Positions 1 to 64,000 of a stretch of DNA of 64,000 bases are shown here, piece after piece; position 1 is the stretch's first letter, and each line of letters starts with the position of its first letter. Origin of the DNA: Candidatus Eiseniibacteriota bacterium. Lineage in GTDB: Bacteria; Eisenbacteria; RBG-16-71-46. The notes beneath the pieces are model-generated. The model made no database searches. It had not been told where the DNA came from and saw nothing but the letters and a program-made list of their open reading frames with translations. A program made the position numbers and the translations under genes. The stretch lies in assembly GCA_041483195.1 (NCBI GenBank), contig JBGPFC010000009.1:1-64000 (forward strand), read 5' to 3'.

Positions 1-506
1 ACCACGCCGCGCGCCACATCGCGCGCGTGCACGCCTCCGCGCGGCTCGCCGAAGCGCAGCGCGTCGAGAACTCCCACGACCTCGGCGCCCATGCAGCCGA
101 CGTCCCGCACGATGCCGCCGACGCCGGTGGCAGCGCCCTCCACCGGCAGCACCTGGCTCGGGTGGTTGTGGCTCTCATGGGCGAGGACCAGCGCGAGATG
201 CTCGCAGGGCGCGGGCAGGGCCACGACGCCCGCGTCCTCGCCGGGACCGATCATCACCTGCGGCGCCGCCACCGGCAGGCGGCGCAGCAAGTGCCGCGTG
301 GACTTGTACGAGCAATGCTCGCTCCACAGAATCCCGAACAGCACGGCTTCCGGCCACAGCGGGACCCGCCCCAGCAGCTCGATGAGGAGCGTGATCTCCT
401 CGGGCTCGAGGCGCACGCCGCGCGCCGCCAGTCGGGTGGCGACCGTCTGCGGGTGGCGCGCCTCGGCCGCGGTGTATGCGGGCCGGATGCGCGCCGCGGT
501 CTTCAT
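1..506 (-). CDS. purL: Phosphoribosylformylglycinamidine synthase subunit PurL, N-terminal part (runs off window start)
   Basis: Not in the ORF track. Manual translation from ATG 506 (overlaps purB stop) gives LWSEHCSYKS, GPGEDAGVV, HESHNHPS and GAATGVGGIVRDV. Confidence 0.95.
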   Translation of the reverse strand, partial: MKTAARIRPAYTAAEARHPQTVATRLAARGVRLEPEEITLLIELLGRVPLWPEAVLFGILWSEHCSYKSTRHLLRRLPVAAPQVMIGPGEDAGVVALPAPCEHLALVLAHESHNHPSQVLPVEGAATGVGGIVRDVGCMGAEVVGVLDALRFGEPRGGVHARDVARGV

Positions 507-1804
507 TCCGGACCCCGCGCGGCGCGCGCGAAGATCGCGTCGACGCTCCCGAGAAACCGCTCGATCGCGAAGCATTCCGCCAGCCGCTCACCCGGAAGCA
601 CACGCGCGATCCGCGCGTCGGATTCCAGCGCCGCGCGGAACGGGGTGCCGACGTCCAGCGCACGCATCGCGTGCTCCTGCACCAGGCGGTAGGCCTCGTC
701 GCGTGCGAGTCCGGCCGCGGTGAGCGCGAGCAGCACGCGCTGCGAGAACACCAGCCCGCCGCCGGCGTCGAGCTGGCGGCGCATCGCGCCGGCGTCAACG
801 GTCAGCCGCTCCAGGATGTCCGAGACCTCGGCCGCCATGAAGTCCGCGATCTGAAAGGCGTCCGGGAAGATCACGCGCTCGGCGGAGGAGTGGCTGACGT
901 CCCGCTCGTGCCACAGCGCCTGATTCTCGAGCGCGGCCTGCGCGTACGCGCGCAGCAGGCGGCTCAGCCCGCAAACCCGCTCGCATCGCACCGGGTTGCG
1001 CTTGTGTGGCATCGCGGAAGAGCCCTTCTGTCCCGGCTCGAAGGGCTCCGCCGCTTCGCGCACTTCGCTCCGCTGCAGGTGCCGGATCTCGAGCGCGATC
1101 TTCTCGAGGGTGCCGCCCAGCACCGCGAACGCGCACAGCAGCGCCGCGTGGCGATCGCGCTGCACGATCTGATTGGCCACCGGCTCCGGCGAGAGGCCGA
1201 GGTACGCGAGCGCGGCCTCTTCGACAGCAGCCTCGAGATGGGCCAGGGTGCCCACCGCGCCGGAGCACTTGCCCACCGCGCAGCCCGCGAGCGCGGCCCG
1301 CATCCGATCGCGGTCGCGACCGAGCTCCTCGCTCCAGACCAGACACTTGAGGCCGAAGGTGATGGGTTCGGCATGCATGCCGTGCGTGCGTCCCACCATC
1401 GCCGTGTGGCGGTGACGCTCCGCGAGCGAGCGCGCCGCGCGCTGCGCGCGGCCGATCGCTTCGAGCAGCAACGCGCCCCCCTCGCCGATCTGGAGCGCGA
1501 GCGCGGTGTCCACCAGGTCGGAGCTGGTCATCCCGACGTGAAGGTGGCGCGCGTCGTCGCCTACCGACTCGCCCACCATGCTCAGGAACGCGATGACGTC
1601 GTGCTGCACCTCGGCCTCGATCGCGAGCAGCCGGCGGTGATCGAGGCGCGCGGCGCCGCGAATGCGGCCGCTCACGCCCGCCGGGACCTCGCCGCGCGCC
1701 TCGCGCGCCGCAGTGACCGCGAGCTCGACCTCGAGCCAGAGCGCCAGCCGGCGCTCATCGGCCCACACCCCGCGCATCGCCGGCCGCGCGTAGCGATCGA
1801 TCAT
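503..1804 (-). CDS. purB: Adenylosuccinate lyase
   Basis: MIDRY start, HDVIAF, TSSD, GRTHG and GSSAMPHKRNP signature. Confidence 0.97.
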   Translation of the reverse strand: MIDRYARPAMRGVWADERRLALWLEVELAVTAAREARGEVPAGVSGRIRGAARLDHRRLLAIEAEVQHDVIAFLSMVGESVGDDARHLHVGMTSSDLVDTALALQIGEGGALLLEAIGRAQRAARSLAERHRHTAMVGRTHGMHAEPITFGLKCLVWSEELGRDRDRMRAALAGCAVGKCSGAVGTLAHLEAAVEEAALAYLGLSPEPVANQIVQRDRHAALLCAFAVLGGTLEKIALEIRHLQRSEVREAAEPFEPGQKGSSAMPHKRNPVRCERVCGLSRLLRAYAQAALENQALWHERDVSHSSAERVIFPDAFQIADFMAAEVSDILERLTVDAGAMRRQLDAGGGLVFSQRVLLALTAAGLARDEAYRLVQEHAMRALDVGTPFRAALESDARIARVLPGERLAECFAIERFLGSVDAIFARAARGPE

Positions 1805-2964
1805 TGCTCGCTCCGCGGCGCTTCGGCCAGCGTCAGGCTCACCGCCAGCTTCTGTCCGCCCCGCTCGATGTCGAGCGCGAGCCGGTCGCCGACGCCGGCG
1901 CCGTAGATGCTGCGCTGCGCGTCGTCGACGGTGTCGACCACATGGCCGTTCACGCGCCGAATGCGGTCTCCAACGCGTACCCCCGCGCCGGCCGCGGGTC
2001 CTCCCTCGACGACGCGCGTCACCACCAGGCCGCCCGCGTCCGCGTAGCCGAGCCGGCGCGCGAGGTACGGCGTGATCTCCTGCACCTGCATGCCGGGCCA
2101 CGCCGCGCGGACCCTTCCGTACTTCTGAATCTCCTCCACCACCCGGCGCGCGAGGTTGATGGGGATGGCGAATCCGATCCCGAGCGACCCCCCGCCGCGG
2201 GTGAAGATGAACGTGTTCACACCGATCACCTCGCCGTCGCCGTTCACCAGCGGTCCGCCGCTGTTGCCCGGATTGATCGCGGCGTCGGTCTGAACCATGT
2301 TCTTGTACACGCCGCTCTCCGTGACCTCGGACTTGATGTCGCGGCGGGTCGCGCTGATCACGCCGGCGGTGACGGTGGGCTGCGTGTCGTTCAACAGGAA
2401 TCCGAAGGGATTGCCGATCGCGATCGCCCACTCCCCGACCACCAGATCGTCGCTGTTCCCGAGCGGCGCCACCGGCAGCCGGGGCGCGCTCACGGCCAGC
2501 ACCGCGAGGTCGTAGGTGGGCGAAGCCCCGAGCACCCGGGCCGGCAGCTGGCGTCCGTCACTCAGTGTCACCGTGATCTGCTCGGCGTCCCGCACCACGT
2601 GCTCGTTGGTGAGCAGCAGTCCCTTCGCGTCCACGACGAAACCCGAGCCCAGCCCCGGGATTCGCTCCTTGTATTCCATCGGCGGGTAGAAGCGCTCCCA
2701 GAATTCGTCGGGGATCACGCCGCCGAACGGATCGCTGCGCACCACGCGGGTCGTGACCACGCTCACCGAGACCACGGCCGGGCTCACGCGTTGCGCGGCG
2801 GTGACGATCGCGGTCCGCCGCGCGCTCGAGAGTTCCTGCGCCTCGGCGGGGGTCACGCCTCGCGCACGCCCCGGCGCGTGGCGCATGACGAGCGTGGTCG
2901 CCAGCACGCCCAGCGCCAGGCCCACGATCACGCCGCGCACGCCCGCTCGAGTGGGCAGGTTCAT
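1801..2964 (-). CDS. htrA: HtrA/DegP-family serine protease with one PDZ domain
   Basis: N-terminal TM helix; TNEHVV, DLAVL and QTDAAINPGNSGGPL triad; C-terminal PDZ. ATG 2964 overlaps truA stop. Confidence 0.93.
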   Translation of the reverse strand: MNLPTRAGVRGVIVGLALGVLATTLVMRHAPGRARGVTPAEAQELSSARRTAIVTAAQRVSPAVVSVSVVTTRVVRSDPFGGVIPDEFWERFYPPMEYKERIPGLGSGFVVDAKGLLLTNEHVVRDAEQITVTLSDGRQLPARVLGASPTYDLAVLAVSAPRLPVAPLGNSDDLVVGEWAIAIGNPFGFLLNDTQPTVTAGVISATRRDIKSEVTESGVYKNMVQTDAAINPGNSGGPLVNGDGEVIGVNTFIFTRGGGSLGIGFAIPINLARRVVEEIQKYGRVRAAWPGMQVQEITPYLARRLGYADAGGLVVTRVVEGGPAAGAGVRVGDRIRRVNGHVVDTVDDAQRSIYGAGVGDRLALDIERGGQKLAVSLTLAEAPRSEQ

Positions 2965-3707
2965 GCACCGGCCTCCCGATAGAACACCTCTTCGAAGCAG
3001 AGCCCATGCGCCGGGGCGGTGACCCCGGCGCAACGCCGGTCACGCCCGGCGAGCACCTTGCGCATCGCTTCCGCCGGGTCCGGAGAGGCGGCCGCGCTCA
3101 GCGCGGTGCCGACCACGTTGCGCACCATGTGATACAGGAACCGGTCGGCCACGATGTCGAGCCGCACGCCGCCTTCCCACCGCCCCCATCGCGCGCGCGC
3201 GACCCGGCACTCAGGCGGCACCCGGGTGCTGCCGGCCGCCTGGAAAGCGCTGAAGTCGTGCTCGCCCTCGAGCGCGCGGGTCGCGCGCTCCAGCGCATCC
3301 GGATCGGGCGCGTGCCGCGGATGCCACGCGAAACGCGAGAACAGTGGGTCGTCGGCGCGCAACAGCCGGTAGGCGTAACGCCGGCCGCACGCCGAGTGCC
3401 GTGCGTGGAATCCGGCGTCCGCTTCGCCAATCGAGCGCACCCGCACATCGGGAGGCAGGCGGCGCGCGAGGCCGGCCTCGATGGCGCGCGGCGGGAGGCG
3501 GGTCGCGGATTGAAAAGAGGCCACCTGCCCGCGCGCGTGAACCCCGGCGTCGGTGCGGCCGGCGCCGTGCACGTCGATCGCTTCACCGGCGAGCAGCATG
3601 CGCAGCGTCTCCACGAGTACCCCCTGGACCGTGCGCTGGCCGGGCTGAGCCTGCCAGCCGTGAAAGGAGGTGCCGTCGTACCCGATCACCAGCCTGAACG
3701 TCCGCAC
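2961..3707 (-). CDS. truA: tRNA pseudouridine(38-40) synthase
   Basis: YDGTSFHGWQ, GRTDAGVHA, FLYHMVR and TAPAHGL motifs. Confidence 0.97.
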   Translation of the reverse strand: MRTFRLVIGYDGTSFHGWQAQPGQRTVQGVLVETLRMLLAGEAIDVHGAGRTDAGVHARGQVASFQSATRLPPRAIEAGLARRLPPDVRVRSIGEADAGFHARHSACGRRYAYRLLRADDPLFSRFAWHPRHAPDPDALERATRALEGEHDFSAFQAAGSTRVPPECRVARARWGRWEGGVRLDIVADRFLYHMVRNVVGTALSAAASPDPAEAMRKVLAGRDRRCAGVTAPAHGLCFEEVFYREAGA

Positions 3708-4442
3708 CTAGGCTCGCCACAGGAGGGCCGCCCCCGCGACGGCGAGCCCCGCGCCCTTCCACGCCCATCCGCCGCGGGCGGGCGGCGGAACCGGTCGCAT
3801 CCGATAGTGGCGCGCCTCGAGCGCGAGCCCGACGCGCTCCGCGCGCTCGAGAGAGGCGACCAGCGTCGGCACCAGCGCGGCGCGCAGGCGCCGCAGCCGC
3901 TCTGCCCATCCGCGCGGTGGCCGCCCCGCGCGCAGCGCCTGGATGGCCGCGATCCGACGCGCCTCGGCGCCCACCAGCGGCGCGAAGCGCAACGCCAGAC
4001 CGAGCACCACCCGCGATCGACCCACCGCGAGCCCCACGCGCTCGAGCGGGGCGAGGAGCCTCGCGACTTCGTCCGCCGCGCGCTCCCCAGGCCACAGCGC
4101 CTTCAGCCCGAGCATCGCGACCGCCGCTCCGATCACCCGCAGCGCGAGCAGCGCGCCGAGCGCGAGACCTTCCCGGGTGGGAGTGCGTCCCAGCAGGGCG
4201 GGCAGCGGGAGCGCACGACCGGGATCGAGGTAGAGATTGAGCGCGAGCGAGAGCGCCCCGCCGAAGGCCATCAGCCGCCACCAGCCGGCCGCGGGACGGG
4301 TGGCGCCCGCCGCGGCCGCCGCGACGGTCGCGAGCACAACGCACGCGATCGCGCTCTCGAGCCGCGCGGCGACCAGCGATCCCGCCATCGCGCCGAGCAA
4401 CAGGGGCGCGAGCGCCTTCGCCCGCGGCGCGGCCGCGCTCAT
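3708..4442 (-). CDS. ecfT: ECF transporter transmembrane T component (CbiQ/EcfT family)
   Basis: Hydrophobic N-terminal half, LALRFAP, and two X-R-X coupling motifs (QALRAG, LEARHY). ATG overlaps asd stop. Confidence 0.8.
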   Translation of the reverse strand: MSAAAPRAKALAPLLLGAMAGSLVAARLESAIACVVLATVAAAAAGATRPAAGWWRLMAFGGALSLALNLYLDPGRALPLPALLGRTPTREGLALGALLALRVIGAAVAMLGLKALWPGERAADEVARLLAPLERVGLAVGRSRVVLGLALRFAPLVGAEARRIAAIQALRAGRPPRGWAERLRRLRAALVPTLVASLERAERVGLALEARHYRMRPVPPPARGGWAWKGAGLAVAGAALLWRA

Positions 4443-5455
4443 CGCGCCCCTGCCCGCTCGCCGCACCATGCCTCGGCGATCTGCACAGCGTTCAGCGCGG
4501 CGCCCTTGCGCAGGTTGTCGGAGGCGATGAAGAACTCGAGCGCGTTCGCCTGAGAGAGATCGCGCCGCGCGCGGCCCACCAGCACCGCGTCGCGCCCCTC
4601 GGCATCGAGCGGCATCGGGTACCGGCCGCGCCCGGGATCGTCCACCACCTCGAGCCCCGGGAAGCGGCGCCACAGCGCGCGGGCCTCATCGGGTTCGATG
4701 GCGCGCTCGAACCGCGCGTTGACGGCCGCCGCATGCCCGACGCGCACCGGCACCCGCACCGCGGTCGCGGTGATCGGGAGCTCGGGCAGCCCCAGGATCT
4801 TGCGCGTTTCCCACACGATCTTCATCTCCTCCCGGGTGTAGCCGTTGCTCTCGAAGCGGTCGATGTGAGGGACCACGTTGAACGCCAGCGCTGGCGAGCC
4901 GCTCGCGAGCGGCGGCGGCGGCCCGTCGAGCCCGTCGCGCACCCCGCGCTCGAGATCCGCGAGCGCTTCGGCTCCCGCCCCCGACACCGATTGGTAGGTC
5001 GCGACCGCCACGCGCTCGAGGCGCGCCGCGCGCGCCAGCGGGGCGAGCGCCATCACGATCGCGATCGTCGAGCAGTTGGGGTTCGCGATCAGCGTGGCGC
5101 GCGGGTCGAGCAGCGCCCCATTGATCTCAGGCACCACCAGCGGCACGCGCTCGTGATAGCGGAACGCGCTGCTGTTGTCGATGACGCGCGCGCCCGCCGC
5201 CTCGGCGATCGGCGCCCACTCCTCGCTCACCGCGTTCGCGACCGCGAACAGCGCGAGGTCGATGCCCGCGAACGAATCCGCCCGCACCGGCTGGACTTCG
5301 ATCGATGCTTCGTGGAACCGCAGCGAACGGCCCGCCCCGGCGTCGCTCGCCAGCAGGCGCAGCGAGCCGACCTCGAACCTTCGCGCTTCGAGGATGCGGA
5401 GCATGGTCTGGCCGACCAGCCCGGTCGCGCCGAGAATGGCCACGCGACGGCTCAC
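4439..5455 (-). CDS. asd: Aspartate-semialdehyde dehydrogenase
   Basis: GATGLVG, IDNSSAFR, NPNCST, YQSVSGAG and DNLRKGAA motifs. Confidence 0.97.
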   Translation of the reverse strand: MSRRVAILGATGLVGQTMLRILEARRFEVGSLRLLASDAGAGRSLRFHEASIEVQPVRADSFAGIDLALFAVANAVSEEWAPIAEAAGARVIDNSSAFRYHERVPLVVPEINGALLDPRATLIANPNCSTIAIVMALAPLARAARLERVAVATYQSVSGAGAEALADLERGVRDGLDGPPPPLASGSPALAFNVVPHIDRFESNGYTREEMKIVWETRKILGLPELPITATAVRVPVRVGHAAAVNARFERAIEPDEARALWRRFPGLEVVDDPGRGRYPMPLDAEGRDAVLVGRARRDLSQANALEFFIASDNLRKGAALNAVQIAEAWCGERAGAR

Positions 5456-5526
5456 AGGGTCGACTCCAGACGCCTCACGAGGGCGACGCTCCGCGGCAGG
5501 TGGGATCTCACGGGACCGGAACCGGC

Positions 5527-5556
5527 ATGGTAGTGGCCGCGCCCGCGAAGTGTCAA
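5527..5556 (-). promoter_or_regulatory. Sigma70-type promoter upstream of asd
   Basis: TTGACA-N18-TACCAT on the minus strand in the lnt-asd gap. Confidence 0.65.
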
Positions 5557-5617
5557 CGCGAGCGCCGCGGTTCCATCGCGCCGCGATGTCGCATGCCCGG
5601 GGGTGCCTCCGCGCAGG

Positions 5618-7198
5618 TCAACGCTCGCCGCGCGGTCCGATCGGTATTCCGGTCATCGCGCCGAGCACGAGTGCGAGCAGCGCGAGACCGCATGCGATTC
5701 CCGGCCAGTCGCCGACGCGCGTGTAGAGAGTCCGGGGTCCCGGCGCCGAGAGCGCGCCGATCAGCACGCCGGGCGTGAACACCGGCAGTCGCTGCCGCAC
5801 GCGCCCGTTCGCGTCGATCAGGAGCGTGAGCCCCGTGTTCGCGCAGCGCGCGAGCGGGACGTGATGCTCGACCGCGCGGAAGCTCGCCATCGCCGCGTGC
5901 TGCGCGAGCGCAGCGCTGTTGCCGAACCACTCGTCGTTGGTGACGTTGACCAGCCAGCGAGCGCCCTTGCGGACGTCGGCGCGGGCGAGCGCCGGAAAGA
6001 TGGACTCGAAGCAGATCAGGCAGCTGAACGGCCCCCCGGGCCCCGCGAACAACACGGTGCCGGATCCACTCGTCCATTCGGCCTGCCCGAGGTCGAGCCT
6101 TCCCAGCGCCGGGATCAGCCACTCGAACGGCATGCGCTCCCCGAATGGAACGAGATGCCGCTTGGCGTAGGTCGCGCCTCCGCTGCCGTCCGGGGTGAAC
6201 ATCCCCGCCGCGTTGGTCACGGCGGTGCGCCCGTCAGCGGTGATGCCGTAGTCGGCGAAACCGCTGAAGACCGGCACCCCGGTGCGCGCCGTGAAGCGCG
6301 CGACCGCCAGCGCCTGATCGAGCTGCTTGCGCATGTAGCTGCCGGTCGCGGTCTCCGGCCACACCACGAGTTCAGGACGCGGCGTCGCCCGCACCGCGCT
6401 GTCGGAGAGCGCGAGAAACGTCGCGAGAATCTCGGGCTCGTGCTTGCCCGACCACTTGAACTCGCCCGCCACGTCGGCCTGCACCAGCGCCACCACCGGA
6501 CCCGAGCCGCGCGGAGCTGCCTCGAGCACGCGCCGGCCCCACAGCCACGGAAAGAGCAGCACCAGCAGCGCGCCGAACGCGGCACGCAGGCGACTTCGTC
6601 CCGCGAGCGCGCGCCAGATGAGCACGTTCGACACCAGCACCCAGAGCGTGACGAGCGTCACGCTCCCGAGGCTCGCGAGCTGGATCACGGGAGCGTAGGC
6701 GTGCTGGCTGTAGCCGGGCTGGAACCACGGAAACCCGAGCTCGCCAGAGCCCCGCAATTCTTCGATCGCGAGCGCCACCACCGGAAAGGTCCAGGCCAGC
6801 GATCGGCGCGCGCGCCGCGCGAGCACTCCCGCGACCAGCGTGGTGAGTCCTGAGAACAAGGCGAGGTAGCCCGCCGCCATGATCCACGCCGGATACTTGA
6901 GCCACGGCAGGGTGATCGCGACCTCCGACAGCAACGCGATCCAGTGGGTTCCGATCAGGTAGAAGGAGAGGCCGAACGCGTAGCCCAGCGAGAACAGCCC
7001 GCGCGCCCCGGCGCGCGAGCGCATGCGCGCCTCGAGCGCGACCAGCAGCGGAACGAACGCGATCCACGCGAGACAGCCGAGCGGGGCGGGCGTGAACGCC
7101 GCACCGAGGAGCGCGCCGGAGAGCAGCGCGAGCGCGAGCTGCCGGCGATTACCCGAGCCGGACCTCTTTCCCCTGCTCGGCGGACCGGTAGACGGCAT
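5618..7198 (-). CDS. lnt: Apolipoprotein N-acyltransferase
   Basis: Multi-TM N-terminus; GFPW; nitrilase triad WPET / KRHLVPFGE / ICFES; TNDEWF. Confidence 0.95.
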   Translation of the reverse strand: MPSTGPPSRGKRSGSGNRRQLALALLSGALLGAAFTPAPLGCLAWIAFVPLLVALEARMRSRAGARGLFSLGYAFGLSFYLIGTHWIALLSEVAITLPWLKYPAWIMAAGYLALFSGLTTLVAGVLARRARRSLAWTFPVVALAIEELRGSGELGFPWFQPGYSQHAYAPVIQLASLGSVTLVTLWVLVSNVLIWRALAGRSRLRAAFGALLVLLFPWLWGRRVLEAAPRGSGPVVALVQADVAGEFKWSGKHEPEILATFLALSDSAVRATPRPELVVWPETATGSYMRKQLDQALAVARFTARTGVPVFSGFADYGITADGRTAVTNAAGMFTPDGSGGATYAKRHLVPFGERMPFEWLIPALGRLDLGQAEWTSGSGTVLFAGPGGPFSCLICFESIFPALARADVRKGARWLVNVTNDEWFGNSAALAQHAAMASFRAVEHHVPLARCANTGLTLLIDANGRVRQRLPVFTPGVLIGALSAPGPRTLYTRVGDWPGIACGLALLALVLGAMTGIPIGPRGER

Positions 7199-8162
7199 CC
7201 ATCAGCTCCATGACCGGGACGATCTCGTCGGCGTGGCCCATGGGCTTCACGTTCTTCCTGAGCACGTCGACGAAGTGATCGATCTGCGCCTCGATCGAAT
7301 GCTTGTACTGGTTGCGGGAGGTCTCGAGCGTGGGGGTCACGTTGACGAGCGTCCCATGCATTCCCTTGTGCACCCGGAACGGATTGAGCAGCGCGGCGCC
7401 CCCGGATCCGAACAGGTTGAGGTAGGCGAAGTCCTTCTCCATGAGCAGACCCCAGGTCAGCTCGAGCGTGAGCGTCGCGCCGGACGCGAGGCGGAAGAAG
7501 GCCGTCGCGCTGTCCTCGACCTCGCCCTTGCGCGAACGGTGGACGCTCGCCGTCACCGATTCCACCTTCGGACCGCCGAGCGTCCACAGCGAGAGGTCGA
7601 GCATCTGGAATCCGAGGTCGAGCACCACGCCGCCGCCGGACTCCCGCTTGCCGCGGCGCCACTCGTCGGAGTCCCACTCCGTGCGCTGGCGCAGCCACCC
7701 CGCCTTCGCGAGGAAGATGTCGCCGAGATCGCCCTTCTCGACGAACTTGCGCAGCAACTGGGCGTCGGGGCGGAACCGATGCTGCACCGCGCACATCAGG
7801 AGCCGGTCGGCCTTCTTCGCCGCCTTCGCCATGTTCTCCGCTTCCGCCGCGCTGCGCGCGAGCGGGCGCTCGCAGAGCACGTCCTTCCCGGCCTCGAGGG
7901 CCGCGATCGCGAGCGGCGCGTGAAGGAAATTCGGCGTGCAGATGTCGATCGCGTCGATCGTCTCGTCGGCGAGCAGATCGTCGAATCGCGAGTGCACCTT
8001 CGGCACCTGGAACTTCTGCGCGACCCGCGCGGCCTTTTCCGGATCGCGGTCGCACAGCGCCGCCAGCTCGAGTCCCTCGTTCTTCTTCAGCGCGGGGATG
8101 TGGGCGATCTGCGCCGCCGCTCCCACGCCGACCAGCCCGATTCGAAGACTTTTTCGCGCCAC
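7149..8162 (-). CDS. Gfo/Idh/MocA-family NAD(P)-binding protein with atypical catalytic residues
   Basis: IGLVGVG Rossmann motif, ICTPNFLH, GGGVVLDLG. CERP replaces CEKP and DLGFQ replaces DxxxH. GTG start with GGAGG SD. Confidence 0.88.
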   Translation of the reverse strand: MARKSLRIGLVGVGAAAQIAHIPALKKNEGLELAALCDRDPEKAARVAQKFQVPKVHSRFDDLLADETIDAIDICTPNFLHAPLAIAALEAGKDVLCERPLARSAAEAENMAKAAKKADRLLMCAVQHRFRPDAQLLRKFVEKGDLGDIFLAKAGWLRQRTEWDSDEWRRGKRESGGGVVLDLGFQMLDLSLWTLGGPKVESVTASVHRSRKGEVEDSATAFFRLASGATLTLELTWGLLMEKDFAYLNLFGSGGAALLNPFRVHKGMHGTLVNVTPTLETSRNQYKHSIEAQIDHFVDVLRKNVKPMGHADEIVPVMELMDAVYRSAEQGKEVRLG

Positions 8163-8191
8163 GTGTGCCCTCCCTGGAACGATGGGCGCGG

Positions 8192-8220
8192 AGTCTAGGG
8201 AGCCACTTCGGGAGCGTCAA
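8192..8220 (-). promoter_or_regulatory. Sigma70-type promoter upstream of the Gfo-family gene
   Basis: TTGACG-N17-TAGACT overlapping the 3' end of the upstream activator gene. Confidence 0.55.
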
Positions 8221-9205
8221 GCGCCATGCCGTCGGACTCCTGCGCCGTGAGGCCGTAGCGACGCAGCTTCTTGAGCAGGCCCTGCCGCGAGAGGCCGAGC
8301 GAACGGGCCGCCTGCGACTTGTTCCAGCGCGCGCCGTCGAGTGCCTCGCGCAGGCGGCGCTCCTCGAGCGCGCGGGTCTCGGCGTGCAGCCCGCGCGCCT
8401 CCGGCGTCCCGGGCAGGAGCGGCTGGTCGGGCCAGTGCTCGAGCCCGACCACCGCGCGCGCGCCTGCGACGCGCACCGCATACGCGCAACCGTTCGAGAG
8501 CTCCCGTACGTTCCCGGGCCACGGGTAGCGCATCAGGTGAGCGATCAGCCGCGGATCGAGGGCGGGCGGCGGCGCGCCGCAGGTGGCCGCCGCGCGCGCG
8601 AGGAACGCGCGCGCGAGCAGCAACACGTCCTCGCCGCGCTCGCGCAAGGCCGGAAGCACGAGCCGCACGGCGTTGAGGCGGTAGTAGAGATCGGCGCGGA
8701 ATGTGCCCGCCCCGACCGCCTGGTCGAGGGTGCGGTGGGTCGCGGAGACCACGCGCACGTCGAGATGGCGGACGCGCGTGTCGCCCACCCGCCGCGCCTC
8801 ACCCTCCTGCAGCACGCGCAGCAACTTCATCTGGAGCAGCGCGCTCGCATCTCCGATCTCGTCGAGGAAGAGCGTGCCATGGTCGGCGGCCTCGAACAGC
8901 CCGGCGCGGTCGGCCACCGCTCCGGTGAACGCGCCCCGGCTGTGACCGAACAGCTCGCTCTCGATCAGCGTGTCGGGGGTCGCACCGCAATTGTGCGCGA
9001 CGAATTCCGCGCGGCGACGCGGGCTGAGCGTGTGGACCGCCCGCGCGACCAGCTCCTTTCCGGTCCCGGTTTCGCCCAGCACCACCACCGGGAGCTCGCT
9101 CTCCGCCACCCGCGGGAGCGCGCGGCACAGCTCACGCCAGGCTTGCGATTCTCCAAGCATCTCGGGCGGCAACCGCCGCCCCGCATCCCGACTCTCGCGT
9201 TCCAT
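8195..9205 (-). CDS. Sigma54-dependent enhancer-binding protein (AAA+ plus Fis HTH) lacking an N-terminal sensor domain
   Basis: [45 protein letters not shown] and [11 protein letters not shown]. The AAA+ domain starts about 15 aa after the start codon. Confidence 0.93.
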
Positions 9206-9241
9206 CCCACCCTCCCGTCCCCGTACCGCCCGGAACGCCGC

Positions 9242-10255
9242 TCACGCCGCGATCCACTCGACGCCGCGCTCGCCGCTCGTGATCGTGCCGATCTCGAAAA
9301 CGGTTTCGCCGGCGGCGGTCAACTCGCCCGCCAGGGCGCGGGCCTCCTCGGGAGCGCTCACCACGATCATGCCGATGCCGAGGTTGAACGCGCTGCGCGC
9401 GTCGTCGATCGGCACCCCGCCGGCCTCGATCAGCCAGCGGAACAGCGGGGGCATGGTCCAGCTCGCGGCATCGATGCGCGCGCGGCATCCCGCCGGCAGC
9501 ACGCGCGGGAGATTCCCCGCGATCCCGCCGCCCGTGACGTGCGCCAGCGCGTGCACGCGGGCAAGCGCCGGCGTGAGCGCGCGCCCGTACCAGCGGTGGG
9601 GCGCCAGCAACGCGTCCATGACGCGTTCGCCGTTGCCGCGTGGAAGCGGAGCGCGGGGATCGATCCCAGCGCCGGCCAGCACCCGGCGGGCGAGTGAGTA
9701 ACCGTTGGTATGAAGCCCGGTGGAGGCCAGCCCGAGCACGCGATCGCCGACGCGAACCCGCTCGCCATCGATCAGGCGCTCGCGCTCCACCACTCCCAGC
9801 ATGCAGCCCGCGACGTCGACGACACCCGGCGCGTAGGTGTCGGGCATCTCCGCGGTCTCGCCTCCCAGCAGGACGGCGCCCACCTCGCGGCAGGCGCGGG
9901 CCATCCCCTCGACCGCCGCGAGCACGATCGCGGGATCGAGGCGCGCCTGCGCGACGTAGTCGAGAAACGCGAGCGGCCGCGCGCCGTGAACCAGGAGATC
10001 GTTCGCCCCGTGAAAGACGAGATCCGCAGCGGCGTCGCCCACCCGGCCGGCCTCGAGCGCCAGATGGAGCTTGGTCCCGACACCATCCATCGAGGCGGCG
10101 AGCAGCGCCCCCCCCGCCGGCCATTCCATCACTCCCGCGAAACCCTCGGCCGGACCCCTGAAGCCGTCGCCCCAGGTGGAACGCACCGCGCGGCCCAGCG
10201 CGGACTTGATCGCGTCGGAACGCGCGAGATCGACTCCGGCTTCGCGGTAGCGCAT
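9242..10255 (-). CDS. purM: Phosphoribosylformylglycinamidine cyclo-ligase
   Basis: YREAGVD, DGVGTKL, GGETAEMP, GLHTNGYSL, HVTGGG and FNLGIGM motifs. TGATG overlap with the HD-GYP stop. Confidence 0.97.
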   Translation of the reverse strand: MRYREAGVDLARSDAIKSALGRAVRSTWGDGFRGPAEGFAGVMEWPAGGALLAASMDGVGTKLHLALEAGRVGDAAADLVFHGANDLLVHGARPLAFLDYVAQARLDPAIVLAAVEGMARACREVGAVLLGGETAEMPDTYAPGVVDVAGCMLGVVERERLIDGERVRVGDRVLGLASTGLHTNGYSLARRVLAGAGIDPRAPLPRGNGERVMDALLAPHRWYGRALTPALARVHALAHVTGGGIAGNLPRVLPAGCRARIDAASWTMPPLFRWLIEAGGVPIDDARSAFNLGIGMIVVSAPEEARALAGELTAAGETVFEIGTITSGERGVEWIAA

Positions 10256-11613
10256 CAGCCTCGCGCCCGGAGCGGCTTGATGCGCAGCAGCAGCAGGTCC
10301 TCGCTGCTCGGGCTCGGGATGAGTGGAAACTGCCCGGCGGCATGGAGCCGCAGCAGGCACTCGACCACGCCCTCGTCGAATTGGGTGCCGGCCCCGCGCT
10401 TCAATTCCTGGAGCGCGGCCTGCAGCGACAGCGCGCGACGATACGGCCGATCCGAGGTCATCGCGTCGAATGCGTCGCTCACGTTCAGGATGCGCGCGCC
10501 GAGCGGCACGTCGGCGGCCTTGAGCCCGAACGGGTAACCCTGCCCGTCGGGGCGCTCGTGATGACTGCGCACGATCTCGGCCGCCCGGCGCAGCGCCCGC
10601 ACCCGCGCCACGATCTCCGCCCCCGCCGCCGGATGCGCACGCAGCGTGCGCTGCTCCTCATGCGAGAGCGTTCCCGGCTTCTGGAGAATGTGCTGGTGCT
10701 GGGGCCCGATCTTCCCCAGATCGTGCACCAGCGCCGCGTACTCGACCTCCTCGACCTCGTGCTCGGGAAGCCGCATGCCGCGCGCGAGACGCACCGCGTA
10801 CTGCGAGACTCGCACCGAGTGGTGCCGCGTGTACGGGTCGATCTCTTCGAGCACTTCGGTGAGCGCCCGCACGAAATCCTTGAGGTCTGACTTGATCTCG
10901 ACGTACAAGCCGAACGAATGCCGCGCGACCAGAAACGGGATGCCGAACAGCACGAGCGCCCACGGCCCGGTGCTGACGTAAACGACGACCACCAGGGTCC
11001 CGAGCGCGATGAAAGACAGATGATGGAGGATCCCTCGCAGGAAGTTGCTCTGCCACACCCGCCACGGGCTGGGGCCGGAGGTGAGCCCGATCACGGTGGA
11101 GACCATCACGGAGTTGGCGATGAAGTAGGCCCCGCCGCAGCCCAGCAGGGCGGGGATGTCCCGCGGGAACGCGAGCGATCCCGCTCGTCCTCCCAGCGCA
11201 TGAAACGCCCAGCCACTCGCGAAGTAGGTCACCGTGAAATTGGCGAGATTGTGGATCACGCGCACGCGGGGCCGCCGCTGGATGAAGCCCTCGTTCACCG
11301 TGGTGCTGACCAGCGAGAGCCACGACGTATAGACCGGCCCCAGCACGACCAGGCAGGGCAGATCGAACACCCCGCTGGCGGTCGCGTAACCCCCGCTCGG
11401 CAGAGCGACCGGGCGCGCGTCGCCGAGCAGCATGAGCACCAGCACCGTGCCGAGCAGGAGCGGAGAGATCGGCCCCGCGCCGGGCGTGAATCGCGCCAGC
11501 AGCACGACCGCCGCCAGCAGCACGACGCCGTAGTACAGGCGGAACAATCTCGGGTGTAGGGATGGGGATGAACTCTTCAACGTCGCTCGATCGGGGGGCG
11601 CGGACTTCGACAT
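10255..11613 (-). CDS. Membrane-integral HD-GYP cyclic-dinucleotide phosphodiesterase
   Basis: About 7-8 hydrophobic segments followed by YTRHHS, HDLGKIG, HHERPDGQGYP and DAFDAMTSDRPYR. Start uncertain (GTG 11652, ATG 11613 or TTG 11580). Confidence 0.9.
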   Translation of the reverse strand: MSKSAPPDRATLKSSSPSLHPRLFRLYYGVVLLAAVVLLARFTPGAGPISPLLLGTVLVLMLLGDARPVALPSGGYATASGVFDLPCLVVLGPVYTSWLSLVSTTVNEGFIQRRPRVRVIHNLANFTVTYFASGWAFHALGGRAGSLAFPRDIPALLGCGGAYFIANSVMVSTVIGLTSGPSPWRVWQSNFLRGILHHLSFIALGTLVVVVYVSTGPWALVLFGIPFLVARHSFGLYVEIKSDLKDFVRALTEVLEEIDPYTRHHSVRVSQYAVRLARGMRLPEHEVEEVEYAALVHDLGKIGPQHQHILQKPGTLSHEEQRTLRAHPAAGAEIVARVRALRRAAEIVRSHHERPDGQGYPFGLKAADVPLGARILNVSDAFDAMTSDRPYRRALSLQAALQELKRGAGTQFDEGVVECLLRLHAAGQFPLIPSPSSEDLLLLRIKPLRARG

Positions 11614-11665
11614 GGAGGGAGGCACATCGCGAACGGAAGACGAGACCGACACCAGCTTCGGAGGT

Positions 11666-11689
11666 TCCCCGCGACCTAAGGCCGCGAGA
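11666..11689 (-). other. GC-rich stem-loop between the peptide ORF and the HD-GYP gene
   Basis: Minus strand TCTCGCGGCC-TTA-GGTCGCGGGGA, about 10 bp including G-U pairs, with no U-tract. Confidence 0.5.
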
Positions 11690-11703
11690 TCACGAGCCGC
11701 TGC

Positions 11704-11754
11704 TTACCAGCCGGCCTTGGTGAAGAAGTTCACGAGCTCGAGGATGTAGTCCAC
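11704..11754 (-). CDS. 16-aa small peptide MDYILELVNFFTKAGW
   Basis: GTG start 7 nt after AAGGAGGT (11762-11769); TAA stop; all 16 sense codons end in G or C. Confidence 0.75.
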   Translation of the reverse strand: MDYILELVNFFTKAGW

Positions 11755-11825
11755 GAAGCCCACCTCCTTTTGGAATTTCTCTGCGGGGGAACTGGATGAC
11801 TTCCCGAACAGGTGGGTCCGCTTCG

Positions 11826-12608
11826 CTACTCGAGGGTTGGCTTCGCTCCGCTGGCCTCCTGGGTCGATGCCGGTCTCAAGACATATTCGATTGGTTCTCG
11901 GGTCTGCAGCCCGCCCAGCACGCGATTGAGTGCCGCGAGTGTGGCGAGCGCTACGGCCTGCTGCGTATCCTGCTCCACGTTGCAGCATCCCACCAGCATT
12001 TTTTCGTGGCGATGGGCCAGCAGCGAGAGCCCCACCACCACCACGTCCTGCCTCGCGAAGCGGACGATATCGACGCCGGTCACGCTCAGCGCCCACTCGT
12101 CATCGAGGAATTCCTGGATGGCGGAGATGCTCGCCGCCGCGATCAGGGCGTGCGCCCCCTCACGCGTCGCGCTGCCCGAGGCGCTTCCCATGCGGGCGAT
12201 GCCCTTCCAGCGCAATTCCACCTGGGCCTGAGCCCTGGCCCCCGAGACGTAGACGTTGACGCTGCCGAAGCGCACGCGCTCCGCGTCGGATGCGGCGTGA
12301 GCCTCCGGCGCGTTCGGGGCGATGCGCTCGACCGCGGCGGGCGCCGGCCCGGGGCGGGTGTATGCCACCGAGACCACGCGATGATCGATGGGGCGGTTGA
12401 AGCGGGTGAGCAGCAGGGTCTGAACGTCGCGGACGATCTGCTTGGCGGGGCGGCCCGAAGTGGTGAGGACGTGCACCTCACGCACTTCTTCTCCTTCGGT
12501 CTGAACGCTGGCGCCTTCGACGTCGCGCAGCGTGCGGATCGCGGCTTCCACCTGCCTCGCCCAGGAGAGATGCGTCGCGTCGACGGCCACCCTGTCCTCC
12601 ATGCCCAT
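11826..12608 (-). CDS. Hypothetical two-domain cytoplasmic protein; C-terminal part resembles the LeuA allosteric (regulatory) domain
   Basis: N-terminal EVHVLTTSGRPAKQIVRDVQ domain, Pro/Ala linker, then a duplicated beta-beta-beta-alpha pattern ending DTQQAVALATLAALNRVL. GGAG SD before ATG 12608. Confidence 0.75.
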   Translation of the reverse strand: MGMEDRVAVDATHLSWARQVEAAIRTLRDVEGASVQTEGEEVREVHVLTTSGRPAKQIVRDVQTLLLTRFNRPIDHRVVSVAYTRPGPAPAAVERIAPNAPEAHAASDAERVRFGSVNVYVSGARAQAQVELRWKGIARMGSASGSATREGAHALIAAASISAIQEFLDDEWALSVTGVDIVRFARQDVVVVGLSLLAHRHEKMLVGCCNVEQDTQQAVALATLAALNRVLGGLQTREPIEYVLRPASTQEASGAKPTLE

Positions 12609-12627
12609 GGGAACTTTTCTCCGGGAA

Positions 12628-12636
12628 ATGCTATCA
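12628..12636 (-). promoter_or_regulatory. Putative extended -10 promoter for the cassette
   Basis: TGATAGCAT (TGn + TAGCAT) 19 nt upstream of ATG 12608, with a weak TAGCAA -35 18 nt upstream of the hexamer. Confidence 0.4.
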
Positions 12637-12654
12637 CACGCTCCAAGGCTGTTG

Positions 12655-13617
12655 CTACGACTCATCCTCGAAGATCGGCTCGAGGTCGAAGTGCACCATC
12701 CGGTGGAGCAGGGCGACCCGCTGCGTAATCTCCTCCGGGCCGGTTTCGACCAATCGCCGGGGGCTGAACCCCTCGATCGCGATCGAGGCCATGGCGGTGC
12801 CACAGGCCAGCGCCTGCCGCAGCGCCTCGCCGTCGCGGCGGCCGCAGCGCGCGAGCCAGCCCAGAAATCCGCCCGCGAACGAGTCGCCGGCCCCGGTCGG
12901 ATCGGTGAGCGCCTCCACCGGATAGGCGGGGGTGATGAACCGCTCGTCGCGCGATCGATAGAGCGCGCCGTGTTCGCCTTTCTTCACGATCACGGCGCGG
13001 GCGCCCTGCTCCAGCAGGCGGTCGGCGGCACGGACCAGCTGGGTCTCCCCCGCCAGCGCGCGGGCCTCTTCTTCGTTCAGCAGCGCGACGTCCACCTGGC
13101 GCAGAACCTCGAGGACGCGATCCGGCTTGCGTGCGATCCAGTAGTTCATCGTGTCTGAGAGCGTGAGGCGGGGCGAGTGCATCTGGCTCAGCACCTCGAG
13201 CTGCAGGTCCGGGTCGATGTTGGCGAGAAACACGAACGGGCTCGCGCGGTGCCGCTCGTCGAGCTTCGGATGAAAGGTGGAGAATACGTTGAGCTGGGTC
13301 TCGAGGGTGTGGGCGTGCCCGAGCTCGACGTTGTACTCGCCGCGCCATCGGAACGTGCGGCCGGCCGCGGTTTCGAGGCCCCCCAAGTCCACGCCCCTGC
13401 CCTCGAACACGCCGCGATGACCAGCCGGGAAGTCTTCCCCCACCACCGCCACCAGACGCACCGGCGCGAAATGGCTGGCCGAGAGCGAAAAGTACGAGGC
13501 CGAGCCACCGAGCGCCTCGTCCGCCGCCCCGAACGGCGTGCGCACCGAGTCCAGCGCGACCGACCCCACCACCACGATCTCGCGCGCGGCGCTCGCGTCC
13601 CGCTCCGCGTGCCTCAC
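12655..13617 (-). CDS. PfkB-family carbohydrate/nucleoside kinase
   Basis: VVGSVALD, LGGSASY, NEEEA, KKGEHG and DPTGAGDSFAGG motifs. GTG overlaps argS stop. Confidence 0.92.
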   Translation of the reverse strand: MRHAERDASAAREIVVVGSVALDSVRTPFGAADEALGGSASYFSLSASHFAPVRLVAVVGEDFPAGHRGVFEGRGVDLGGLETAAGRTFRWRGEYNVELGHAHTLETQLNVFSTFHPKLDERHRASPFVFLANIDPDLQLEVLSQMHSPRLTLSDTMNYWIARKPDRVLEVLRQVDVALLNEEEARALAGETQLVRAADRLLEQGARAVIVKKGEHGALYRSRDERFITPAYPVEALTDPTGAGDSFAGGFLGWLARCGRRDGEALRQALACGTAMASIAIEGFSPRRLVETGPEEITQRVALLHRMVHFDLEPIFEDES

Positions 13618-15341
13618 GTCACGCTCTCCGTCGCGCGCGACATGCGCTCCGGTGCGGATACGCCCATCAACGCGAGCCCGTTCCGCAGCACGATCCGCGC
13701 GGCTTCGGCGAGCCGCAGCCGCGCGCGCGACCGCGCGACGTCGTCCGAGACCACGCGGCACGCGTGATAGAAGCGGTGAAAGGCCGCGGCCGTCTCGAGC
13801 AGGTAGGCCGGGACGCGGTGCGGCTCGCGCGCGAACGCCGCGCCCCGAACCACCTCGGGAAAAGCGGCGAGCTTGCGAATCAGCGCGATCTCCTCGGCGG
13901 CTCCATGGGACGCATCGCCGTCGGCCGGCTCCAGGCCGCGCTCCGACGCGAAGCGCAGGATCGACGCGATGCGGGCGTGCGCGTACTGCACGTAGTATGC
14001 GGGATTCTCGTCGTTCTGCCGCCGCGCGAGGTCGAGGTCGAAGTCGAGGTGAGCGTTGGTCGAACGCATCAGGAAGAAGAATTTCGCGCAATCGGACCCG
14101 ATATCGTCCATCAGATCGCGCAACGAGACGAATTCGCCGGCCCGCTTGCTCATCTTCACCGGCGCGCCTCCCGACATCAGGTTGACCTGCTGGACGATCA
14201 GCACCTCGAGAAAGTCGGGCTCGAGCCCGAGCGCCTGGAGCGCGGCCTTCATGCGCGGCACGTAACCGTGATGATCGGGCCCCCACAGGTCGATCGCGTG
14301 CCGGAATCCTCGCCCGTGCTTGTCGCGGTGGTAGGCGATATCGGGCAACAGATAGGTCGGGGCGCCGTTGCTCTTCACGATCACGCGGTCCAGGTCGTCG
14401 CCGAAGCGTGCCGTGCGGAGGAAGGTCGCGGGCTCGAGTCCGACGTCGGCATCCTCCGGCGCCGGCGGGCGGTCCCCGGACCACGCCTCGGGCTGGCGCG
14501 CGCGGTAGACCATGCCCCGCCCTTCCAGCTCGGCGAGCGTCGCGGCCACCGCGCCCGATGCGTGCAGCTCGGACTCGCGAAACCAGCGCGAGAACTCCGC
14601 GCCGTATTCCGCCAGGTCGCGGCGCTGCCATTCGAGCACGCGGTCGAGCGCCCGGTCGCGGAACCAGTGGCCGCCCTCCGGGCGATCGAGCGCGGCCCGG
14701 GCATCGGTCTCCGGGAGCGTCGCGGCGAGATCGCGAACGTACTCCCCCCGATAACCGTTCTCGGGAACGGGTCGCGGAATTCCCACGCGCTCCGCGAAAC
14801 GCGCGGCCATCGACTCGCCGAGCAGGTCGGCCTGATTCCCGGCGTCGTTCACGTAGAACTCGCCTTCGGCATGGTGCCCGGTCGCGTTGAGCAGGCGCAC
14901 GAGCGCCGCCCCGACCGCCGCCGCGCGCGCGCTCACGACGTTGAGCGGTCCGGTCGGATTGGCACTCACGTACTCGACCAGCATCCTCGAGCCACCGGCG
15001 TGATCCGCCTCGCCGAAGCGATCGCCGGCCCGCGCGATGACGGCGGGCAGGCGATCGAGGAAGGCCGCGCTGTACCGGAAATTGATGAACCCCGGGCCGG
15101 CGACCTCGACGCTCGAGAACAGAGCGGGGTCGAGCGGAAACGCGGCCGACAGCGACTGGGCCAGGGCGCGCGGCGGGCGCCCGGCCTCGCGCGCGAGCAG
15201 CAGCGCGAGGTTGGTGGTCCAGTCGCCGTGTCCGGCTTCGCGCGGCACCGCGAGCTCGAGCTTCGCGAGTCGCCCGGGATCCCAGAGTTCCACGCGCTTC
15301 AGCGCATCGGCGAATCCGTCAGTCAGCGCTTTCCAGACCAA
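13614..15341 (-). CDS. argS: Arginine--tRNA ligase
   Basis: AGPGFINF, EYVSANPTGPL, DIAYH, GPDHHGY, KMSKRAG and YVQYAHAR motifs. TTG start with GAGGAG SD. HIGH site reads NVVS. Confidence 0.95.
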   Translation of the reverse strand: MVWKALTDGFADALKRVELWDPGRLAKLELAVPREAGHGDWTTNLALLLAREAGRPPRALAQSLSAAFPLDPALFSSVEVAGPGFINFRYSAAFLDRLPAVIARAGDRFGEADHAGGSRMLVEYVSANPTGPLNVVSARAAAVGAALVRLLNATGHHAEGEFYVNDAGNQADLLGESMAARFAERVGIPRPVPENGYRGEYVRDLAATLPETDARAALDRPEGGHWFRDRALDRVLEWQRRDLAEYGAEFSRWFRESELHASGAVAATLAELEGRGMVYRARQPEAWSGDRPPAPEDADVGLEPATFLRTARFGDDLDRVIVKSNGAPTYLLPDIAYHRDKHGRGFRHAIDLWGPDHHGYVPRMKAALQALGLEPDFLEVLIVQQVNLMSGGAPVKMSKRAGEFVSLRDLMDDIGSDCAKFFFLMRSTNAHLDFDLDLARRQNDENPAYYVQYAHARIASILRFASERGLEPADGDASHGAAEEIALIRKLAAFPEVVRGAAFAREPHRVPAYLLETAAAFHRFYHACRVVSDDVARSRARLRLAEAARIVLRNGLALMGVSAPERMSRATESVT

Positions 15342-15744
15342 GGTCCAGGCTCCTCGCGTCACCCCACAGGCGATCGAGCATGTAGTACTCGCGGGTCTTC
15401 TCGTGGAAGACGTGGACCACGACCTCGACGTAATCGAGCAGCACCCAGCGCCGTCCTTCGTATCCCTCGACGTGCCAGGCACGCGCGCCGCGTTCCCGCA
15501 ACTTGTCCTCGACCGCCTCCGCCACCGCCTTCACCTGCACCGCGCTCGATGCCGAACAGATCAGGAAATAATCGCACACGCCGCCCAGCTCACGCAGGTC
15601 GAGGGCCACCGGATCGCTCGCCTTCTTGCCGACGGCTGCGGCCGCGGCGATCCGGACGATCTCGACCGCGGTGGGCGGCGCCGGCGCGCGGGAGCGTCCG
15701 CTGCCGGTCGCGGCCTCGGGGCGATGATGGACGCGCGGCGTCAA
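15319..15744 (-). CDS. rsfS: Ribosome silencing factor
   Basis: KKASD, DYFLICS, EG..WVLLDY and REYYMLDRLW motifs. Probable TTG start overlapping the upstream stop. Confidence 0.93.
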   Translation of the reverse strand: MTPRVHHRPEAATGSGRSRAPAPPTAVEIVRIAAAAAVGKKASDPVALDLRELGGVCDYFLICSASSAVQVKAVAEAVEDKLRERGARAWHVEGYEGRRWVLLDYVEVVVHVFHEKTREYYMLDRLWGDARSLDLGLESAD

Positions 15745-16724
15745 TGGTCGCGCCGCACCGCGTAGTCGACGGCGCGGTCGAGCGCCCGGCGGGCGGCCCC
15801 ATCGGGCTCCCCGTCGAGAATGCCCCTCGCCGCTTCGGCCAGCGCGAGCGAGCGGTTGCGCGCGTATTCGAACCCGCCGCACTTGTCCACCAGCGCCTTC
15901 AGCTGGTGCCATTGCGCGGGCGTCCAGCGCTTGCGCAGGGCGAGTTGTCTGAGTTTGCGGCGATCGCTCTCGGTGGCCGAACGGAGCGCGGCGATCAGCG
16001 GGAGCGTCACCTTTCCTTCCGCCAGGTCGTATCCCACCGGCTTCCCGGTGGTACGCGAGTCGGCCTGGTAGTCGAACAGGTCGTCCACGATCTGGAACGC
16101 GACCCCGACCACCTCGCCGAAGCGGCGGTACCGCTCGCGCCGCTGCGGGTGCCGCCGCCCACCGTTGAGCCCGGCCCCGATCTCGGTGGCCGCGCCGATC
16201 AGCGAGCCGGTCTTCGCGCGCACCAGCTCTTCGTACTGCTCCTCGGTCACGTCGAGATTGTACGCGTACTGAAATTCGAGGGCCTCGCCACATGACATCT
16301 CGGTCACCACCCGCGCGAGGATCCCCATCGCGGTGTCGAACTTGTGCTCGACCAGCAGGCGCATCGCCTGCGCGTACAGGTAGTCGCCCATGATGATCGC
16401 CATCTCGTCGGTCCAGAGACCGTTTACGGTCGGCCGGCCGCGGCGCAAGTCGCTGCGGTCCACGGAGTCGTCGTGAATGAGGGCGGCCGCGTGCACCATC
16501 TCCACCACCGTCGCGCACAGCACGGCGTCCTCGCCCACGTGGCCGCGCAGGCGCGCGACCAGCAACAGCAGCGTGGGACGGAATTTCTTGCCCCGGGTGG
16601 CGAGCACGTGGCCGCCTACCTGGTTCAAGATCGGGATGGGGGTGCGAAACGCGTCACGGAGGTGGCCCTGGACCCGCTCCAGTTCGCGCCGCACCGGCTT
16701 TTGGACCGCGGTCATGGTCATCAT
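15741..16724 (-). CDS. Long-chain polyprenyl diphosphate synthase
   Basis: GKKFRP, FARM IHDDSVD..RRG, KTG, and SARM FQIVDDLFD. Ala at position -5 of FARM suggests a long-chain product. Confidence 0.93.
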   Translation of the reverse strand: MMTMTAVQKPVRRELERVQGHLRDAFRTPIPILNQVGGHVLATRGKKFRPTLLLLVARLRGHVGEDAVLCATVVEMVHAAALIHDDSVDRSDLRRGRPTVNGLWTDEMAIIMGDYLYAQAMRLLVEHKFDTAMGILARVVTEMSCGEALEFQYAYNLDVTEEQYEELVRAKTGSLIGAATEIGAGLNGGRRHPQRRERYRRFGEVVGVAFQIVDDLFDYQADSRTTGKPVGYDLAEGKVTLPLIAALRSATESDRRKLRQLALRKRWTPAQWHQLKALVDKCGGFEYARNRSLALAEAARGILDGEPDGAARRALDRAVDYAVRRDH

Positions 16725-16781
16725 CGGGCTCGAATCGGGGCGTGAAGGCCTTAGCCCCTGCTCCTCTCTAAGGCGCGCGGC

Positions 16782-16811
16782 AGGATACGGGCCGCCCTGA
16801 AAAGGTGTCAA
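16782..16811 (-). promoter_or_regulatory. Sigma70-type promoter upstream of the prenyl synthase gene
   Basis: TTGACA-N18-TATCCT; the -35 box overlaps the cca stop codon. Confidence 0.65.
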
Positions 16812-18271
16812 GCGCGACGGTTCGATGGAGTGCGCGCGTCGCGCCACGCGGTGAGGCGCGCGAGCAGCGTCTCGCGAAGGTTTCGCGACGGGTCATCGAG
16901 CACTTCCTCGAGGAGCGCTTCGAGCGCATCGCCCACCGCGCGCCCCGGCCCGACCCCGAGCACGCGCATCACGTCGCGACCGTCGACCGCGAGATCCGTG
17001 ACGCGGAGCGCGCGCGATTCCGCGAGCACGCGCTCGATGCGCTGCCGCATGACCTCGAGCATCGGGGGGAATCCGGCACTCGATCCGTTGCCCAGCACGT
17101 CCGCGATGCGCAGATCGAAGAGATCCGCGACCGCATCCTCGCCAACGCGGCGCAACCAGCGCCGCACCGCGGCATCCCCCCAGGCGGATCGAAAGTCGAA
17201 CATGTGCTCACGCACGAGATGCACGATCGCGCGCCGTCGCTCGATGGGGAATCGCAATCGCTCGAGCAGCCGGTCCGCGATTTCCGCACCGACGAACTGA
17301 TGGTTGTAGAACGTGCCTTCGCCGCCACGCTCGACCCGCGTGTCCGGTTTCCCGACGTCGTGCAACAGCGCCGCCCAGCGCACCACCGGCTTGTCGGCGG
17401 GAGCGGCATCGCAGGTGTGAAGGCTGTGCCAGTACACGTCGTATGCGTGATGCCGGTTCTGGGGCACGGCGACGGTGCGCTCGAGCTCGGGCAGCCACAG
17501 CGCGAGCAATCCGGCTTCGCGCATGAGCTCGAAGCCGGCGGACGGGCGGGGCGCCTGCATCATGCGCTCCAGCTCGTCACGCACGCGCTCGAGCGCGACC
17601 CGTTGCGCGCGGTCGATGGCCGCGCCGAGCGCCGCCCGCGTCGCGGGCTCGGGATCCATCTCGAGGGTGGCGGCGAGGCGCGCGACGCGCAGCGGACGCA
17701 ACGCGTCCTCGTGGAAGCGCGCCACCGGGTCTCCCACCGCGCGCAGCACGCGGCGTTCGAGATCGAGCACCCCGTGCTGCGGGTCGAGCAGCACGCCGCT
17801 CACCGGATCGAACGCGATCGCGTTCACGGTGAGATCGCGCCGCGCCAGGTCTTCCTCGGGATCGTTCGAGAACTCGACGGCGTCCGGATGCCGGGCGTCG
17901 GCGTACGCGCCCTCCCGGCGAAACGTCGTGACCTCGCACTCCAGCTCGGGCTCGACGATCAGCACCGTGCCGTGCCGGAGTCCGGTCGGCGCCACGCGCT
18001 CGAACCTCGACGTCACCTCGGCCGGGGTCAGGTCGGTGGCGATGTCCAGCACCGGCTCGCCGCCTCGGCCGAGCAGCGCGTCCCGCACGGCGCCCCCCAC
18101 CAGAAATGCCTGATGGCCGCCCGCGCGCAGTCGCTCGAGCACCGGAATCAGCGGCGCGGGCCAGCCATGCGAGACCAGCGCGGCGCGCGCGCGCGCCAAC
18201 GCCGGATCGAGCGCGAAATCTGCGGCGCGCGTGGTAGCATCCCGGCCGGCCTTCCGTTCGAACGGCATCAT
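16808..18271 (-). CDS. cca: Class II CCA-adding/tRNA nucleotidyltransferase with HD domain
   Basis: VGGAVRD, EVTTFR, EDLARRDLTVNAIA, EDALR and LLHDVGKP motifs. The DxD site reads VLD. Start uncertain. Confidence 0.87.
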   Translation of the reverse strand: MMPFERKAGRDATTRAADFALDPALARARAALVSHGWPAPLIPVLERLRAGGHQAFLVGGAVRDALLGRGGEPVLDIATDLTPAEVTSRFERVAPTGLRHGTVLIVEPELECEVTTFRREGAYADARHPDAVEFSNDPEEDLARRDLTVNAIAFDPVSGVLLDPQHGVLDLERRVLRAVGDPVARFHEDALRPLRVARLAATLEMDPEPATRAALGAAIDRAQRVALERVRDELERMMQAPRPSAGFELMREAGLLALWLPELERTVAVPQNRHHAYDVYWHSLHTCDAAPADKPVVRWAALLHDVGKPDTRVERGGEGTFYNHQFVGAEIADRLLERLRFPIERRRAIVHLVREHMFDFRSAWGDAAVRRWLRRVGEDAVADLFDLRIADVLGNGSSAGFPPMLEVMRQRIERVLAESRALRVTDLAVDGRDVMRVLGVGPGRAVGDALEALLEEVLDDPSRNLRETLLARLTAWRDARTPSNRRA

Positions 18272-18322
18272 GCGGCGGTCACCTCTCCCACGTTCGCCGT
18301 CTGCACGGCGAAGGATGCTGGC

Positions 18323-18679
18323 ATGAATCGCTGGACGTGCGCGTCGTGCGCGTCACTGGTCGCCTTCCTGATCACGGCTTCGCCGGCTCGCGCCGCGACG
18401 GACGCGGGGCGCGACCCCCCACCCGCGCGGGTCCGGGCATGGCAGACCGGCGCGTTTGCGCCCGATCGCCTCCAGCACGCATCGCTCGCGTTCAGTTCCG
18501 GCCTGGCGATCGGCATCCTCACCCGAGAACCGGTCGCCGCGGGCGGGGGAGCGCTCGCGCTCGGCGTCGCGAAGGAGCTGGCGGACCTCAGGCACGGCCG
18601 CCTCGATCGCGGGGATCTGCTCGCCGACCTGGTGGGCGCATCGTTCGCGGCGCTCGCAACCTCCCGGCTTCGCCGCTAA
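18323..18679 (+). CDS. Small membrane/exported protein, YfiM-like
   Basis: Signal-like N-terminus ending ARA, then DRLQH, GVAKELAD and GDLLADLVG, matching the DKxxH / KExxD / DxxxDxxG pattern. It is the only plus-strand gene, and its stop overlaps a convergent stop. Confidence 0.7.
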   Translation: MNRWTCASCASLVAFLITASPARAATDAGRDPPPARVRAWQTGAFAPDRLQHASLAFSSGLAIGILTREPVAAGGGALALGVAKELADLRHGRLDRGDLLADLVGASFAALATSRLRR

Positions 18680-19101
18680 CCAGGAGGCGGGCGCACCGGG
18701 GGATTCGGTCCCGAATTTCCGCCGCTCCCGCCGAATACGTTGTTGTTGTGCAGCGCCGCGCCGACCGCGACCAGAATGGCGCCGCCGCCGATCAGGCCGG
18801 TGCGCGTCCAGTCCACCGACCGCACCCAGAGCGACTTCACGTCGGCGAGGCCGAGCCCGAGCGTCGCGAATTCCTCGACGCGCGTCTCGACGTCGCGGTG
18901 CCGGAATCCCACGATGCTGTCCGCCGCGAAATTGGCGTAGTCGAATTCGTAAACCAGTCCGTCGACCGTGAGCACGCGAACGTGCTCGCGCTGGGGGCGC
19001 GACGCGTACTCCCCGCGTGGAATCTCGCGGAGCGCGGTGCATCCCGAGCTCGTGATCCAGGCGACACAGACCGCCGCGCGAGCAACGCGGTTCATCCGCA
19101 T
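18676..19101 (-). CDS. Hypothetical lipoprotein with C-terminal hydrophobic Gly-rich segment
   Basis: GGAGGAGG SD, basic N-terminus, lipobox-like SSGC, and TGLIGGGAILVAVGAAL near the C-terminus. Confidence 0.7.
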   Translation of the reverse strand: MRMNRVARAAVCVAWITSSGCTALREIPRGEYASRPQREHVRVLTVDGLVYEFDYANFAADSIVGFRHRDVETRVEEFATLGLGLADVKSLWVRSVDWTRTGLIGGGAILVAVGAALHNNNVFGGSGGNSGPNPPVRPPPG

Positions 19102-19221
19102 GCCAGACATCCTCCTCCGGTCAGGGTCGCCGCCGTCCGATCGATGCGGCCGCGAATGCCGAGCATAGCGGAATTGGAGGCCGGCCGCCCGCGACGCGCG
19201 CCGGTGAATTGGCGGCCGCGC

Positions 19222-19557
19222 TCAGCGCCAGAAGAGAATGCGGCCGCAGCTCGCGCAGAGCGTGAGCGATTCCTCGCTGCCGGGGGTGGCGGATGTCGGC
19301 AGTGTCACGAAACACCCGAGGCACACCCGCTCTCGGACCGGAACCACGCCGCGGCCGTAGCGCTTCAGCGCCCGCAGGTAATGCTGCACCCATCGCCGGT
19401 CCACGCCCGCGACCAGACGCTCGCGGGCTCGTGCGAGCCCGTTCAGATCGCGGAGCGTGTAGCCTAGCTTGCGCAGCCGCGCGACCGAAGCTGCATCGCT
19501 CAGTTCTCGCAGCAGCAGGTCCAGGTCGTGGAGCCTAAGGACGGTGGCGACGCTCAC
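19222..19557 (-). CDS. Short C4-type zinc-ribbon protein (CT398/HP0958-like C-terminal domain)
   Basis: Y..L.K.YG.GVVPV, CLGC and CASCGRIL. GTG overlaps the EIIA stop. Confidence 0.82.
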   Translation of the reverse strand: MSVATVLRLHDLDLLLRELSDAASVARLRKLGYTLRDLNGLARARERLVAGVDRRWVQHYLRALKRYGRGVVPVRERVCLGCFVTLPTSATPGSEESLTLCASCGRILFWR

Positions 19558-20030
19558 GAAACCCCCTCACGCAGCAGGGCCGCGACGCTCTCGACCCCCT
19601 CGGCGTCGATCAGCTTCTGCCGGCTGCGCTGAAGTCGCGTCATCGCGACGGCGCGGGCCAGCAAGTCGTGATGGGCGTCCTCGCTCGAATCGGGGGGTGA
19701 GAGCGCGAGCAGCACCAGGTGAACGCGCAGCCCGTCGGGCGCACCCCAATCGATCCCGCGACGGCATCGCGCCACGAACAGGCGGGGCTCGAGCACGGCG
19801 AACGAGCGGGCCGCCGGGACCGCCACACCCTTCCCGATCGCGGAGCCGCAGAAGCGTTCCCGGCGGAGCAGCGTCTCGCTGAGCAACGCGGGATCACGCA
19901 CCGCGCCGGCGCGAGCGGCGGCATGCACCAGCTCGTGTAGGATCGATTCCTTGCGTTTGGGTCTGAGGTCCGGGATGTAGAGCGAGGGGTCGACAACCGA
20001 AGGGACCAGCACCGTCGACATCGGTCTCAT
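19554..20030 (-). CDS. PTS EIIA (Fru/Mtl/Ntr-type) domain protein lacking the phospho-His
   Basis: KESILHELV, LLRRE..GSAIGKGVAVPAAR, GIDWGAPDG..VHLV. GGAGG SD. Confidence 0.85.
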   Translation of the reverse strand: MRPMSTVLVPSVVDPSLYIPDLRPKRKESILHELVHAAARAGAVRDPALLSETLLRRERFCGSAIGKGVAVPAARSFAVLEPRLFVARCRRGIDWGAPDGLRVHLVLLALSPPDSSEDAHHDLLARAVAMTRLQRSRQKLIDAEGVESVAALLREGVS

Positions 20031-20081
20031 GTCCTCCGCTGACGGAGAACACTAGCAGAATTCCGGGCGCGCCCGCCAGCC

Positions 20082-20645
20082 TCACGCCGCGCGCGCCCGG
20101 CCCGGGCTCCTGAAGCGGTCGGGCGGCCGGATCAGGCGGACCGCCAGCCACGCGGAACCCAGGCCCACCGCGAGCCCCGCGAGCACGTCGGTGCAGAAAT
20201 GCCGGTTGAGGTAGACGCGAGAGATCGAAATGACGAGCGCGCCCAGCCACGCGGCCGGCGCGACGCGGCGCCAGCGCCTGCCGATGACCGCCGCGATCGC
20301 CGCGGCGTTGGCGGCATGACTCGAGGGAAATGACGAATTGCTGCGCTTGCGCTCTCCGTCCGGACGTTCGCGATTCACCGCCCACTTGAGGCCTTCGACC
20401 ACCAGGTTGGTGGGCGCGAGCGCGAGCAACGCGAGTCGCACGGTCGCCGGCCCGGCGACCGCGTCGAAGACCGCGATCGCGAGCAATGCCCCGAGCACCA
20501 CCTCGGGGCGGCCGATGTCGCTCGCCGCGCGCATCGGCCGCTCGAGCGCCGGACGCCGCGACTCCTGAATCGCGCGCTGCAGCGTGCGGTCGATCTGCAC
20601 CACCGACGAGAGCAGCGCGAGCGCGAGGGCGATGCGCGCGATCAT
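20082..20645 (-). CDS. PAP2-family phosphatase
   Basis: KWAVNRERP, SFPSSHA and SRVYLNRHFCTDV motifs. Confidence 0.92.
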   Translation of the reverse strand: MIARIALALALLSSVVQIDRTLQRAIQESRRPALERPMRAASDIGRPEVVLGALLAIAVFDAVAGPATVRLALLALAPTNLVVEGLKWAVNRERPDGERKRSNSSFPSSHAANAAAIAAVIGRRWRRVAPAAWLGALVISISRVYLNRHFCTDVLAGLAVGLGSAWLAVRLIRPPDRFRSPGRARAA

Positions 20646-22936
20646 GATGCGTCCACGCGGATCAGCCCGCTCGCCGGAAGCCACCCCTCGATGCCGCGCC
20701 CCGCCTCCACCCGGACGCGATCCCCGGCGCGGCTCAGGATCCGCACGACCTGGCCGGGCTCCAGCTCGAGCCCCGGGCCGGCAAGGGTGGCCGCGCCCTC
20801 CAGCACGGCCGCCGGGATGCGCGCGGCGACCCAGCCCTGGAATGGAAACACGGCAGCGCACGTGACGGCGAGCGCCAGCGCGGCGACCGACGGGACGCGG
20901 CGCGGCCAGAATCCCCCCGCGGCCGCGCCGAACACGAGGGCCAGCACGCTCCACTCGATGCGTCGCACCGGCCAACGGGCGCTCGTCGCCCCGCTCAGAC
21001 CACCCGCCTCGCGCACGCGCTCGCGGACCCAGCCCAGAGCTGGATCGCGCGGCCCCAGGATTTCCCCGCGCACCACCCAGGCGGAGGCCGGCCCCACCTG
21101 GCCGCCACGAACCTCCGCCCACGCGAGTCGGGCCGCGAGGCCCGGAGTGCGCGCTCCGCGCTCCCAGAGCGCGAGCCAGACGCGTCGTGCCCGCTCGAGA
21201 TCGCCGGCCCGCGCCGCGGCATCGGCGCCGCCGGCCTCGACGCGTTCGCGTATCCCGCCCGGGCCCGGCCCGAGCATCACGGCCAGGACGATCGCGGCGG
21301 CGGCCAGCACCAGGGCGCTCGCCCGCTGCGGCCAGGTCGGGATCGCGCGCGGCAGGGCATCGCCGAGCTCCGCGACCAGGCGGCGGCGCACCGCCTCCTC
21401 GTCAGCCCCCGCCCGCGCGTAACGGGCCGCGGAGATTTCGCGCCGCAGACCTGAGATGGGGCGGCCTCGCGCCTCGAGCCACGCGCTCGCCTGCTCCGAG
21501 GCCTGCCAGAAATCCGGACCGCGCGCGAGCCCGACCGCGCGCAGCCACTCGCGCTGGCGCGCGCGGTCGGCCGCGTCCGCGGGGACCCTGCGGCTCCGCC
21601 GCCAGAGCGTGAGCGAGGCGCCGAGCGCGAGCCCGGACACCGCCCACGCCCACGGTGCCACCGGGCGCGCGGTCGGATCGAGCGGATGGTCCGCGAACAT
21701 CGTCGGAAACAATTCGGAGGCGGCCTCCCCCGAGTAGAGCGGCGGTCCGACGCTCACCACCAGCGGTCGCAGCGACACGCGGCCGTAGGCCGCGGTCGCG
21801 GGATCGAACCACGCGAACGATGGCGCCTCGATCGTCAGGTCCCCCTGGCGCCGCGGCAACAGCGTCCACTGGAAACGCCGTCGGCCGGACGCGAGCGATC
21901 CCGGCGCACCGAGACTGTCTTCGACGGCCCCCGTGAACGGCTCGAAGTCGCGAGGGGTGAGCGCGGGCGTATGGAGCAGCGGCAGGTTCCCGACCCCGCG
22001 CACCTCGAGGCGAACCGTGACCGGAACGTCTTGCGAGGTGCGGGTGCGATCCGCGGTGAATGCCACCGTGAAGCTGCCCACCGCGCCGTCGAAGCCGGGC
22101 GGCGCGCCGGCGGGCAACTCGCGCACCTGCACGCGGACCGGCGGGCTCTTGAGGGTGAGCTCGCGACGCGGAACCCGGCCACCCAGCCAGCCGAACGGAT
22201 CGAGCACCGGTCCGGGGGTCGCCAGCGCGACGCTCGCCACCGCCTCGCCCACCGTCGCATCGCCCACCGCGAGCGCATAGAGCCGCGCGCGCGTTTCGGT
22301 GACCAGGACCCGTTGCGGCCCCTGCGCCGCGTAGTAAGACTCCGGCTCGCTGAAGCGCTCCGACCAGAATCCGGGAGTCGCCGGAGGCGTGTACTGCGGG
22401 TCCTCCGCGAGCGGCGAGCGTTGAATGAGGCGCACCCGCAGCAGGAGCGGCTGGCCGACGTACGGCCGCGCCGGCGTCACCTCCGCGATCAGCGAGGCCG
22501 GACCACTCCCCGCGTTTCCGACCGGAGTCGGCGCGGCGCTCACGGTCAGATCGATCGCCGGACTCTCGTAGATCTGCCCGCCCACCCGCACGTGAATCGG
22601 GCCGACCGTGTATCGTCCCGCCCCGGTCGGAGCGATCTCATACCGAAAGACGGTCTCGCTGTTGCTGCGCCCGTTCACCCACGAGAAATTCTGCATGCGC
22701 CCGCTGCTGAGCACGTCCACGCCCTGCGGGACGTTGAGCTCCGGTTCGGAGATGTTCCCGCTCGCGCCTCGCACCACGACCTCGAGCGTGGTCGTCTCGC
22801 CGGCGGCAAGCACGCGTCTTTCCACGCGAGCCTGCACCTCGACCGATGACGACGCCGGCCGTGCGCCGGTCACGACGACCATCGCAACGGTCGCCAGCAC
22901 CACGCACGAGGCGATTCGACCGCCGCGCGGCCTCAC
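20642..22936 (-). CDS. batD: BatD-family protein with C-terminal BatE-like (TPR-like plus SH3) region
   Basis: Signal peptide, repeated beta-rich BatD-type domains (PYVGQP, FDGAVGSF, G.GNL, FAWFDP), TM helices, and terminal VRVEAGRGIEGWLP. Located in the bat operon. Confidence 0.8.
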   Translation of the reverse strand: MRPRGGRIASCVVLATVAMVVVTGARPASSSVEVQARVERRVLAAGETTTLEVVVRGASGNISEPELNVPQGVDVLSSGRMQNFSWVNGRSNSETVFRYEIAPTGAGRYTVGPIHVRVGGQIYESPAIDLTVSAAPTPVGNAGSGPASLIAEVTPARPYVGQPLLLRVRLIQRSPLAEDPQYTPPATPGFWSERFSEPESYYAAQGPQRVLVTETRARLYALAVGDATVGEAVASVALATPGPVLDPFGWLGGRVPRRELTLKSPPVRVQVRELPAGAPPGFDGAVGSFTVAFTADRTRTSQDVPVTVRLEVRGVGNLPLLHTPALTPRDFEPFTGAVEDSLGAPGSLASGRRRFQWTLLPRRQGDLTIEAPSFAWFDPATAAYGRVSLRPLVVSVGPPLYSGEAASELFPTMFADHPLDPTARPVAPWAWAVSGLALGASLTLWRRSRRVPADAADRARQREWLRAVGLARGPDFWQASEQASAWLEARGRPISGLRREISAARYARAGADEEAVRRRLVAELGDALPRAIPTWPQRASALVLAAAAIVLAVMLGPGPGGIRERVEAGGADAAARAGDLERARRVWLALWERGARTPGLAARLAWAEVRGGQVGPASAWVVRGEILGPRDPALGWVRERVREAGGLSGATSARWPVRRIEWSVLALVFGAAAGGFWPRRVPSVAALALAVTCAAVFPFQGWVAARIPAAVLEGAATLAGPGLELEPGQVVRILSRAGDRVRVEAGRGIEGWLPASGLIRVDAS

Positions 22937-24669
22937 CAGTCCTTCCCCCGTTTCTCGCGCATCACCCGCACCGGATGCTGCCGCTGTTGCTCGGACCGGG
23001 CCAACTCCTGAAGCGCACCCAGCAACTGCTCCGCCTGCTCGCGCGTCATCTGGCCGCCGCCGCCCTGCGGCGGTGGCGAGGCGGTCGACGGCCCCACCTG
23101 CGGCGCGGGCGCAGGCGCAGGCCCGCTCCCCGGGCTAGGCTGCTGCTGCGCGCTCTGCGGGGATCCGCCCGCATTCGAGGGCTGGTGGCGGGGTGTCTGC
23201 GATTTCTGTTCGCGCTCCCGCTCCCGCTTGCGGCGCATCAGTACCTCGAAATTCCAGCGCGCGTCTTCGTCGCCCGGGTCGCGTTCGAGCGTGCGGCGCA
23301 GCGCCTCCATCGCCGGATTGAATTGTCCGCGCTCGCCGAGCACGGTGCCGAGATTGTAGCGCGCCGTGCCGCCGACCGGACCCTCCCGCCCGGTGAAGCG
23401 CTGAAGCTCGCGCTCCGCATCCTCGCGCCGCCCCTCGAGCGCGACGGCGGTCGCACGGTTCACGAGCACCTCGGCGGGGGCCCCGCGCTTCGCGCGCATT
23501 GCGTACAGCGATTCGGCCTCGGCATATCGCCCCGCACGAAACGCCCGGTCCGCGCGGGCCCAGGCGCTCTGTGCGCGCGCCGGGACCGGGAGCAACGTGA
23601 GCAGCGCGAGCAGCGCGGCCGCGGCCGCGCCGCGCTCGGAGTGAAGTTGAGGCGAAGCTTCCAATTCCCGGCGCACGCGGCGGCGCGGGCGCGCGAACTC
23701 CAGCGCGAGCAGGAGCGCGGCGAGCGCCGCGCACGCCGGGAAGCGCGCGACCGGGCGCTCGACCAGCCGCTCCCCCCGCCCCGAGCGCGAGAGGCTCCCG
23801 AGCGCGGAGAGCAGCCTGGGCAGCTCGCCGCCCGGGCGCGAGGCCGCGAAGTATCCCCCGTGCGTCTGACGGGCGAGCGCGCGCAGGAGCGCCTCGTCGA
23901 GCCGGCTTCGGACGGCGGCTCCCCCCTCGTCGCGCTTGATGTCGGTCGTGCGTCCCTGATCGTCGAGTACCGGGATCACGTCCCCGGTCGGCGTGCCCAC
24001 GCCCACGGCGAACACGCGAATTCCGGTGCTAGCGAGCTCCTCGATCGCGGCGCGGGCGCCCTGCTCCAGGTCCTCGCCATCGGTCCAGATCAGGATGGCC
24101 TGCTCCTCGCGGCGTCCCGACGGCATCAGGCGCCGCGCCGCCCGCAGGGCCCGCCCGAGATCGGTCCCGGGATCGCTCACCGAGTTGCTGGACAACGCCT
24201 CGATCGTGAGCCGCGCCGCGGCGAGGTCCTGGGTCAGCGGACAGAGCCGTACCGCGTCGCCGGCGAACGCGACGATGCCCACTCGGCTCCCGCCGAGTCG
24301 ATCGAGCACCGCGAGCGCCTCGCGCCGCGCTTCGCCGAGCCGGCTGGGCGGCACGTCGCGCACGTCCATGCTGGCGGAGACATCCATCACCATCACCAGG
24401 TCGGAGCCGCTCGCGCTGCGCCGGACCAGTTCCCGTCCCCATTCCGGTGAAGCGGCGCCGACCAGCAGCAACCCGAGCGCCGCCATTCGCAGCATGCTGC
24501 TCGTCCGTCGCTGCCCGATCCGGCGTTGCTCGAGCAGCGGATGCGCCTCGCGATCGCCGACCAGCCGCTTGATCGCGCGCTCGGCGCTCACGATCGCACG
24601 CCACTCGAGCACGAACAGAATCGGCAGGCCGGCGAGCCCCCACACCCAGCGGACGTCCGCGAAGATCAT
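22933..24669 (-). CDS. batB: vWA (BatB-like) protein fused to TPR (BatC-like) domain
   Basis: MIDAS DVSASM, PSRL, PLTQD, TDGED, then TPR helices (ARYNLG, DEDARWNFE), a Q/P-rich linker and a C-terminal KDW. Confidence 0.85.
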   Translation of the reverse strand: MIFADVRWVWGLAGLPILFVLEWRAIVSAERAIKRLVGDREAHPLLEQRRIGQRRTSSMLRMAALGLLLVGAASPEWGRELVRRSASGSDLVMVMDVSASMDVRDVPPSRLGEARREALAVLDRLGGSRVGIVAFAGDAVRLCPLTQDLAAARLTIEALSSNSVSDPGTDLGRALRAARRLMPSGRREEQAILIWTDGEDLEQGARAAIEELASTGIRVFAVGVGTPTGDVIPVLDDQGRTTDIKRDEGGAAVRSRLDEALLRALARQTHGGYFAASRPGGELPRLLSALGSLSRSGRGERLVERPVARFPACAALAALLLALEFARPRRRVRRELEASPQLHSERGAAAAALLALLTLLPVPARAQSAWARADRAFRAGRYAEAESLYAMRAKRGAPAEVLVNRATAVALEGRREDAERELQRFTGREGPVGGTARYNLGTVLGERGQFNPAMEALRRTLERDPGDEDARWNFEVLMRRKREREREQKSQTPRHQPSNAGGSPQSAQQQPSPGSGPAPAPAPQVGPSTASPPPQGGGGQMTREQAEQLLGALQELARSEQQRQHPVRVMREKRGKDW

Positions 24670-24682
24670 CGGGGGTCTCCGT

Positions 24683-25660
24683 TCACGGCAGCCGGAAGAA
24701 CAGCGTGGTGACGAGCAGCGCGTGCAGCCCGAGCGCGACCGCGGCCATCGCGAGCAGGATCGGGCCCAGGTCGCGATACTCGCGATACACGATCGCACGG
24801 ATCGGCGCGCGCTCGAGGCGGTCGATCTCGCCGTAGATCTGGGAGAGCGCCGCCGAATCCTGCGCGCGGAAGAAGCGTCCCCCGGTGCGTTGCGCGATTT
24901 CCTCAAGCGTGCCCTCGTCGACGTCCATCCGCACCATCTCGATCCGGCGACCGCGCACCGGGTCGTCGACCGGCACCGGGACCACGCCGCCGCGCCCCAC
25001 CAGCACCGTGTACACGCGGATCCCGAAGGCCCGGGCCAGATCGGCGCCGGTGAGCGGATCGATCGCGCCCCGGTTGTTCTGGCCGTCGGTCAGCAGCACC
25101 ACCACCCTGCTCGGCGTGCGGCTGCTGCGCAGTCCCGACACCGCGGTCGCGAGCCCCATCCCGATCGCGGTTCCATCCTCGGCCAGACCGAAATCGAGAC
25201 CGGACAACAGCTCGAGCAGAGAGTCGTGATCGAGCGTGAGCGGGCATTGCGTGAAGGCGGTGGCCGCGAACGCGACCAGGCCCAGCCGGTCGTGCGCGCG
25301 CTGGCGCACGAATTCGCGAGCGGTTTCCTTCGCGACGTAGAGCCGGTTGAGCGGGCGGAAATCCTCGGCGGCCATGCTGGGAGAGATGTCGAGCGCGAGC
25401 ATAATGTCCACTCCGCGGGTCTCGGTCTCGCTCTGTCGGATTCCCTGCTGTGGGCGCCCGAGCGCGAGCAGCGCCAGCACCAGCGAGAGCCATGGCAGCA
25501 CGGCCGTCGCGCGCAACAGCGCGGCGCCCAGCGTCCCGCCCCAGCGGCCGATGCGCACCCACAACACCGCCGGCGCCCGCACCGCGGGGCGATTGCGCCG
25601 CACCAGCAGCAACGGCACCACGAGCAACGCGAGCAGCCACCACGGTTGATCCCAGCGCAT
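24683..25660 (-). CDS. batA: vWA domain protein BatA
   Basis: LALGRPQ, GVDIMLALDISPSM, PLTLDH, DGTAIG, LLTDGQNNRG and IDRLE motifs. Confidence 0.9.
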   Translation of the reverse strand: MRWDQPWWLLALLVVPLLLVRRNRPAVRAPAVLWVRIGRWGGTLGAALLRATAVLPWLSLVLALLALGRPQQGIRQSETETRGVDIMLALDISPSMAAEDFRPLNRLYVAKETAREFVRQRAHDRLGLVAFAATAFTQCPLTLDHDSLLELLSGLDFGLAEDGTAIGMGLATAVSGLRSSRTPSRVVVLLTDGQNNRGAIDPLTGADLARAFGIRVYTVLVGRGGVVPVPVDDPVRGRRIEMVRMDVDEGTLEEIAQRTGGRFFRAQDSAALSQIYGEIDRLERAPIRAIVYREYRDLGPILLAMAAVALGLHALLVTTLFFRLP

Positions 25661-26669
25661 CAGGCCGCCTGCCCGCGAGGCGCCGGCGAGAGACGCCGCA
25701 CCAGCTTCTCCACGGCGTCTTCGGCGCGCGCGGCCTCCTCCCGAGTCTCGGGAGCACGCGCGAATTTCACGCGGTCCCAGAAGCGCATCAGGCCCTCGAT
25801 CCGCTCCAGGTCGGAACGATCGAGCGCGGCGATCTCGAGATGCCGCACGAACTCGGGCGTGGTGTCCCCCGGTCGTGGCGTCCCGGCGGTCGCCTCGAGG
25901 AAGCGCCGCACGATGCGCCCGAGCTGAAACGCATGCTCGGAGAATCGCTCCTGTTCGGGGAGCGCGAGGCGACGGAGCGCGGCCAGCGCCGCGAGCGCTT
26001 CGGCGGCCGGGTCGCGGGGGGCCCGCGCCGGCACGACCGCGGGCGCCGCGCGCCGCCTGCGCCGGCGCAGCGCGACCACCGCCGCGATCAGAGCGGCCAG
26101 CCCGATCACCACGAATGCCACGCGCAGCCAGGGCACCCGTTCCCACCACGGAGCGGCGAGCGGACCGCGCGGCGGACGCAGGTCCGCGGCGCTGTCCGCC
26201 GCGGAGAGCACCGGCGCGACGAGCATCCGCAGCGTGGGCAGCCGGGCGAGCCGTGGTCCCGAGCCGTCGTCGATCTCGACGCGGAGTCCGGGGATCGCGA
26301 CCTCGCCCAGCGCGAAACACTGGACCCCGAGATCGACGAACAGCGTATCGGCCGCCGCGTAATCGTAGCGACCGGCGGGATCGGCGGCACGGCGCGTTCC
26401 GATCCGGGGCTTCGACCGCGTCTCGAGCGGTCCCCAACTAAGGACGCCCCCGGATTCGGGGGGCAGGAAGCGAATGCGGCCGGGGCCGCCGCCGGTGATC
26501 CACCCGTGGTACGCGACGCGCTCGCCCAGCTTCGCGACGTTCCGGCTGAGCCCCGCGCTCACCGCGTACGGCTGGCGCGGTACGCGGGGCGGCGCGTGAA
26601 TCTCCGCGCGCGCCACCCGGGTCGCGCCGGCGAGCAGCGCCGCGATCAGCAGTCGCCGCGCCGCGCGCG

Positions 26670-26673
<4 letters not shown>
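25660..26673 (-). CDS. Hypothetical membrane protein of the bat operon
   Basis: Signal peptide, TM followed by RRRRRR, TTPEF and DRVKFA, typical of the gene between DUF58 and batA. Coupled starts and stops. Confidence 0.75.
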
Positions 26674-28540
<1,867 letters not shown>

Positions 28541-28601
28541 CGACGGATCCTCTCGATCGAATGGAAATGAAGAAGCGGCGCCAGTGTTCACCGGACGCCG
28601 C

Positions 28602-28630
28602 AGTATAGCCAACGCTGAGGTGCGGTCCAA
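28602..28630 (-). promoter_or_regulatory. Sigma70-type promoter for the moxR/bat operon
   Basis: TTGGAC-N17-TATACT. Confidence 0.55.
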
Positions 28631-28656
28631 TGCGCGGCGCGGGCCGCGCGAACGGA

Positions 28657-29046
28657 TCAGGCGGCGATCGGGAGATCTTCCGCCCGCGCGCCCGAGACCG
28701 ACCCCCACCTTCCGAGCAGGGTGCGCGCGTCCACGCGTGCGAAGGGAAACTCGAGGGATTCGATCTGGTCGAGCAGGCAGAGCCGTCGTTCGATCTCGAG
28801 CGTGCGCTCTTCGTCCGGCGTCGCGCCGGCGCGCACCCGGGCGATGAGCTGGTGAACGCGGAGCCGGGCCAGCGCCTCGACCATGACCTCGCGGCGGTAG
28901 TGGGCGGCCGCGGTCTCGAACAGCCGATCCGCGGTCGAGAGGTCCCCGCGCGACATCGCGAGCAGCGCCCCGCGATGCAATGCGGAGCCGCTGAATGCCG
29001 ACGGGAGGTGCGGCGCGAATGGCCAGAGCAGCCGTGAGTCGAGCAT
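28657..29046 (-). CDS. Hypothetical helical (TPR-like) protein
   Basis: Fills the glyA-moxR gap on the gene strand with normal composition (ALLAMSRGDLSTADRLFETAAAHY). ATG 29046 chosen because the upstream ATGs fall in or next to the sigma54 -12 box. Confidence 0.65.
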   Translation of the reverse strand: MLDSRLLWPFAPHLPSAFSGSALHRGALLAMSRGDLSTADRLFETAAAHYRREVMVEALARLRVHQLIARVRAGATPDEERTLEIERRLCLLDQIESLEFPFARVDARTLLGRWGSVSGARAEDLPIAA

Positions 29047-29093
29047 GGTTGCGAGAGAGCCCCAGTGGAACGGACGTCGTCCACGATTCATCA

Positions 29094-29109
29094 TGCACGA
29101 AGGGTGCCA
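29094..29109 (-). promoter_or_regulatory. Sigma54 (-24/-12) promoter
   Basis: TGGCACCCTTCGTGCA versus consensus TGGCACG-N4-TTGCW, with exact GG-N10-GC spacing. IHF-like CAAGGCGTTA at 29133-29142. Confidence 0.65.
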
Positions 29110-29248
29110 CAGGTGATTCCGCACGGCGCGGCTAACGCCTTGGGGCACAGCAGACTCGGCCGCGCATCTCGCACTGTTTCGAACTCCGGCACCCGCACCC
29201 TTGCATCTTCTCCGCGCGTCGATTCAGCTTGCACGGGCCGCGCGCCGC

Positions 29249-30505
29249 TCAGGCGCGCAGCACCGGGTCGCGCGCGAACAGCGGGAATCCGGCGCAGAGT
29301 TCGCGCACCTCGCGCTCGACCGATTGCGCGAGCGCAGCGTCGTCCGGGCGTTCGAGCACCCGCGCGATCCACTGCGCGATCCGGCGCATCTCTCCAACGC
29401 CGAAACCGCGAGTGGTGAGCGCCGGGGTGCCGAGCCGCATACCGCTCGTGATCCAGGGCTTCTGCGGATCGTTCGGCACGGCGTTCTTGTTCACGGTGAT
29501 GCGCGCGCGATGCAGCGCTTCTTCCGCGGTCTTGCCGGTCATGCCGAGGCGCCGAAGATCCACCAGCAGCAGGTGATTGTCGGTCCCGCCCGAGACCAGG
29601 TCGAAGCCGTGCGCCACGAGCGCCTCGGCGAGCGTTCGCGCGTTCTCGACGACGCGTCGCTGGTAAGCGACGAATCCGTCGCTCAGCGCCTCGCCAAAGC
29701 ACACCGCTTTCGCAGCGATGACGTGCATCAGCGGACCGCCCTGCAGCCCGGGAAAGACCGACTTGTCCAGCTTCTCGGCCAGCGTCGCGCGGCACAACGC
29801 GAAGCCTCCGCGCGGGCCACGCAGGGTCTTGTGGGTGGTGCTGGTCACGATGTCGGCGTGCGGCACCGGGCTGGGATGCAGCCCGGCGGCGATCAGTCCC
29901 GCGATGTGCGCCATGTCGACGACCAGCGTGGCGCCGACCTCACCCGCGATCGCGGCGAGGCGCTCGAATTCGATGACGCGCGGATACGCGCTCGCGCCCG
30001 CCACCAGAATCCGCGGGCGATGCTGCTTCGCGAGCGTCTCGACCTGTTCGTAGTCGAGCCGCCCGTCGTCGAGACGCACCCCGTACTGGACGGACTTCCA
30101 GAGCTTCCCGGTCACGCTCACCGGGTGCCCGTGCGTGAGATGGCCCCCGTGCGCGAGGCTCATCCCGAGCAGGGTGTCGCCGGGCTGCGAGACCGCGAGA
30201 TACGCCGCGAGATTGGCCGAAGCGCCGGAGTGCGGCTGGACATTGGCATGCTCGGCGCCGAACAGCCGCTTCACCCTCGCGATCGCCTGGGTCTCCGCGA
30301 CATCGACGAACTCGCAACCGCCATAGTAGCGTTTGCCCGGGAGGCCCTCCGCGTACTTGTTCGTCATCACGGAGCCGGCCGCCTCGAGCACGGCCGGGCT
30401 CACGAAGTTCTCGGACGCGATCAGTTCGAGGGTCGTGAGCTGGCGCCGGCGCTCGTCCTCGATGGCTTCGAACAGAACCGGGTCCTGGTCGCGTAACTCG
30501 GACAC
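29249..30505 (-). CDS. glyA: Serine hydroxymethyltransferase
   Basis: [26 protein letters not shown] and [12 protein letters not shown] motifs. GTG 30505 preferred; ATG 30529 is the alternative. Confidence 0.97.
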
Positions 30506-30506
30506 G

Positions 30507-30974
30507 TCAGGACCTCGGCTCGAGGCCATGGGACGTCTCGTACGCCTCGATCTTCTTCACGCGGCGCTCGTGGCGTCCCCCCGCGAACGGGGTATCGAGC
30601 CAGATCCTCAGCCAGCGCAGCGCGTCTTCCGGATTCGCGGTGGTGCGCCCGCCCAGCGCGAGCACGTTCGAGTCGTTGTCCTGGCGCGTGAGCCGCGCGG
30701 TTTCGTCGCTCGTCACCACCGACGCCCGCACCCCGGCCACCTTGTTGGCGGCGATGCTGACACCGATCCCGGTCGCGCACAGCACCACGCCGCGCTCGGC
30801 CTCGCCCCGGGCGACGCGCTCCCCGACGGCGATCGCGAAGTCGGGATAATCCACGGACACCTCGGCGGAGCCGGTCCCGACGTCGATCACCCGGTGGCCC
30901 AGACGCTCGAGGTCGAGTTTCACCCGCTCCTTGAGCGCGTACCCCGCGTGGTCGCTGCCCACCGCGATGTTCAT
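30507..30974 (-). CDS. rpiB: Ribose-5-phosphate isomerase B
   Basis: GSDHAG, DYPD, CATGIG, ANKV and [10 protein letters not shown] motifs. Confidence 0.96.
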
Positions 30975-31011
30975 GGGTTGGTCCGCGCGGCCCCTCGTGG
31001 CCGGCGCGCGC

Positions 31012-31977
31012 TCAGGGCTGCCGCACCGCGGCGGGAACCGGTGAACCGGCCGCCTGCGGCACCGCCGTGAGCCAGCCATGACGATCGGGGACGTCGCCGC
31101 GCACGATCCCGAAGAACGCGTCCTGCAGGGCCTTGGTCATCGGCCCACGCTCCCCGCTCCCCACCTGAATGCGATCCACCGAGGAGATCGGGGAGATCTC
31201 GACGGCGGTGCCCGCGTAGAACAGCTCATCCGCCGCGTACAGCATCTCGCGCGGCATGATCTCCTCGCGCACGCGAATCCCCATCTCGCCCGCCAGCGTC
31301 ATCACGCTCGCGCGCGTGATTCCCGCAAGGATGCTGCTGCACAGCGGCGGGGTCACCAGCTCGCCCTTGATGACCGCGAACACGTTCTGTCCGCTGCCCT
31401 CGCTCACGAATCCGTGCGGATCGAGCGCGATCGCTTCGACGTACCCGTCGACCAGCGCCTCCATCTTCATCAGCTGCGAGTTCATGTAGTTCGCGGAAGC
31501 CTTGGCCATCGCCGGCAGCGTGTTGGCCGCGAAGCGCTGCCACGAGCTGACCTTGACGGCGACGCCCTTGGTGAGCGCGTCTTCGCCCAGGTACTTGCCC
31601 CATGGGAACGCCGCGATCGCGACCTCCACCGGGCTGCCGAAGGGATTCACGCCCAGGTTCTCGTAGCCGCGATAGATGAGCGGGCGAATGTAGCATTCCT
31701 TCAGATCGTTGAGGCCCACCACCTCGACGCACGCGTCACGCAGCTGTGCGCGTGTGAAGGCGGTCTCCATGCGGTAGATCCGGGCCGAGAGCATGAGCCG
31801 GTCCATGTGCTCTTCGAGCCGGAAGATGGCGGGACCACGTTTCGTGGGGTAACAGCGAATCCCTTCGAACACGCTCGATGCGTAGTGGGCGACGTGGGAC
31901 AGAATGTGAATCTTCGCGTCGTCCCAAGCGACCCACTTGCCGCTCATCCAGATCTTGCTCGCCTTCATGATCGCCAT
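31012..31977 (-). CDS. ilvE: Branched-chain amino acid aminotransferase
   Basis: HYASSVFEG, YIRPL, AKASANY, EGSGQN, ILAGITR and GTAVEI motifs. Confidence 0.95.
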   Translation of the reverse strand: MAIMKASKIWMSGKWVAWDDAKIHILSHVAHYASSVFEGIRCYPTKRGPAIFRLEEHMDRLMLSARIYRMETAFTRAQLRDACVEVVGLNDLKECYIRPLIYRGYENLGVNPFGSPVEVAIAAFPWGKYLGEDALTKGVAVKVSSWQRFAANTLPAMAKASANYMNSQLMKMEALVDGYVEAIALDPHGFVSEGSGQNVFAVIKGELVTPPLCSSILAGITRASVMTLAGEMGIRVREEIMPREMLYAADELFYAGTAVEISPISSVDRIQVGSGERGPMTKALQDAFFGIVRGDVPDRHGWLTAVPQAAGSPVPAAVRQP

Positions 31978-32009
31978 CGTTCACCTCGTGGTCGGACCTC
32001 TGCCCCCGC

Positions 32010-32501
32010 TCAGAGCGAGCGGGCGCGCAGGGCCTCTCGTACGTTGGGCACCAACCGCCGGACATGGCGCCGGATGCGGCGCCAGCATTCTTCGTAGGCT
32101 TCCCGCGATGCTCCGAATGGATCCGAGACCGGGAGCGTCGGCTCCCCCGGCTCCGGCCACTCGCTGAGCACATGGACGCGGCTCGGATCGGCGCCCAGGG
32201 ACTGCACAGATCCCACGTGACCGCGCTCCATGACGATCACCAGATCGGACTCGCGCACGACGGCAGGCGTCACGCGCCGCGCGCGATGCGCTCGAATGTC
32301 GACGCCGTCGGCACGCGCCACCGCGATCGCTTCCGGCGTGGGGGGCTGCCCCTCTCCCGCGGCGGTCCCGGCCGAGGACACGGTCACGCGCTCCCGGTCC
32401 GGCCCCAGATCGTCGAGCAGCGCCGCGGCCGCCAGGGGACTGCGACAGGTGTTTCCGGTGCAGACGAACAACACGCGCAACGTGGGCAGGGACGACGACA
32501 T
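32010..32501 (-). CDS. Low-molecular-weight protein phosphatase, YwlE (arginine phosphatase)-like
   Basis: VLFVCTGNTCRSP, SAGT and DPFG motifs. Confidence 0.92.
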   Translation of the reverse strand: MSSSLPTLRVLFVCTGNTCRSPLAAAALLDDLGPDRERVTVSSAGTAAGEGQPPTPEAIAVARADGVDIRAHRARRVTPAVVRESDLVIVMERGHVGSVQSLGADPSRVHVLSEWPEPGEPTLPVSDPFGASREAYEECWRRIRRHVRRLVPNVREALRARSL

Positions 32502-32509
32502 GATGGAAA

Positions 32510-32538
32510 AGGATAGGGGGCGGTCGGTGACCCGTCAA
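32510..32538 (-). promoter_or_regulatory. Sigma70-type promoter immediately before the phosphatase ATG
   Basis: TTGACG-N17-TATCCT, with only 8 nt between the -10 box and ATG 32501. Confidence 0.6.
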
Positions 32539-33188
32539 ACCGGCGGGGCGGTCGAGCCATCCTCGAAGTCACCGAGATCCGCGGTCACGTCGACGGCGCC
32601 GCGGCGCAGCAGCCGCGGACGCTGGCCGCTCACGTCCACCAGCGTCGAGGGCTGACCGCCGTGGCGCGGTCCACCGTCCAGGACGAGATCCAGCTGGTTG
32701 CCGAACACGCGCACCACCTCGCCGGCCGTCTCGGCGGGGGGCTGGCCCGAGAGGTTCGCGCTGCTCGCCACCACCGGGCCGCCGATGCAGTCGAGCAACT
32801 TGCGGCTCAGCGTGTCGCGCGGACAACGCAGCGCGACCGTGCCCCCGGCTCCGCGGACCCGGGCAGGCACGATCGGGGCGGCGCGGAAGATGAGCGAGAG
32901 CGGCCCCGGCCAGTGACGCTGGATGAGCCGGCTCGCCACCTCGCTGATCTCCACCGCGAGCCCGTACGCCTGGCGCGGCTCGGGAATGAGCGAGATCACC
33001 GCCAGCGAGGGATCGCGACGCTTGAGCCGCGCGATCATCTCCACCGCGGAGACGTCGAACAGCGAACACCCGAGACCGTACAGCGTGTCGGTGGGGAACG
33101 CGATGACGCCCCCGCGCAACACCACTTCCGCAGCGGCGATCAGGGCCGCTTCATCCGGCCGCTCCGGATCGATCGTGATCAGTTCCAT
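32535..33188 (-). CDS. tsaC: L-threonylcarbamoyladenylate synthase (YrdC/Sua5 family)
   Basis: FPTDTLYGLG, KRR, WPGPL, SSANLSG and PSTLVD motifs. Confidence 0.94.
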   Translation of the reverse strand: MELITIDPERPDEAALIAAAEVVLRGGVIAFPTDTLYGLGCSLFDVSAVEMIARLKRRDPSLAVISLIPEPRQAYGLAVEISEVASRLIQRHWPGPLSLIFRAAPIVPARVRGAGGTVALRCPRDTLSRKLLDCIGGPVVASSANLSGQPPAETAGEVVRVFGNQLDLVLDGGPRHGGQPSTLVDVSGQRPRLLRRGAVDVTADLGDFEDGSTAPPV

Positions 33189-33191
33189 CGG

Positions 33192-33680
33192 TCATCGCCT
33201 CCCGGGACGCGCGGCCCGGGCGGCCGGTCGCTGCAGCCTGCGCGCGAGCGCAGGATCGCGGAGCGCGAGGATCCGGAGGGCCAGGTGGGCGGCGTTGCGT
33301 GCTCCCCATGCGCCGACGCCGAGCGTGCCGACCGGGACTCCGGGCGGCATCTGCACCGTGGCGAGCAGCGCGTCGAAGCCCGCCAGCGGCGAACTCGCGA
33401 GCGGAACGCCGAGCACCGGCAGCGTGGAATGCGCCGCCATCGCGCCGGCGAGGTGCGCCGCGCCTCCCGCGCCGGCGATGATCACCTCGAGGCCCCGTGC
33501 GCGCGCGCCACGCGCCCAGCTTCGCGCGGCGTCGGGGGTGCGGTGCGCGGAGCGCACCACCAGCTCGGAAGGCACGCCGAACTCCTCGAGCACGCGCGCC
33601 GCTTCTTCCATGATCACGCGATCCGACTCGCTGCCCATCACGATTCCCACGCGCGGCCGCCTCGTCCGCCTCTTGCCCAT
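33192..33680 (-). CDS. purE: N5-CAIR mutase
   Basis: VMGSESD, SAHRTP, GAGGAAHL and VQMPPGVPV motifs. Confidence 0.96.
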   Translation of the reverse strand: MGKRRTRRPRVGIVMGSESDRVIMEEAARVLEEFGVPSELVVRSAHRTPDAARSWARGARARGLEVIIAGAGGAAHLAGAMAAHSTLPVLGVPLASSPLAGFDALLATVQMPPGVPVGTLGVGAWGARNAAHLALRILALRDPALARRLQRPAARAARPGRR

Positions 33681-33681
33681 G

Positions 33682-35022
33682 CTATGCGCCTCCCCCATCG
33701 GCCGCGCGCGCGAGCGCGGAGCGCTCCCCCCGGCCCACTCCGGCCGCGATATCGGAGCGGCATCGCCACCCGTTCCCCGACAGCGTGCCGATCGCGCCGT
33801 ACACGCGCGCTCGCGCCTCCGCATGCGTAGCCGCGCGCGCGACCACCCAGGCGGCACGGCCACCGCGCACCGTCCATTCCCCCCGCTCGAACGCAGCCGC
33901 CGCGTGAAACACGTGGAGGTCGTCACGCCGAGCCAGTCGATCCAGCCCCTCGATGCGCCCGCCGCCCCGTGGCGCGAGGGGATAGTCCTGATCCACGATC
34001 GCGACCGCGACCGTCGCCCCCGACGCCGGGCGGATGGACGCGACCACCTCCGGGTCGAATGAACCCGCCGCGGCTCCGGCCAGCAGCGCCGCGAAACGTC
34101 CCTCCACCAGCGGCAGCACCACCTGCGTCTCGGGATCTCCGAAGCGGCAATTGAATTCCACCACCATCGGCCCGCGCGCGGTGAGCATCAGGCCCGCGTA
34201 CAGCGTACCCCGGAACGGGGTGCCGAGTGCATCGAGGCGGCCGAGGACCGGCCCCAGCACCTCGTCCGCCACGCGGGCGGCGCGACCCGGCTCGAACGCC
34301 GGACTCGGAGCGCAGGCGCCCATCCCGCCGGTGTTCGGACCGTGGTCGGCGTCGTAGGCGCGCTTGTAGTCGCGCGCGGACGGCAACATGACGAATGCCG
34401 CGCCGCATGCGACGGCCATCACGGAGACCTCCTCGCCTTCGAGGAACTCCTCGATCACCACGCTCCGGCCGGCTGCGCCGAACCGCACGCCCTCGAGGCA
34501 ATCCGCGATGAACGAGCCGGCCTCGCCGAGATCGGGCGTCACCATCACGCCCTTGCCCGCGGCGAGCCCGTCCGCCTTCAGCACCCACGGAGGCTCGAAC
34601 CGTGCGAGCGCCTCGCGCGCCGGATCGAGCGCGGTGAACAGCTCGGCTCGCGCCGTCGCAACGCCGCATTCGCGCATGAGCCGCTTCGCGTACCACTTGC
34701 TCGATTCCAGCCGAGCGGCCTCGGCGCCCGGGCCATAAACCGCGAGCCCCGCCGCGCGCATACGATCCGCCACCCCCGCCGCGAGCGGGACCTCGGGGCC
34801 GATCACGACCAGATCGATCGCGTGGGCGAGCGACGCCGCGATCAGGCCGTCCGCGTCGCAATCCGCGACCGCGATGCGGCGCGCGGAGCGGCCCAGCCCG
34901 TCGTTGCCGGGCGCGACCAGCACCTCATCGACCTCGGGATCGCGCGCGAGCCGCCATGCGAGCGCGTGCTCGCGCCCCCCGGCCCCGACCACCATGACGC
35001 GCCATCTCGCCATTCCGCTCAC
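33682..35022 (-). CDS. purD: Phosphoribosylamine--glycine ligase
   Basis: GAGGREHAL, LESSK, KADGLAAGKGV, GPNTGGMG and EFNCRFGDPE motifs. Start GTG 35022 or ATG 35013. Confidence 0.96.
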   Translation of the reverse strand: MSGMARWRVMVVGAGGREHALAWRLARDPEVDEVLVAPGNDGLGRSARRIAVADCDADGLIAASLAHAIDLVVIGPEVPLAAGVADRMRAAGLAVYGPGAEAARLESSKWYAKRLMRECGVATARAELFTALDPAREALARFEPPWVLKADGLAAGKGVMVTPDLGEAGSFIADCLEGVRFGAAGRSVVIEEFLEGEEVSVMAVACGAAFVMLPSARDYKRAYDADHGPNTGGMGACAPSPAFEPGRAARVADEVLGPVLGRLDALGTPFRGTLYAGLMLTARGPMVVEFNCRFGDPETQVVLPLVEGRFAALLAGAAAGSFDPEVVASIRPASGATVAVAIVDQDYPLAPRGGGRIEGLDRLARRDDLHVFHAAAAFERGEWTVRGGRAAWVVARAATHAEARARVYGAIGTLSGNGWRCRSDIAAGVGRGERSALARAADGGGA

Positions 35023-36476
35023 TCCCCGTCCGCGCCGCCCGCGAGCTCCGCGCGCAGCAGTTCCTGTACCGCCTGGGGCACCGCCTGCCCGCCGCTCTTC
35101 TTCATCACCTGGCCCACCAGAAATCCCAGCGTCGCGGCCTTGCCCGCCCGGTACTGGGCGGCCGGGCCCGGATGCTCCGCGATCACCGCGCGCACCAGCG
35201 GCAGAAGCTCGCTCGCCGCGGACTGCACGCGAACCCCGTGGCGCTCGAGGAGCGCCGGCACGTCGCCGTCCTCGTCGGTCATCCACGCGAACATCTGCTT
35301 CGCGAGCGGGCCGGGCAACTCCCTGGCCGCCACGCGCTCGAGAAAGGCGCCCATGCGCGCCGCGGAGACGCGCTCGCTCCACCGGGTCACGCTCCAGCCA
35401 CGATCCTTGAGCACGCGCATCACCTCGGTCATGACCCAATTGCTGACGAGCTTTCCATCCGCGAGCGCGGCGCAGGCCTCGAAGTAGTCGGCCAGCTCGC
35501 GCTGGTCCCCGATCACCGCCGCGTCGTACGCGGGGATTCCGTACTGCGCCTCGAGACGGGCGGCGCGCTTCCACGGCAATTCGGGCAACCGCGCGCGGGC
35601 ATCCTCGATCCAGGCCGCGCTGACGCGCAGCGTGGGCAGATCGGGCTCCGGGAAGTAACGGTAGTCGTGCGCGTGCTCCTTGGAACGCATCACGGCCAGC
35701 TTGTCGTGGTCGGCGTCGTAGAGGAGCGTACTCTGCTCGACGGTGCCGCCCAGAGCGAGCACCCCGCGCTGCCTCGCGATTTCCGCGGCGAGCCCGCGCT
35801 CCACGCCGCGGATCGAATTCAGGTTCTTGAGCTCGGTCTTGGTGCCGAGTCCTCCGCTACCCGCCGGCCGGATCGACACGTTCGCGTCGCAGCGCAGGTG
35901 CCCCTTCTCCATGTCCCCTTCCGAGATCTGCAACCAGCGAACCAGCCGGCGCAGCTCGGTCAGGAACGCCGCGCACTCGGCGGGTTCGTGGAACACCGGC
36001 TCCGTGACCAGCTCCAGCAGCGGCACGCCGGCGCGATTGAAATCCACGCGCGAGACCGGGCGATCCCCGTGGCGCTCGGGATGGAACGACTTGCCGGTGT
36101 CCTCCTCGAGGTGAATGCGGGTCAGGTCGAAGCGGCGCTCGGCCCCCTCCATCCGCACCGGCAGCGCTCCGCCTTCGCACAGCGGGCGGTCATACTGCGT
36201 GATCTGATAATTCTTGGGCATGTCGGGATAGAAGTAGTTCTTCCGAGCGAACACGCTCTCGTTGCACACCCCGCATCCGAGTGCCAGCCCGAGGCGGAGC
36301 GCGGCGTCGACTGCCGCGTGATTCGCGCGCGGCAACGCTCCCGGCAGCCCCAGACACACCGGGCACACGTTCGCGTTCGGCTGATTTCCGAACGCCGCGG
36401 GGCAGTCGCAGAACATCTTGCTGCGGGTGCTCAACTGGATGTGGCATTCGAGGCCGATCACCGCTTCGTAGGCCAT
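35019..36476 (-). CDS. gatB: Asp/Glu-tRNA amidotransferase subunit B
   Basis: IGLECH, RKNYFYPD, HLEED, RCDANVS, ELKNLNS and DYRYFPEPDLP motifs. Confidence 0.97.
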   Translation of the reverse strand: MAYEAVIGLECHIQLSTRSKMFCDCPAAFGNQPNANVCPVCLGLPGALPRANHAAVDAALRLGLALGCGVCNESVFARKNYFYPDMPKNYQITQYDRPLCEGGALPVRMEGAERRFDLTRIHLEEDTGKSFHPERHGDRPVSRVDFNRAGVPLLELVTEPVFHEPAECAAFLTELRRLVRWLQISEGDMEKGHLRCDANVSIRPAGSGGLGTKTELKNLNSIRGVERGLAAEIARQRGVLALGGTVEQSTLLYDADHDKLAVMRSKEHAHDYRYFPEPDLPTLRVSAAWIEDARARLPELPWKRAARLEAQYGIPAYDAAVIGDQRELADYFEACAALADGKLVSNWVMTEVMRVLKDRGWSVTRWSERVSAARMGAFLERVAARELPGPLAKQMFAWMTDEDGDVPALLERHGVRVQSAASELLPLVRAVIAEHPGPAAQYRAGKAATLGFLVGQVMKKSGGQAVPQAVQELLRAELAGGADGE

Positions 36477-37951
36477 GCGAACTCCCTCGAGTGATCGCGC
36501 GACAGCCGCGTCGCGTCGCCCTCCATCTCGATCGCGCGGCCCGCCCGCAGCAGGATCGGCTCGGCATCCTCGGGCCCGAGCAGCTGTACGGCGCACGGCA
36601 GCCGCGCGCCACCAGCGGCGTCCTCGGGCGCGAGGCCCACCGGGACCGTGAGGCCCGGAATCCCGGCGAGGTTCGCGCCCAGCGTGAAGATGTCGCTCAG
36701 ATACATCGCGAGCGGATCGGAGGTCTTCTCGCCGATGCGAAATGCCAGCGTGGGCGCCGCCGGGAGCAGCATGAAGTCGCAGCGCGTGAAGGCGGTCTCG
36801 TACTCGCGGCGAATGCGTGCCCGGGCGCGCTGCGCCGTGAGGTAGTAGGCGTCGTAGTAGCCGGCCGAGAGCGCGTAGGTCCCGAGCAGGATGCGCCGCT
36901 GGACCTCGGGACCGAAGCCGTCGCTTCGCGTGCGAGTGTAGAGCGACCGCAGGTCGGCGGACTCCGGGTGCCGGAATCCGTAGCGAACGCCGTCGAACCG
37001 CGCCAGATTGGAGCTGGCCTCCGCGGTCGCCACGAGATAGTAGGTGGCGACCGAGTATTCGCCGGGGAGAAACTCGAACGGCACCCGCGACGCCCCCGCC
37101 CGCTCGAGCCACGCCGCCGCGCGCTCGAGCCCCTCGACCACGGCGGGGTCCACGCCTTCCGCCCAGAGGTTCGCCGGCCAGCCGAAACGCAGGCCCCGCA
37201 CCCCGGATTCCCACCCGCTCACGTCGGGCGCCGCGGACCTTCGAGTGGTCGCGTCGAACGGATCTTCGCCAGCGAGCAGCCCGTACACCAGCGCGACATC
37301 GCCGGCGTGACGCGCGAAGATTCCGACCTGGTCGAGCGACGATCCAAACGCGACCAGTCCGTAGCGTGAGAATCGGCCGTAGGTCGGCTTGAGGCCGAAC
37401 ACGCCGCAAAACGCCGCCGGCTGGCGCACCGATCCCCCGGTGTCGGATCCGAGGGCGATCGGACACAGGCCGTACGCGACGGCGGCGGCGGGACCGCCGC
37501 TCGAACCTCCAGGGACTCGCGCGAGATCGTAGGGGTTGCGGGTCGGGCCGTACGCGCTGAACTCGGTGGACGAGCCCATCGCGAACTCGTCCATGTTCCC
37601 CTTGCCGATCACGACCGCCCCCGCCGTCCGCAGCCGCGTCACGACCGTCGCGTCGTACGGCGCCCGGTAACCCGCCAGGATCTTCGAGCCGCAGGTCGTG
37701 AGGTAGTCGGTCGTGCACAGGTTGTCCTTGAGAAGCACCGGCACCCCGCGCAGCGGTCCGTCCGAAGCGGCGGCGGCCGCGGAGCGCCGGGCGGCGGCCT
37801 CGGTGTGCACCACCGCATGGACGCGGGGTTCCCATTCACGGGCGGGCCCATCGAAGCCGGCCTCCACCGCTTCCTCGATCGCCACCGCGCCGGAGCGCAC
37901 CCGCGCCGCGAGCGTCTCCGCGGGGAGTTTCCACAGCATGCGATCGCTCAT
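36458..37951 (-). CDS. gatA: Asp/Glu-tRNA amidotransferase subunit A
   Basis: KDN, NMDEFAMGSS, PGGSSGG, GSDTGGSVRQPA and SSNLARFDG motifs. Confidence 0.97.
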   Translation of the reverse strand: MSDRMLWKLPAETLAARVRSGAVAIEEAVEAGFDGPAREWEPRVHAVVHTEAAARRSAAAAASDGPLRGVPVLLKDNLCTTDYLTTCGSKILAGYRAPYDATVVTRLRTAGAVVIGKGNMDEFAMGSSTEFSAYGPTRNPYDLARVPGGSSGGPAAAVAYGLCPIALGSDTGGSVRQPAAFCGVFGLKPTYGRFSRYGLVAFGSSLDQVGIFARHAGDVALVYGLLAGEDPFDATTRRSAAPDVSGWESGVRGLRFGWPANLWAEGVDPAVVEGLERAAAWLERAGASRVPFEFLPGEYSVATYYLVATAEASSNLARFDGVRYGFRHPESADLRSLYTRTRSDGFGPEVQRRILLGTYALSAGYYDAYYLTAQRARARIRREYETAFTRCDFMLLPAAPTLAFRIGEKTSDPLAMYLSDIFTLGANLAGIPGLTVPVGLAPEDAAGGARLPCAVQLLGPEDAEPILLRAGRAIEMEGDATRLSRDHSREFAWPTKR

Positions 37952-38247
37952 GGGTTCAGGTTCTCGACGATGGGCGGAACGCGGAAGAAACCATCCTCGC
38001 GATCGGGAGCCGCGGCGAGCGCCACCTCCGCTCCGAGCCGCCGGCCGTTCACAACGTCTTCGCGCAGCGGGGCGTCCGCGGGGGCGAAGCTGGTCGGCTC
38101 GCATTCCGTGAGATCGAGGCGGTTGAGCGCCGCGACGAAGTCGATCACCTCGGACAGCTCCTCCCGCATCCGCTCGAGCTGCCCTTCGGGGATCTCGAGC
38201 CGCGCCAGCTCCGCGATGCGCCGCACGTCGTCACGGCTGATCGGCAT
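37948..38247 (-). CDS. gatC: Asp/Glu-tRNA amidotransferase subunit C
   Basis: IAELARL, LRED and FFRVP motifs; directly upstream of gatA. Confidence 0.95.
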   Translation of the reverse strand: MPISRDDVRRIAELARLEIPEGQLERMREELSEVIDFVAALNRLDLTECEPTSFAPADAPLREDVVNGRRLGAEVALAAAPDREDGFFRVPPIVENLNP

Positions 38248-40447
38248 CGTGCCCTCCCGTGAGAAAGCGCCCGAGGACCTTCTTCATGACGGTTCCGAAC
38301 CGCACCGTGAAGCGCGCGTCCACCCCGTCGCCCTCCGCGGCGAGCACCACGCCCCGCCCGAAGGTCTCGTGAAATACTTCGCGCCCCACGGCCCGATGCC
38401 GCGTGGCCGCGATCGGCGGCAGTCCCGGCACCGTCGCGCCCAGCTTCTCGCGCGCCTCCGATCCGCCGCCGTGCCACCCCTCGCGCCGCCCAATGCCGCG
38501 CGGCACCGCGGCGGCCGCGCGCGCCGGCGCTTCGTCGCGATCCAGCACCGCTTCGGGAATCTCGGCGACGAAGCGCGACACCTGCCCGCCGCGCGCGCCG
38601 TCGAACCGGCGCCGGAAGGCGGCGGCCGTCAGCAGCACTTCATCCCGGGCGCGCGTGAGTGCGACGTAGAAGAGGCGGCGTTCCTCCTCGAGGCCGGGGC
38701 CGTCTTCCGCCGAAGCCGCGTGCGGGAAGAGCCCTTCCTCGAGCCCCGCGACGATCACCACCGCAAATTCGAGGCCCTTCGCGTTGTGGGCGGTCAGCAG
38801 CAGCACCCGGTCCGCGCCGGCCGCGAGCCGGTCCATGTCGCTCACCAGCGCGACCTCGGTGAGGAACTCCTCGAGCGCCCCGCCCCGCGCCTCCCCGAAC
38901 GCCGTGGCGGCCGCGACCAGCTCCTCGACATTGGAACGGCGCTCGTCAGCTGCATCATCGCCATCGAGCGTCGCCAGGTATCCGGTCTGCTCGATGACGC
39001 GGCGCAGCACCCGGTCCGGAGACTGATCGAGCGCGCCCCGCACCTCGTCGATGCACGCGACGAACGCCGCGGCGCCGTTGCGCGCCGCGCGGGTGAGCCC
39101 CTCCGCGGCGGCCAGCGAGCGCAGCGCCTCGAGCGGGGAGGCGGAGTCGCGGGCCATCCGCTCCTCGACTCTCCCCCGCACACCCTCGCCCAGTCCCCGG
39201 CGTGGCGTGTTCCACACGCGCCAGAACGACACCGAGTCCGCCGGGTTCACCGCGAGCCGCAGGTAGGCGAGCAGATCCTTCACCTCACGGCGCTGGTAGA
39301 ACGATATCCCGCCCACGATCTCGTATGGCACCACGTGCTGGCGCAAGTCGGTCTCGAGCGCGCGCGACTGCGCGTTGGTACGGTACAGCACGGCGCAGTC
39401 GTCGAGCCGTCCGCCGCGTCTCACGCGCCCGAGCAGGAACTGCCGGATGCTTCGCGCCTCTTCGACCTCGTCGGGCGCCAGCACGAATCGCAGCCGGGCA
39501 CCGTCCTCGCGATCGCACCACAGCTGCTTGCCCCGGCGCATGCGATTGCGCGCGATCACCGCGTTCGCGGCCTTCAGGATGTTCCCGGAGGAGCGGTAGT
39601 TCTGCTCGAGCCGCACCACCGCGGCGCCCGGAAACGTCTCGCCGAAGTCGAGCACGTTGCGCAGGTCGGCGCCGCGCCAGCCGTATATCGACTGGTCGTC
39701 GTCGCCGACGACGAACAGGTTGCGGTGGAAGCGGGCGAGGGACTCGACCAGGCGGAACTGCGCGTGGTTCGTGTCCTGGTACTCGTCCACCAGCACGTGC
39801 TCGAAGCGCCGGCTGTAACGCTCGTGCACCTCCGGATGATCGCGAAACAACCGCACGGTCTCGGCGATCAGGTCGTCGAAGTCGAGCGCGCCGCTCGTGC
39901 GCAGGGCGCTCTGGTACAGTTCGTAGCACTCCGCGATGCGCCGCTCCGCCGGGTTCGCGGCCAGCCGGGTCATCTCCTCGGGCGAGACCAGCGCGTTCTT
40001 CGCGCCGGAGATGCGTGCGAGCACCGGCGCGACCTTTTCGTCGTCGGCCCCGTGCTCACGGCGCGCGAGGATCTCGCGCAGCAGGCTCTCCTGATCGTCA
40101 CGATCGTAGATCGCGAAACCGCGCGGGATTCCGAGCGAAGCCGCCTCGCGCCGCAGGATACGCACGGCGGTCGCGTGAAAAGTCCCCACCCACAGGCGAT
40201 CCGCCACCGCTCCAACCGCCTGTCCGATCCGGCCACGCATCTCGCGCGCCGCCCGGTTGGTGAACGTGAATGCGAGGACCGCTTCGGGAGCCACCCCGCG
40301 CTCGAGGAGGCGCGCGATCCGCGCCGTGAGCACGCGCGTCTTTCCGCTGCCGGCGCCAGCCACCACCAGCAACGGACCATCACCATGTTCGACCGCCGCG
40401 AGCTGGGCGGAGTTGAGATCGAATGCGGTTTCCAGGGCGACGCTCAT
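38231..40447 (-). CDS. pcrA: UvrD/PcrA-family DNA helicase
   Basis: AGAGSGKT, TFTNRAA, DEYQD, GDDDQSIY, LEQNYRS, AKGLEF, EERRLFYV and a C-terminal Tudor-like HETFGRG. Confidence 0.95.
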   Translation of the reverse strand: MSVALETAFDLNSAQLAAVEHGDGPLLVVAGAGSGKTRVLTARIARLLERGVAPEAVLAFTFTNRAAREMRGRIGQAVGAVADRLWVGTFHATAVRILRREAASLGIPRGFAIYDRDDQESLLREILARREHGADDEKVAPVLARISGAKNALVSPEEMTRLAANPAERRIAECYELYQSALRTSGALDFDDLIAETVRLFRDHPEVHERYSRRFEHVLVDEYQDTNHAQFRLVESLARFHRNLFVVGDDDQSIYGWRGADLRNVLDFGETFPGAAVVRLEQNYRSSGNILKAANAVIARNRMRRGKQLWCDREDGARLRFVLAPDEVEEARSIRQFLLGRVRRGGRLDDCAVLYRTNAQSRALETDLRQHVVPYEIVGGISFYQRREVKDLLAYLRLAVNPADSVSFWRVWNTPRRGLGEGVRGRVEERMARDSASPLEALRSLAAAEGLTRAARNGAAAFVACIDEVRGALDQSPDRVLRRVIEQTGYLATLDGDDAADERRSNVEELVAAATAFGEARGGALEEFLTEVALVSDMDRLAAGADRVLLLTAHNAKGLEFAVVIVAGLEEGLFPHAASAEDGPGLEEERRLFYVALTRARDEVLLTAAAFRRRFDGARGGQVSRFVAEIPEAVLDRDEAPARAAAAVPRGIGRREGWHGGGSEAREKLGATVPGLPPIAATRHRAVGREVFHETFGRGVVLAAEGDGVDARFTVRFGTVMKKVLGRFLTGGHDADQP

Positions 40448-40631
40448 GGGTTGGGGCGCGCGAATGACTCGACGGCCCAATCTAGCCGAAACCGCGCGCG
40501 GGGGTCCACCGGGAGAGGTTCCCGGCTCGATCCCCCGCGCGCGAATCAGCGGCCGCCGCGTGCCGGGCCCGGATCACGCGCCGGATCGCGCGACGTCACA
40601 CGCCTCCCGCGGGGAGGGCCCAGCCGGCGGA

Positions 40632-43600
40632 TCAGAACTCGGGGCCGATGCTGAAGTGCCAGCGCGGCCGGCTCGTGCCGTGCAAGTCCGTGTTCCACGC
40701 CGTGTCGAGCTTGAGGATGAAGAAATACACGGCGCTCCGCACCCCGACTCCGAATCCCAGCTTCGGGGTCTGGAGACGGCGCGTGCCCTCGACGACGTGC
40801 GAGAGCCGGAGATCATCGCCGGGATTCCAGACCGCGCCGGCGTCACCGAAGACCGCCCCACGCAGGTTGAAGATGCCGATCGGCACCGGACCCACCAGTC
40901 CCAGCTGCTGGATGAAGGGAAAGCGCAGTTCCGCGTTCACGATCGCGACGCGTGATCCACGCAGGTCGAAATCGCGGTATCCGCGCAGCGTCGTGGCGCC
41001 GCCCACCCGGAAGGTCTGCGGGGTGGTCCCGCCACTCGCCCCGGTCAGCACCCGACCGGCAAACGTGTAACCGCGCGTGAAATCCCAATAGCGGCGAGCG
41101 TCGAAGGTGATGGTCTGGTAGGCGAGGCCGTTCTCGAACACCGCGAACGATGGAGAGTAGCTGAGATTGTAGCGCTGGCCGTTCACCGGGCCGTAGTAGC
41201 CGAACAGCGCGTTGTCGCCGATCAGGGAAACCGAGGGCGATGTGACCGATCGATACTCGCTGCCGCTCCTGAAGAAATCTCCGAATGCGTCCTGATCGTA
41301 GAAGATGCGCTCGAGGAACATCTGGGTGAAGTTGAACTCGACCCGCCGGAAGCGGTCGAAGGGGTACGACGCCGAGAGCAGGGCGCCGTAGTTCTGTTCC
41401 GAGAAATCGCGAAGCGTGCCGAGCTGCTCCCCGAGTGTCGTGATGTCCGAGGAATAGTAGTTCTTGAAGTGGAACAAACCGGCGCCCAGATCCCAGCGGC
41501 GCGGCAGGTAGTTGTAGACCACCAGCGCGTTCAAGTCCTGGAGGGAGTTGCTGAACACGTCGGTGGAGATGAACAGGTTGTGGTTTCCGAGGAAGTCGCT
41601 GAGCACGAACTGCGAATTGCCGCCGAATCCGTATCCGCTGGCCGCGTAGAACCCCGCCCCGGCGTAGTCGGGCGAAAGCCGCCCGCGGTAGGGCGCGGGC
41701 GGTTGCCCCAGCACCGAATCGGGAACCGCGAATGGTCCCCCGCGCTCCACCAGCGGAATGGTGGCCACGATCGCCTGGACGCTGTCGGGTTGCGGACGAA
41801 GCTCGCGGATCTCGCCGCCCGCCCATGACGGCGGCTCCCCGGGTCGCGGCAACCCGGCGCGCAGGCTGTCGATCGCACCGCTGGCCTGCGCACGCGCGCC
41901 CGGGTCCTCGGTCATGGTCCGCACCGTGTCTTTCGCCATGCTCATGGTGTCCGGCCAGCTCGCCGCCAGCGCTCCACGGTTCGGCCCGAGTCGCAGGCTG
42001 TCGCCGACGGTGAGCCGCGCGGTCGCGGCGTCCATCACGGCCGTCGGCGCCTGACGCTGAAGCCGCGACAACACGCCGTCGACCGAGAGCGGCTCGCGGA
42101 CCGCGAACACGTCGAACCCGCCGCGGTCGAATGCCGAGAACACCAGCCGGTCGTTCTGGCGTGACCACGACAGGCTGGTGATACCCCCGGTGACGTCGGT
42201 GAGCTGCGTGAACGTCGAGTCGCGGCGATCGTAGAGGTAGATGTTGGGAGTCCCGTCACGGTCGGAGACCAGCGCCAGCTTGGTCCCGTCGGGCGCCCAC
42301 ACCGGCGATCGATCGTCGCCCCCGGTGTCGACCACCTTGGTGACCGCGCCGCTCACCAGGTCGAGATTGAAGATGCCGTACCCGCCGAATTGGCCGGTGC
42401 GCCGCACCGGCCTCAGCACCACCGGGGCGAGCCGATCCGAAGCGAACGTGATGCCCCTGCCGTCGGGGGTCCAGGTGGGCTCGATCTCGTCCCACGTGTC
42501 GTCGGTGAGCCGGGTCCGCGTGCCGTTCCGCGCGTCCACCATCCACAGATCGGACCGCCCGTTCATCACGCCGGCCACGACGATCGAGTCCGCGACCGGG
42601 GACCAGGCCGGATACGCGAGCGCGTCGCAACCCAGGTCGAAGCGCCGGAGGATGCGGCCGGTTTCGACCGACACGATGTACAGCACGTCGCGGCCCGCGC
42701 TCTTGGCGGTGAGCGCGAGGCGCTGCCCGTCGGGCGACCAGGTGATGGAGCTGCGGAACGACGGGATGCCTTCGAACTGCACGCTGCGTTCACCGCGAAT
42801 CACGCGGCGCTGCACTTTCCCGTCGTACGCCGACATGATGTACACATCGGTGTACTGGCGGCGGTCGGAGAAATAGGCGATGCGATCGCCCTGGGGCGAG
42901 ACCGAGGGAGTCGTGTTCAGGTTGCTCTCGTCACGGCGATGGTCGGTGAGACGCCTGGCGAATTCCTCGGGGTCGTTCTTGCGCGCGACGGTCGGCCAGT
43001 ACTGCTTGCGCAAGGCGGCCCGAAACTGTTGATCGAACTTGCCAGGCGACATCCCGATGGCCTTCTGGAACGCGCGGTCGAAGCTGCGCATCGAGCGGAT
43101 GCGCTGGAGCACGTCGCGCAGCCGATCCTCGCCGAAGCGCCGGACCAGGTAGTCGATCGCCGACTGCCCCTGTTTGTAGACCAGGTAACCGCCGCCGTAT
43201 TCGAGCGGCGGGAGGTACCCCGAGATGGTTCCGTCGCGCAACACCATCTCGGCGTTGGGCTCCATGCCGAGCGAGTAGTACTCGGCCGTGCCCTCGGCGA
43301 ACCACAACGGAAGCGAGAAGAAGCTCTGATGCGCGATCAGCGAGGCCGCCGACCCGCCGTACAGCAGGTCGAATGTGATCGCATGCACCAGCTCGTGCAC
43401 GACCACGTGACGCAGGTCCTCGTATGAGCCGGAGAACGGAAGCACGACGCGGTTGCGCAGCGCCTCGGTGAATCCGCCGGTGCTCGCGTCGATCAGCTCG
43501 GGCGTGACGTTGGTCTGGGCGAAGTCGTTGTGGGAGCCATAGAGGATGATGGGAACCCGCCGCCCGAGCGTATGCCCCATCCGCCTCGACAGCACCTCAT

Positions 43601-43814
43601 GCGTCTTCTCCGCGAGGTCGAGGACGCGCATCGCGAGGCTGTCGAGCCCCGTGTAGAAGTACACCTCGAAGTGGTCAGAGGTGATCGAGCGCCAGTCGTA
43701 CTGCCGGTATTGGACCTTGTTCTGCCCGAAGTACTGGGCCTGCGAGGCCCGGGGCGCGAGGCTCCCGATCAGCATCACGAGCGCGATCACGGGGATCGCG
43801 ACCGACTTCCGCAT
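40632..43814 (-). CDS. Exported fusion of a zinc peptidase-like domain, a PD40 beta-propeller and an Omp85 beta-barrel
   Basis: Signal peptide (SQA-QYFGQNKV), HELVH..WFAEGTAEY, repeated WSPDG-type motifs, GGATTLRGY, ELRFP and terminal Phe. GGAAAGGA SD. Confidence 0.88.
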   Translation of the reverse strand: MRKSVAIPVIALVMLIGSLAPRASQAQYFGQNKVQYRQYDWRSITSDHFEVYFYTGLDSLAMRVLDLAEKTHEVLSRRMGHTLGRRVPIILYGSHNDFAQTNVTPELIDASTGGFTEALRNRVVLPFSGSYEDLRHVVVHELVHAITFDLLYGGSAASLIAHQSFFSLPLWFAEGTAEYYSLGMEPNAEMVLRDGTISGYLPPLEYGGGYLVYKQGQSAIDYLVRRFGEDRLRDVLQRIRSMRSFDRAFQKAIGMSPGKFDQQFRAALRKQYWPTVARKNDPEEFARRLTDHRRDESNLNTTPSVSPQGDRIAYFSDRRQYTDVYIMSAYDGKVQRRVIRGERSVQFEGIPSFRSSITWSPDGQRLALTAKSAGRDVLYIVSVETGRILRRFDLGCDALAYPAWSPVADSIVVAGVMNGRSDLWMVDARNGTRTRLTDDTWDEIEPTWTPDGRGITFASDRLAPVVLRPVRRTGQFGGYGIFNLDLVSGAVTKVVDTGGDDRSPVWAPDGTKLALVSDRDGTPNIYLYDRRDSTFTQLTDVTGGITSLSWSRQNDRLVFSAFDRGGFDVFAVREPLSVDGVLSRLQRQAPTAVMDAATARLTVGDSLRLGPNRGALAASWPDTMSMAKDTVRTMTEDPGARAQASGAIDSLRAGLPRPGEPPSWAGGEIRELRPQPDSVQAIVATIPLVERGGPFAVPDSVLGQPPAPYRGRLSPDYAGAGFYAASGYGFGGNSQFVLSDFLGNHNLFISTDVFSNSLQDLNALVVYNYLPRRWDLGAGLFHFKNYYSSDITTLGEQLGTLRDFSEQNYGALLSASYPFDRFRRVEFNFTQMFLERIFYDQDAFGDFFRSGSEYRSVTSPSVSLIGDNALFGYYGPVNGQRYNLSYSPSFAVFENGLAYQTITFDARRYWDFTRGYTFAGRVLTGASGGTTPQTFRVGGATTLRGYRDFDLRGSRVAIVNAELRFPFIQQLGLVGPVPIGIFNLRGAVFGDAGAVWNPGDDLRLSHVVEGTRRLQTPKLGFGVGVRSAVYFFILKLDTAWNTDLHGTSRPRWHFSIGPEF

Positions 43815-43883
43815 GCGACGTTCCTTTCCGGTCCGGTCGTTGAGCTGGCGGCGGCCCTCGCCACCCCCAGTGTACACCGCTTC

Positions 43884-43909
43884 AGACGCGAATGATCCCG
43901 CGCGGTTGC
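43884..43909 (-). promoter_or_regulatory. Putative ECF-sigma promoter upstream of the Omp85 fusion gene
   Basis: GCAAC-N16-CGTCT. Confidence 0.4.
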
Positions 43910-43930
43910 GAATGACGTCGCGCTCGCCCG

Positions 43931-46900
43931 TCAGTACTCCCACCGCGCCTTGAGATTGACGTTGAAATCCGGCGTTCCGGCGGTGGTGGTCGTCTCGCCG
44001 CTCAGGAGCCGGCGCTGCGTGAGCTCGGTGGTGACGAAGAAGAAGCGGTTCAGCCGGTATTCAGCCTCGACGTCGCGCTCGAATGGCGTGGTGGGCGTCC
44101 CGCTCGCGGAGTATTCGCGATTGAAACCGGGAACGCGCTGCCGGTAACGCACCTGGAGATTGCGCGTCACCGGGATGCCGACGCCCATGATGACCTCCCC
44201 CTCGCCGCTCAGGAGCCCGCCGCGCTCGCGCTCCAGCACCCATTCGTTGATGTAGCCCTTGAACGCCCGCTGCAGCTCCGCGGAAACCGTGTTGTTGATG
44301 GCCCGGGTCAGGTAGTTGTCCAGCGGATCCTTGAGCCCCGCGACCGGCGCCTGGGGGTCGATGTTGAAGCGCCCGAGGGTGAGCTCACGCAGGATGCGTG
44401 GCTCGTCCCAGGTGTTGGGATCGCTGGCGAACTCCACCGCCGGCTCGTTGACCCGGCCGGTGATCTTGACCGTCACGTCATGCGGCACGTCCGCCGCTCC
44501 ACCGTTCTCGGTGCCGCCGGCGGTCGCGGGCACCACGCGCGTGACGGCCTGCGCGTCGATGGTGGGATTCACCCCGCTCACGTTATCGAACGTGAGGCTG
44601 GCGCTCTGCACGTTGAAGCGATTGCTCAGGAAGTAATAGGTGCCGCGCAACGACTGCATGTCGCCGTAGATCAGGAGCGAATCGGGAGTCTGCTCGAGGC
44701 TGAGATCCGCGCTGAACTCGATGTCGCCCTCGGGCGGCTGCCAGTGCAGGTTGCTGGTCGCGTTGAGCTGGATTCGATAGGTCCAGAACAGCGGCTGGGT
44801 GGTGGCCGCGATCTGCTGGGTCTCGGTCTGGTTCGTGAAGTCGAAGAGCACCACGGCGCGCTGCAGCTCCACGTCGCCCGTGACCTGGGGAAGGGTCGCG
44901 CCGTGGACGCGGGGACCGTTCGTCACCGTGAATTCCCCGTCGAATTCAGCGGCGTAGAGCCCCGACTCCACGGCCGTGAAATCGCGCAGCGTGAGATCGA
45001 ACCGATAGCCCTTGAGCGCCATCCCGTCGAGCTCGACGACCCCATGTCCGCCGACGTGGCCGTGCGCGCCCTGCCGGGCGGAGAGCGAGTCGAGCGTGAG
45101 GTGCGATTCGTCGAGTCGGAAGTCCGCGTAGACGCTCTCCAGCACCTCCTCACGGGTGGCGAGCCGGACGACGCCGTTTCGCACGCGCAGAAAGCCGTCG
45201 AGATCCGGATGATGGGCCGTGCCGCCAACCTTCGCGCTGAGATCGAAACGGCCCGAGGCCGCGCCGATCTGCGGCACGAACAGCGGCAGCACCGCGAGGT
45301 CGCCGCCCGGGATGTCGACGCGCCAGGCCATCTCGGCATCGGGCAGCTCGGGTTTCCCCCCCAGCGCGATGCGCAACGGCAGCTCGCCCGATGCGGTCGA
45401 GACCAGATTGCCGCGCGTCATGCGAATCTCTTCCACCTCGAGGCGCTCGTCCCGGAATGTCGCGCGCGCCGTGACGCGATCGGCGGAGTAGTCCCGCCAC
45501 GCGAGGGGGCGGCCCTCCGCGTTGACTCGAAGCTCCGGATGTTGCGGACTGCCTGCGATCTCGAGCGTCGCGTCGAGCTTCCCGCTCACCCCGGCCGCGG
45601 CCGGCGCGAACGCCCCTACGCGCTCGAGCGGAAATGCGCTCGCGCGCACTTCGCCCTGCCAGCGTGCCGCGCGCGAGAGCCAGTCGATCACGCCCGGCGC
45701 GGTGAGCGTGTCGGGCCAGAGCGCCGTCGAATCGTCCACGCGGCCACTCGCCTCGAGCGCGCCCGGACCGACCCGGAGCCGCAACGCGCGCACCTCCAGT
45801 CCCCGCGGCGCCCCCGCGAGGATCAGGCTCAGTGAGTCGGCGCGGTGGCCTCCCGACCCCGGGCCGGCGGCCGTCGCCTCGAAATCCCAATGGGGATCGC
45901 CGGAGTTTCCGATCACACGCATGTCGACGTGCGCGCGCCCTTCGAGCCCCAGATCCGCGGGCAGGCCCAGCCGCGCGAGATCGAGACTGTCCGCCGACGC
46001 CTTCCAGTCGTACGCCCCGCCCGGACCGGCCCAGCGTCCCGCGATCGCCAGCCGCGCCGCGCCGTCACGCGCGAACAGCCGATCGAACGTGACGCCGTGC
46101 GCGTCTCCCGAGAGCAGGAGCGGCGGCTCGGTCACCCAGTCGAATCGTGCGCTCTTCGCGTCGGCGCGATCGAGGGTCATGCTCCATCCCGAGGCGGCCC
46201 ATGCCGCGCGCCCGGCGACCGTGATCAACGTGTCGCCGGCGTGCCCCTCCAGCCGCGCGATGTCCGCCACCTGATCGCCGAGTCGAAGTTCCGCGGCCGC
46301 GCTGTCGAAATGGACCCCCAGGAACATGACGTCGCCCAGCACCGCCCGGGCGCCGAGATCGGGCGTCGGCAGCAGGCGGCCGCTCACGTCCGCGAGCTTC
46401 CATCGCCCCATGCGTGCGCCCAGCCAGTCCGTCCCGCTGCCCTCGAGCGAGCCGGTCACGTGCAGCTCGCCACCGCGTGATTCAACGGCGCCCTCGCCGC
46501 GGGCGAGCCTTCCGCGCAGTCCGCTGGCGCGGCCATCCGGCCATTCCTCGAGCGGGAGGTCGAGCAACGTGTATCGACCGCCCCAGCCGTGCGAACGCGA
46601 GACCCCATCCAGCGTCATCGCCCCACCGGCGCGACGCATCGCCACGCGAAACGTGTCCGGTCTGCCCTCCGGAAACTCCGCCACCACCCGCGCGCTGTCG
46701 GCGCGCCAGCCGCCGAGCACCGAGCTGCCGAGCCGCGCCTCGAGGCGCGCGTCCTTTCGCGCATCCACTCCGTACCGGAACCACCCCGCCAGCGATCCGG
46801 CCGGCCAGCCGGGAATCCCGATCGCGCCCCACCTCGCCGGGTCGGCGGCGCGCGCGTCGCCGCTCAGCTCCCATTTCTCGGATGAGTAATCGAATCGGCC

Positions 46901-48001
46901 CGTGAACGCGCCCGCCGCGGATTCGCAGATCAGCGGTTCCAGCGTCCACTTCCTGCCGTTCGTGACGAATGCGCCGTGAGCCGTAGCGGGAAGGCCGTTC
47001 CATTCGAGGTCCGTCACGAAGTCACCCTTCCACGCGTCGCGGCCGGCCGCGTCGGCGACGAAGCGGCCCTCCCCCGGCACGTCGAACGCGTGGTTCTGGA
47101 AGACCGTCGCGAGCCAGCGCCACCGCACCCGCGAGACATCGAGATGCACCACACGATGGGGGTCGCCCTTGATCCACGCGGCCCGCGCGTCGAGCGCGAG
47201 ATCGGTCGTGCGCAGGCCGCGGACCGCGAGCCGCACGCTGTCGCCCTCCGCGTACTCCGCCTCGAGGTGCTCGAGGCGGCTCCCCCATGGGCCCCGCCGC
47301 CAGCTCAGGCCGTGAACCACGGCCCGCAACGCTCCCCCGGTGGCGAGGGAAGCCTGGAGCTCGATCCCATCGATGCCATCGAGCGGCTTCGGCGCGCGAA
47401 ACGAGCCGTCATGGAGCACGAGGTGAACGTCGAAGCCGCGCGCGCGCTTCCCGGGCGCGGTCTCCCCCGCGGTCCAGCGCGGAAGCCGGAGCTTGCCGTC
47501 CGCGCCCATGGCGAACTGAACGACCGGGCGGTCGATCTCGATCTCGATGGGCCCGCGGCCCCGGATCAACCCGATCGCGGAGTAGCCGATTCGCATCGAG
47601 GGTGCCGTCAGCAGCGGCGGAGCATTGCCGCCGCGGAACCTCAGGCGAGGCTCGAGGATCCGGATTCCGGTCAGCGGATTGCCCTTGATGTCGTGAATCT
47701 CGAGCACGAGATCGGAGTGCCGCGCGAGCGTCTGGTTGACGAAGAGCGTGAGCTCCTTCGCCACCCACTCGGTGCGATTGACCAGGTAGAGCGCCGCGCT
47801 CGCGACCGCGATCACGACCAGCGCGGCCAACGACAGCACGATCAGCCAGAAGAGTTTCGCGACGGTCCATCGCACCGGGCGCGGGACGTGCTCGACCGCT
47901 TCCTCGATCTCCTCCTTGAGCTCTTCGACCAGACCATGATGAGGGACCCCGGGATCGGGACCGCCCGGCGGCGGAGCATCGGGATCGTGGAGGTCGGTCA
48001 T
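43931..48001 (-). CDS. tamB: TamB/AsmA-family translocation and assembly protein
   Basis: 1356 aa, single N-terminal TM, beta-strand-rich Gly/Leu repeats, DUF490-like C-terminus ending ARWEY; directly follows the Omp85 gene. Confidence 0.85.
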   Translation of the reverse strand: MTDLHDPDAPPPGGPDPGVPHHGLVEELKEEIEEAVEHVPRPVRWTVAKLFWLIVLSLAALVVIAVASAALYLVNRTEWVAKELTLFVNQTLARHSDLVLEIHDIKGNPLTGIRILEPRLRFRGGNAPPLLTAPSMRIGYSAIGLIRGRGPIEIEIDRPVVQFAMGADGKLRLPRWTAGETAPGKRARGFDVHLVLHDGSFRAPKPLDGIDGIELQASLATGGALRAVVHGLSWRRGPWGSRLEHLEAEYAEGDSVRLAVRGLRTTDLALDARAAWIKGDPHRVVHLDVSRVRWRWLATVFQNHAFDVPGEGRFVADAAGRDAWKGDFVTDLEWNGLPATAHGAFVTNGRKWTLEPLICESAAGAFTGRFDYSSEKWELSGDARAADPARWGAIGIPGWPAGSLAGWFRYGVDARKDARLEARLGSSVLGGWRADSARVVAEFPEGRPDTFRVAMRRAGGAMTLDGVSRSHGWGGRYTLLDLPLEEWPDGRASGLRGRLARGEGAVESRGGELHVTGSLEGSGTDWLGARMGRWKLADVSGRLLPTPDLGARAVLGDVMFLGVHFDSAAAELRLGDQVADIARLEGHAGDTLITVAGRAAWAASGWSMTLDRADAKSARFDWVTEPPLLLSGDAHGVTFDRLFARDGAARLAIAGRWAGPGGAYDWKASADSLDLARLGLPADLGLEGRAHVDMRVIGNSGDPHWDFEATAAGPGSGGHRADSLSLILAGAPRGLEVRALRLRVGPGALEASGRVDDSTALWPDTLTAPGVIDWLSRAARWQGEVRASAFPLERVGAFAPAAAGVSGKLDATLEIAGSPQHPELRVNAEGRPLAWRDYSADRVTARATFRDERLEVEEIRMTRGNLVSTASGELPLRIALGGKPELPDAEMAWRVDIPGGDLAVLPLFVPQIGAASGRFDLSAKVGGTAHHPDLDGFLRVRNGVVRLATREEVLESVYADFRLDESHLTLDSLSARQGAHGHVGGHGVVELDGMALKGYRFDLTLRDFTAVESGLYAAEFDGEFTVTNGPRVHGATLPQVTGDVELQRAVVLFDFTNQTETQQIAATTQPLFWTYRIQLNATSNLHWQPPEGDIEFSADLSLEQTPDSLLIYGDMQSLRGTYYFLSNRFNVQSASLTFDNVSGVNPTIDAQAVTRVVPATAGGTENGGAADVPHDVTVKITGRVNEPAVEFASDPNTWDEPRILRELTLGRFNIDPQAPVAGLKDPLDNYLTRAINNTVSAELQRAFKGYINEWVLERERGGLLSGEGEVIMGVGIPVTRNLQVRYRQRVPGFNREYSASGTPTTPFERDVEAEYRLNRFFFVTTELTQRRLLSGETTTTAGTPDFNVNLKARWEY

Positions 48002-48004
48002 GGC

Positions 48005-49933
48005 TCAGAACGCCGGGCCGATCGCGAATTGACGCACGCCCTTGAGGCGCGCGTGTTCGAGCGTCGGGCGAAGGCTCCATGTGAAATCGATTCGCAGCGG
48101 GCCGATCGGCAGGTTCACGCGCGGGCCGAACCCCACGACGAAGCGCACGTCGCTCGGGTCGAGAGGCCGATGAGTCGCGCGCGGTTCGAACTGGCGCAGC
48201 TCGATCAGCGAGGGTCGCGCCCACACGTTGCCGGCGTCCGCGAACACCTCGAGGCCAAACGGACCGGCGAGCGGCACCCGGAATTCGAGGCTGGCTTCGA
48301 GCAGCGCGAGCCCCCCCGACGCCGGAAGACTGTTCTCGTCATACCCACGAATGGAGTTGACGCCGCCCGAGCGGAAACGATCCGTGAGCGGGACGCGCTG
48401 GACCTGGGGATCGAGCTTCGGATCGGGCGAGAACTGCACGTTCTCCCCGAACGGGCTGATGGCGCCCGCACGAACGCGGCTCGCCAGGATCCAGCCGTTC
48501 GAGAGCGGCGTGTACCATGCGGACGTGAGCTGCGCCTTGGTGAAGCTGCTGGTGCCCTTCAGCGGACCGCCCGCCACCTCGGCGGTCAGGTTCTGCACCG
48601 ACCCGCGGCTCGCGTTGAGCGGATTGTCGCGCAGGTCCCGATCCAGTCCGAGCTGAAGGCGGTGGGTGGTGAAATGGGGCGGCACGTTCAGCGTGAGCGA
48701 ATCCCTCACGAGCGGCGTGAGATCGGGGTCCCGCCAATCGATCGACTGCAGGACGAACGCGTTGTCCTGGGTGAGCGAAACCCGGGCGAACCGCCCGAGC
48801 TCGCGCCGCAACTGGAAGCTGAACCCTTTCGTCTCCTCGCCGATCACCCATCGCGGATCGGTCCGGTCTCTCCCGCGCTCGTAGTAGCCGCTCGCCTCTC
48901 CGCGCGTCCGGGTGTGGAGCAGCCACGGCTCGAGCAACGACACCTGGCTTCGGGTGAGCAGGAACCGCGCGCGGTCGTCGAACGCGATCCGCGACGAGAG
49001 CACACCCTGCACGGCACGGTTGCCCACGTTGCGATGACCCCACTCACCCGTCGAGCGGAAGCGCTCGGCGGTTCCGCTGCCGATGCCGGCGTCGACCCAG
49101 CGCGGCTTGCGCTCGCGCACGCGCAGGTCGACATCCACGCGGGATCGCGTCGAGTCGACGAACGGGGTCATCTGCACCTGGCTGAAGAGGCCGGTCTCGT
49201 AAAGCCGCTCGATCGAGCGCTCCATGCGCGGGTAGCGGTACACGTCGCCCTTCCGGATCAGCAGCTCGCGCCGGATGTAGCCCTCGCGCACCCGGCCCTC
49301 GGCCTGCGGCAGCACCAGCACGTCTCCGAAATAGTAGAGCGGGCCCTCGGTGACGTCGTACCGGATGTCCACGCGGAGCGCGTCGCGATGGGTCGCAGCG
49401 GTCACATGGGGAATGTAGCCGCGCTCCTGATAGGCCCGGGAGATGCGCGTGGTGTCGACGATCACGAACGACGGATTGAACGGCCTGCCGGCGCGCGCCG
49501 TGAGACGCCTGCGCAGCTGCTCGATGGGGTAGGCGCGAACCCCGTCGAAGCTCACCGTGCCGACCCGCGTGCGCGATCCCTCCTCGATCTCGAAGGTCAC
49601 GATCGCCTCGCGCGGATTGGCGCCCGACGTCACGCGCGCGTGCGCGCGCGCATCCAGGAATCCGTACTGTCGGCACACGGTCTCGATCGCGAGCGTGTCG
49701 GCGCGAAGGAAGTCGAGGCGCAGCGCGGGGCGCTCACCCCACGGCCAGATCGAGGGACGGCGCGTCTTGACCACCGACCAGATGTCCCGGGCCGGAACGC
49801 GGTGACGTCCGTGGACGCGAACCCGGACGATCACCCGGAGTTCGCTCGGGAACTCCTGTTGCGCATGGGCGTCACGCGCGCCGGGGCCGAGCAGAACGAG
49901 CACGAGCGACAACGCGATCCCGACGCGGCCCAT
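48005..49933 (-). CDS. tamA: TamA/BamA-family Omp85 protein with about 3 POTRA domains
   Basis: Signal peptide (AHA-QQ), POTRA motifs (YGFLDA, YQERGY, LYETGLFS), GGVNSIRGY, PIGPLRIDF and terminal GPAF. Confidence 0.85.
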   Translation of the reverse strand: MGRVGIALSLVLVLLGPGARDAHAQQEFPSELRVIVRVRVHGRHRVPARDIWSVVKTRRPSIWPWGERPALRLDFLRADTLAIETVCRQYGFLDARAHARVTSGANPREAIVTFEIEEGSRTRVGTVSFDGVRAYPIEQLRRRLTARAGRPFNPSFVIVDTTRISRAYQERGYIPHVTAATHRDALRVDIRYDVTEGPLYYFGDVLVLPQAEGRVREGYIRRELLIRKGDVYRYPRMERSIERLYETGLFSQVQMTPFVDSTRSRVDVDLRVRERKPRWVDAGIGSGTAERFRSTGEWGHRNVGNRAVQGVLSSRIAFDDRARFLLTRSQVSLLEPWLLHTRTRGEASGYYERGRDRTDPRWVIGEETKGFSFQLRRELGRFARVSLTQDNAFVLQSIDWRDPDLTPLVRDSLTLNVPPHFTTHRLQLGLDRDLRDNPLNASRGSVQNLTAEVAGGPLKGTSSFTKAQLTSAWYTPLSNGWILASRVRAGAISPFGENVQFSPDPKLDPQVQRVPLTDRFRSGGVNSIRGYDENSLPASGGLALLEASLEFRVPLAGPFGLEVFADAGNVWARPSLIELRQFEPRATHRPLDPSDVRFVVGFGPRVNLPIGPLRIDFTWSLRPTLEHARLKGVRQFAIGPAF

Positions 49934-49982
49934 GCGTGCCCGGGCTCCGGGCCAGCCGGCCGATCCCCCCGGAACCGGGGGA

Positions 49983-51368
49983 TCAGGGCGGTGATGGCGC
50001 AATCACTGTCTCCCTGGGAGCGGGCTGCGGGGCCCTGTCCAATGCGCGCTGCCTCTGGATCCAGCGCAGCGGATCGTTGGCCAGGATGAAGACGAACAGC
50101 GTCCCGATCACCACCAGCCCCACCTTCTGGAAGCGGAGATAACCACGGGCGGAGATCGCCCGACGGCGCAGCGCCTGGACCAGGGCCAGCAGGATGTGGC
50201 CCCCGTCCAGCACGGGGATGGGGAGCAGATTGAAGGCCATGATGGCGATATTGATCATCGCGAGAAATTGGAGATACGAGTCGAGTCCGCGCCGCGCCTG
50301 CTCGCTCGCGGCCTGCGCGATGAACATCGGGCCGCCCAGATATTCACGGTAGTAGAGGAACCTCGAGGCGGTGAGCCACATGCTTCCGTAGACCGAGACC
50401 ACCAGCGAACCCGTCGCGCGGAATCCGATCGCCACCGACTCGAGCAGCCCGTGTCGCTCGACGTACACGCCGTGACGCGGGGCCTCGATGCCGATCCGGG
50501 CGTTGGCGCCCGGCCCCCCGTCCGGATTGATCGGCTTCACATGGATCTCGAAGACGCGGCCACCGCGTTCGACGGTAAGCACCACGTCGCGATCGACCTG
50601 CCCGTGCAGCGCCTCGGGGAGCTGGTCCCAGGTGAGGATGGCGCGGCCATTCACCATCCGGATCCGGTCACCCTCCTTCAGCCCCGCCTTGTATGCCGGC
50701 ATCCCCGTCGCCACCGAGCCGACGATCGGCGGATCGGACGGGCGCCGCAGGCTCGACATCAGGGGCTCACGCTGGTCCGGCGTGAGCGAGAGGGCGAAGC
50801 GCTTTCCTTCCCGATCGATGGTCAGCGTCGCCGGGCGGCTCTCGGGCTGCTTCGAATTGGCCACGAAGATCTCGACCCAGCTCTTCACCTCGGTGCCGTT
50901 CACGGATACGACTCGATCGCCCTCCCGCAGGCCGGCGCGGTAGGCCGTGCTGCTGTCGGGGGTCGCGCCGAGGCGATTCGGAAAGTCCGGATAGCTCACG
51001 CCCACGATTCCCACCACGACCAGCGCGACGAATGCCGCGATCAGATTGGCGGCCGGGCCGGCGATCGCGATCAGCAGACGACCAAACCAGGGGTGGGAGA
51101 GAAATTCCTCTGGCGAGCCGGGCATCGTGCCGTCTTCCCCGGGACTGTCCCCCGCCATCTGCACGAACCCGCCGAGGGGAAACCACGCGACGCGGTATTC
51201 GGTCTCGCCGCGCCGAAACGCCACCATCGCGGGGCCGAATCCGAGCGAGAAGCGGAGCACGCGAACGCCCCGCCACTTGGCCATCAGAAAATGGCCGAGC
51301 TCATGCACGAAAATGACCAGGCCGAGCAGCACGACGCCCGGCACCACGGCGTTCCAAATCACTGTCAA
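49983..51368 (-). CDS. rseP: RIP metalloprotease RseP
   Basis: HELGH, PLGGFV, AGPAAN, two PDZ domains and NLLPIPVLDGG. TTG start with AAGGAG SD. Confidence 0.96.
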   Translation of the reverse strand: MTVIWNAVVPGVVLLGLVIFVHELGHFLMAKWRGVRVLRFSLGFGPAMVAFRRGETEYRVAWFPLGGFVQMAGDSPGEDGTMPGSPEEFLSHPWFGRLLIAIAGPAANLIAAFVALVVVGIVGVSYPDFPNRLGATPDSSTAYRAGLREGDRVVSVNGTEVKSWVEIFVANSKQPESRPATLTIDREGKRFALSLTPDQREPLMSSLRRPSDPPIVGSVATGMPAYKAGLKEGDRIRMVNGRAILTWDQLPEALHGQVDRDVVLTVERGGRVFEIHVKPINPDGGPGANARIGIEAPRHGVYVERHGLLESVAIGFRATGSLVVSVYGSMWLTASRFLYYREYLGGPMFIAQAASEQARRGLDSYLQFLAMINIAIMAFNLLPIPVLDGGHILLALVQALRRRAISARGYLRFQKVGLVVIGTLFVFILANDPLRWIQRQRALDRAPQPAPRETVIAPSPP

Positions 51369-51394
51369 CTCCTTAGAAAATCAGCCCGTTGCGC

Positions 51395-51423
51395 AGGCTA
51401 ACCCCGCCTCACGGGAGCGTCAA
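51395..51423 (-). promoter_or_regulatory. Sigma70-type promoter for rseP
   Basis: TTGACG-N17-TAGCCT. Confidence 0.55.
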
Positions 51424-51519
51424 GGATGCGGCCGTGGGAGCCGCCCCGCGACCCGGGCCGGGACGCGAAACACTTGCAAGAGACGGACCGCGCGGAGCGC
51501 CCGCCGCGATCGCCCGGAC

Positions 51520-52623
51520 TCAGGGATCGCCGCGTCTGCCGCGCAACACGCTGTCGTACGCTTGCAGCGTGCGCACGACCATGGCATCGGCGCTGAAATC
51601 GCGCACGGCCGCCTGCGCCGCCGCCGCCCGGCGTGCGGCACCCGGCGCGTCGGCGAGTGCATCGAGCACGGCCGAAGCGAGCGCCGCCGGGTCGCGCGGC
51701 GGGACCAGCCTCCCGGTGCGACCCTCCTCCACGATGTCCGGAATTCCTCCCACCGCGGTCGCGACGATCGGGATGCCCAGCGCCTGCGCGTCGAGCAGCG
51801 ACGTGCACATGCCCTCGAGGTAGGACGCGAGCGCGAACAGGCTGAACTGGGCGAGCAGTCCGCGCGCGTCGTCACGAAAGCCGAGAACGTGCACGCGCTG
51901 ACCCAGGCCGGACTCGCGAATCTGCCGTTCGAGCGCGGGACGGCACGGACCCTCGCCCACCCACACGAAGCGCGCATCGGGCCGCGCGCGCAGGACGATC
52001 GTGGCGGCGCGGGCGAGATCCGCGTGGTTCTTGTGGGGGGCGAGCGCTGCGACTGTGCCCACGATCGGGGCCTCGCGCGGTGCGCCGATCAGGGCGTGGA
52101 GATCCGCGGCGGCGGCGACACCGGCGCCCGCCGCCGGCAGCTCCACGCCGCTCGGGACCAGCGCGAGCCGCGCCTCCGGCACACCCCCCGCGCGCATCAC
52201 CTCCATCACCCCGCGACTGATGCACAGGTAGCGGTCCACTGGAAGGCGGTACTTGATGCGGCTCGGCCAGTGACCCGCGATCGCGAAGTCGACGCGACGA
52301 GAGACGACGACGCCCGGCACGCCGGCGAGTCGCGCGGCCGGCACTCCGACCGCATGCGCATGCGCGCTGTGACAGTGCACGATGTCGGGGCCTGCCCGTC
52401 GCAGCGCACGCGCGGCGGCCAGCATCGCGACCGCGTCCCACTCGAATCGCGGCCGCCAGGCTCGCGCCTCCATCCCCTCCGCCGCCGCGCGCTCGAGCAG
52501 CGGGCCCCGCGGCGCCAGCAGCAGGCAGGCATGGCCGCGCATGCGCAGCCCGCGCATCAGGAGCAGCACCTGCGCCTGACCTCCGCGCCAGCTCCGGCCG
52601 GTATCGAGATGGGCGATCTTCAA
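51520..52623 (-). CDS. GT4-family glycosyltransferase
   Basis: KIAHLDT..WRGGQ, HKNH and SYLEGMCTSLLDA..GIPIVAT.VGGIPDI. TTG start overlaps the upstream stop. Confidence 0.9.
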   Translation of the reverse strand: MKIAHLDTGRSWRGGQAQVLLLMRGLRMRGHACLLLAPRGPLLERAAAEGMEARAWRPRFEWDAVAMLAAARALRRAGPDIVHCHSAHAHAVGVPAARLAGVPGVVVSRRVDFAIAGHWPSRIKYRLPVDRYLCISRGVMEVMRAGGVPEARLALVPSGVELPAAGAGVAAAADLHALIGAPREAPIVGTVAALAPHKNHADLARAATIVLRARPDARFVWVGEGPCRPALERQIRESGLGQRVHVLGFRDDARGLLAQFSLFALASYLEGMCTSLLDAQALGIPIVATAVGGIPDIVEEGRTGRLVPPRDPAALASAVLDALADAPGAARRAAAAQAAVRDFSADAMVVRTLQAYDSVLRGRRGDP

Positions 52624-53696
52624 GCGAAGGCCTCGCTGCGCCCTTCGATCGCCGCTCGCAGGCTCGCTCCGATGCGCTCGGCGGTCGCCACCTCGCCGGC
52701 GCGGGCCCTCGCGCGCGCGCTCAAGTCCGCGCGACGCTGCGGATCCGCGATCAGGTCGCGCAACGCGACCGCCAGCGCCTCGGCGTTCCCGCGGGGCACC
52801 GCCACCAGATGGACGCCGGGTTCGAACACCTCGCGCAGTCCCGGGCCATCTCCGGTGATCACCGCACGGCCGCCGGCCAAACCCTGGTAGACCTTGTGCG
52901 GGATGACGCGGCCCGCCTTCTCGCCGGCGCCGAACGCGCCGAGGACGATGTCGGCATCGCCGAGCACGCGCGGCGCGTCCGCGTACGGGATCTCCCCCGC
53001 GAAATCCACGCGCTCGACGGCGGCGCTCGCGGCCAGCTCGCGCGCCCGATCGAACTCGATCCCCTTCCCGGCGAGCGTGATGCGGTAGGGCGGCAACGAC
53101 GGCGCGTCGCGCTGGAGGCGCGCCGCGGCCTCGATCACGAGCGGCACGCCGTGCAGCGGAAGGAATCCTCCGAGGTAGGTGACCCGCACCACGGAGGCGG
53201 GGACGGCCCGCGGGATGTCGAAGAACGAGTCCTCCGCTCCGACCAGCACGCGGCGCAGCCGCTCCCGGCGCGCGCCCAGCGAGACGTACAGCTCGCCGTG
53301 CGCCCAGGTGTCGCACAGCACGAGATCGGCGAGCGCCAGCGACCACCGATCGATGCCGCGGTTCCACCTGGCCTGCCCCGAGTCGCCGGCATGCAGCCCC
53401 CAGTCCGCGACCAGCGTGTCGTATCGCGATACCAGAGGATCGAATACCAGGACGCGCCGGCCGCGAAGGAGCCGGGCGAGCGGCATGTCCTTGTGGCGAA
53501 ACTCGGGAACCAGCAGCACGTCGGCGGCATCGACGCGGCGCGCGAGCGCGAGGGCGAGCGCCGGATACCGAAACACCGCGCGGCGCTCGCGTGCGTGCGC
53601 CTCGAGCACCTCGGCGCCGGCTCGACGGAGGCCCTCGCGCAGGATGCGATTGCGCGGGTAGCCGCGGTCGTAGGCGCCGAAGAAACAGACCCGCAT
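52620..53696 (-). CDS. GT4-family glycosyltransferase
   Basis: MRVCFFG, YLGGFLPLHG and IPHKVYQGLAGGRAVIT (GT-B pattern). Confidence 0.85.
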   Translation of the reverse strand: MRVCFFGAYDRGYPRNRILREGLRRAGAEVLEAHARERRAVFRYPALALALARRVDAADVLLVPEFRHKDMPLARLLRGRRVLVFDPLVSRYDTLVADWGLHAGDSGQARWNRGIDRWSLALADLVLCDTWAHGELYVSLGARRERLRRVLVGAEDSFFDIPRAVPASVVRVTYLGGFLPLHGVPLVIEAAARLQRDAPSLPPYRITLAGKGIEFDRARELAASAAVERVDFAGEIPYADAPRVLGDADIVLGAFGAGEKAGRVIPHKVYQGLAGGRAVITGDGPGLREVFEPGVHLVAVPRGNAEALAVALRDLIADPQRRADLSARARARAGEVATAERIGASLRAAIEGRSEAFA

Positions 53697-54487
53697 CAGG
53701 TGCGCTCCCGCGGACCACCCTCGAGCCCGCCACCCCCGGACCGCGGCCCCGCCCACAGCGCGGCATACTTGAGAAACACCTGCGCCGCGGCGAGCGCGCA
53801 CACCGCGGCGCCGTGCGCGCCGTCGAGCCACCCCGCCTGCAGCACGTACATGCGCATGAAGCGGAGCGGAGGCCTCAGCACGAGGTCGGCCGCGCTCGCA
53901 TGCCGTCCCGCGCGCCGCGCCTGCTCGGCGCCCGCCGCCGCGTAACGCAGCAGCTTGTCGCGGCAGTCGTCCCATCGTTCGTAGCTGCGGTGTTCGATCG
54001 TACCCGGCAGGTCGGCGACCGGCCCCGCGATCCGAACCTGCTCGTGGACCTGCGTTTCGTCGAACGCCGCGGCCTCCCGCCGGAACAGGCGCAGCACGCG
54101 CTCGCCCTGCCATCCGCAGTGGCGGATGCGCCGCCCCAGGAACCAGGTCGCACGCGCGAAGCGATACCCCGCCGCTTCCCCCCGCGTCACCGCCGCGCGG
54201 ATCGCCTCGATCGCGTTCGCGTCGAGGCGTTCGTCGGCGTCGAGCCACAGCACCCAGGGCTCTCGGGCCTGGGCGAGGGCGAACCGCCGCTGAGGCCCGA
54301 ACCCGTCGAGCGCGCGCTCGAACACCCGCGCGCCGAGGCGCGCGGCGACCTCACGGCTGGCGTCGCGGGTCGCGGCGTCCACCACGACCACGATCTCGCG
54401 CGCGAAGCCGAGCCCCGGCAGCAGGCCCTCGAGGCGCGCCGCCTCGTCACGCGCGATGAGCAGGATCGAGACCGGCAGCGGGTCCAT
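53696..54487 (-). CDS. GT2-family glycosyltransferase (LPS core type)
   Basis: SILLIARDE, EIVVVVD, GFGPQR, WVLWLDADE, VHE and GWLDG motifs. Confidence 0.9.
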   Translation of the reverse strand: MDPLPVSILLIARDEAARLEGLLPGLGFAREIVVVVDAATRDASREVAARLGARVFERALDGFGPQRRFALAQAREPWVLWLDADERLDANAIEAIRAAVTRGEAAGYRFARATWFLGRRIRHCGWQGERVLRLFRREAAAFDETQVHEQVRIAGPVADLPGTIEHRSYERWDDCRDKLLRYAAAGAEQARRAGRHASAADLVLRPPLRFMRMYVLQAGWLDGAHGAAVCALAAAQVFLKYAALWAGPRSGGGGLEGGPRERT

Positions 54488-55487
54488 GGCGCTCGAGGTG
54501 GGCGAGAAGGTGACGCGCCGCAACATCCGGCGCGAGGGTGGGCATGCAGTTCCAGTGCGGGCACACCGTGCGATCGCAGGCGCGGCACGGCAGATCGGTC
54601 TGCACGAAGCCGTGACGCTCGCCCGGGGGATTCCAGGTGTCAGGGTGCGTCGGACCGAACCACGCGAAGCTCGCGACGCCGAGCGCGGCCGCGAGGTGAC
54701 GCGGTCCGCTGTCCGTCCCAGCCACTGCCGCGAGCCGCGCGATCACGGCCGCGAGAACAGCGACGTCGCACGCGCCGAGCGTCATCACGCCGGGGGTGAG
54801 CGACGCGATCGCGCTCGCGATCGCGTCCTCCCCCGGGCCGCCGAGCACCAGCACGTGCCACCCGGCCGCGAGCACCCGCCGCGCCAGCGCCGCCACGTGG
54901 GAGACGGGCCAGGTCTTGGTGGGCCAGCTTCCGGCCGCGACCAGCCCCACCGTGCGGGCGGGCGCGCGGACTCCGGCAGCCGCGAGCAGCGCGGCGGCGG
55001 CGGCGCGCGCGGACGCGCTCGTCGAGACCCGGGGCTCGAGTCCATCCGCCACTCCACCGGCCGCGACCGCGAGACGCACGTGGGTGGCGGAGGCGTGCTC
55101 GCGATGTCCGCCCGGCAGGGCGAGCGTGCGCGGCACTCGCGTGCGGTAAGCATGTCGCCGCGCGCGCAGCGCGTAGCCCGCCGTGAAGCGCGCGCCGCTC
55201 AGCGCGGTGAGGGTTGCGCTCCGGGGATTGCCGAAGAAATCCACGGCGCGTTCGATTCGCAGACGCCTGAGCGACGCCGCGAGACGCACCAGCGCGCCGG
55301 TCGTGCGATCGAGCGGCCAGACCCGGTCCACGCCGTCGAGGCCCTCGAGCAATGGCGCGTAGCGCGGCTCGGTCACCACTTCGAGGCGGGCGTCGGGAAA
55401 TCCGCGGCGTAGCGCGCGCAGCGCTGGCGTGATGAGCACCACGTCGCCCAACGCGCGCAGCCGGATGGCGAGCACCGTCGCGCTCAC
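54447..55487 (-). CDS. GT9-family (heptosyltransferase-like) glycosyltransferase
   Basis: IRLRALGDV, KTWP, TDSGPRHLAAA, FGPT and a C-terminal CxxC..C..C. Confidence 0.92.
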   Translation of the reverse strand: MSATVLAIRLRALGDVVLITPALRALRRGFPDARLEVVTEPRYAPLLEGLDGVDRVWPLDRTTGALVRLAASLRRLRIERAVDFFGNPRSATLTALSGARFTAGYALRARRHAYRTRVPRTLALPGGHREHASATHVRLAVAAGGVADGLEPRVSTSASARAAAAALLAAAGVRAPARTVGLVAAGSWPTKTWPVSHVAALARRVLAAGWHVLVLGGPGEDAIASAIASLTPGVMTLGACDVAVLAAVIARLAAVAGTDSGPRHLAAALGVASFAWFGPTHPDTWNPPGERHGFVQTDLPCRACDRTVCPHWNCMPTLAPDVAARHLLAHLERHGPAAGLDPAHRA

Positions 55488-55548
55488 TCCCGCCCCGCGT
55501 CGCGTGCGCGCACCGGTGACAACAGATCGCGGCCCGCGTGCGCGTCGC

Positions 55549-56715
55549 TCATTGCCGCACCATCGCGGCCCGCGCCGCCTCGCGCGCCATGCTGTCGACC
55601 TCGACGAGCTGAGCCAGCGATTCGACCGGCTCGACGCGATGCCGCTCCAGCACGCGCTCGACCAGCGCCGGGACCTCGCCGAGCGTGATCTCGCCATCGA
55701 GAAACCCCTGCACCGCCACTTCGTCTGCGGCATTCAGAACGCATGGGGCGGTGCCGCCCGCGCGGCCCGCCGCGAGCGCCACGTCGAACGCGGGGTGGCG
55801 GCCGGCCGGAATCGGCGCGAACTCGAGCCCACGGAGCGCCGCCACGTCGAGCGGCGCGACCGCCTCGCTCCAGCGCTCCGGCCATGACAGGGCGAGCTGG
55901 ATCGGAAGACGCATGTCGGGCGGCGCGGCTTGCAGCACCGTCGAGCCGTCCCGAAACGTGACCAGCGCGTGGATCAGCGCCTGGGGATGGAGCACGGCGT
56001 CGAGGCGCGACCAGTCCAGATCGAAGAGCCAGCGCGCCTCGATCAGCTCGAGCCCCTTGTTGAAAAGCAATGCCGAGTCCACGGTGATGCGCGCTCCCAT
56101 GGCCCACACCGGGTGCGCGAGCACCTCCGCGCGCGTGGCGCGCCGCCAGTCGGGGTGCGAACGCAGCGCTCCGCCCGAAGCGGTGAGCGTCAGCCGCGCG
56201 ATCTCCTCCGGGGCCCGCCCTCCCAGACATTGCAGCGCGGCGCTGTGTTCACTGTCCACCGGGATCAGCTCTCCGCCGCGCGCGAGCGCTTCGCGCACCA
56301 GCGCGCCCCCGATCACCAGCGTCTCCTTGTTGGCGAGCGCGAGGCGGGCGCCACGCTCGAGCGCCGCGAGCGAGGCCGCGAGCCCCGCCGCCCCCACGAT
56401 GCCGTTGAGGACGACGTCGGCATCGGGGCGAGCGGCGACCCGTGCCGCCGCGCCGGTCCCGATCTCGATCACGGCCCCCGGCGAGGCTTCCGCCAGCGCC
56501 CGTCGCGCCAGCCCGGGGTCGGGTGCCCGCTCGAGCGCGAGCGCCAGCGGCCGCCAGTGTCTCGCCTGCTCGCACAGCGCATCGAGCCCGCCCCCCGCCG
56601 CGAGGGCCGTCACGCGCACGCGGTCGCTTTCACGCGTGGCGACCTCGAGGGCCTGGCGGCCAATCGAGCCCGTCGACCCGAGTACCGCGAGTCGGCGCGC
56701 CCCGGTCCCCGTCAT
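55549..56715 (-). CDS. dxr: 1-deoxy-D-xylulose-5-phosphate reductoisomerase
   Basis: LGSTGSIG, LANKE, PVDSEH, TASGG, HPVWAMG, NKGLE and NAADE motifs. Confidence 0.96.
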   Translation of the reverse strand: MTGTGARRLAVLGSTGSIGRQALEVATRESDRVRVTALAAGGGLDALCEQARHWRPLALALERAPDPGLARRALAEASPGAVIEIGTGAAARVAARPDADVVLNGIVGAAGLAASLAALERGARLALANKETLVIGGALVREALARGGELIPVDSEHSAALQCLGGRAPEEIARLTLTASGGALRSHPDWRRATRAEVLAHPVWAMGARITVDSALLFNKGLELIEARWLFDLDWSRLDAVLHPQALIHALVTFRDGSTVLQAAPPDMRLPIQLALSWPERWSEAVAPLDVAALRGLEFAPIPAGRHPAFDVALAAGRAGGTAPCVLNAADEVAVQGFLDGEITLGEVPALVERVLERHRVEPVESLAQLVEVDSMAREAARAAMVRQ

Positions 56716-57641
56716 GGCACGCGAAACACGGCGATCTTCAGGAAGTAGAAGGTCAGCGGGGCCGCGAAGTAGAGACTGTCGAACCGATCGAGGATGCCGC
56801 CGTGTCCTGGGATCATGTCGGACGAATCGCCGTGCTGCGCATCGCGCTTGAGCAGCGACTCCACGAGGTCGCCGACCTGCGCGAACACGCCGACCAGCAG
56901 GCCGAGCGCGGCCGCGCTCGAGGCCCCGAGGAACGGCGCGAACCACGCGCGCGCGACGAGCGAGGCCAGCACGGCCGCTGCGAGACCGCCAATCGCCCCT
57001 TCCACCGACTTGCGCGGCGAGATTCGCATCCACGGCCGATTGCGGCCGAGCGCCCGCCCCACCGCGTAGGCGCCGGTATCGCAGCTCCAGGTGACGAAGA
57101 ACGCGAGCAGCACGTACGAAGCGCCGTCCGCGTACGCGGTGCCCGCGCGCCACGGCAGCTCGCGGAGCAGTACGAGATGCGCCGAGAGCCAGCCCACGTA
57201 GAGCACCCCGAACAGCGTGACCGCCATGCCTTCCACCTGGCGCGGCCGATCGGCGCGGCGCAACCCCAGCGCGAGCACCAGCAGCAGCGCGGCGGTCGCG
57301 AGAAAATCCGCCTGGCTCGCGTGCGGGCGGTACGCCACCCAGAGCACGCCGATCCCCGAGAGGATTCCGAGCGGCACGTCGGGCTTCAGCCCCTTGCCTC
57401 GCATCATGCGGTAGAACTCGACCAGGCCGAGCGTCACCTGGAGCCCGACGAACCCGACGAACGCGAGTCCGCCCGCGCGGGCGAGCAGGATCAGCAGCGG
57501 CACGAACACCAGCCCGCTCGCGATGCGCCAGCGCAACGACCAGCCGGAGGCCTTCGCGTTGGGCGTCTGCGGGGCCGGCAGCTCGCCGCCCTCCGGCACG
57601 AGCGCTGCCGCGGACGCCCGGCCCTCGGCCTCCGCGTTCAA
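56712..57641 (-). CDS. cdsA: Phosphatidate cytidylyltransferase
   Basis: DTGAY, SPRKSVEG, GDLVESLLKR and PGHGGILDRFDS motifs. Probable TTG start overlapping uppS stop. Confidence 0.93.
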   Translation of the reverse strand: MNAEAEGRASAAALVPEGGELPAPQTPNAKASGWSLRWRIASGLVFVPLLILLARAGGLAFVGFVGLQVTLGLVEFYRMMRGKGLKPDVPLGILSGIGVLWVAYRPHASQADFLATAALLLVLALGLRRADRPRQVEGMAVTLFGVLYVGWLSAHLVLLRELPWRAGTAYADGASYVLLAFFVTWSCDTGAYAVGRALGRNRPWMRISPRKSVEGAIGGLAAAVLASLVARAWFAPFLGASSAAALGLLVGVFAQVGDLVESLLKRDAQHGDSSDMIPGHGGILDRFDSLYFAAPLTFYFLKIAVFRVP

Positions 57642-58381
57642 TCGACCCTCCCGAAGCGCCGCTCGCGGCGTTGGAAATCGGCGACGGCGTCGAACAGATG
57701 CTTGCGGCGAAAGTCGGGCCAGAGCGTGTCCGTGATCCACAATTCGGTATAGGCCAGCTGCCAGAGCATGAAGTTCGACAGTCGCATCTCGCCGCTGGTG
57801 CGGATCAGGAGATCGGGGTCCGGGAGCCCGGCGGTGTAGAGATGCTCCGCGACGAACGCGTCGTCCACGCCGTCGGGATCGATTCGCTCGCGGCGTGACT
57901 CCCTCAGAATCGCCTTCACCGCGTCGACCAGCTCGGCACGGCCGCTGTATGAGAGCGCGAGATTCAGGAGCAGCCCGGTGGAGGCCGCGAGGTAGGCCTG
58001 AGTCTCGGCGATGGCCTTGCGCACCGAGGCGGGAAGCTCTTCGGTGCGGCCGATCACGGCGAGCCGCACGTTGTTGCGGCGCAGCTCGGCGCGTTCGGCG
58101 CGCAGCGTGCGCTCGAGGATGCCCATCAGCGCCTGCACCTCGCGATGGGGACGGTTCCAGTTCTCGATCGAGAACGTGTAGAGCGTCAGGAACTCGATCC
58201 CGAGCGCGACGCAACCCTTCACCGCCTCACGCACCGACTCGCGTGCCGCGCGGTGGCCCATGAGTCGCGCCGCCCCGCGCGCGCGCGCCCAGCGGCCGTT
58301 GCCGTCCATGATGATGGCGACGTGCCGCGGCAGATTGCCGCGTGCCTTGAGCTCCTCGGGTGTGGGAACGCGAGCCGGCAA
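57638..58381 (-). CDS. uppS: Undecaprenyl diphosphate synthase
   Basis: HVAIIMDGNGRWA, FSIENWNRP, IRTSGEMRLSNF and RERRFG motifs. Confidence 0.97.
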   Translation of the reverse strand: MPARVPTPEELKARGNLPRHVAIIMDGNGRWARARGAARLMGHRAARESVREAVKGCVALGIEFLTLYTFSIENWNRPHREVQALMGILERTLRAERAELRRNNVRLAVIGRTEELPASVRKAIAETQAYLAASTGLLLNLALSYSGRAELVDAVKAILRESRRERIDPDGVDDAFVAEHLYTAGLPDPDLLIRTSGEMRLSNFMLWQLAYTELWITDTLWPDFRRKHLFDAVADFQRRERRFGRVD

Positions 58382-58513
58382 GAGTTCCCCCGGACGACAG
58401 TCGAGAACGGTGCGGCTACAGACGAACGAGGGCGCGGCGCTCGGAGCCTCGGCTCGATCCGACCGCGATCGCGCGACCGGACGGGCGCGGCCTTCGCCGC
58501 GAGTGCGCCCCGA

Positions 58514-59071
58514 TCAGACTTCCATGACTTCGGCCGTCTTCTTCTTCAACAGATCGTCCACCTGACCGATGTAGCGATCGGTGAGCTTCTGGACCTCGGC
58601 GACGAGTCGCCGCGCCTCGTCCTCGGACAGTGAGCCGCCATCCTCCTGGTGCTTGATCTCCTTGTTCACGTCGTGCCGGATCTGCCGGACATGCACCCGG
58701 CCCTCCTCGGCAAGCTTCGCGACGATCTTCACCAGGTCCTTGCGCCGCTCCTCGCTGAGCGTCGGAATCGGCACCCGGATCACGACCCCGTCATCGGTCG
58801 GGCTGACGCCCAGCTCCGACTGCTGGATCGCGCGCGTGATCGCCTTGATGAGCGACTTGTCCCAGGGCTGCACCATCAGCAGGCGTGGCTCCGGGGCGCT
58901 CACCGTTCCGACCTGGTTGAGCGGGACCACCTGACCGTATGCCTCGACCCGCACCGTGTCGAGCAGCGCGGGGCTGGCCTTGCCGCTGCGGATGCCGCTG
59001 AGCTCGCGGCGCGCGGCCTCGATCGCCTTCTTCATTCGCTCTTCGGCGTTCGCCATGATCTTGTTCACCAT
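58514..59071 (-). CDS. frr: Ribosome recycling factor
   Basis: IRSGKASP, QPWD, EERRKDL and QKLTD motifs. Confidence 0.97.
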   Translation of the reverse strand: MVNKIMANAEERMKKAIEAARRELSGIRSGKASPALLDTVRVEAYGQVVPLNQVGTVSAPEPRLLMVQPWDKSLIKAITRAIQQSELGVSPTDDGVVIRVPIPTLSEERRKDLVKIVAKLAEEGRVHVRQIRHDVNKEIKHQEDGGSLSEDEARRLVAEVQKLTDRYIGQVDDLLKKKTAEVMEV

Positions 59072-59073
59072 GG

Positions 59074-59790
59074 TCACTTCTCCCCCACCAGAGTTCCGAC
59101 CTCTTCCCCCTGCACGACGCGCATCAGATTGCCGGGATCGCCGATATTGAACACGACGATCGGCAGCCGATTGTCCATGCAAAGTGAGATCGCTGTCGAG
59201 TCCATGACCTTGAGCCCCCGGGTGAGGATATCGATGTAGCTGATGCGAGGGAAGAAGGTCGCGGAGGGATCGAGGACGGGGTCCCCGCTGAACACTCCGT
59301 CGACCTTGGTCGCCTTGAGGATGACGTCCGCCCCGATCTCGATGGCCCGCAGCGCGGCGGCGGTGTCGGTGGTGAAGTACGGATTGCCGGTGCCGGCCGC
59401 GAGCACCACGATCCGGTCCTTCTCGAGGTGGCGAACCGCTCGCCGGCGGATGTACGGCTCGCACACGCGCGCCATCTCGATGGCCGACATCACGCGGGTG
59501 TAGAGCCCGCGCTTCTCGAGGGCGTGCTGCAGGGCCAGCCCATTGATGACGGTGGCCAGCATTCCCATGTAGTCGGCGCCCACGCGGTCCATCCCACGCG
59601 TGCTCGCGGCCAGGCCGCGGAAGATGTTTCCGCCGCCGGTCACGATCCCGACCTGCACCCCCAGCGCGTGGACGTCGCGGACCTGGTCGGCGATCGAGGC
59701 CATGACGTCTTCATCGATGCCGTGGCCGGCGGCCCCGGCCAGGATCTCGCCGCTGAGCTTGAGGAGGATGCGCTGGTAGCGCGCGGCCAC
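59074..59790 (-). CDS. pyrH: UMP kinase
   Basis: [30 protein letters not shown] and VMDSTA motifs. Confidence 0.97.
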
Positions 59791-59792
59791 GC

Positions 59793-60389
59793 CTACTCCT
59801 GGCCGAGTCGGTAGCGAACGAACCGGCGGACGACGAGACGCTCGCCGGTCTTCGCCGACGCGGCCGTGACCAGGTCTGAGACCGTCAGCTTGTCGTCGCG
59901 GATGTACGCCTGCTCGAGCAGGCAGATCTCGGAGTAGAACTTGTCGAGCTTGCCACCCACGATCTTCTCGATGATCGCGGCGGGCTTGCCCTGTCCCTCC
60001 ATCTGCGCAGTGAAGATCGCGCGCTCGCGCTCGACGCGCTCCGCCGCGACCTCCTCACGGCGCACGACTTCGGCGCCGGCCGCCGCGACCTGCATCGCGA
60101 GATTGCGAACCAGCTCCTGGAATTCCGGGGTGCGCGCGACGAAATCGGTCTCGCAATTGACTTCGATCAGCACCCCGACGCGATTCCCGGGGTGGATGTA
60201 GGCGTCGACCACTCCCTCGCTGGCCACGCGATCCGAACGCTTCTCAGCCTTCGCGATGCCGCTCTTGCGCAGCGCGTCCACCGCCTTTTCGAAGTTGCCG
60301 CCCGCCTCGACCAGCGCCTTCTTGCATTCCATCATGCCGGCGCCGGTGCGCTCCCTCAATTCCCTGACCTGATCGGCTGTCACCGTCAT
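59793..60389 (-). CDS. tsf: Elongation factor Ts (short, 198 aa type)
   Basis: [26 protein letters not shown] and RRFVRY motifs. Confidence 0.97.
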
Positions 60390-60468
60390 CGCAATCCTCG
60401 ATTGTGTTGGAACGCCCGCCGCGAGCCTCGCGGCGCGGGCGGGCGATGCGTCGACGCTCGGAGCTGTG

Positions 60469-61239
60469 TCAGACGGTCGCGGGATGGGAGGTCTCGCCCT
60501 CGGCTTCACTGCCTTCGCCGCCGTACGAGACCGTCTCCTGCTCGCCGCCCTCGTGCGCGAACGCCTTCGATTCGAGAATGGTGTCCGCGACCATGCCGGT
60601 GAACAGCTTGATCGCGCGAATCGCGTCGTCGTTGCCCGGGATCGGGAAGGTCACGGGCGACGGGTCGCAGTTGGTGTCCACCACGCCCACGATCGGGATG
60701 CCGAGCCGACTCGCCTCGGTCACCGCGATCTTCTCCTTCTTGGTGTCGATCACGAACACCAGCGAAGGAATGCCCGGCATCTCCTTGATGCCCGCGAAGA
60801 CGAACTGCAGCCGTTCGCGCTCCCGTCCGAGCCGCGACACCTCCTTCTTCGCCAGTTTCTCGAAGGTGCCATCGGTCGCCATCTTGTCGAGATCGTGGAG
60901 ACGCTTGATGCTGGTGCGGATGGTCTTGAAGTTGGTGAGCATGCCGCCCAGCCACCGCTCCGTGACGTAGAACTGGCCGCAGCGCGCGACCTCGTCGACG
61001 ACGATCGGCTTCGCCTGCTTCTTGGTGCCCACGAACAGCACGTGTCCGCCGGCGCGCACCACGCGCTCGATGGCCGCGCGCGCCTCTTGAATGCACTTCA
61101 GCGTCTTCTGAAGGTCGATGATGTAGATCCCGTTGCGCTCCATGAAGATGAATTTCTTCATCTGCGGGTTCCAGCGCCGGGTCTGATGCCCGAAGTGCAC
61201 TCCGGCTTCGAGCAGGTCCTTCATCGTGATCTCGGCCAC
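60469..61239 (-). CDS. rpsB: 30S ribosomal protein S2
   Basis: [25 protein letters not shown] and GNDDAIR motifs. Confidence 0.98.
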
Positions 61240-61345
61240 TGCTTCCTCCTCAGGGGTTGGTTCGTCCGCCCCGTTCCTCGTTCGATGGCGCCTTGCTCCG
61301 CGTCGGGAGACCCCTGGCGCCGGGAACGGTGCGTGCGTGATGTGG
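61240..61345 (-). promoter_or_regulatory. Putative structured rpsB (S2) autoregulatory leader
   Basis: CGCACCGTTCC pairs with GGAACGGGGCG, enclosing a GGCGCC/GGCGCC helix, followed by AACC and a GAGGAGG SD. Confidence 0.5.
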
Positions 61346-61350
61346 TGCGT

Positions 61351-61749
61351 CTACCGCTTGCTGAACTGGAAGCGCTTGCGTGCCCCGGGCTGTCCGTACT
61401 TCTTGCGCTCTTTCATCCGCGGATCGCGCGTGAGCGCGCCTTCGCGGCCCAGCAGGCCGCGCAGGGTCTCGTCCTCCTTGACCAGCGCACGCGCGATCGC
61501 GAGTCGCAGCGCACCGGCCTGGCCGGCGAGGCCGCCGCCGTGCACGCGCGCCTCGAAGCTGTACTTCGCGGCCGTGTTGGTGGTGACCATCGGCTGGAGC
61601 GCCGTGCGCACCAGCGTGTCGCGCATGAGGTACTGTTCGGGCGTGCGTCCGTTGATGGTGTTGCGTCCGGCCACCGCCACCAGGCGCACGCGCGCGACCG
61701 CTTCCTTGCGACGTCCGGTTCGAGGCTGAGTCAACGTCTCCGTCGCCAT
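61351..61749 (-). CDS. rpsI: 30S ribosomal protein S9
   Basis: TGRRK, GGGLAGQAGA and ERKKYG...QFSKR motifs. Confidence 0.98.
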   Translation of the reverse strand: MATETLTQPRTGRRKEAVARVRLVAVAGRNTINGRTPEQYLMRDTLVRTALQPMVTTNTAAKYSFEARVHGGGLAGQAGALRLAIARALVKEDETLRGLLGREGALTRDPRMKERKKYGQPGARKRFQFSKR

Positions 61750-61761
61750 CGTCTCCCCTGG

Positions 61762-62196
61762 CTAGGTGCGCGGATCCCACGCGGCCGCCTGCTGCGCCGC
61801 ATGAGGATGTTCCGCGCCCGCGTACACTTTGAGCTTCTTCATCATCGCGCGGCCGAGCTTGGTCTTGGGCATCATCCCGCGCACCGCCTGCATGATGACG
61901 CGTTCCGGATGCTTCTCCATGCGCTCGACGATCGAGGTCCAGCTCCCGCCGCCCGGATACATCGTGTGATGAAAATACTTCTTGTCCTGCGCCTTCTTGC
62001 CGCTGAGCGCGACCTTGCTGGCGTTGATGACCACGACGTGGTCCCCGGTGTCGATGTGGGGCGTGTAGATCGGCTTGTGCTTGCCCTTCAGCACCGTCGC
62101 GATCCGGGTGGCCAGCCGGCCCAGCGTCCTGCCTTCGGCATCCACGAGCAGCCAGCGTCGGTCGACGTCGGCGGGCCGGGCGCTATAAGTCTTCAT
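61762..62196 (-). CDS. rplM: 50S ribosomal protein L13
   Basis: MKTY, LGRLA, GKHKP.YTPH.D.GD and HPHAAQ motifs; GGAGG SD. Confidence 0.98.
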
Positions 62197-62289
62197 GCCA
62201 TCCTCCGATTGCACACGGGCGCGCGGATCGGCGGCGGCGCGCGCGTGGCACGCAGACCTGAGACGGCCGCTATCCGCAAGAAGCGACGG

Positions 62290-62319
62290 AAGCTAGCACG
62301 CGCGTCGAAACCCTGTCAA
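62290..62319 (-). promoter_or_regulatory. Sigma70-type promoter of the rplM operon
   Basis: TTGACA-N18-TAGCTT with a TG extension. Confidence 0.7.
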
Positions 62320-62371
62320 GCCGCCGAGCGAACCGGCCGACCCTCGCTGCGTCGCGTGCCGGCACCCGGCG

Positions 62372-62962
62372 TCACTCGAATTCGGCGAGCACCTGCCGGA
62401 GCCGCGCGAGCGGCAGCCCGACCACGTTGAAGTAGTCGCCATCGATGCGGCGCACGAACTGCGCCGCCATGCCCTGGATGCCGTACGCCCCGGCCTTGTC
62501 GAGGGGCTCGCCGGTGCGGACGTACGCGTCGATCGCCGCCTCGTCGAGCTTCGCGAGCAGCACTTCCGTGCATTCGGTGGCGGTGCGCTCCTCGCCGTCG
62601 CGCACGACGGCGATCCCGGTCCACACCTGATGCGCGCGGCCGTGGAGGCGCAGCAGCATCGCCCGCGCCTCGGCGGCGTCCCGCGGCTTGCCGAGGCGCG
62701 CCCCCCGCAGCACGACGATCGTGTCCGCCCCGATCACGACGGCGCCTCGACGCTTCGCGGCGACGCGACGCGCCTTGTCGAGCGCGAGCGCACGCACGCC
62801 GTGCCGGGGCTCCGCCGCACCCGGCCACGATCGATCCGGCCCCGGGTCCGCGAGGGTGAAGGGCGCGCCCACCTGCCGGAGCAGAGCGACGCGGCGCGGT
62901 GATCCCGACGCGAGCACCAGCGGGGAGCGCCCCGAGTAGAACAGCGGCGGCACCCGGCTCAT
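62372..62962 (-). CDS. maf: Maf-family nucleoside triphosphate pyrophosphatase
   Basis: LASGSPRR, GADTIV, LGKP, DKAGAYGIQ and NVVGLP motifs. Confidence 0.95.
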   Translation of the reverse strand: MSRVPPLFYSGRSPLVLASGSPRRVALLRQVGAPFTLADPGPDRSWPGAAEPRHGVRALALDKARRVAAKRRGAVVIGADTIVVLRGARLGKPRDAAEARAMLLRLHGRAHQVWTGIAVVRDGEERTATECTEVLLAKLDEAAIDAYVRTGEPLDKAGAYGIQGMAAQFVRRIDGDYFNVVGLPLARLRQVLAEFE

Positions 62963-63420
62963 GCCGGCCGCTCCGCCTTGCGAGGACTCTCGATCATGAT
63001 CGTCACCGGTCCGTCGTTCACGAGCTCGACCTCCATGTGCGCGCGAAACACGCCGCGCGCGACCTCGACCCCCTCGCTCGTGAGCGCCTCGCAGAACCGC
63101 ACGAACAGCGGCTCGGCGTGCTCGGGGCGGGCGGCCTCGACGAAGTCGGGGCGACGGCCGCGGCGCGCATCGGCATAGAGCGTGAACTGAGGCACGACCA
63201 GCGCGCTTCCGCCGGCCTCCCGGACGTCGCGGTTCATCTGGCCCTCCGCGTCTGGGAAGATCCGCAGTCCGGCCAGCTTGCGCGCCGCCCAGTCCGCATC
63301 CGCTTCGCGGTCTGCGTGAGTCGCCCCCAGCAGGACCAGCACGCCGGATCCGATCTCGCCCGCCGCGCGTCCGTCCACGGTGACCCGCGCCCGAGCCACC
63401 CGCTGCACCAGCGCTCTCAC
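62959..63420 (-). CDS. dtd: D-aminoacyl-tRNA deacylase
   Basis: MRALVQRV, LRIF, QFTL and NDGPVT motifs. GTG overlaps the rel stop. Confidence 0.96.
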   Translation of the reverse strand: MRALVQRVARARVTVDGRAAGEIGSGVLVLLGATHADREADADWAARKLAGLRIFPDAEGQMNRDVREAGGSALVVPQFTLYADARRGRRPDFVEAARPEHAEPLFVRFCEALTSEGVEVARGVFRAHMEVELVNDGPVTIMIESPRKAERPA

Positions 63421-64000
63421 GCCTCGACGCCGCTCGCGCCCGGGGAGGGCGGGCGCGATCCGCCGATGATGCGCTGCCGGCGCTCGACCCGGGACACGCC
63501 CTTCACCCGCCGGATCGCCTGCATGACTTCCTGCAACCGCGCGAGGTGGGGGACTTCGACAACGAACACGCCACGCGCGTTCTGATCCTCGCTCGCCATC
63601 CCGGCGCTGCGGATGTTGACCGAGACCGCGGCGATCGCCTTCGCGATGTCGGCCAGCAGCGAGGTGCGGTCGTGGCCATACACGACCAGCCGCACCGGAA
63701 ACGTGTCGCCGATCCGCGAATCCCATTCGACAGCGACCTTGCGTTCGGGTGCGACGCGATCGCCGAAGGTATTCGGGCAGTCCAGGCGGTGGACCGAGAC
63801 GCCGCGCCCGATGGTGACGATCCCGATCGCCGGGTCCCCCGGCACCGGCTGGCAGCAGCGCGCGAACGACAGCATGACGTTGTCGATCCCCTGGATGCGC
63901 ACACCGCCGGATGGCTTGCGTGCCAGCCCGAGCGCCTCGAGCGGGCCCTTCGCCAGACGCTCGGCGAATCCCTCCTTCTCCGGGACGATCTTGCGCACCA
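63417..64000 (-). CDS. relA: RelA/SpoT (p)ppGpp synthetase/hydrolase, C-terminal part (runs off window end)
   Basis: CCQPVPGD..G.VT.GRGVSVHR.DC zinc-finger region plus ACT domain; rel-dtd gene order. Confidence 0.93.
   Translation of the reverse strand, partial: VRKIVPEKEGFAERLAKGPLEALGLARKPSGGVRIQGIDNVMLSFARCCQPVPGDPAIGIVTIGRGVSVHRLDCPNTFGDRVAPERKVAVEWDSRIGDTFPVRLVVYGHDRTSLLADIAKAIAAVSVNIRSAGMASEDQNARGVFVVEVPHLARLQEVMQAIRRVKGVSRVERRQRIIGGSRPPSPGASGVEA

Follow-up and report, generated by a model that had tools for sequence, protein, structure and literature searches.

Organization of the locus

The window, that is, the whole 64-kb stretch of DNA that was analysed, carries on its minus strand a gene for a 260-aa protein (gene A), a 16-codon ORF led by a Shine-Dalgarno (SD) sequence, and a gene for a membrane HD-GYP phosphodiesterase (gene H), in that order (Table 1). 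These are the three co-oriented parts, the last of them a multi-helix protein, that had been recognised in a preliminary description of this DNA, and all of them are present. The flanking genes are pfkB, purM and argS. H is located downstream of A in all 20 loci of the same family, A is followed by H in all 16 more distant Eisenbacteria loci, and the order pfkB-A-peptide-H-purM is conserved class-wide (pfkB in 13 and purM in 15 of the 16 loci). The module had been regarded as inserted among housekeeping genes under a putative promoter of its own. However, because this order is kept across the class, the genes are no recent insertion, and the promoter is unsupported, as a sigma-70 scan of positions 9200-15600 gave no promoter-like site with a consensus that is uninformative for the Eisenbacteria phylum. 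The start of purM overlaps the stop of H (TGATG, 10257-10253), and purM is probably a co-translated context gene and does not belong to the module of other phyla. Family searches of the neighbouring genes, together with synteny, revealed no exporter, peptidase or recombinase gene in the conserved block. A literature search found no published description of a module of A, peptide, H and leader RNA.

Table 1. Features of the module and its downstream neighbour (positions in the window).
Feature	Position	Strand	Basis
purM	9242..10255	-	TIGR00878 at 9.3e-85; synteny
Gene H, 452 aa from ATG 11613	10255..11613	-	HD_5 at 3.4e-36; stop TGA 10255
P1 3' arm, GGUGUCGGUCUC-G	11641..11653	-	alignment/pairing
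P1b 3' strand, CCUCC	11660..11664	-	pairs with AGGAGG 11855-11860
Micropeptide ORF, 16 codons + TAA, (M)DYILELVNFFTKAGW	11704..11754	-	ORF, coding signature
Micropeptide SD region, AAAGGAGGUGGG (P3 3' strand)	11759..11770	-	sequence
Anti-SD strand, CCCACCU (P3 5' strand)	11810..11816	-	alignment/pairing
Leader motif 2, AGCGAAGCG, overlapping the TAG stop of A	11819..11827	-	RNAalifold pairing with motif 1
Gene A, 260 aa	11826..12608	-	ORF; ATG 12608, TAG 11826
Leader motif 1, AGCGGAGCG	11844..11852	-	invariant columns in alignments A3 and A8
P1b 5' strand, AGGAGG	11855..11860	-	pairs with CCUCC 11660-11664
P1 5' arm, U-GAGACCGGCAUC, inside the last codons of A	11866..11878	-	alignment/pairing

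The phosphodiesterase and the protein encoded upstream

HD-GYP domains hydrolyse c-di-GMP or cGAMP. The product of H matches HD_5 (PF13487) with 125 bits (cut-off 27.2), and its HDLGK and HHERPDGQGYP motifs are intact, in columns that are invariant in 34 homologues; H is predicted to be a membrane HD-GYP phosphodiesterase that degrades c-di-GMP. An alternative start, GTG 11652, falls within an arm of the RNA helix P1 described below, where just 7 of 28 loci have an open, in-frame RTG.

The MASE9 domain is described, in the available text of Galperin and Chou (bioRxiv 10.1101/2021.11.05.467447), as having about eight membrane segments, two of insufficient length to cross, and is proposed there to bind a ligand inside the membrane. 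The AF2 model of H (pLDDT 88) shows this arrangement, with about eight N-terminal helices, some of them short, followed by the catalytic domain (helices at residues 21-45, 51-65, 81-91, 93-111, 116-139, 153-179, 183-192, 195-215 and 224-258). MASE9 (PF20972) is matched by 28 of 34 full-length aligned homologues of H, at best with 6.8e-12; H of the window gave no match at E<=0.01. Judged by these homologues, H probably belongs to the MASE9-HD-GYP family.

Protein A, present in 40 of 41 related genomes and with 1366 representative homologues at E<=1e-3, matches no Pfam or NCBIfam family above threshold and no PDB sequence below E 0.09. It is modelled as a cytoplasmic protein of two domains (AF2, pLDDT 89): a ferredoxin-like domain (residues 11-83, alpha-beta-beta-alpha-beta) and, at residues 110-232, the fold of the LeuA/citramalate synthase regulatory domain, with the two beta-beta-beta-alpha units of the PF08502 domain. 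The best structural match of the C-terminal domain is 3f6g_B (Z 9.9, rmsd 2.8 over 109 aa), followed by 3fig_A (Z 8.2), and Foldseek matches range from E 1.8e-5 (3hps_B) to 2.7e-4. The label "LeuA-like" that had been given to A is therefore right at the level of the fold. A sequence match to LeuA_dimer (PF08502) is absent (no Pfam match at E<=0.1), and one UniRef record among the homologues of A is named as a LeuA/citramalate synthase regulatory domain.

The micropeptide and its relatives in other lineages

The small ORF runs from GTG 11754 to TAA 11704 and encodes VDYILELVNFFTKAGW, which ends in the tail KAGW. Before its start stands AAAGGAGGTG, in which GGAGG occupies 11767-11763, and the earlier statement that this is one of the strongest SD sequences is a fair one, as the 9-mer AAGGAGGTG occurs three times in the 64 kb versus 0.12 expected. 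Of 36 Eisenbacteria loci, 32 have an SD-led ORF ending in G-W-stop at the same position, 27 of them with AGGAGGT ahead of the start, and ORFs ending in G-W or W are conserved here in several phyla, as the preliminary description had proposed to check. Entropies at the three codon positions are 11.4/5.1/15.5 for 15 Eisenbacteria ORFs and 23.0/16.0/36.2 for 26 from other phyla, the synonymous fraction amounts to 0.33 in the reading frame versus 0.06-0.075 outside it, and the length of the ORF changes in whole codons with SD and start retained. Comparative evidence of this kind shows the small ORF to be a genuine coding gene; a search of RNA runs found none that contains the locus.

The peptide of the window is predicted to be helical and amphipathic, with [KR]AGW as its tail (hydrophobic moment 0.54, reached by 1.2% of shuffles). 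With only 16 aa and two acidic residues (D2 and E6), it would be unable to span the membrane, and it holds neither a basic, signal-like N-region nor a hydrophobic core of export length. The peptides of Bacillota, Coriobacteriia, Sumerlaeota and Armatimonadota (24-29 aa, "LAGGAxx[KR]W") consist of a K/R-rich N-end, a hydrophobic run of about 16 residues and LAGGAxx[KR][WILM], and have the features of a single membrane-spanning helix. Their tails (for example TFKW or NIKWGW) contain W in 37 of 56 cases and K or R in 47 of 56, and some continue for 1-3 residues past the W (WGW, WG, RLGP, WTEF). In one family (f3) the peptide is acidic and soluble-looking and holds three internal DGK[AG]GW repeats, which suits a repeated motif for binding or processing more than it does a helix in the membrane.

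Such features raise the question of a secreted signal, the ligand reading of the preliminary description, in which the N-terminal part would be cut after AGGA and the short tail (KAGW in the window) detected by MASE9 either from the outside or within the membrane, with DUF5317, a candidate peptide-handling membrane protein, acting as the processing enzyme where present. The precursors of other phyla do resemble signal peptides in which 4-7 residues, of the composition given above, come after a small-residue site (LAGGA); weak, sub-threshold matches are confined to the signal regions of pheromone precursors (Phr and NprX); among 80 loci, 53 carry DUF5317 after H; and the three tandem tail motifs of f3 recall multi-core precursors. 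We nevertheless consider it an improbable explanation, given the lack of exporter and peptidase genes in the conserved block and the single-copy, syntenic and near-universal occurrence in the class (40/41), unlike that of strain-variable pheromone systems. In the Eisenbacteria window, an agr-like signal appears less likely because the peptide has no signal-like N-region and DUF5317 is found in 0 of 41 genomes of this group (27 of them at least 90% complete). The agr-type analogy drawn before is weak for this window: the position of a peptide gene beside a membrane protein stands, but the signal-like N-region, the exporter or processing gene and DUF5317 are missing here.

A structured leader RNA that encloses the peptide cistron

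The peptide cistron is predicted to lie within a conserved, structured RNA about 240 nt long, which is absent from Rfam 15 and is new here: its covariance models gave no matches at E<=10 in positions 10000-13000 of the window, nor at E<=1 in the A-H gap of eight loci of other phyla. This RNA had been missed in the preliminary description.

The outermost element, P1, is a covarying long-range helix between the 3' end of A and the 5' UTR of H. Its 13 pairs are formed in 96% of cells across 25 loci, with both-side changes in five pairs, and the adjoining P1b (4 pairs, 88% of cells paired) shows compensatory changes in all. Within the domain, P2 consists of the GC dinucleotides of leader motifs 1 and 2 with a GGA/GAA internal loop (RNAalifold), and the leader is the sole match to the two-motif pattern in the genome. 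P3 comprises 7 pairs (88.5% of cells paired, compensatory changes in 2), and the alignments show it to pair the peptide SD with an anti-SD strand inside the domain closed by P1, a pairing predicted to sequester the SD. Since the P2 helices (98-100% paired) and much of P3 are nearly invariant, covariation lends P2 no support and P3 little. For the whole RNA, 93.4% of cells are paired, versus 34-49% with the partners slid, and the 11 pairs with compensatory changes were reached in 0 of 500 shuffles.

Other phyla also have P1, with arms that differ in sequence. When the alignment column was used to place the 3' arm, a perfect 10/10 upstream complement was seen in 20 of 45 loci, versus 1 of 45 for the reversed arm and 0 of 45 for the shifted one. 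In 37 loci, the median distances are 10 nt from the stop of A to the P1 5' arm, 14 nt (range 2-28) from the peptide stop to the 3' arm, and 26 nt from there to the start of H; in the window, the 3' arm lies 50 nt past the peptide stop and 28 nt ahead of the H ATG. Comparison across loci thus shows a putative RNA domain closed by P1, with its arms at the stop of A and just past that of the peptide. In 55 leaders of other phyla, AGCGG occurs 141 times versus 8.2 expected (17-fold), in 3-5 copies per leader.

The inverted repeat might instead act as a DNA-level invertible switch, as two 12-nt repeats surround a 210-nt segment with the SD and the small ORF, and compensatory changes would likewise keep recombination sites identical. 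However, the mismatches in the arms are of the G.U type in 21 cells and of the A.C type in 3 on the sense strand, one arm lies within the coding sequence of A, and there is no recombinase in the conserved block. In addition, the segment is covered in the orientation of the window by contigs from two runs (X1 and X2), and a strand-changing joint was seen in none of four DNA runs, in contigs, where rare forms can be missed. The switch is regarded as extremely improbable.

Co-occurrence of the parts

According to all three ways of sampling, by A, by MASE9 and by the RNA pattern, homologues of A, the peptide and H co-occur. Of 80 loci sampled around A, 64 have H downstream; of the 16 that do not, 9 meet a contig end no more than 550 nt from A. 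A strict regular expression detects the peptide in 56 of the 80. Around MASE9, A is located upstream in 24 of 30 loci, and the peptide is present in 21 of the 24 with A and in none of the 6 without it. The RNA pattern, sampled in metagenomes, yields a family-like peptide in 54 of 80 loci; A comes before it in 37 of 45 and H after it in 40 of 44. The preliminary description had asked whether the parts occur together, and had named their failure to do so and a non-conserved small ORF as outcomes that would speak against it; neither was found. Two MASE9-HD-GYP loci (L145 and L150) hold neither A nor the peptide, and MASE9 is therefore independent of both; A is likewise absent from 8 of the 45 RNA-sampled loci, so that A is dispensable in cis for the RNA. 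The locus appears to represent, in Eisenbacteria, an operon core that is shared by several phyla and made up of leader RNA, micropeptide and MASE9-HD-GYP enzyme, usually with A first.

Proposed mode of action

As the peptide cistron lies inside a conserved structured RNA, translational control is at least as likely as signalling. The preliminary description had suggested that the peptide would act as a ligand or membrane modulator of the TM sensor and that A would bind, process or relay it. The reading that we favour, with a probability of roughly 0.45, combines a membrane-associated peptide partner of the MASE9 sensor with an RNA that gates its synthesis and couples it to the translation of A and H. 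The peptide, amphipathic here and single-helix elsewhere, would modulate the MASE9 sensor domain of the phosphodiesterase in the way MgrB or SafA acts on PhoQ. The leader RNA would hold peptide translation off until P1 is melted by ribosomes completing A, which would open it because the 5' arm either falls within the end of A or follows it by about 10 nt. Ribosomes completing the peptide, whose stop is 14-50 nt before the P1 3' arm, would keep P1 open and proceed to H, and A, peptide and H would be made in fixed order and ratio. We infer this coupling solely from distances. The invariant AGCGG repeats may be the binding site of a trans factor (either a protein, perhaps A itself, or a small ligand), adding a signal input, and A, with its amino-acid-sensor-type fold, could supply a cytoplasmic metabolic input.

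Some of the same data suit a functionless peptide, in which translation of the small ORF, or sequence-specific stalling at its stop codon, would remodel the RNA and set the expression of H. The ORF lies within a structured RNA with its SD sequestered; a ribosome terminating 2-28 nt before the P1 3' arm would unwind P1; and the 16-29-aa chain would still be in the exit tunnel at termination. Moreover, the strongest conservation is in the last 4-8 residues beside the stop ([KR]AGW here, xx[KR][WILM] elsewhere), as would be expected if the peptide acted by regulatory arrest; this would speak against a partner of the sensor. TnaC (24 aa) and the macrolide leader peptides are parallels. Nevertheless, a K/R-rich N-end and a hydrophobic helix kept across phyla are unexpected for arrest peptides, the 1-3 extra residues after W in several tails make the distance from motif to stop variable, and the internal GK[AG]GW repeats of f3 would stall ribosomes prematurely if the motif were the arrest signal. 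On balance, we hold a role of translation alone to be unlikely. A conserved peptide gene in a folded RNA beside a c-di-GMP phosphodiesterase points to an undescribed form of c-di-GMP control.

Comparison with known systems

Known MASE9-HD-GYP proteins are T. maritima TM1467 and S. venezuelae HdgA (Vnz_24090). H is homologous over its full length to proteins with MASE9 and HD_5 and retains the catalytic motifs (HD and HHExxDGxGYP). A tandem second paralogue, as in hdgA/hdgB, is also seen in actinobacterial loci of the module. The upstream protein, the micropeptide and the leader RNA are absent from the available parts of the accounts of MASE9-HD-GYP proteins (bioRxiv 10.1101/2021.11.05.467447 and PMC6205966). 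Residues 110-232 of A superpose on the regulatory domains of LeuA and citramalate synthase (3f6g, 3f6h, 3fig, 3hps and 1sr9); contrary to those enzymes, A lacks the catalytic TIM barrel and a Pfam LeuA_dimer match, and its regulatory-type domain is fused to the ferredoxin-like one.

Regarding the RNA, the operons of the c-di-GMP riboswitches GEMM-I and c-di-GMP-II also hold a structured RNA before c-di-GMP turnover genes, but the leader has no Rfam 15 match and its conserved nucleotides are different. In the "Min Jou" interaction of MS2 coat and replicase, long-range RNA pairing couples the translation of neighbouring cistrons, and its strands, like those of P1, lie at the end of the upstream ORF and before the downstream gene; TnaC-type switches share a short ORF within a regulatory RNA. 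Unlike in either, two upstream ORFs each end here beside one P1 arm, and P1 encloses a whole cistron together with conserved AGCGG loops.

With agr and RRNPP quorum sensing the module has in common a small peptide gene that adjoins a membrane protein, and precursors that are signal-peptide-like in other phyla; the window peptide bears no export signal. In contrast to these systems, the module is single-copy and class-wide, lacks an AgrB-type or exporter gene, a kinase and an RRNPP receptor, and has an HD-GYP enzyme as the neighbour of the peptide. MgrB and SafA are small membrane-protein modulators of the sensor enzyme PhoQ and, as in the module, such tiny hydrophobic or amphipathic peptides are encoded beside, and co-inherited with, a membrane sensor enzyme. 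The module differs in that the window peptide is too short for a bilayer span, is unrelated to them in sequence and is encoded within a structured RNA, and in that its putative target is a c-di-GMP phosphodiesterase instead of a kinase.

Conservation of the locus in Eisenbacteria

The micropeptide ORF is encoded between the gene for a 260-aa protein, here referred to as A, and the gene for the membrane HD-GYP phosphodiesterase, here referred to as H, with all of them on the minus strand (see table). The preliminary description regarded these genes as an insertion among housekeeping genes, a view that the synteny counts do not sustain. Protein A is encoded in 40 of 41 genomes, namely that of the window and 40 relatives up to class level (a tally that takes in one genome flagged as unpublished, G026), and in all 27 genomes with a completeness of 90% or more. 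The names under which close homologues of A are recorded point to a Candidatus Eisenbacteria type of genome. H follows A in 20 of 20 loci of the same family, while 16 more distant Eisenbacteria loci keep the order pfkB-A-peptide-H-purM, with A and H adjacent in all 16; 13 of them have pfkB before A, and 15 have purM after H. The A/peptide/H block is thus ancient and class-wide rather than inserted.

Features of the locus, with positions in the window
Feature	Position	Strand	Length
argS	13614-15482	minus	
pfkB-family kinase gene	about 12655-13620	minus	
gene A	12608-11826	minus	260 aa
micropeptide ORF	11754-11704	minus	16 codons
gene H	11613 or 11652 to 10255	minus	
purM	from 10255	minus	

The ATG of purM overlaps the TGA of H (TGATG, window 10253-10257). 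Because of this overlap and of the gene order kept in the 16 distant loci, the phosphodiesterase gene, which acts on c-di-GMP, and the purine-synthesis gene appear to be translationally coupled. A scan with the sigma-70 consensus returned 0 promoter sites, which says little, as this consensus is uninformative for the phylum. The contigs of two DNA sequencing runs (X4 and X5) break within the leader (window 11729-11849 and 11769-11923) at a depth of 5-7, probably due to coverage or strain variation; those of X1 and X2 span it. No RNA run covering the locus was found.

The HD-GYP enzyme and protein A

The HD-GYP domain of H is intact, as had been described: it matches HD_5 (E 3.4e-36) and retains HDLGK and HHERPDGQGYP. 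The N-domain of H in the loci of other phyla bears the Pfam name MASE9, matched by 28 of 34 aligned H proteins. No MASE9 match was obtained for the H of the window at E<=0.01, and its AF2 model shows the set of long and short helices expected for this domain. In the passages devoted to MASE9, Galperin and Chou (bioRxiv 10.1101/2021.11.05.467447) define the domain, name TM1467 and HdgA, and consider that its ligand probably binds within the membrane. In Actinobacterial loci (L044, L046, L047, L051, L053-L055, L057, L059, L060, L072, L075, L077, L079 and L082), a second, more divergent HD-GYP paralogue is encoded directly after H. These tandem paralogues match the hdgA/hdgB pair of Streptomyces venezuelae (PMC6205966), and the sections of that paper dealing with HdgA cover hdgA/hdgB only.

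Protein A reaches the threshold of no Pfam or NCBIfam family, although its family is large, counting 1366 representatives at E<=1e-3, with 491 left at E<=1e-10. In its AF2 model (pLDDT 89, built on 64 sequences), residues 110-232 can be superposed on two regulatory domains, that of citramalate synthase (3f6g_B, Z 9.9, rmsd 2.8, 109 aa) and that of LeuA from M. tuberculosis (Z 8.2; Foldseek E 1.8e-5). On account of this superposition, the label LeuA-like used in the preliminary description is right for the fold, but it does not extend to membership of the sequence family. Residues 11-83 fold into a ferredoxin-like unit of a common kind, matched at Z 8-9 by C-domains of CDF transporters, EscJ/PrgK ring modules and others, and these matches carry no diagnostic value. 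The conserved residues include K56, R60, D61, R111, G141, G145, N228 and R229, among others. A search of PDB sequences with the A profile gave nothing below E 0.09, and one of the ESM Atlas gave clusters annotated as "hypothetical" or "LeuA allosteric" only.

Distribution beyond Eisenbacteria

A profile of distant A members matched 589 of 600 candidate stretches from a set of species-representative genomes. The best 80 loci belong to Bacillota (Desulfosporosinus, Thermincola, Moorella, Thermoanaerobacter, Symbiobacterium and others), Coriobacteriia and other Actinomycetota, Sumerlaeota and Armatimonadota. In 64 of these 80, an H homologue lies 250-450 nt downstream of A on the same strand, and in 9 of the remaining 16 the contig ends at most 550 nt from A. 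With the enzyme as the starting point, 251 genomes were drawn from the phylum to which the Desulfosporosinus genome G041 belongs, and 88 of them encode MASE9. Among the best 30 MASE9 loci, A is encoded upstream on the same strand in 24; the peptide accompanies 21 of these 24 and none of the 6 loci without A. The parts thus travel together in this sampling as well; their co-occurrence was one of the checks suggested at the outset.

When metagenomes were sampled with the pattern of the leader RNA motif (see below), 54 of 80 loci showed a family-like peptide ORF 2-15 nt after a Shine-Dalgarno (SD) sequence. Of the peptide loci with a long enough flank, 37 of 45 encode A upstream, and 40 of 44 encode H downstream. 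Most of the remaining 26 loci are chance matches (A in 2, H in 2). Eight metagenome loci with upstream flank (L154, L155, L165, L171, L176, L187, L209 and L220) hold the RNA motif and no A, and their peptides all belong to one subfamily, MKKxxVRxxA...LLLAGGAG...; in L176, a gene for a MASE9-HD-GYP protein lies downstream, and the product of the gene upstream matches no Pfam family. Since RNA and peptide occur in these eight loci without A, A is a frequent but non-obligatory companion of a core formed by the RNA, the peptide and H.

In the loci of other phyla (L037-L116), A is usually preceded by hpf (49/80), and H is usually followed by a gene for a DUF5317 membrane protein (53/80). The hpf gene, which encodes a ribosome hibernation factor, is the immediate upstream neighbour of A, at about 150-300 nt, and its presence suggests a possible connection of c-di-GMP breakdown with growth arrest. 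Moorella has the arrangement hpf-A-secA, without peptide, RNA motif or H. Upstream of hpf, the Rfam cspA thermoregulator was matched above its gathering score in one locus (L040:2653-3050, 86 bits) and weakly in two others (L049:1745-1818 and L085:1212-1513). Neither neighbour was seen in the 16 extended Eisenbacteria loci, and DUF5317 was found in none of the 41 Eisenbacteria genomes. The reading of the peptide as a processed or secreted signal fits the phyla that carry DUF5317 better than it fits Eisenbacteria, and we regard it as improbable.

The micropeptide

The micropeptide of the window, (M)DYILELVNFFTKAGW, is preceded by AAAGGAGGTG, a 9-mer found only three times in the whole 64 kb, in agreement with the strong SD sequence reported previously. 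A search for small ORFs ending in G-W or W at this position in relatives had been suggested, and an SD-led ORF with a G-W-stop end is indeed conserved between A and H in 32 of 36 Eisenbacteria loci, with AGGAGGT in 27. Reading the remaining gaps by eye revealed the variant ends RGHW or RAGWGPGGP, and no such ORF in the gap of one locus (L023). Across fifteen 16-codon ORFs, the entropies at codon positions 1, 2 and 3 are 11.4, 5.1 and 15.5, the pattern of variability of a coding sequence. One Eisenbacteria family (L027:3762-3911, L029:4920-5066 and L030:3817-3951) encodes a longer peptide of 45-50 aa, with three internal DGK[AG]GW repeats separated by acidic linkers, which from its sequence looks like a multi-copy motif or a multi-core precursor.

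In the other phyla, the gap between A and H holds an SD-led ORF of 24-29 codons, such as MSKLFKAISVLVTLVLAGGATFKW or MKRIVLLLSSLAALVLGGGASLRW, present in 56 of the best 80 loci by a strict pattern; further variants include the one recognized by eye in Armatimonadota, M[SK]RLxKxLxGLAxLAAxAGxxWAIWPP. Judging by their entropies (23.0/16.0/36.2) and their synonymous fraction (0.33 in frame versus 0.06-0.075 out of frame), these ORFs are coding. None of the 10 micropeptides searched belongs to a Pfam or NCBIfam family, and they gave only sub-threshold matches of signal-peptide type.

The peptide of the window forms an amphipathic helix with a hydrophobic moment of 0.54, a value reached by 1.2% of shuffles, and its 16 aa are too short for a membrane span; that of the other phyla is a single hydrophobic helix. 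The conservation of the peptide is strongest next to the stop codon, and this, together with the 16-aa size, counts against a role as membrane partner of H. A pure leader-peptide mechanism, in which the ORF would serve regulation only, is judged unlikely. The predicted complex of H, A and the 45-aa peptide from L030 scored 0.00 with the peptide as partner, which speaks neither for nor against binding.

The structured leader RNA

The gaps contain an inverted repeat: one arm, GAGACCGACAUC, falls within the final codons of A, where it encodes LRPTS, and the other, GAUGUCGGUCUC, precedes H. An alignment of 25 Eisenbacteria loci led RNAalifold to predict that these arms pair in a long-range helix (P1), accompanied by three further leader helices (P1b, P2 and P3). 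In the combined structure, 93.4% of the cells are paired, versus 34-49% with the partners slid, and 11 pairs show compensatory changes, a number reached by 0 of 500 shuffles. P1 consists of 13 pairs, 96% paired. Double changes affect 5 of these, one position showing A-U, G-C, U-A and G.U in different loci, and 4 of the 4 pairs of P1b. P2 joins two invariant AGCGRAGCG motifs without covariation, and in P3 CCCACCU pairs with AGGUGGG of the peptide's SD. The folding energy of the single sequence is not unusual (z -0.40), so the support for the structure comes entirely from the comparative data.

An inverted repeat might also serve as a DNA inversion switch. Nevertheless, the mismatches of P1 are 21 of G.U type versus 3 of A.C type, an excess that fits an RNA of the sense strand and speaks against a repeat acting as DNA, and no inverted form appears in the contigs of four DNA runs, although contigs can miss rare forms. 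The inversion switch is judged extremely improbable.

In the genus of the window, a C-terminal extension of A carries the coding sequence through P1b and the first AGCGGAGCG motif (window 11819-11860), and its TAG stop falls inside the second motif. In most relatives, A stops ~7 nt past the 5' arm.

Other phyla share this architecture but differ in the sequences of the arms: UGGGCCAACG/CGUUGGCCCA, GAAACCGGCA/UGUCGGUUUC, UGGGUCAGCG/CGCUGACCCA and AAGACCGGCG/CGCCGGUCUU. As MAFFT misaligned the 5' arm in the cross-phylum leader alignment (A4), the 3' arm was fixed by its alignment column; a perfect 10/10 upstream complement was then found in 20 of 45 loci and one of at least 9 in 37 of 45, versus 1 of 45 for the reversed arm and 0 of 45 for a shifted 10-mer. 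The leaders of all phyla have GAGCGGAGCGG and UAGCGG in common. AGCGG occurs 141 times against 8.2 expected, and each leader holds 3-5 copies of AGCG[GA]. For 12 Coriobacteriia leaders, RNAalifold predicted P1, a helix that involves the second AGCGG, a hairpin whose loop holds UAGCGG, and a helix pairing GAGAAGAC with GUCUUCUC between the SD and the AUG.

Rfam 15 has no match to the leader RNA, and the two-motif leader pattern occurs once in the genome. A covariance model of the Eisenbacteria leaders (R1) kept only 4 base pairs, and so it behaves mostly as a sequence profile. It finds the leader at the expected site in Sumerlaeota (L078, E 6.5e-6) and in Desulfosporosinus loci (E 2e-3 to 5e-3), among 31 matches at E<=1 of which several lie elsewhere.

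In 37 loci of other phyla, the median distances are 10 nt from the A stop to the 5' arm, 14 nt (range 2-28) from the peptide stop to the 3' arm, and 26 nt from the end of the 3' arm to the H start. In Eisenbacteria, the final codons of A contain the 5' arm, and the 3' arm follows the peptide stop by 37-79 nt. At such distances, a ribosome that terminates on the ORF before either arm of P1 has that arm within its reach or close to it, a geometry that is observed and from which we infer a coupling of translation.

In 24 of 28 loci, the 3' arm of P1 contains an ATG, GTG or TTG at a fixed place (window 11650-11652; equivalents in L002-L036). As a start of H this codon was rejected, being in frame and open in just 7 of 28 loci. 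A coupled second upstream ORF starting there was discarded as well: an RTGA overlap with the first H start occurs in 8 of 20 off-frame loci, versus 10 of 20 in the control third frame.

Proposed mechanism and comparison with known systems

The explanation that we favor, with a probability of roughly 45%, is that the micropeptide is a membrane-associated partner of MASE9, gated by the RNA and produced by coupled translation of A, the peptide and H. The peptide would be a small protein with a function of its own, associating with MASE9 in the membrane and tuning the phosphodiesterase activity of H. The RNA would keep the ribosome site of the peptide shut until translation of A, or perhaps a factor acting on the AGCGG loops, opens it, after which ribosomes would flow onward to H. 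A would provide a cytoplasmic input via its sensor-type fold. Something outside the readings considered is rather unlikely.

We propose, only tentatively, that the element of ~240 nt, which encloses a translated micropeptide gene, may represent a new class of cis-regulatory RNA spanning several phyla. It might act as a riboswitch that senses a c-di-GMP-related or metabolic ligand, or as the operator of A. If this is true, the element and MASE9 would constitute a second-messenger switch gated by both peptide and RNA, and this sensor domain would acquire its first partners and a first control logic. In any case, a covarying RNA absent from Rfam occurs in at least 5 phyla, its unusual trait being a translated ORF inside the closing helix, and MASE9, a widespread orphan sensor of c-di-GMP enzymes, gains three co-inherited input candidates, namely the micropeptide, protein A with its amino-acid-sensor fold, and the leader RNA. 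Cultured and tractable anaerobes carry them (Desulfosporosinus, Thermoanaerobacter, Thermincola and Symbiobacterium).

The literature searched yielded no account of the module as a whole, nor of the A family, the peptide or the RNA. Term searches in the main texts of two RNA-discovery papers (PMC11109978 and PMC5737381) gave only unrelated mentions of c-di-GMP and nothing that concerns this locus, and HD-GYP gave no match in the latter. The arrangement of RNA and peptide as a new class in its own right seems doubtful, and the module as a whole is rated as a variant of two known themes, the modulation of a sensor enzyme by a small protein and the control exerted by a structured leader.
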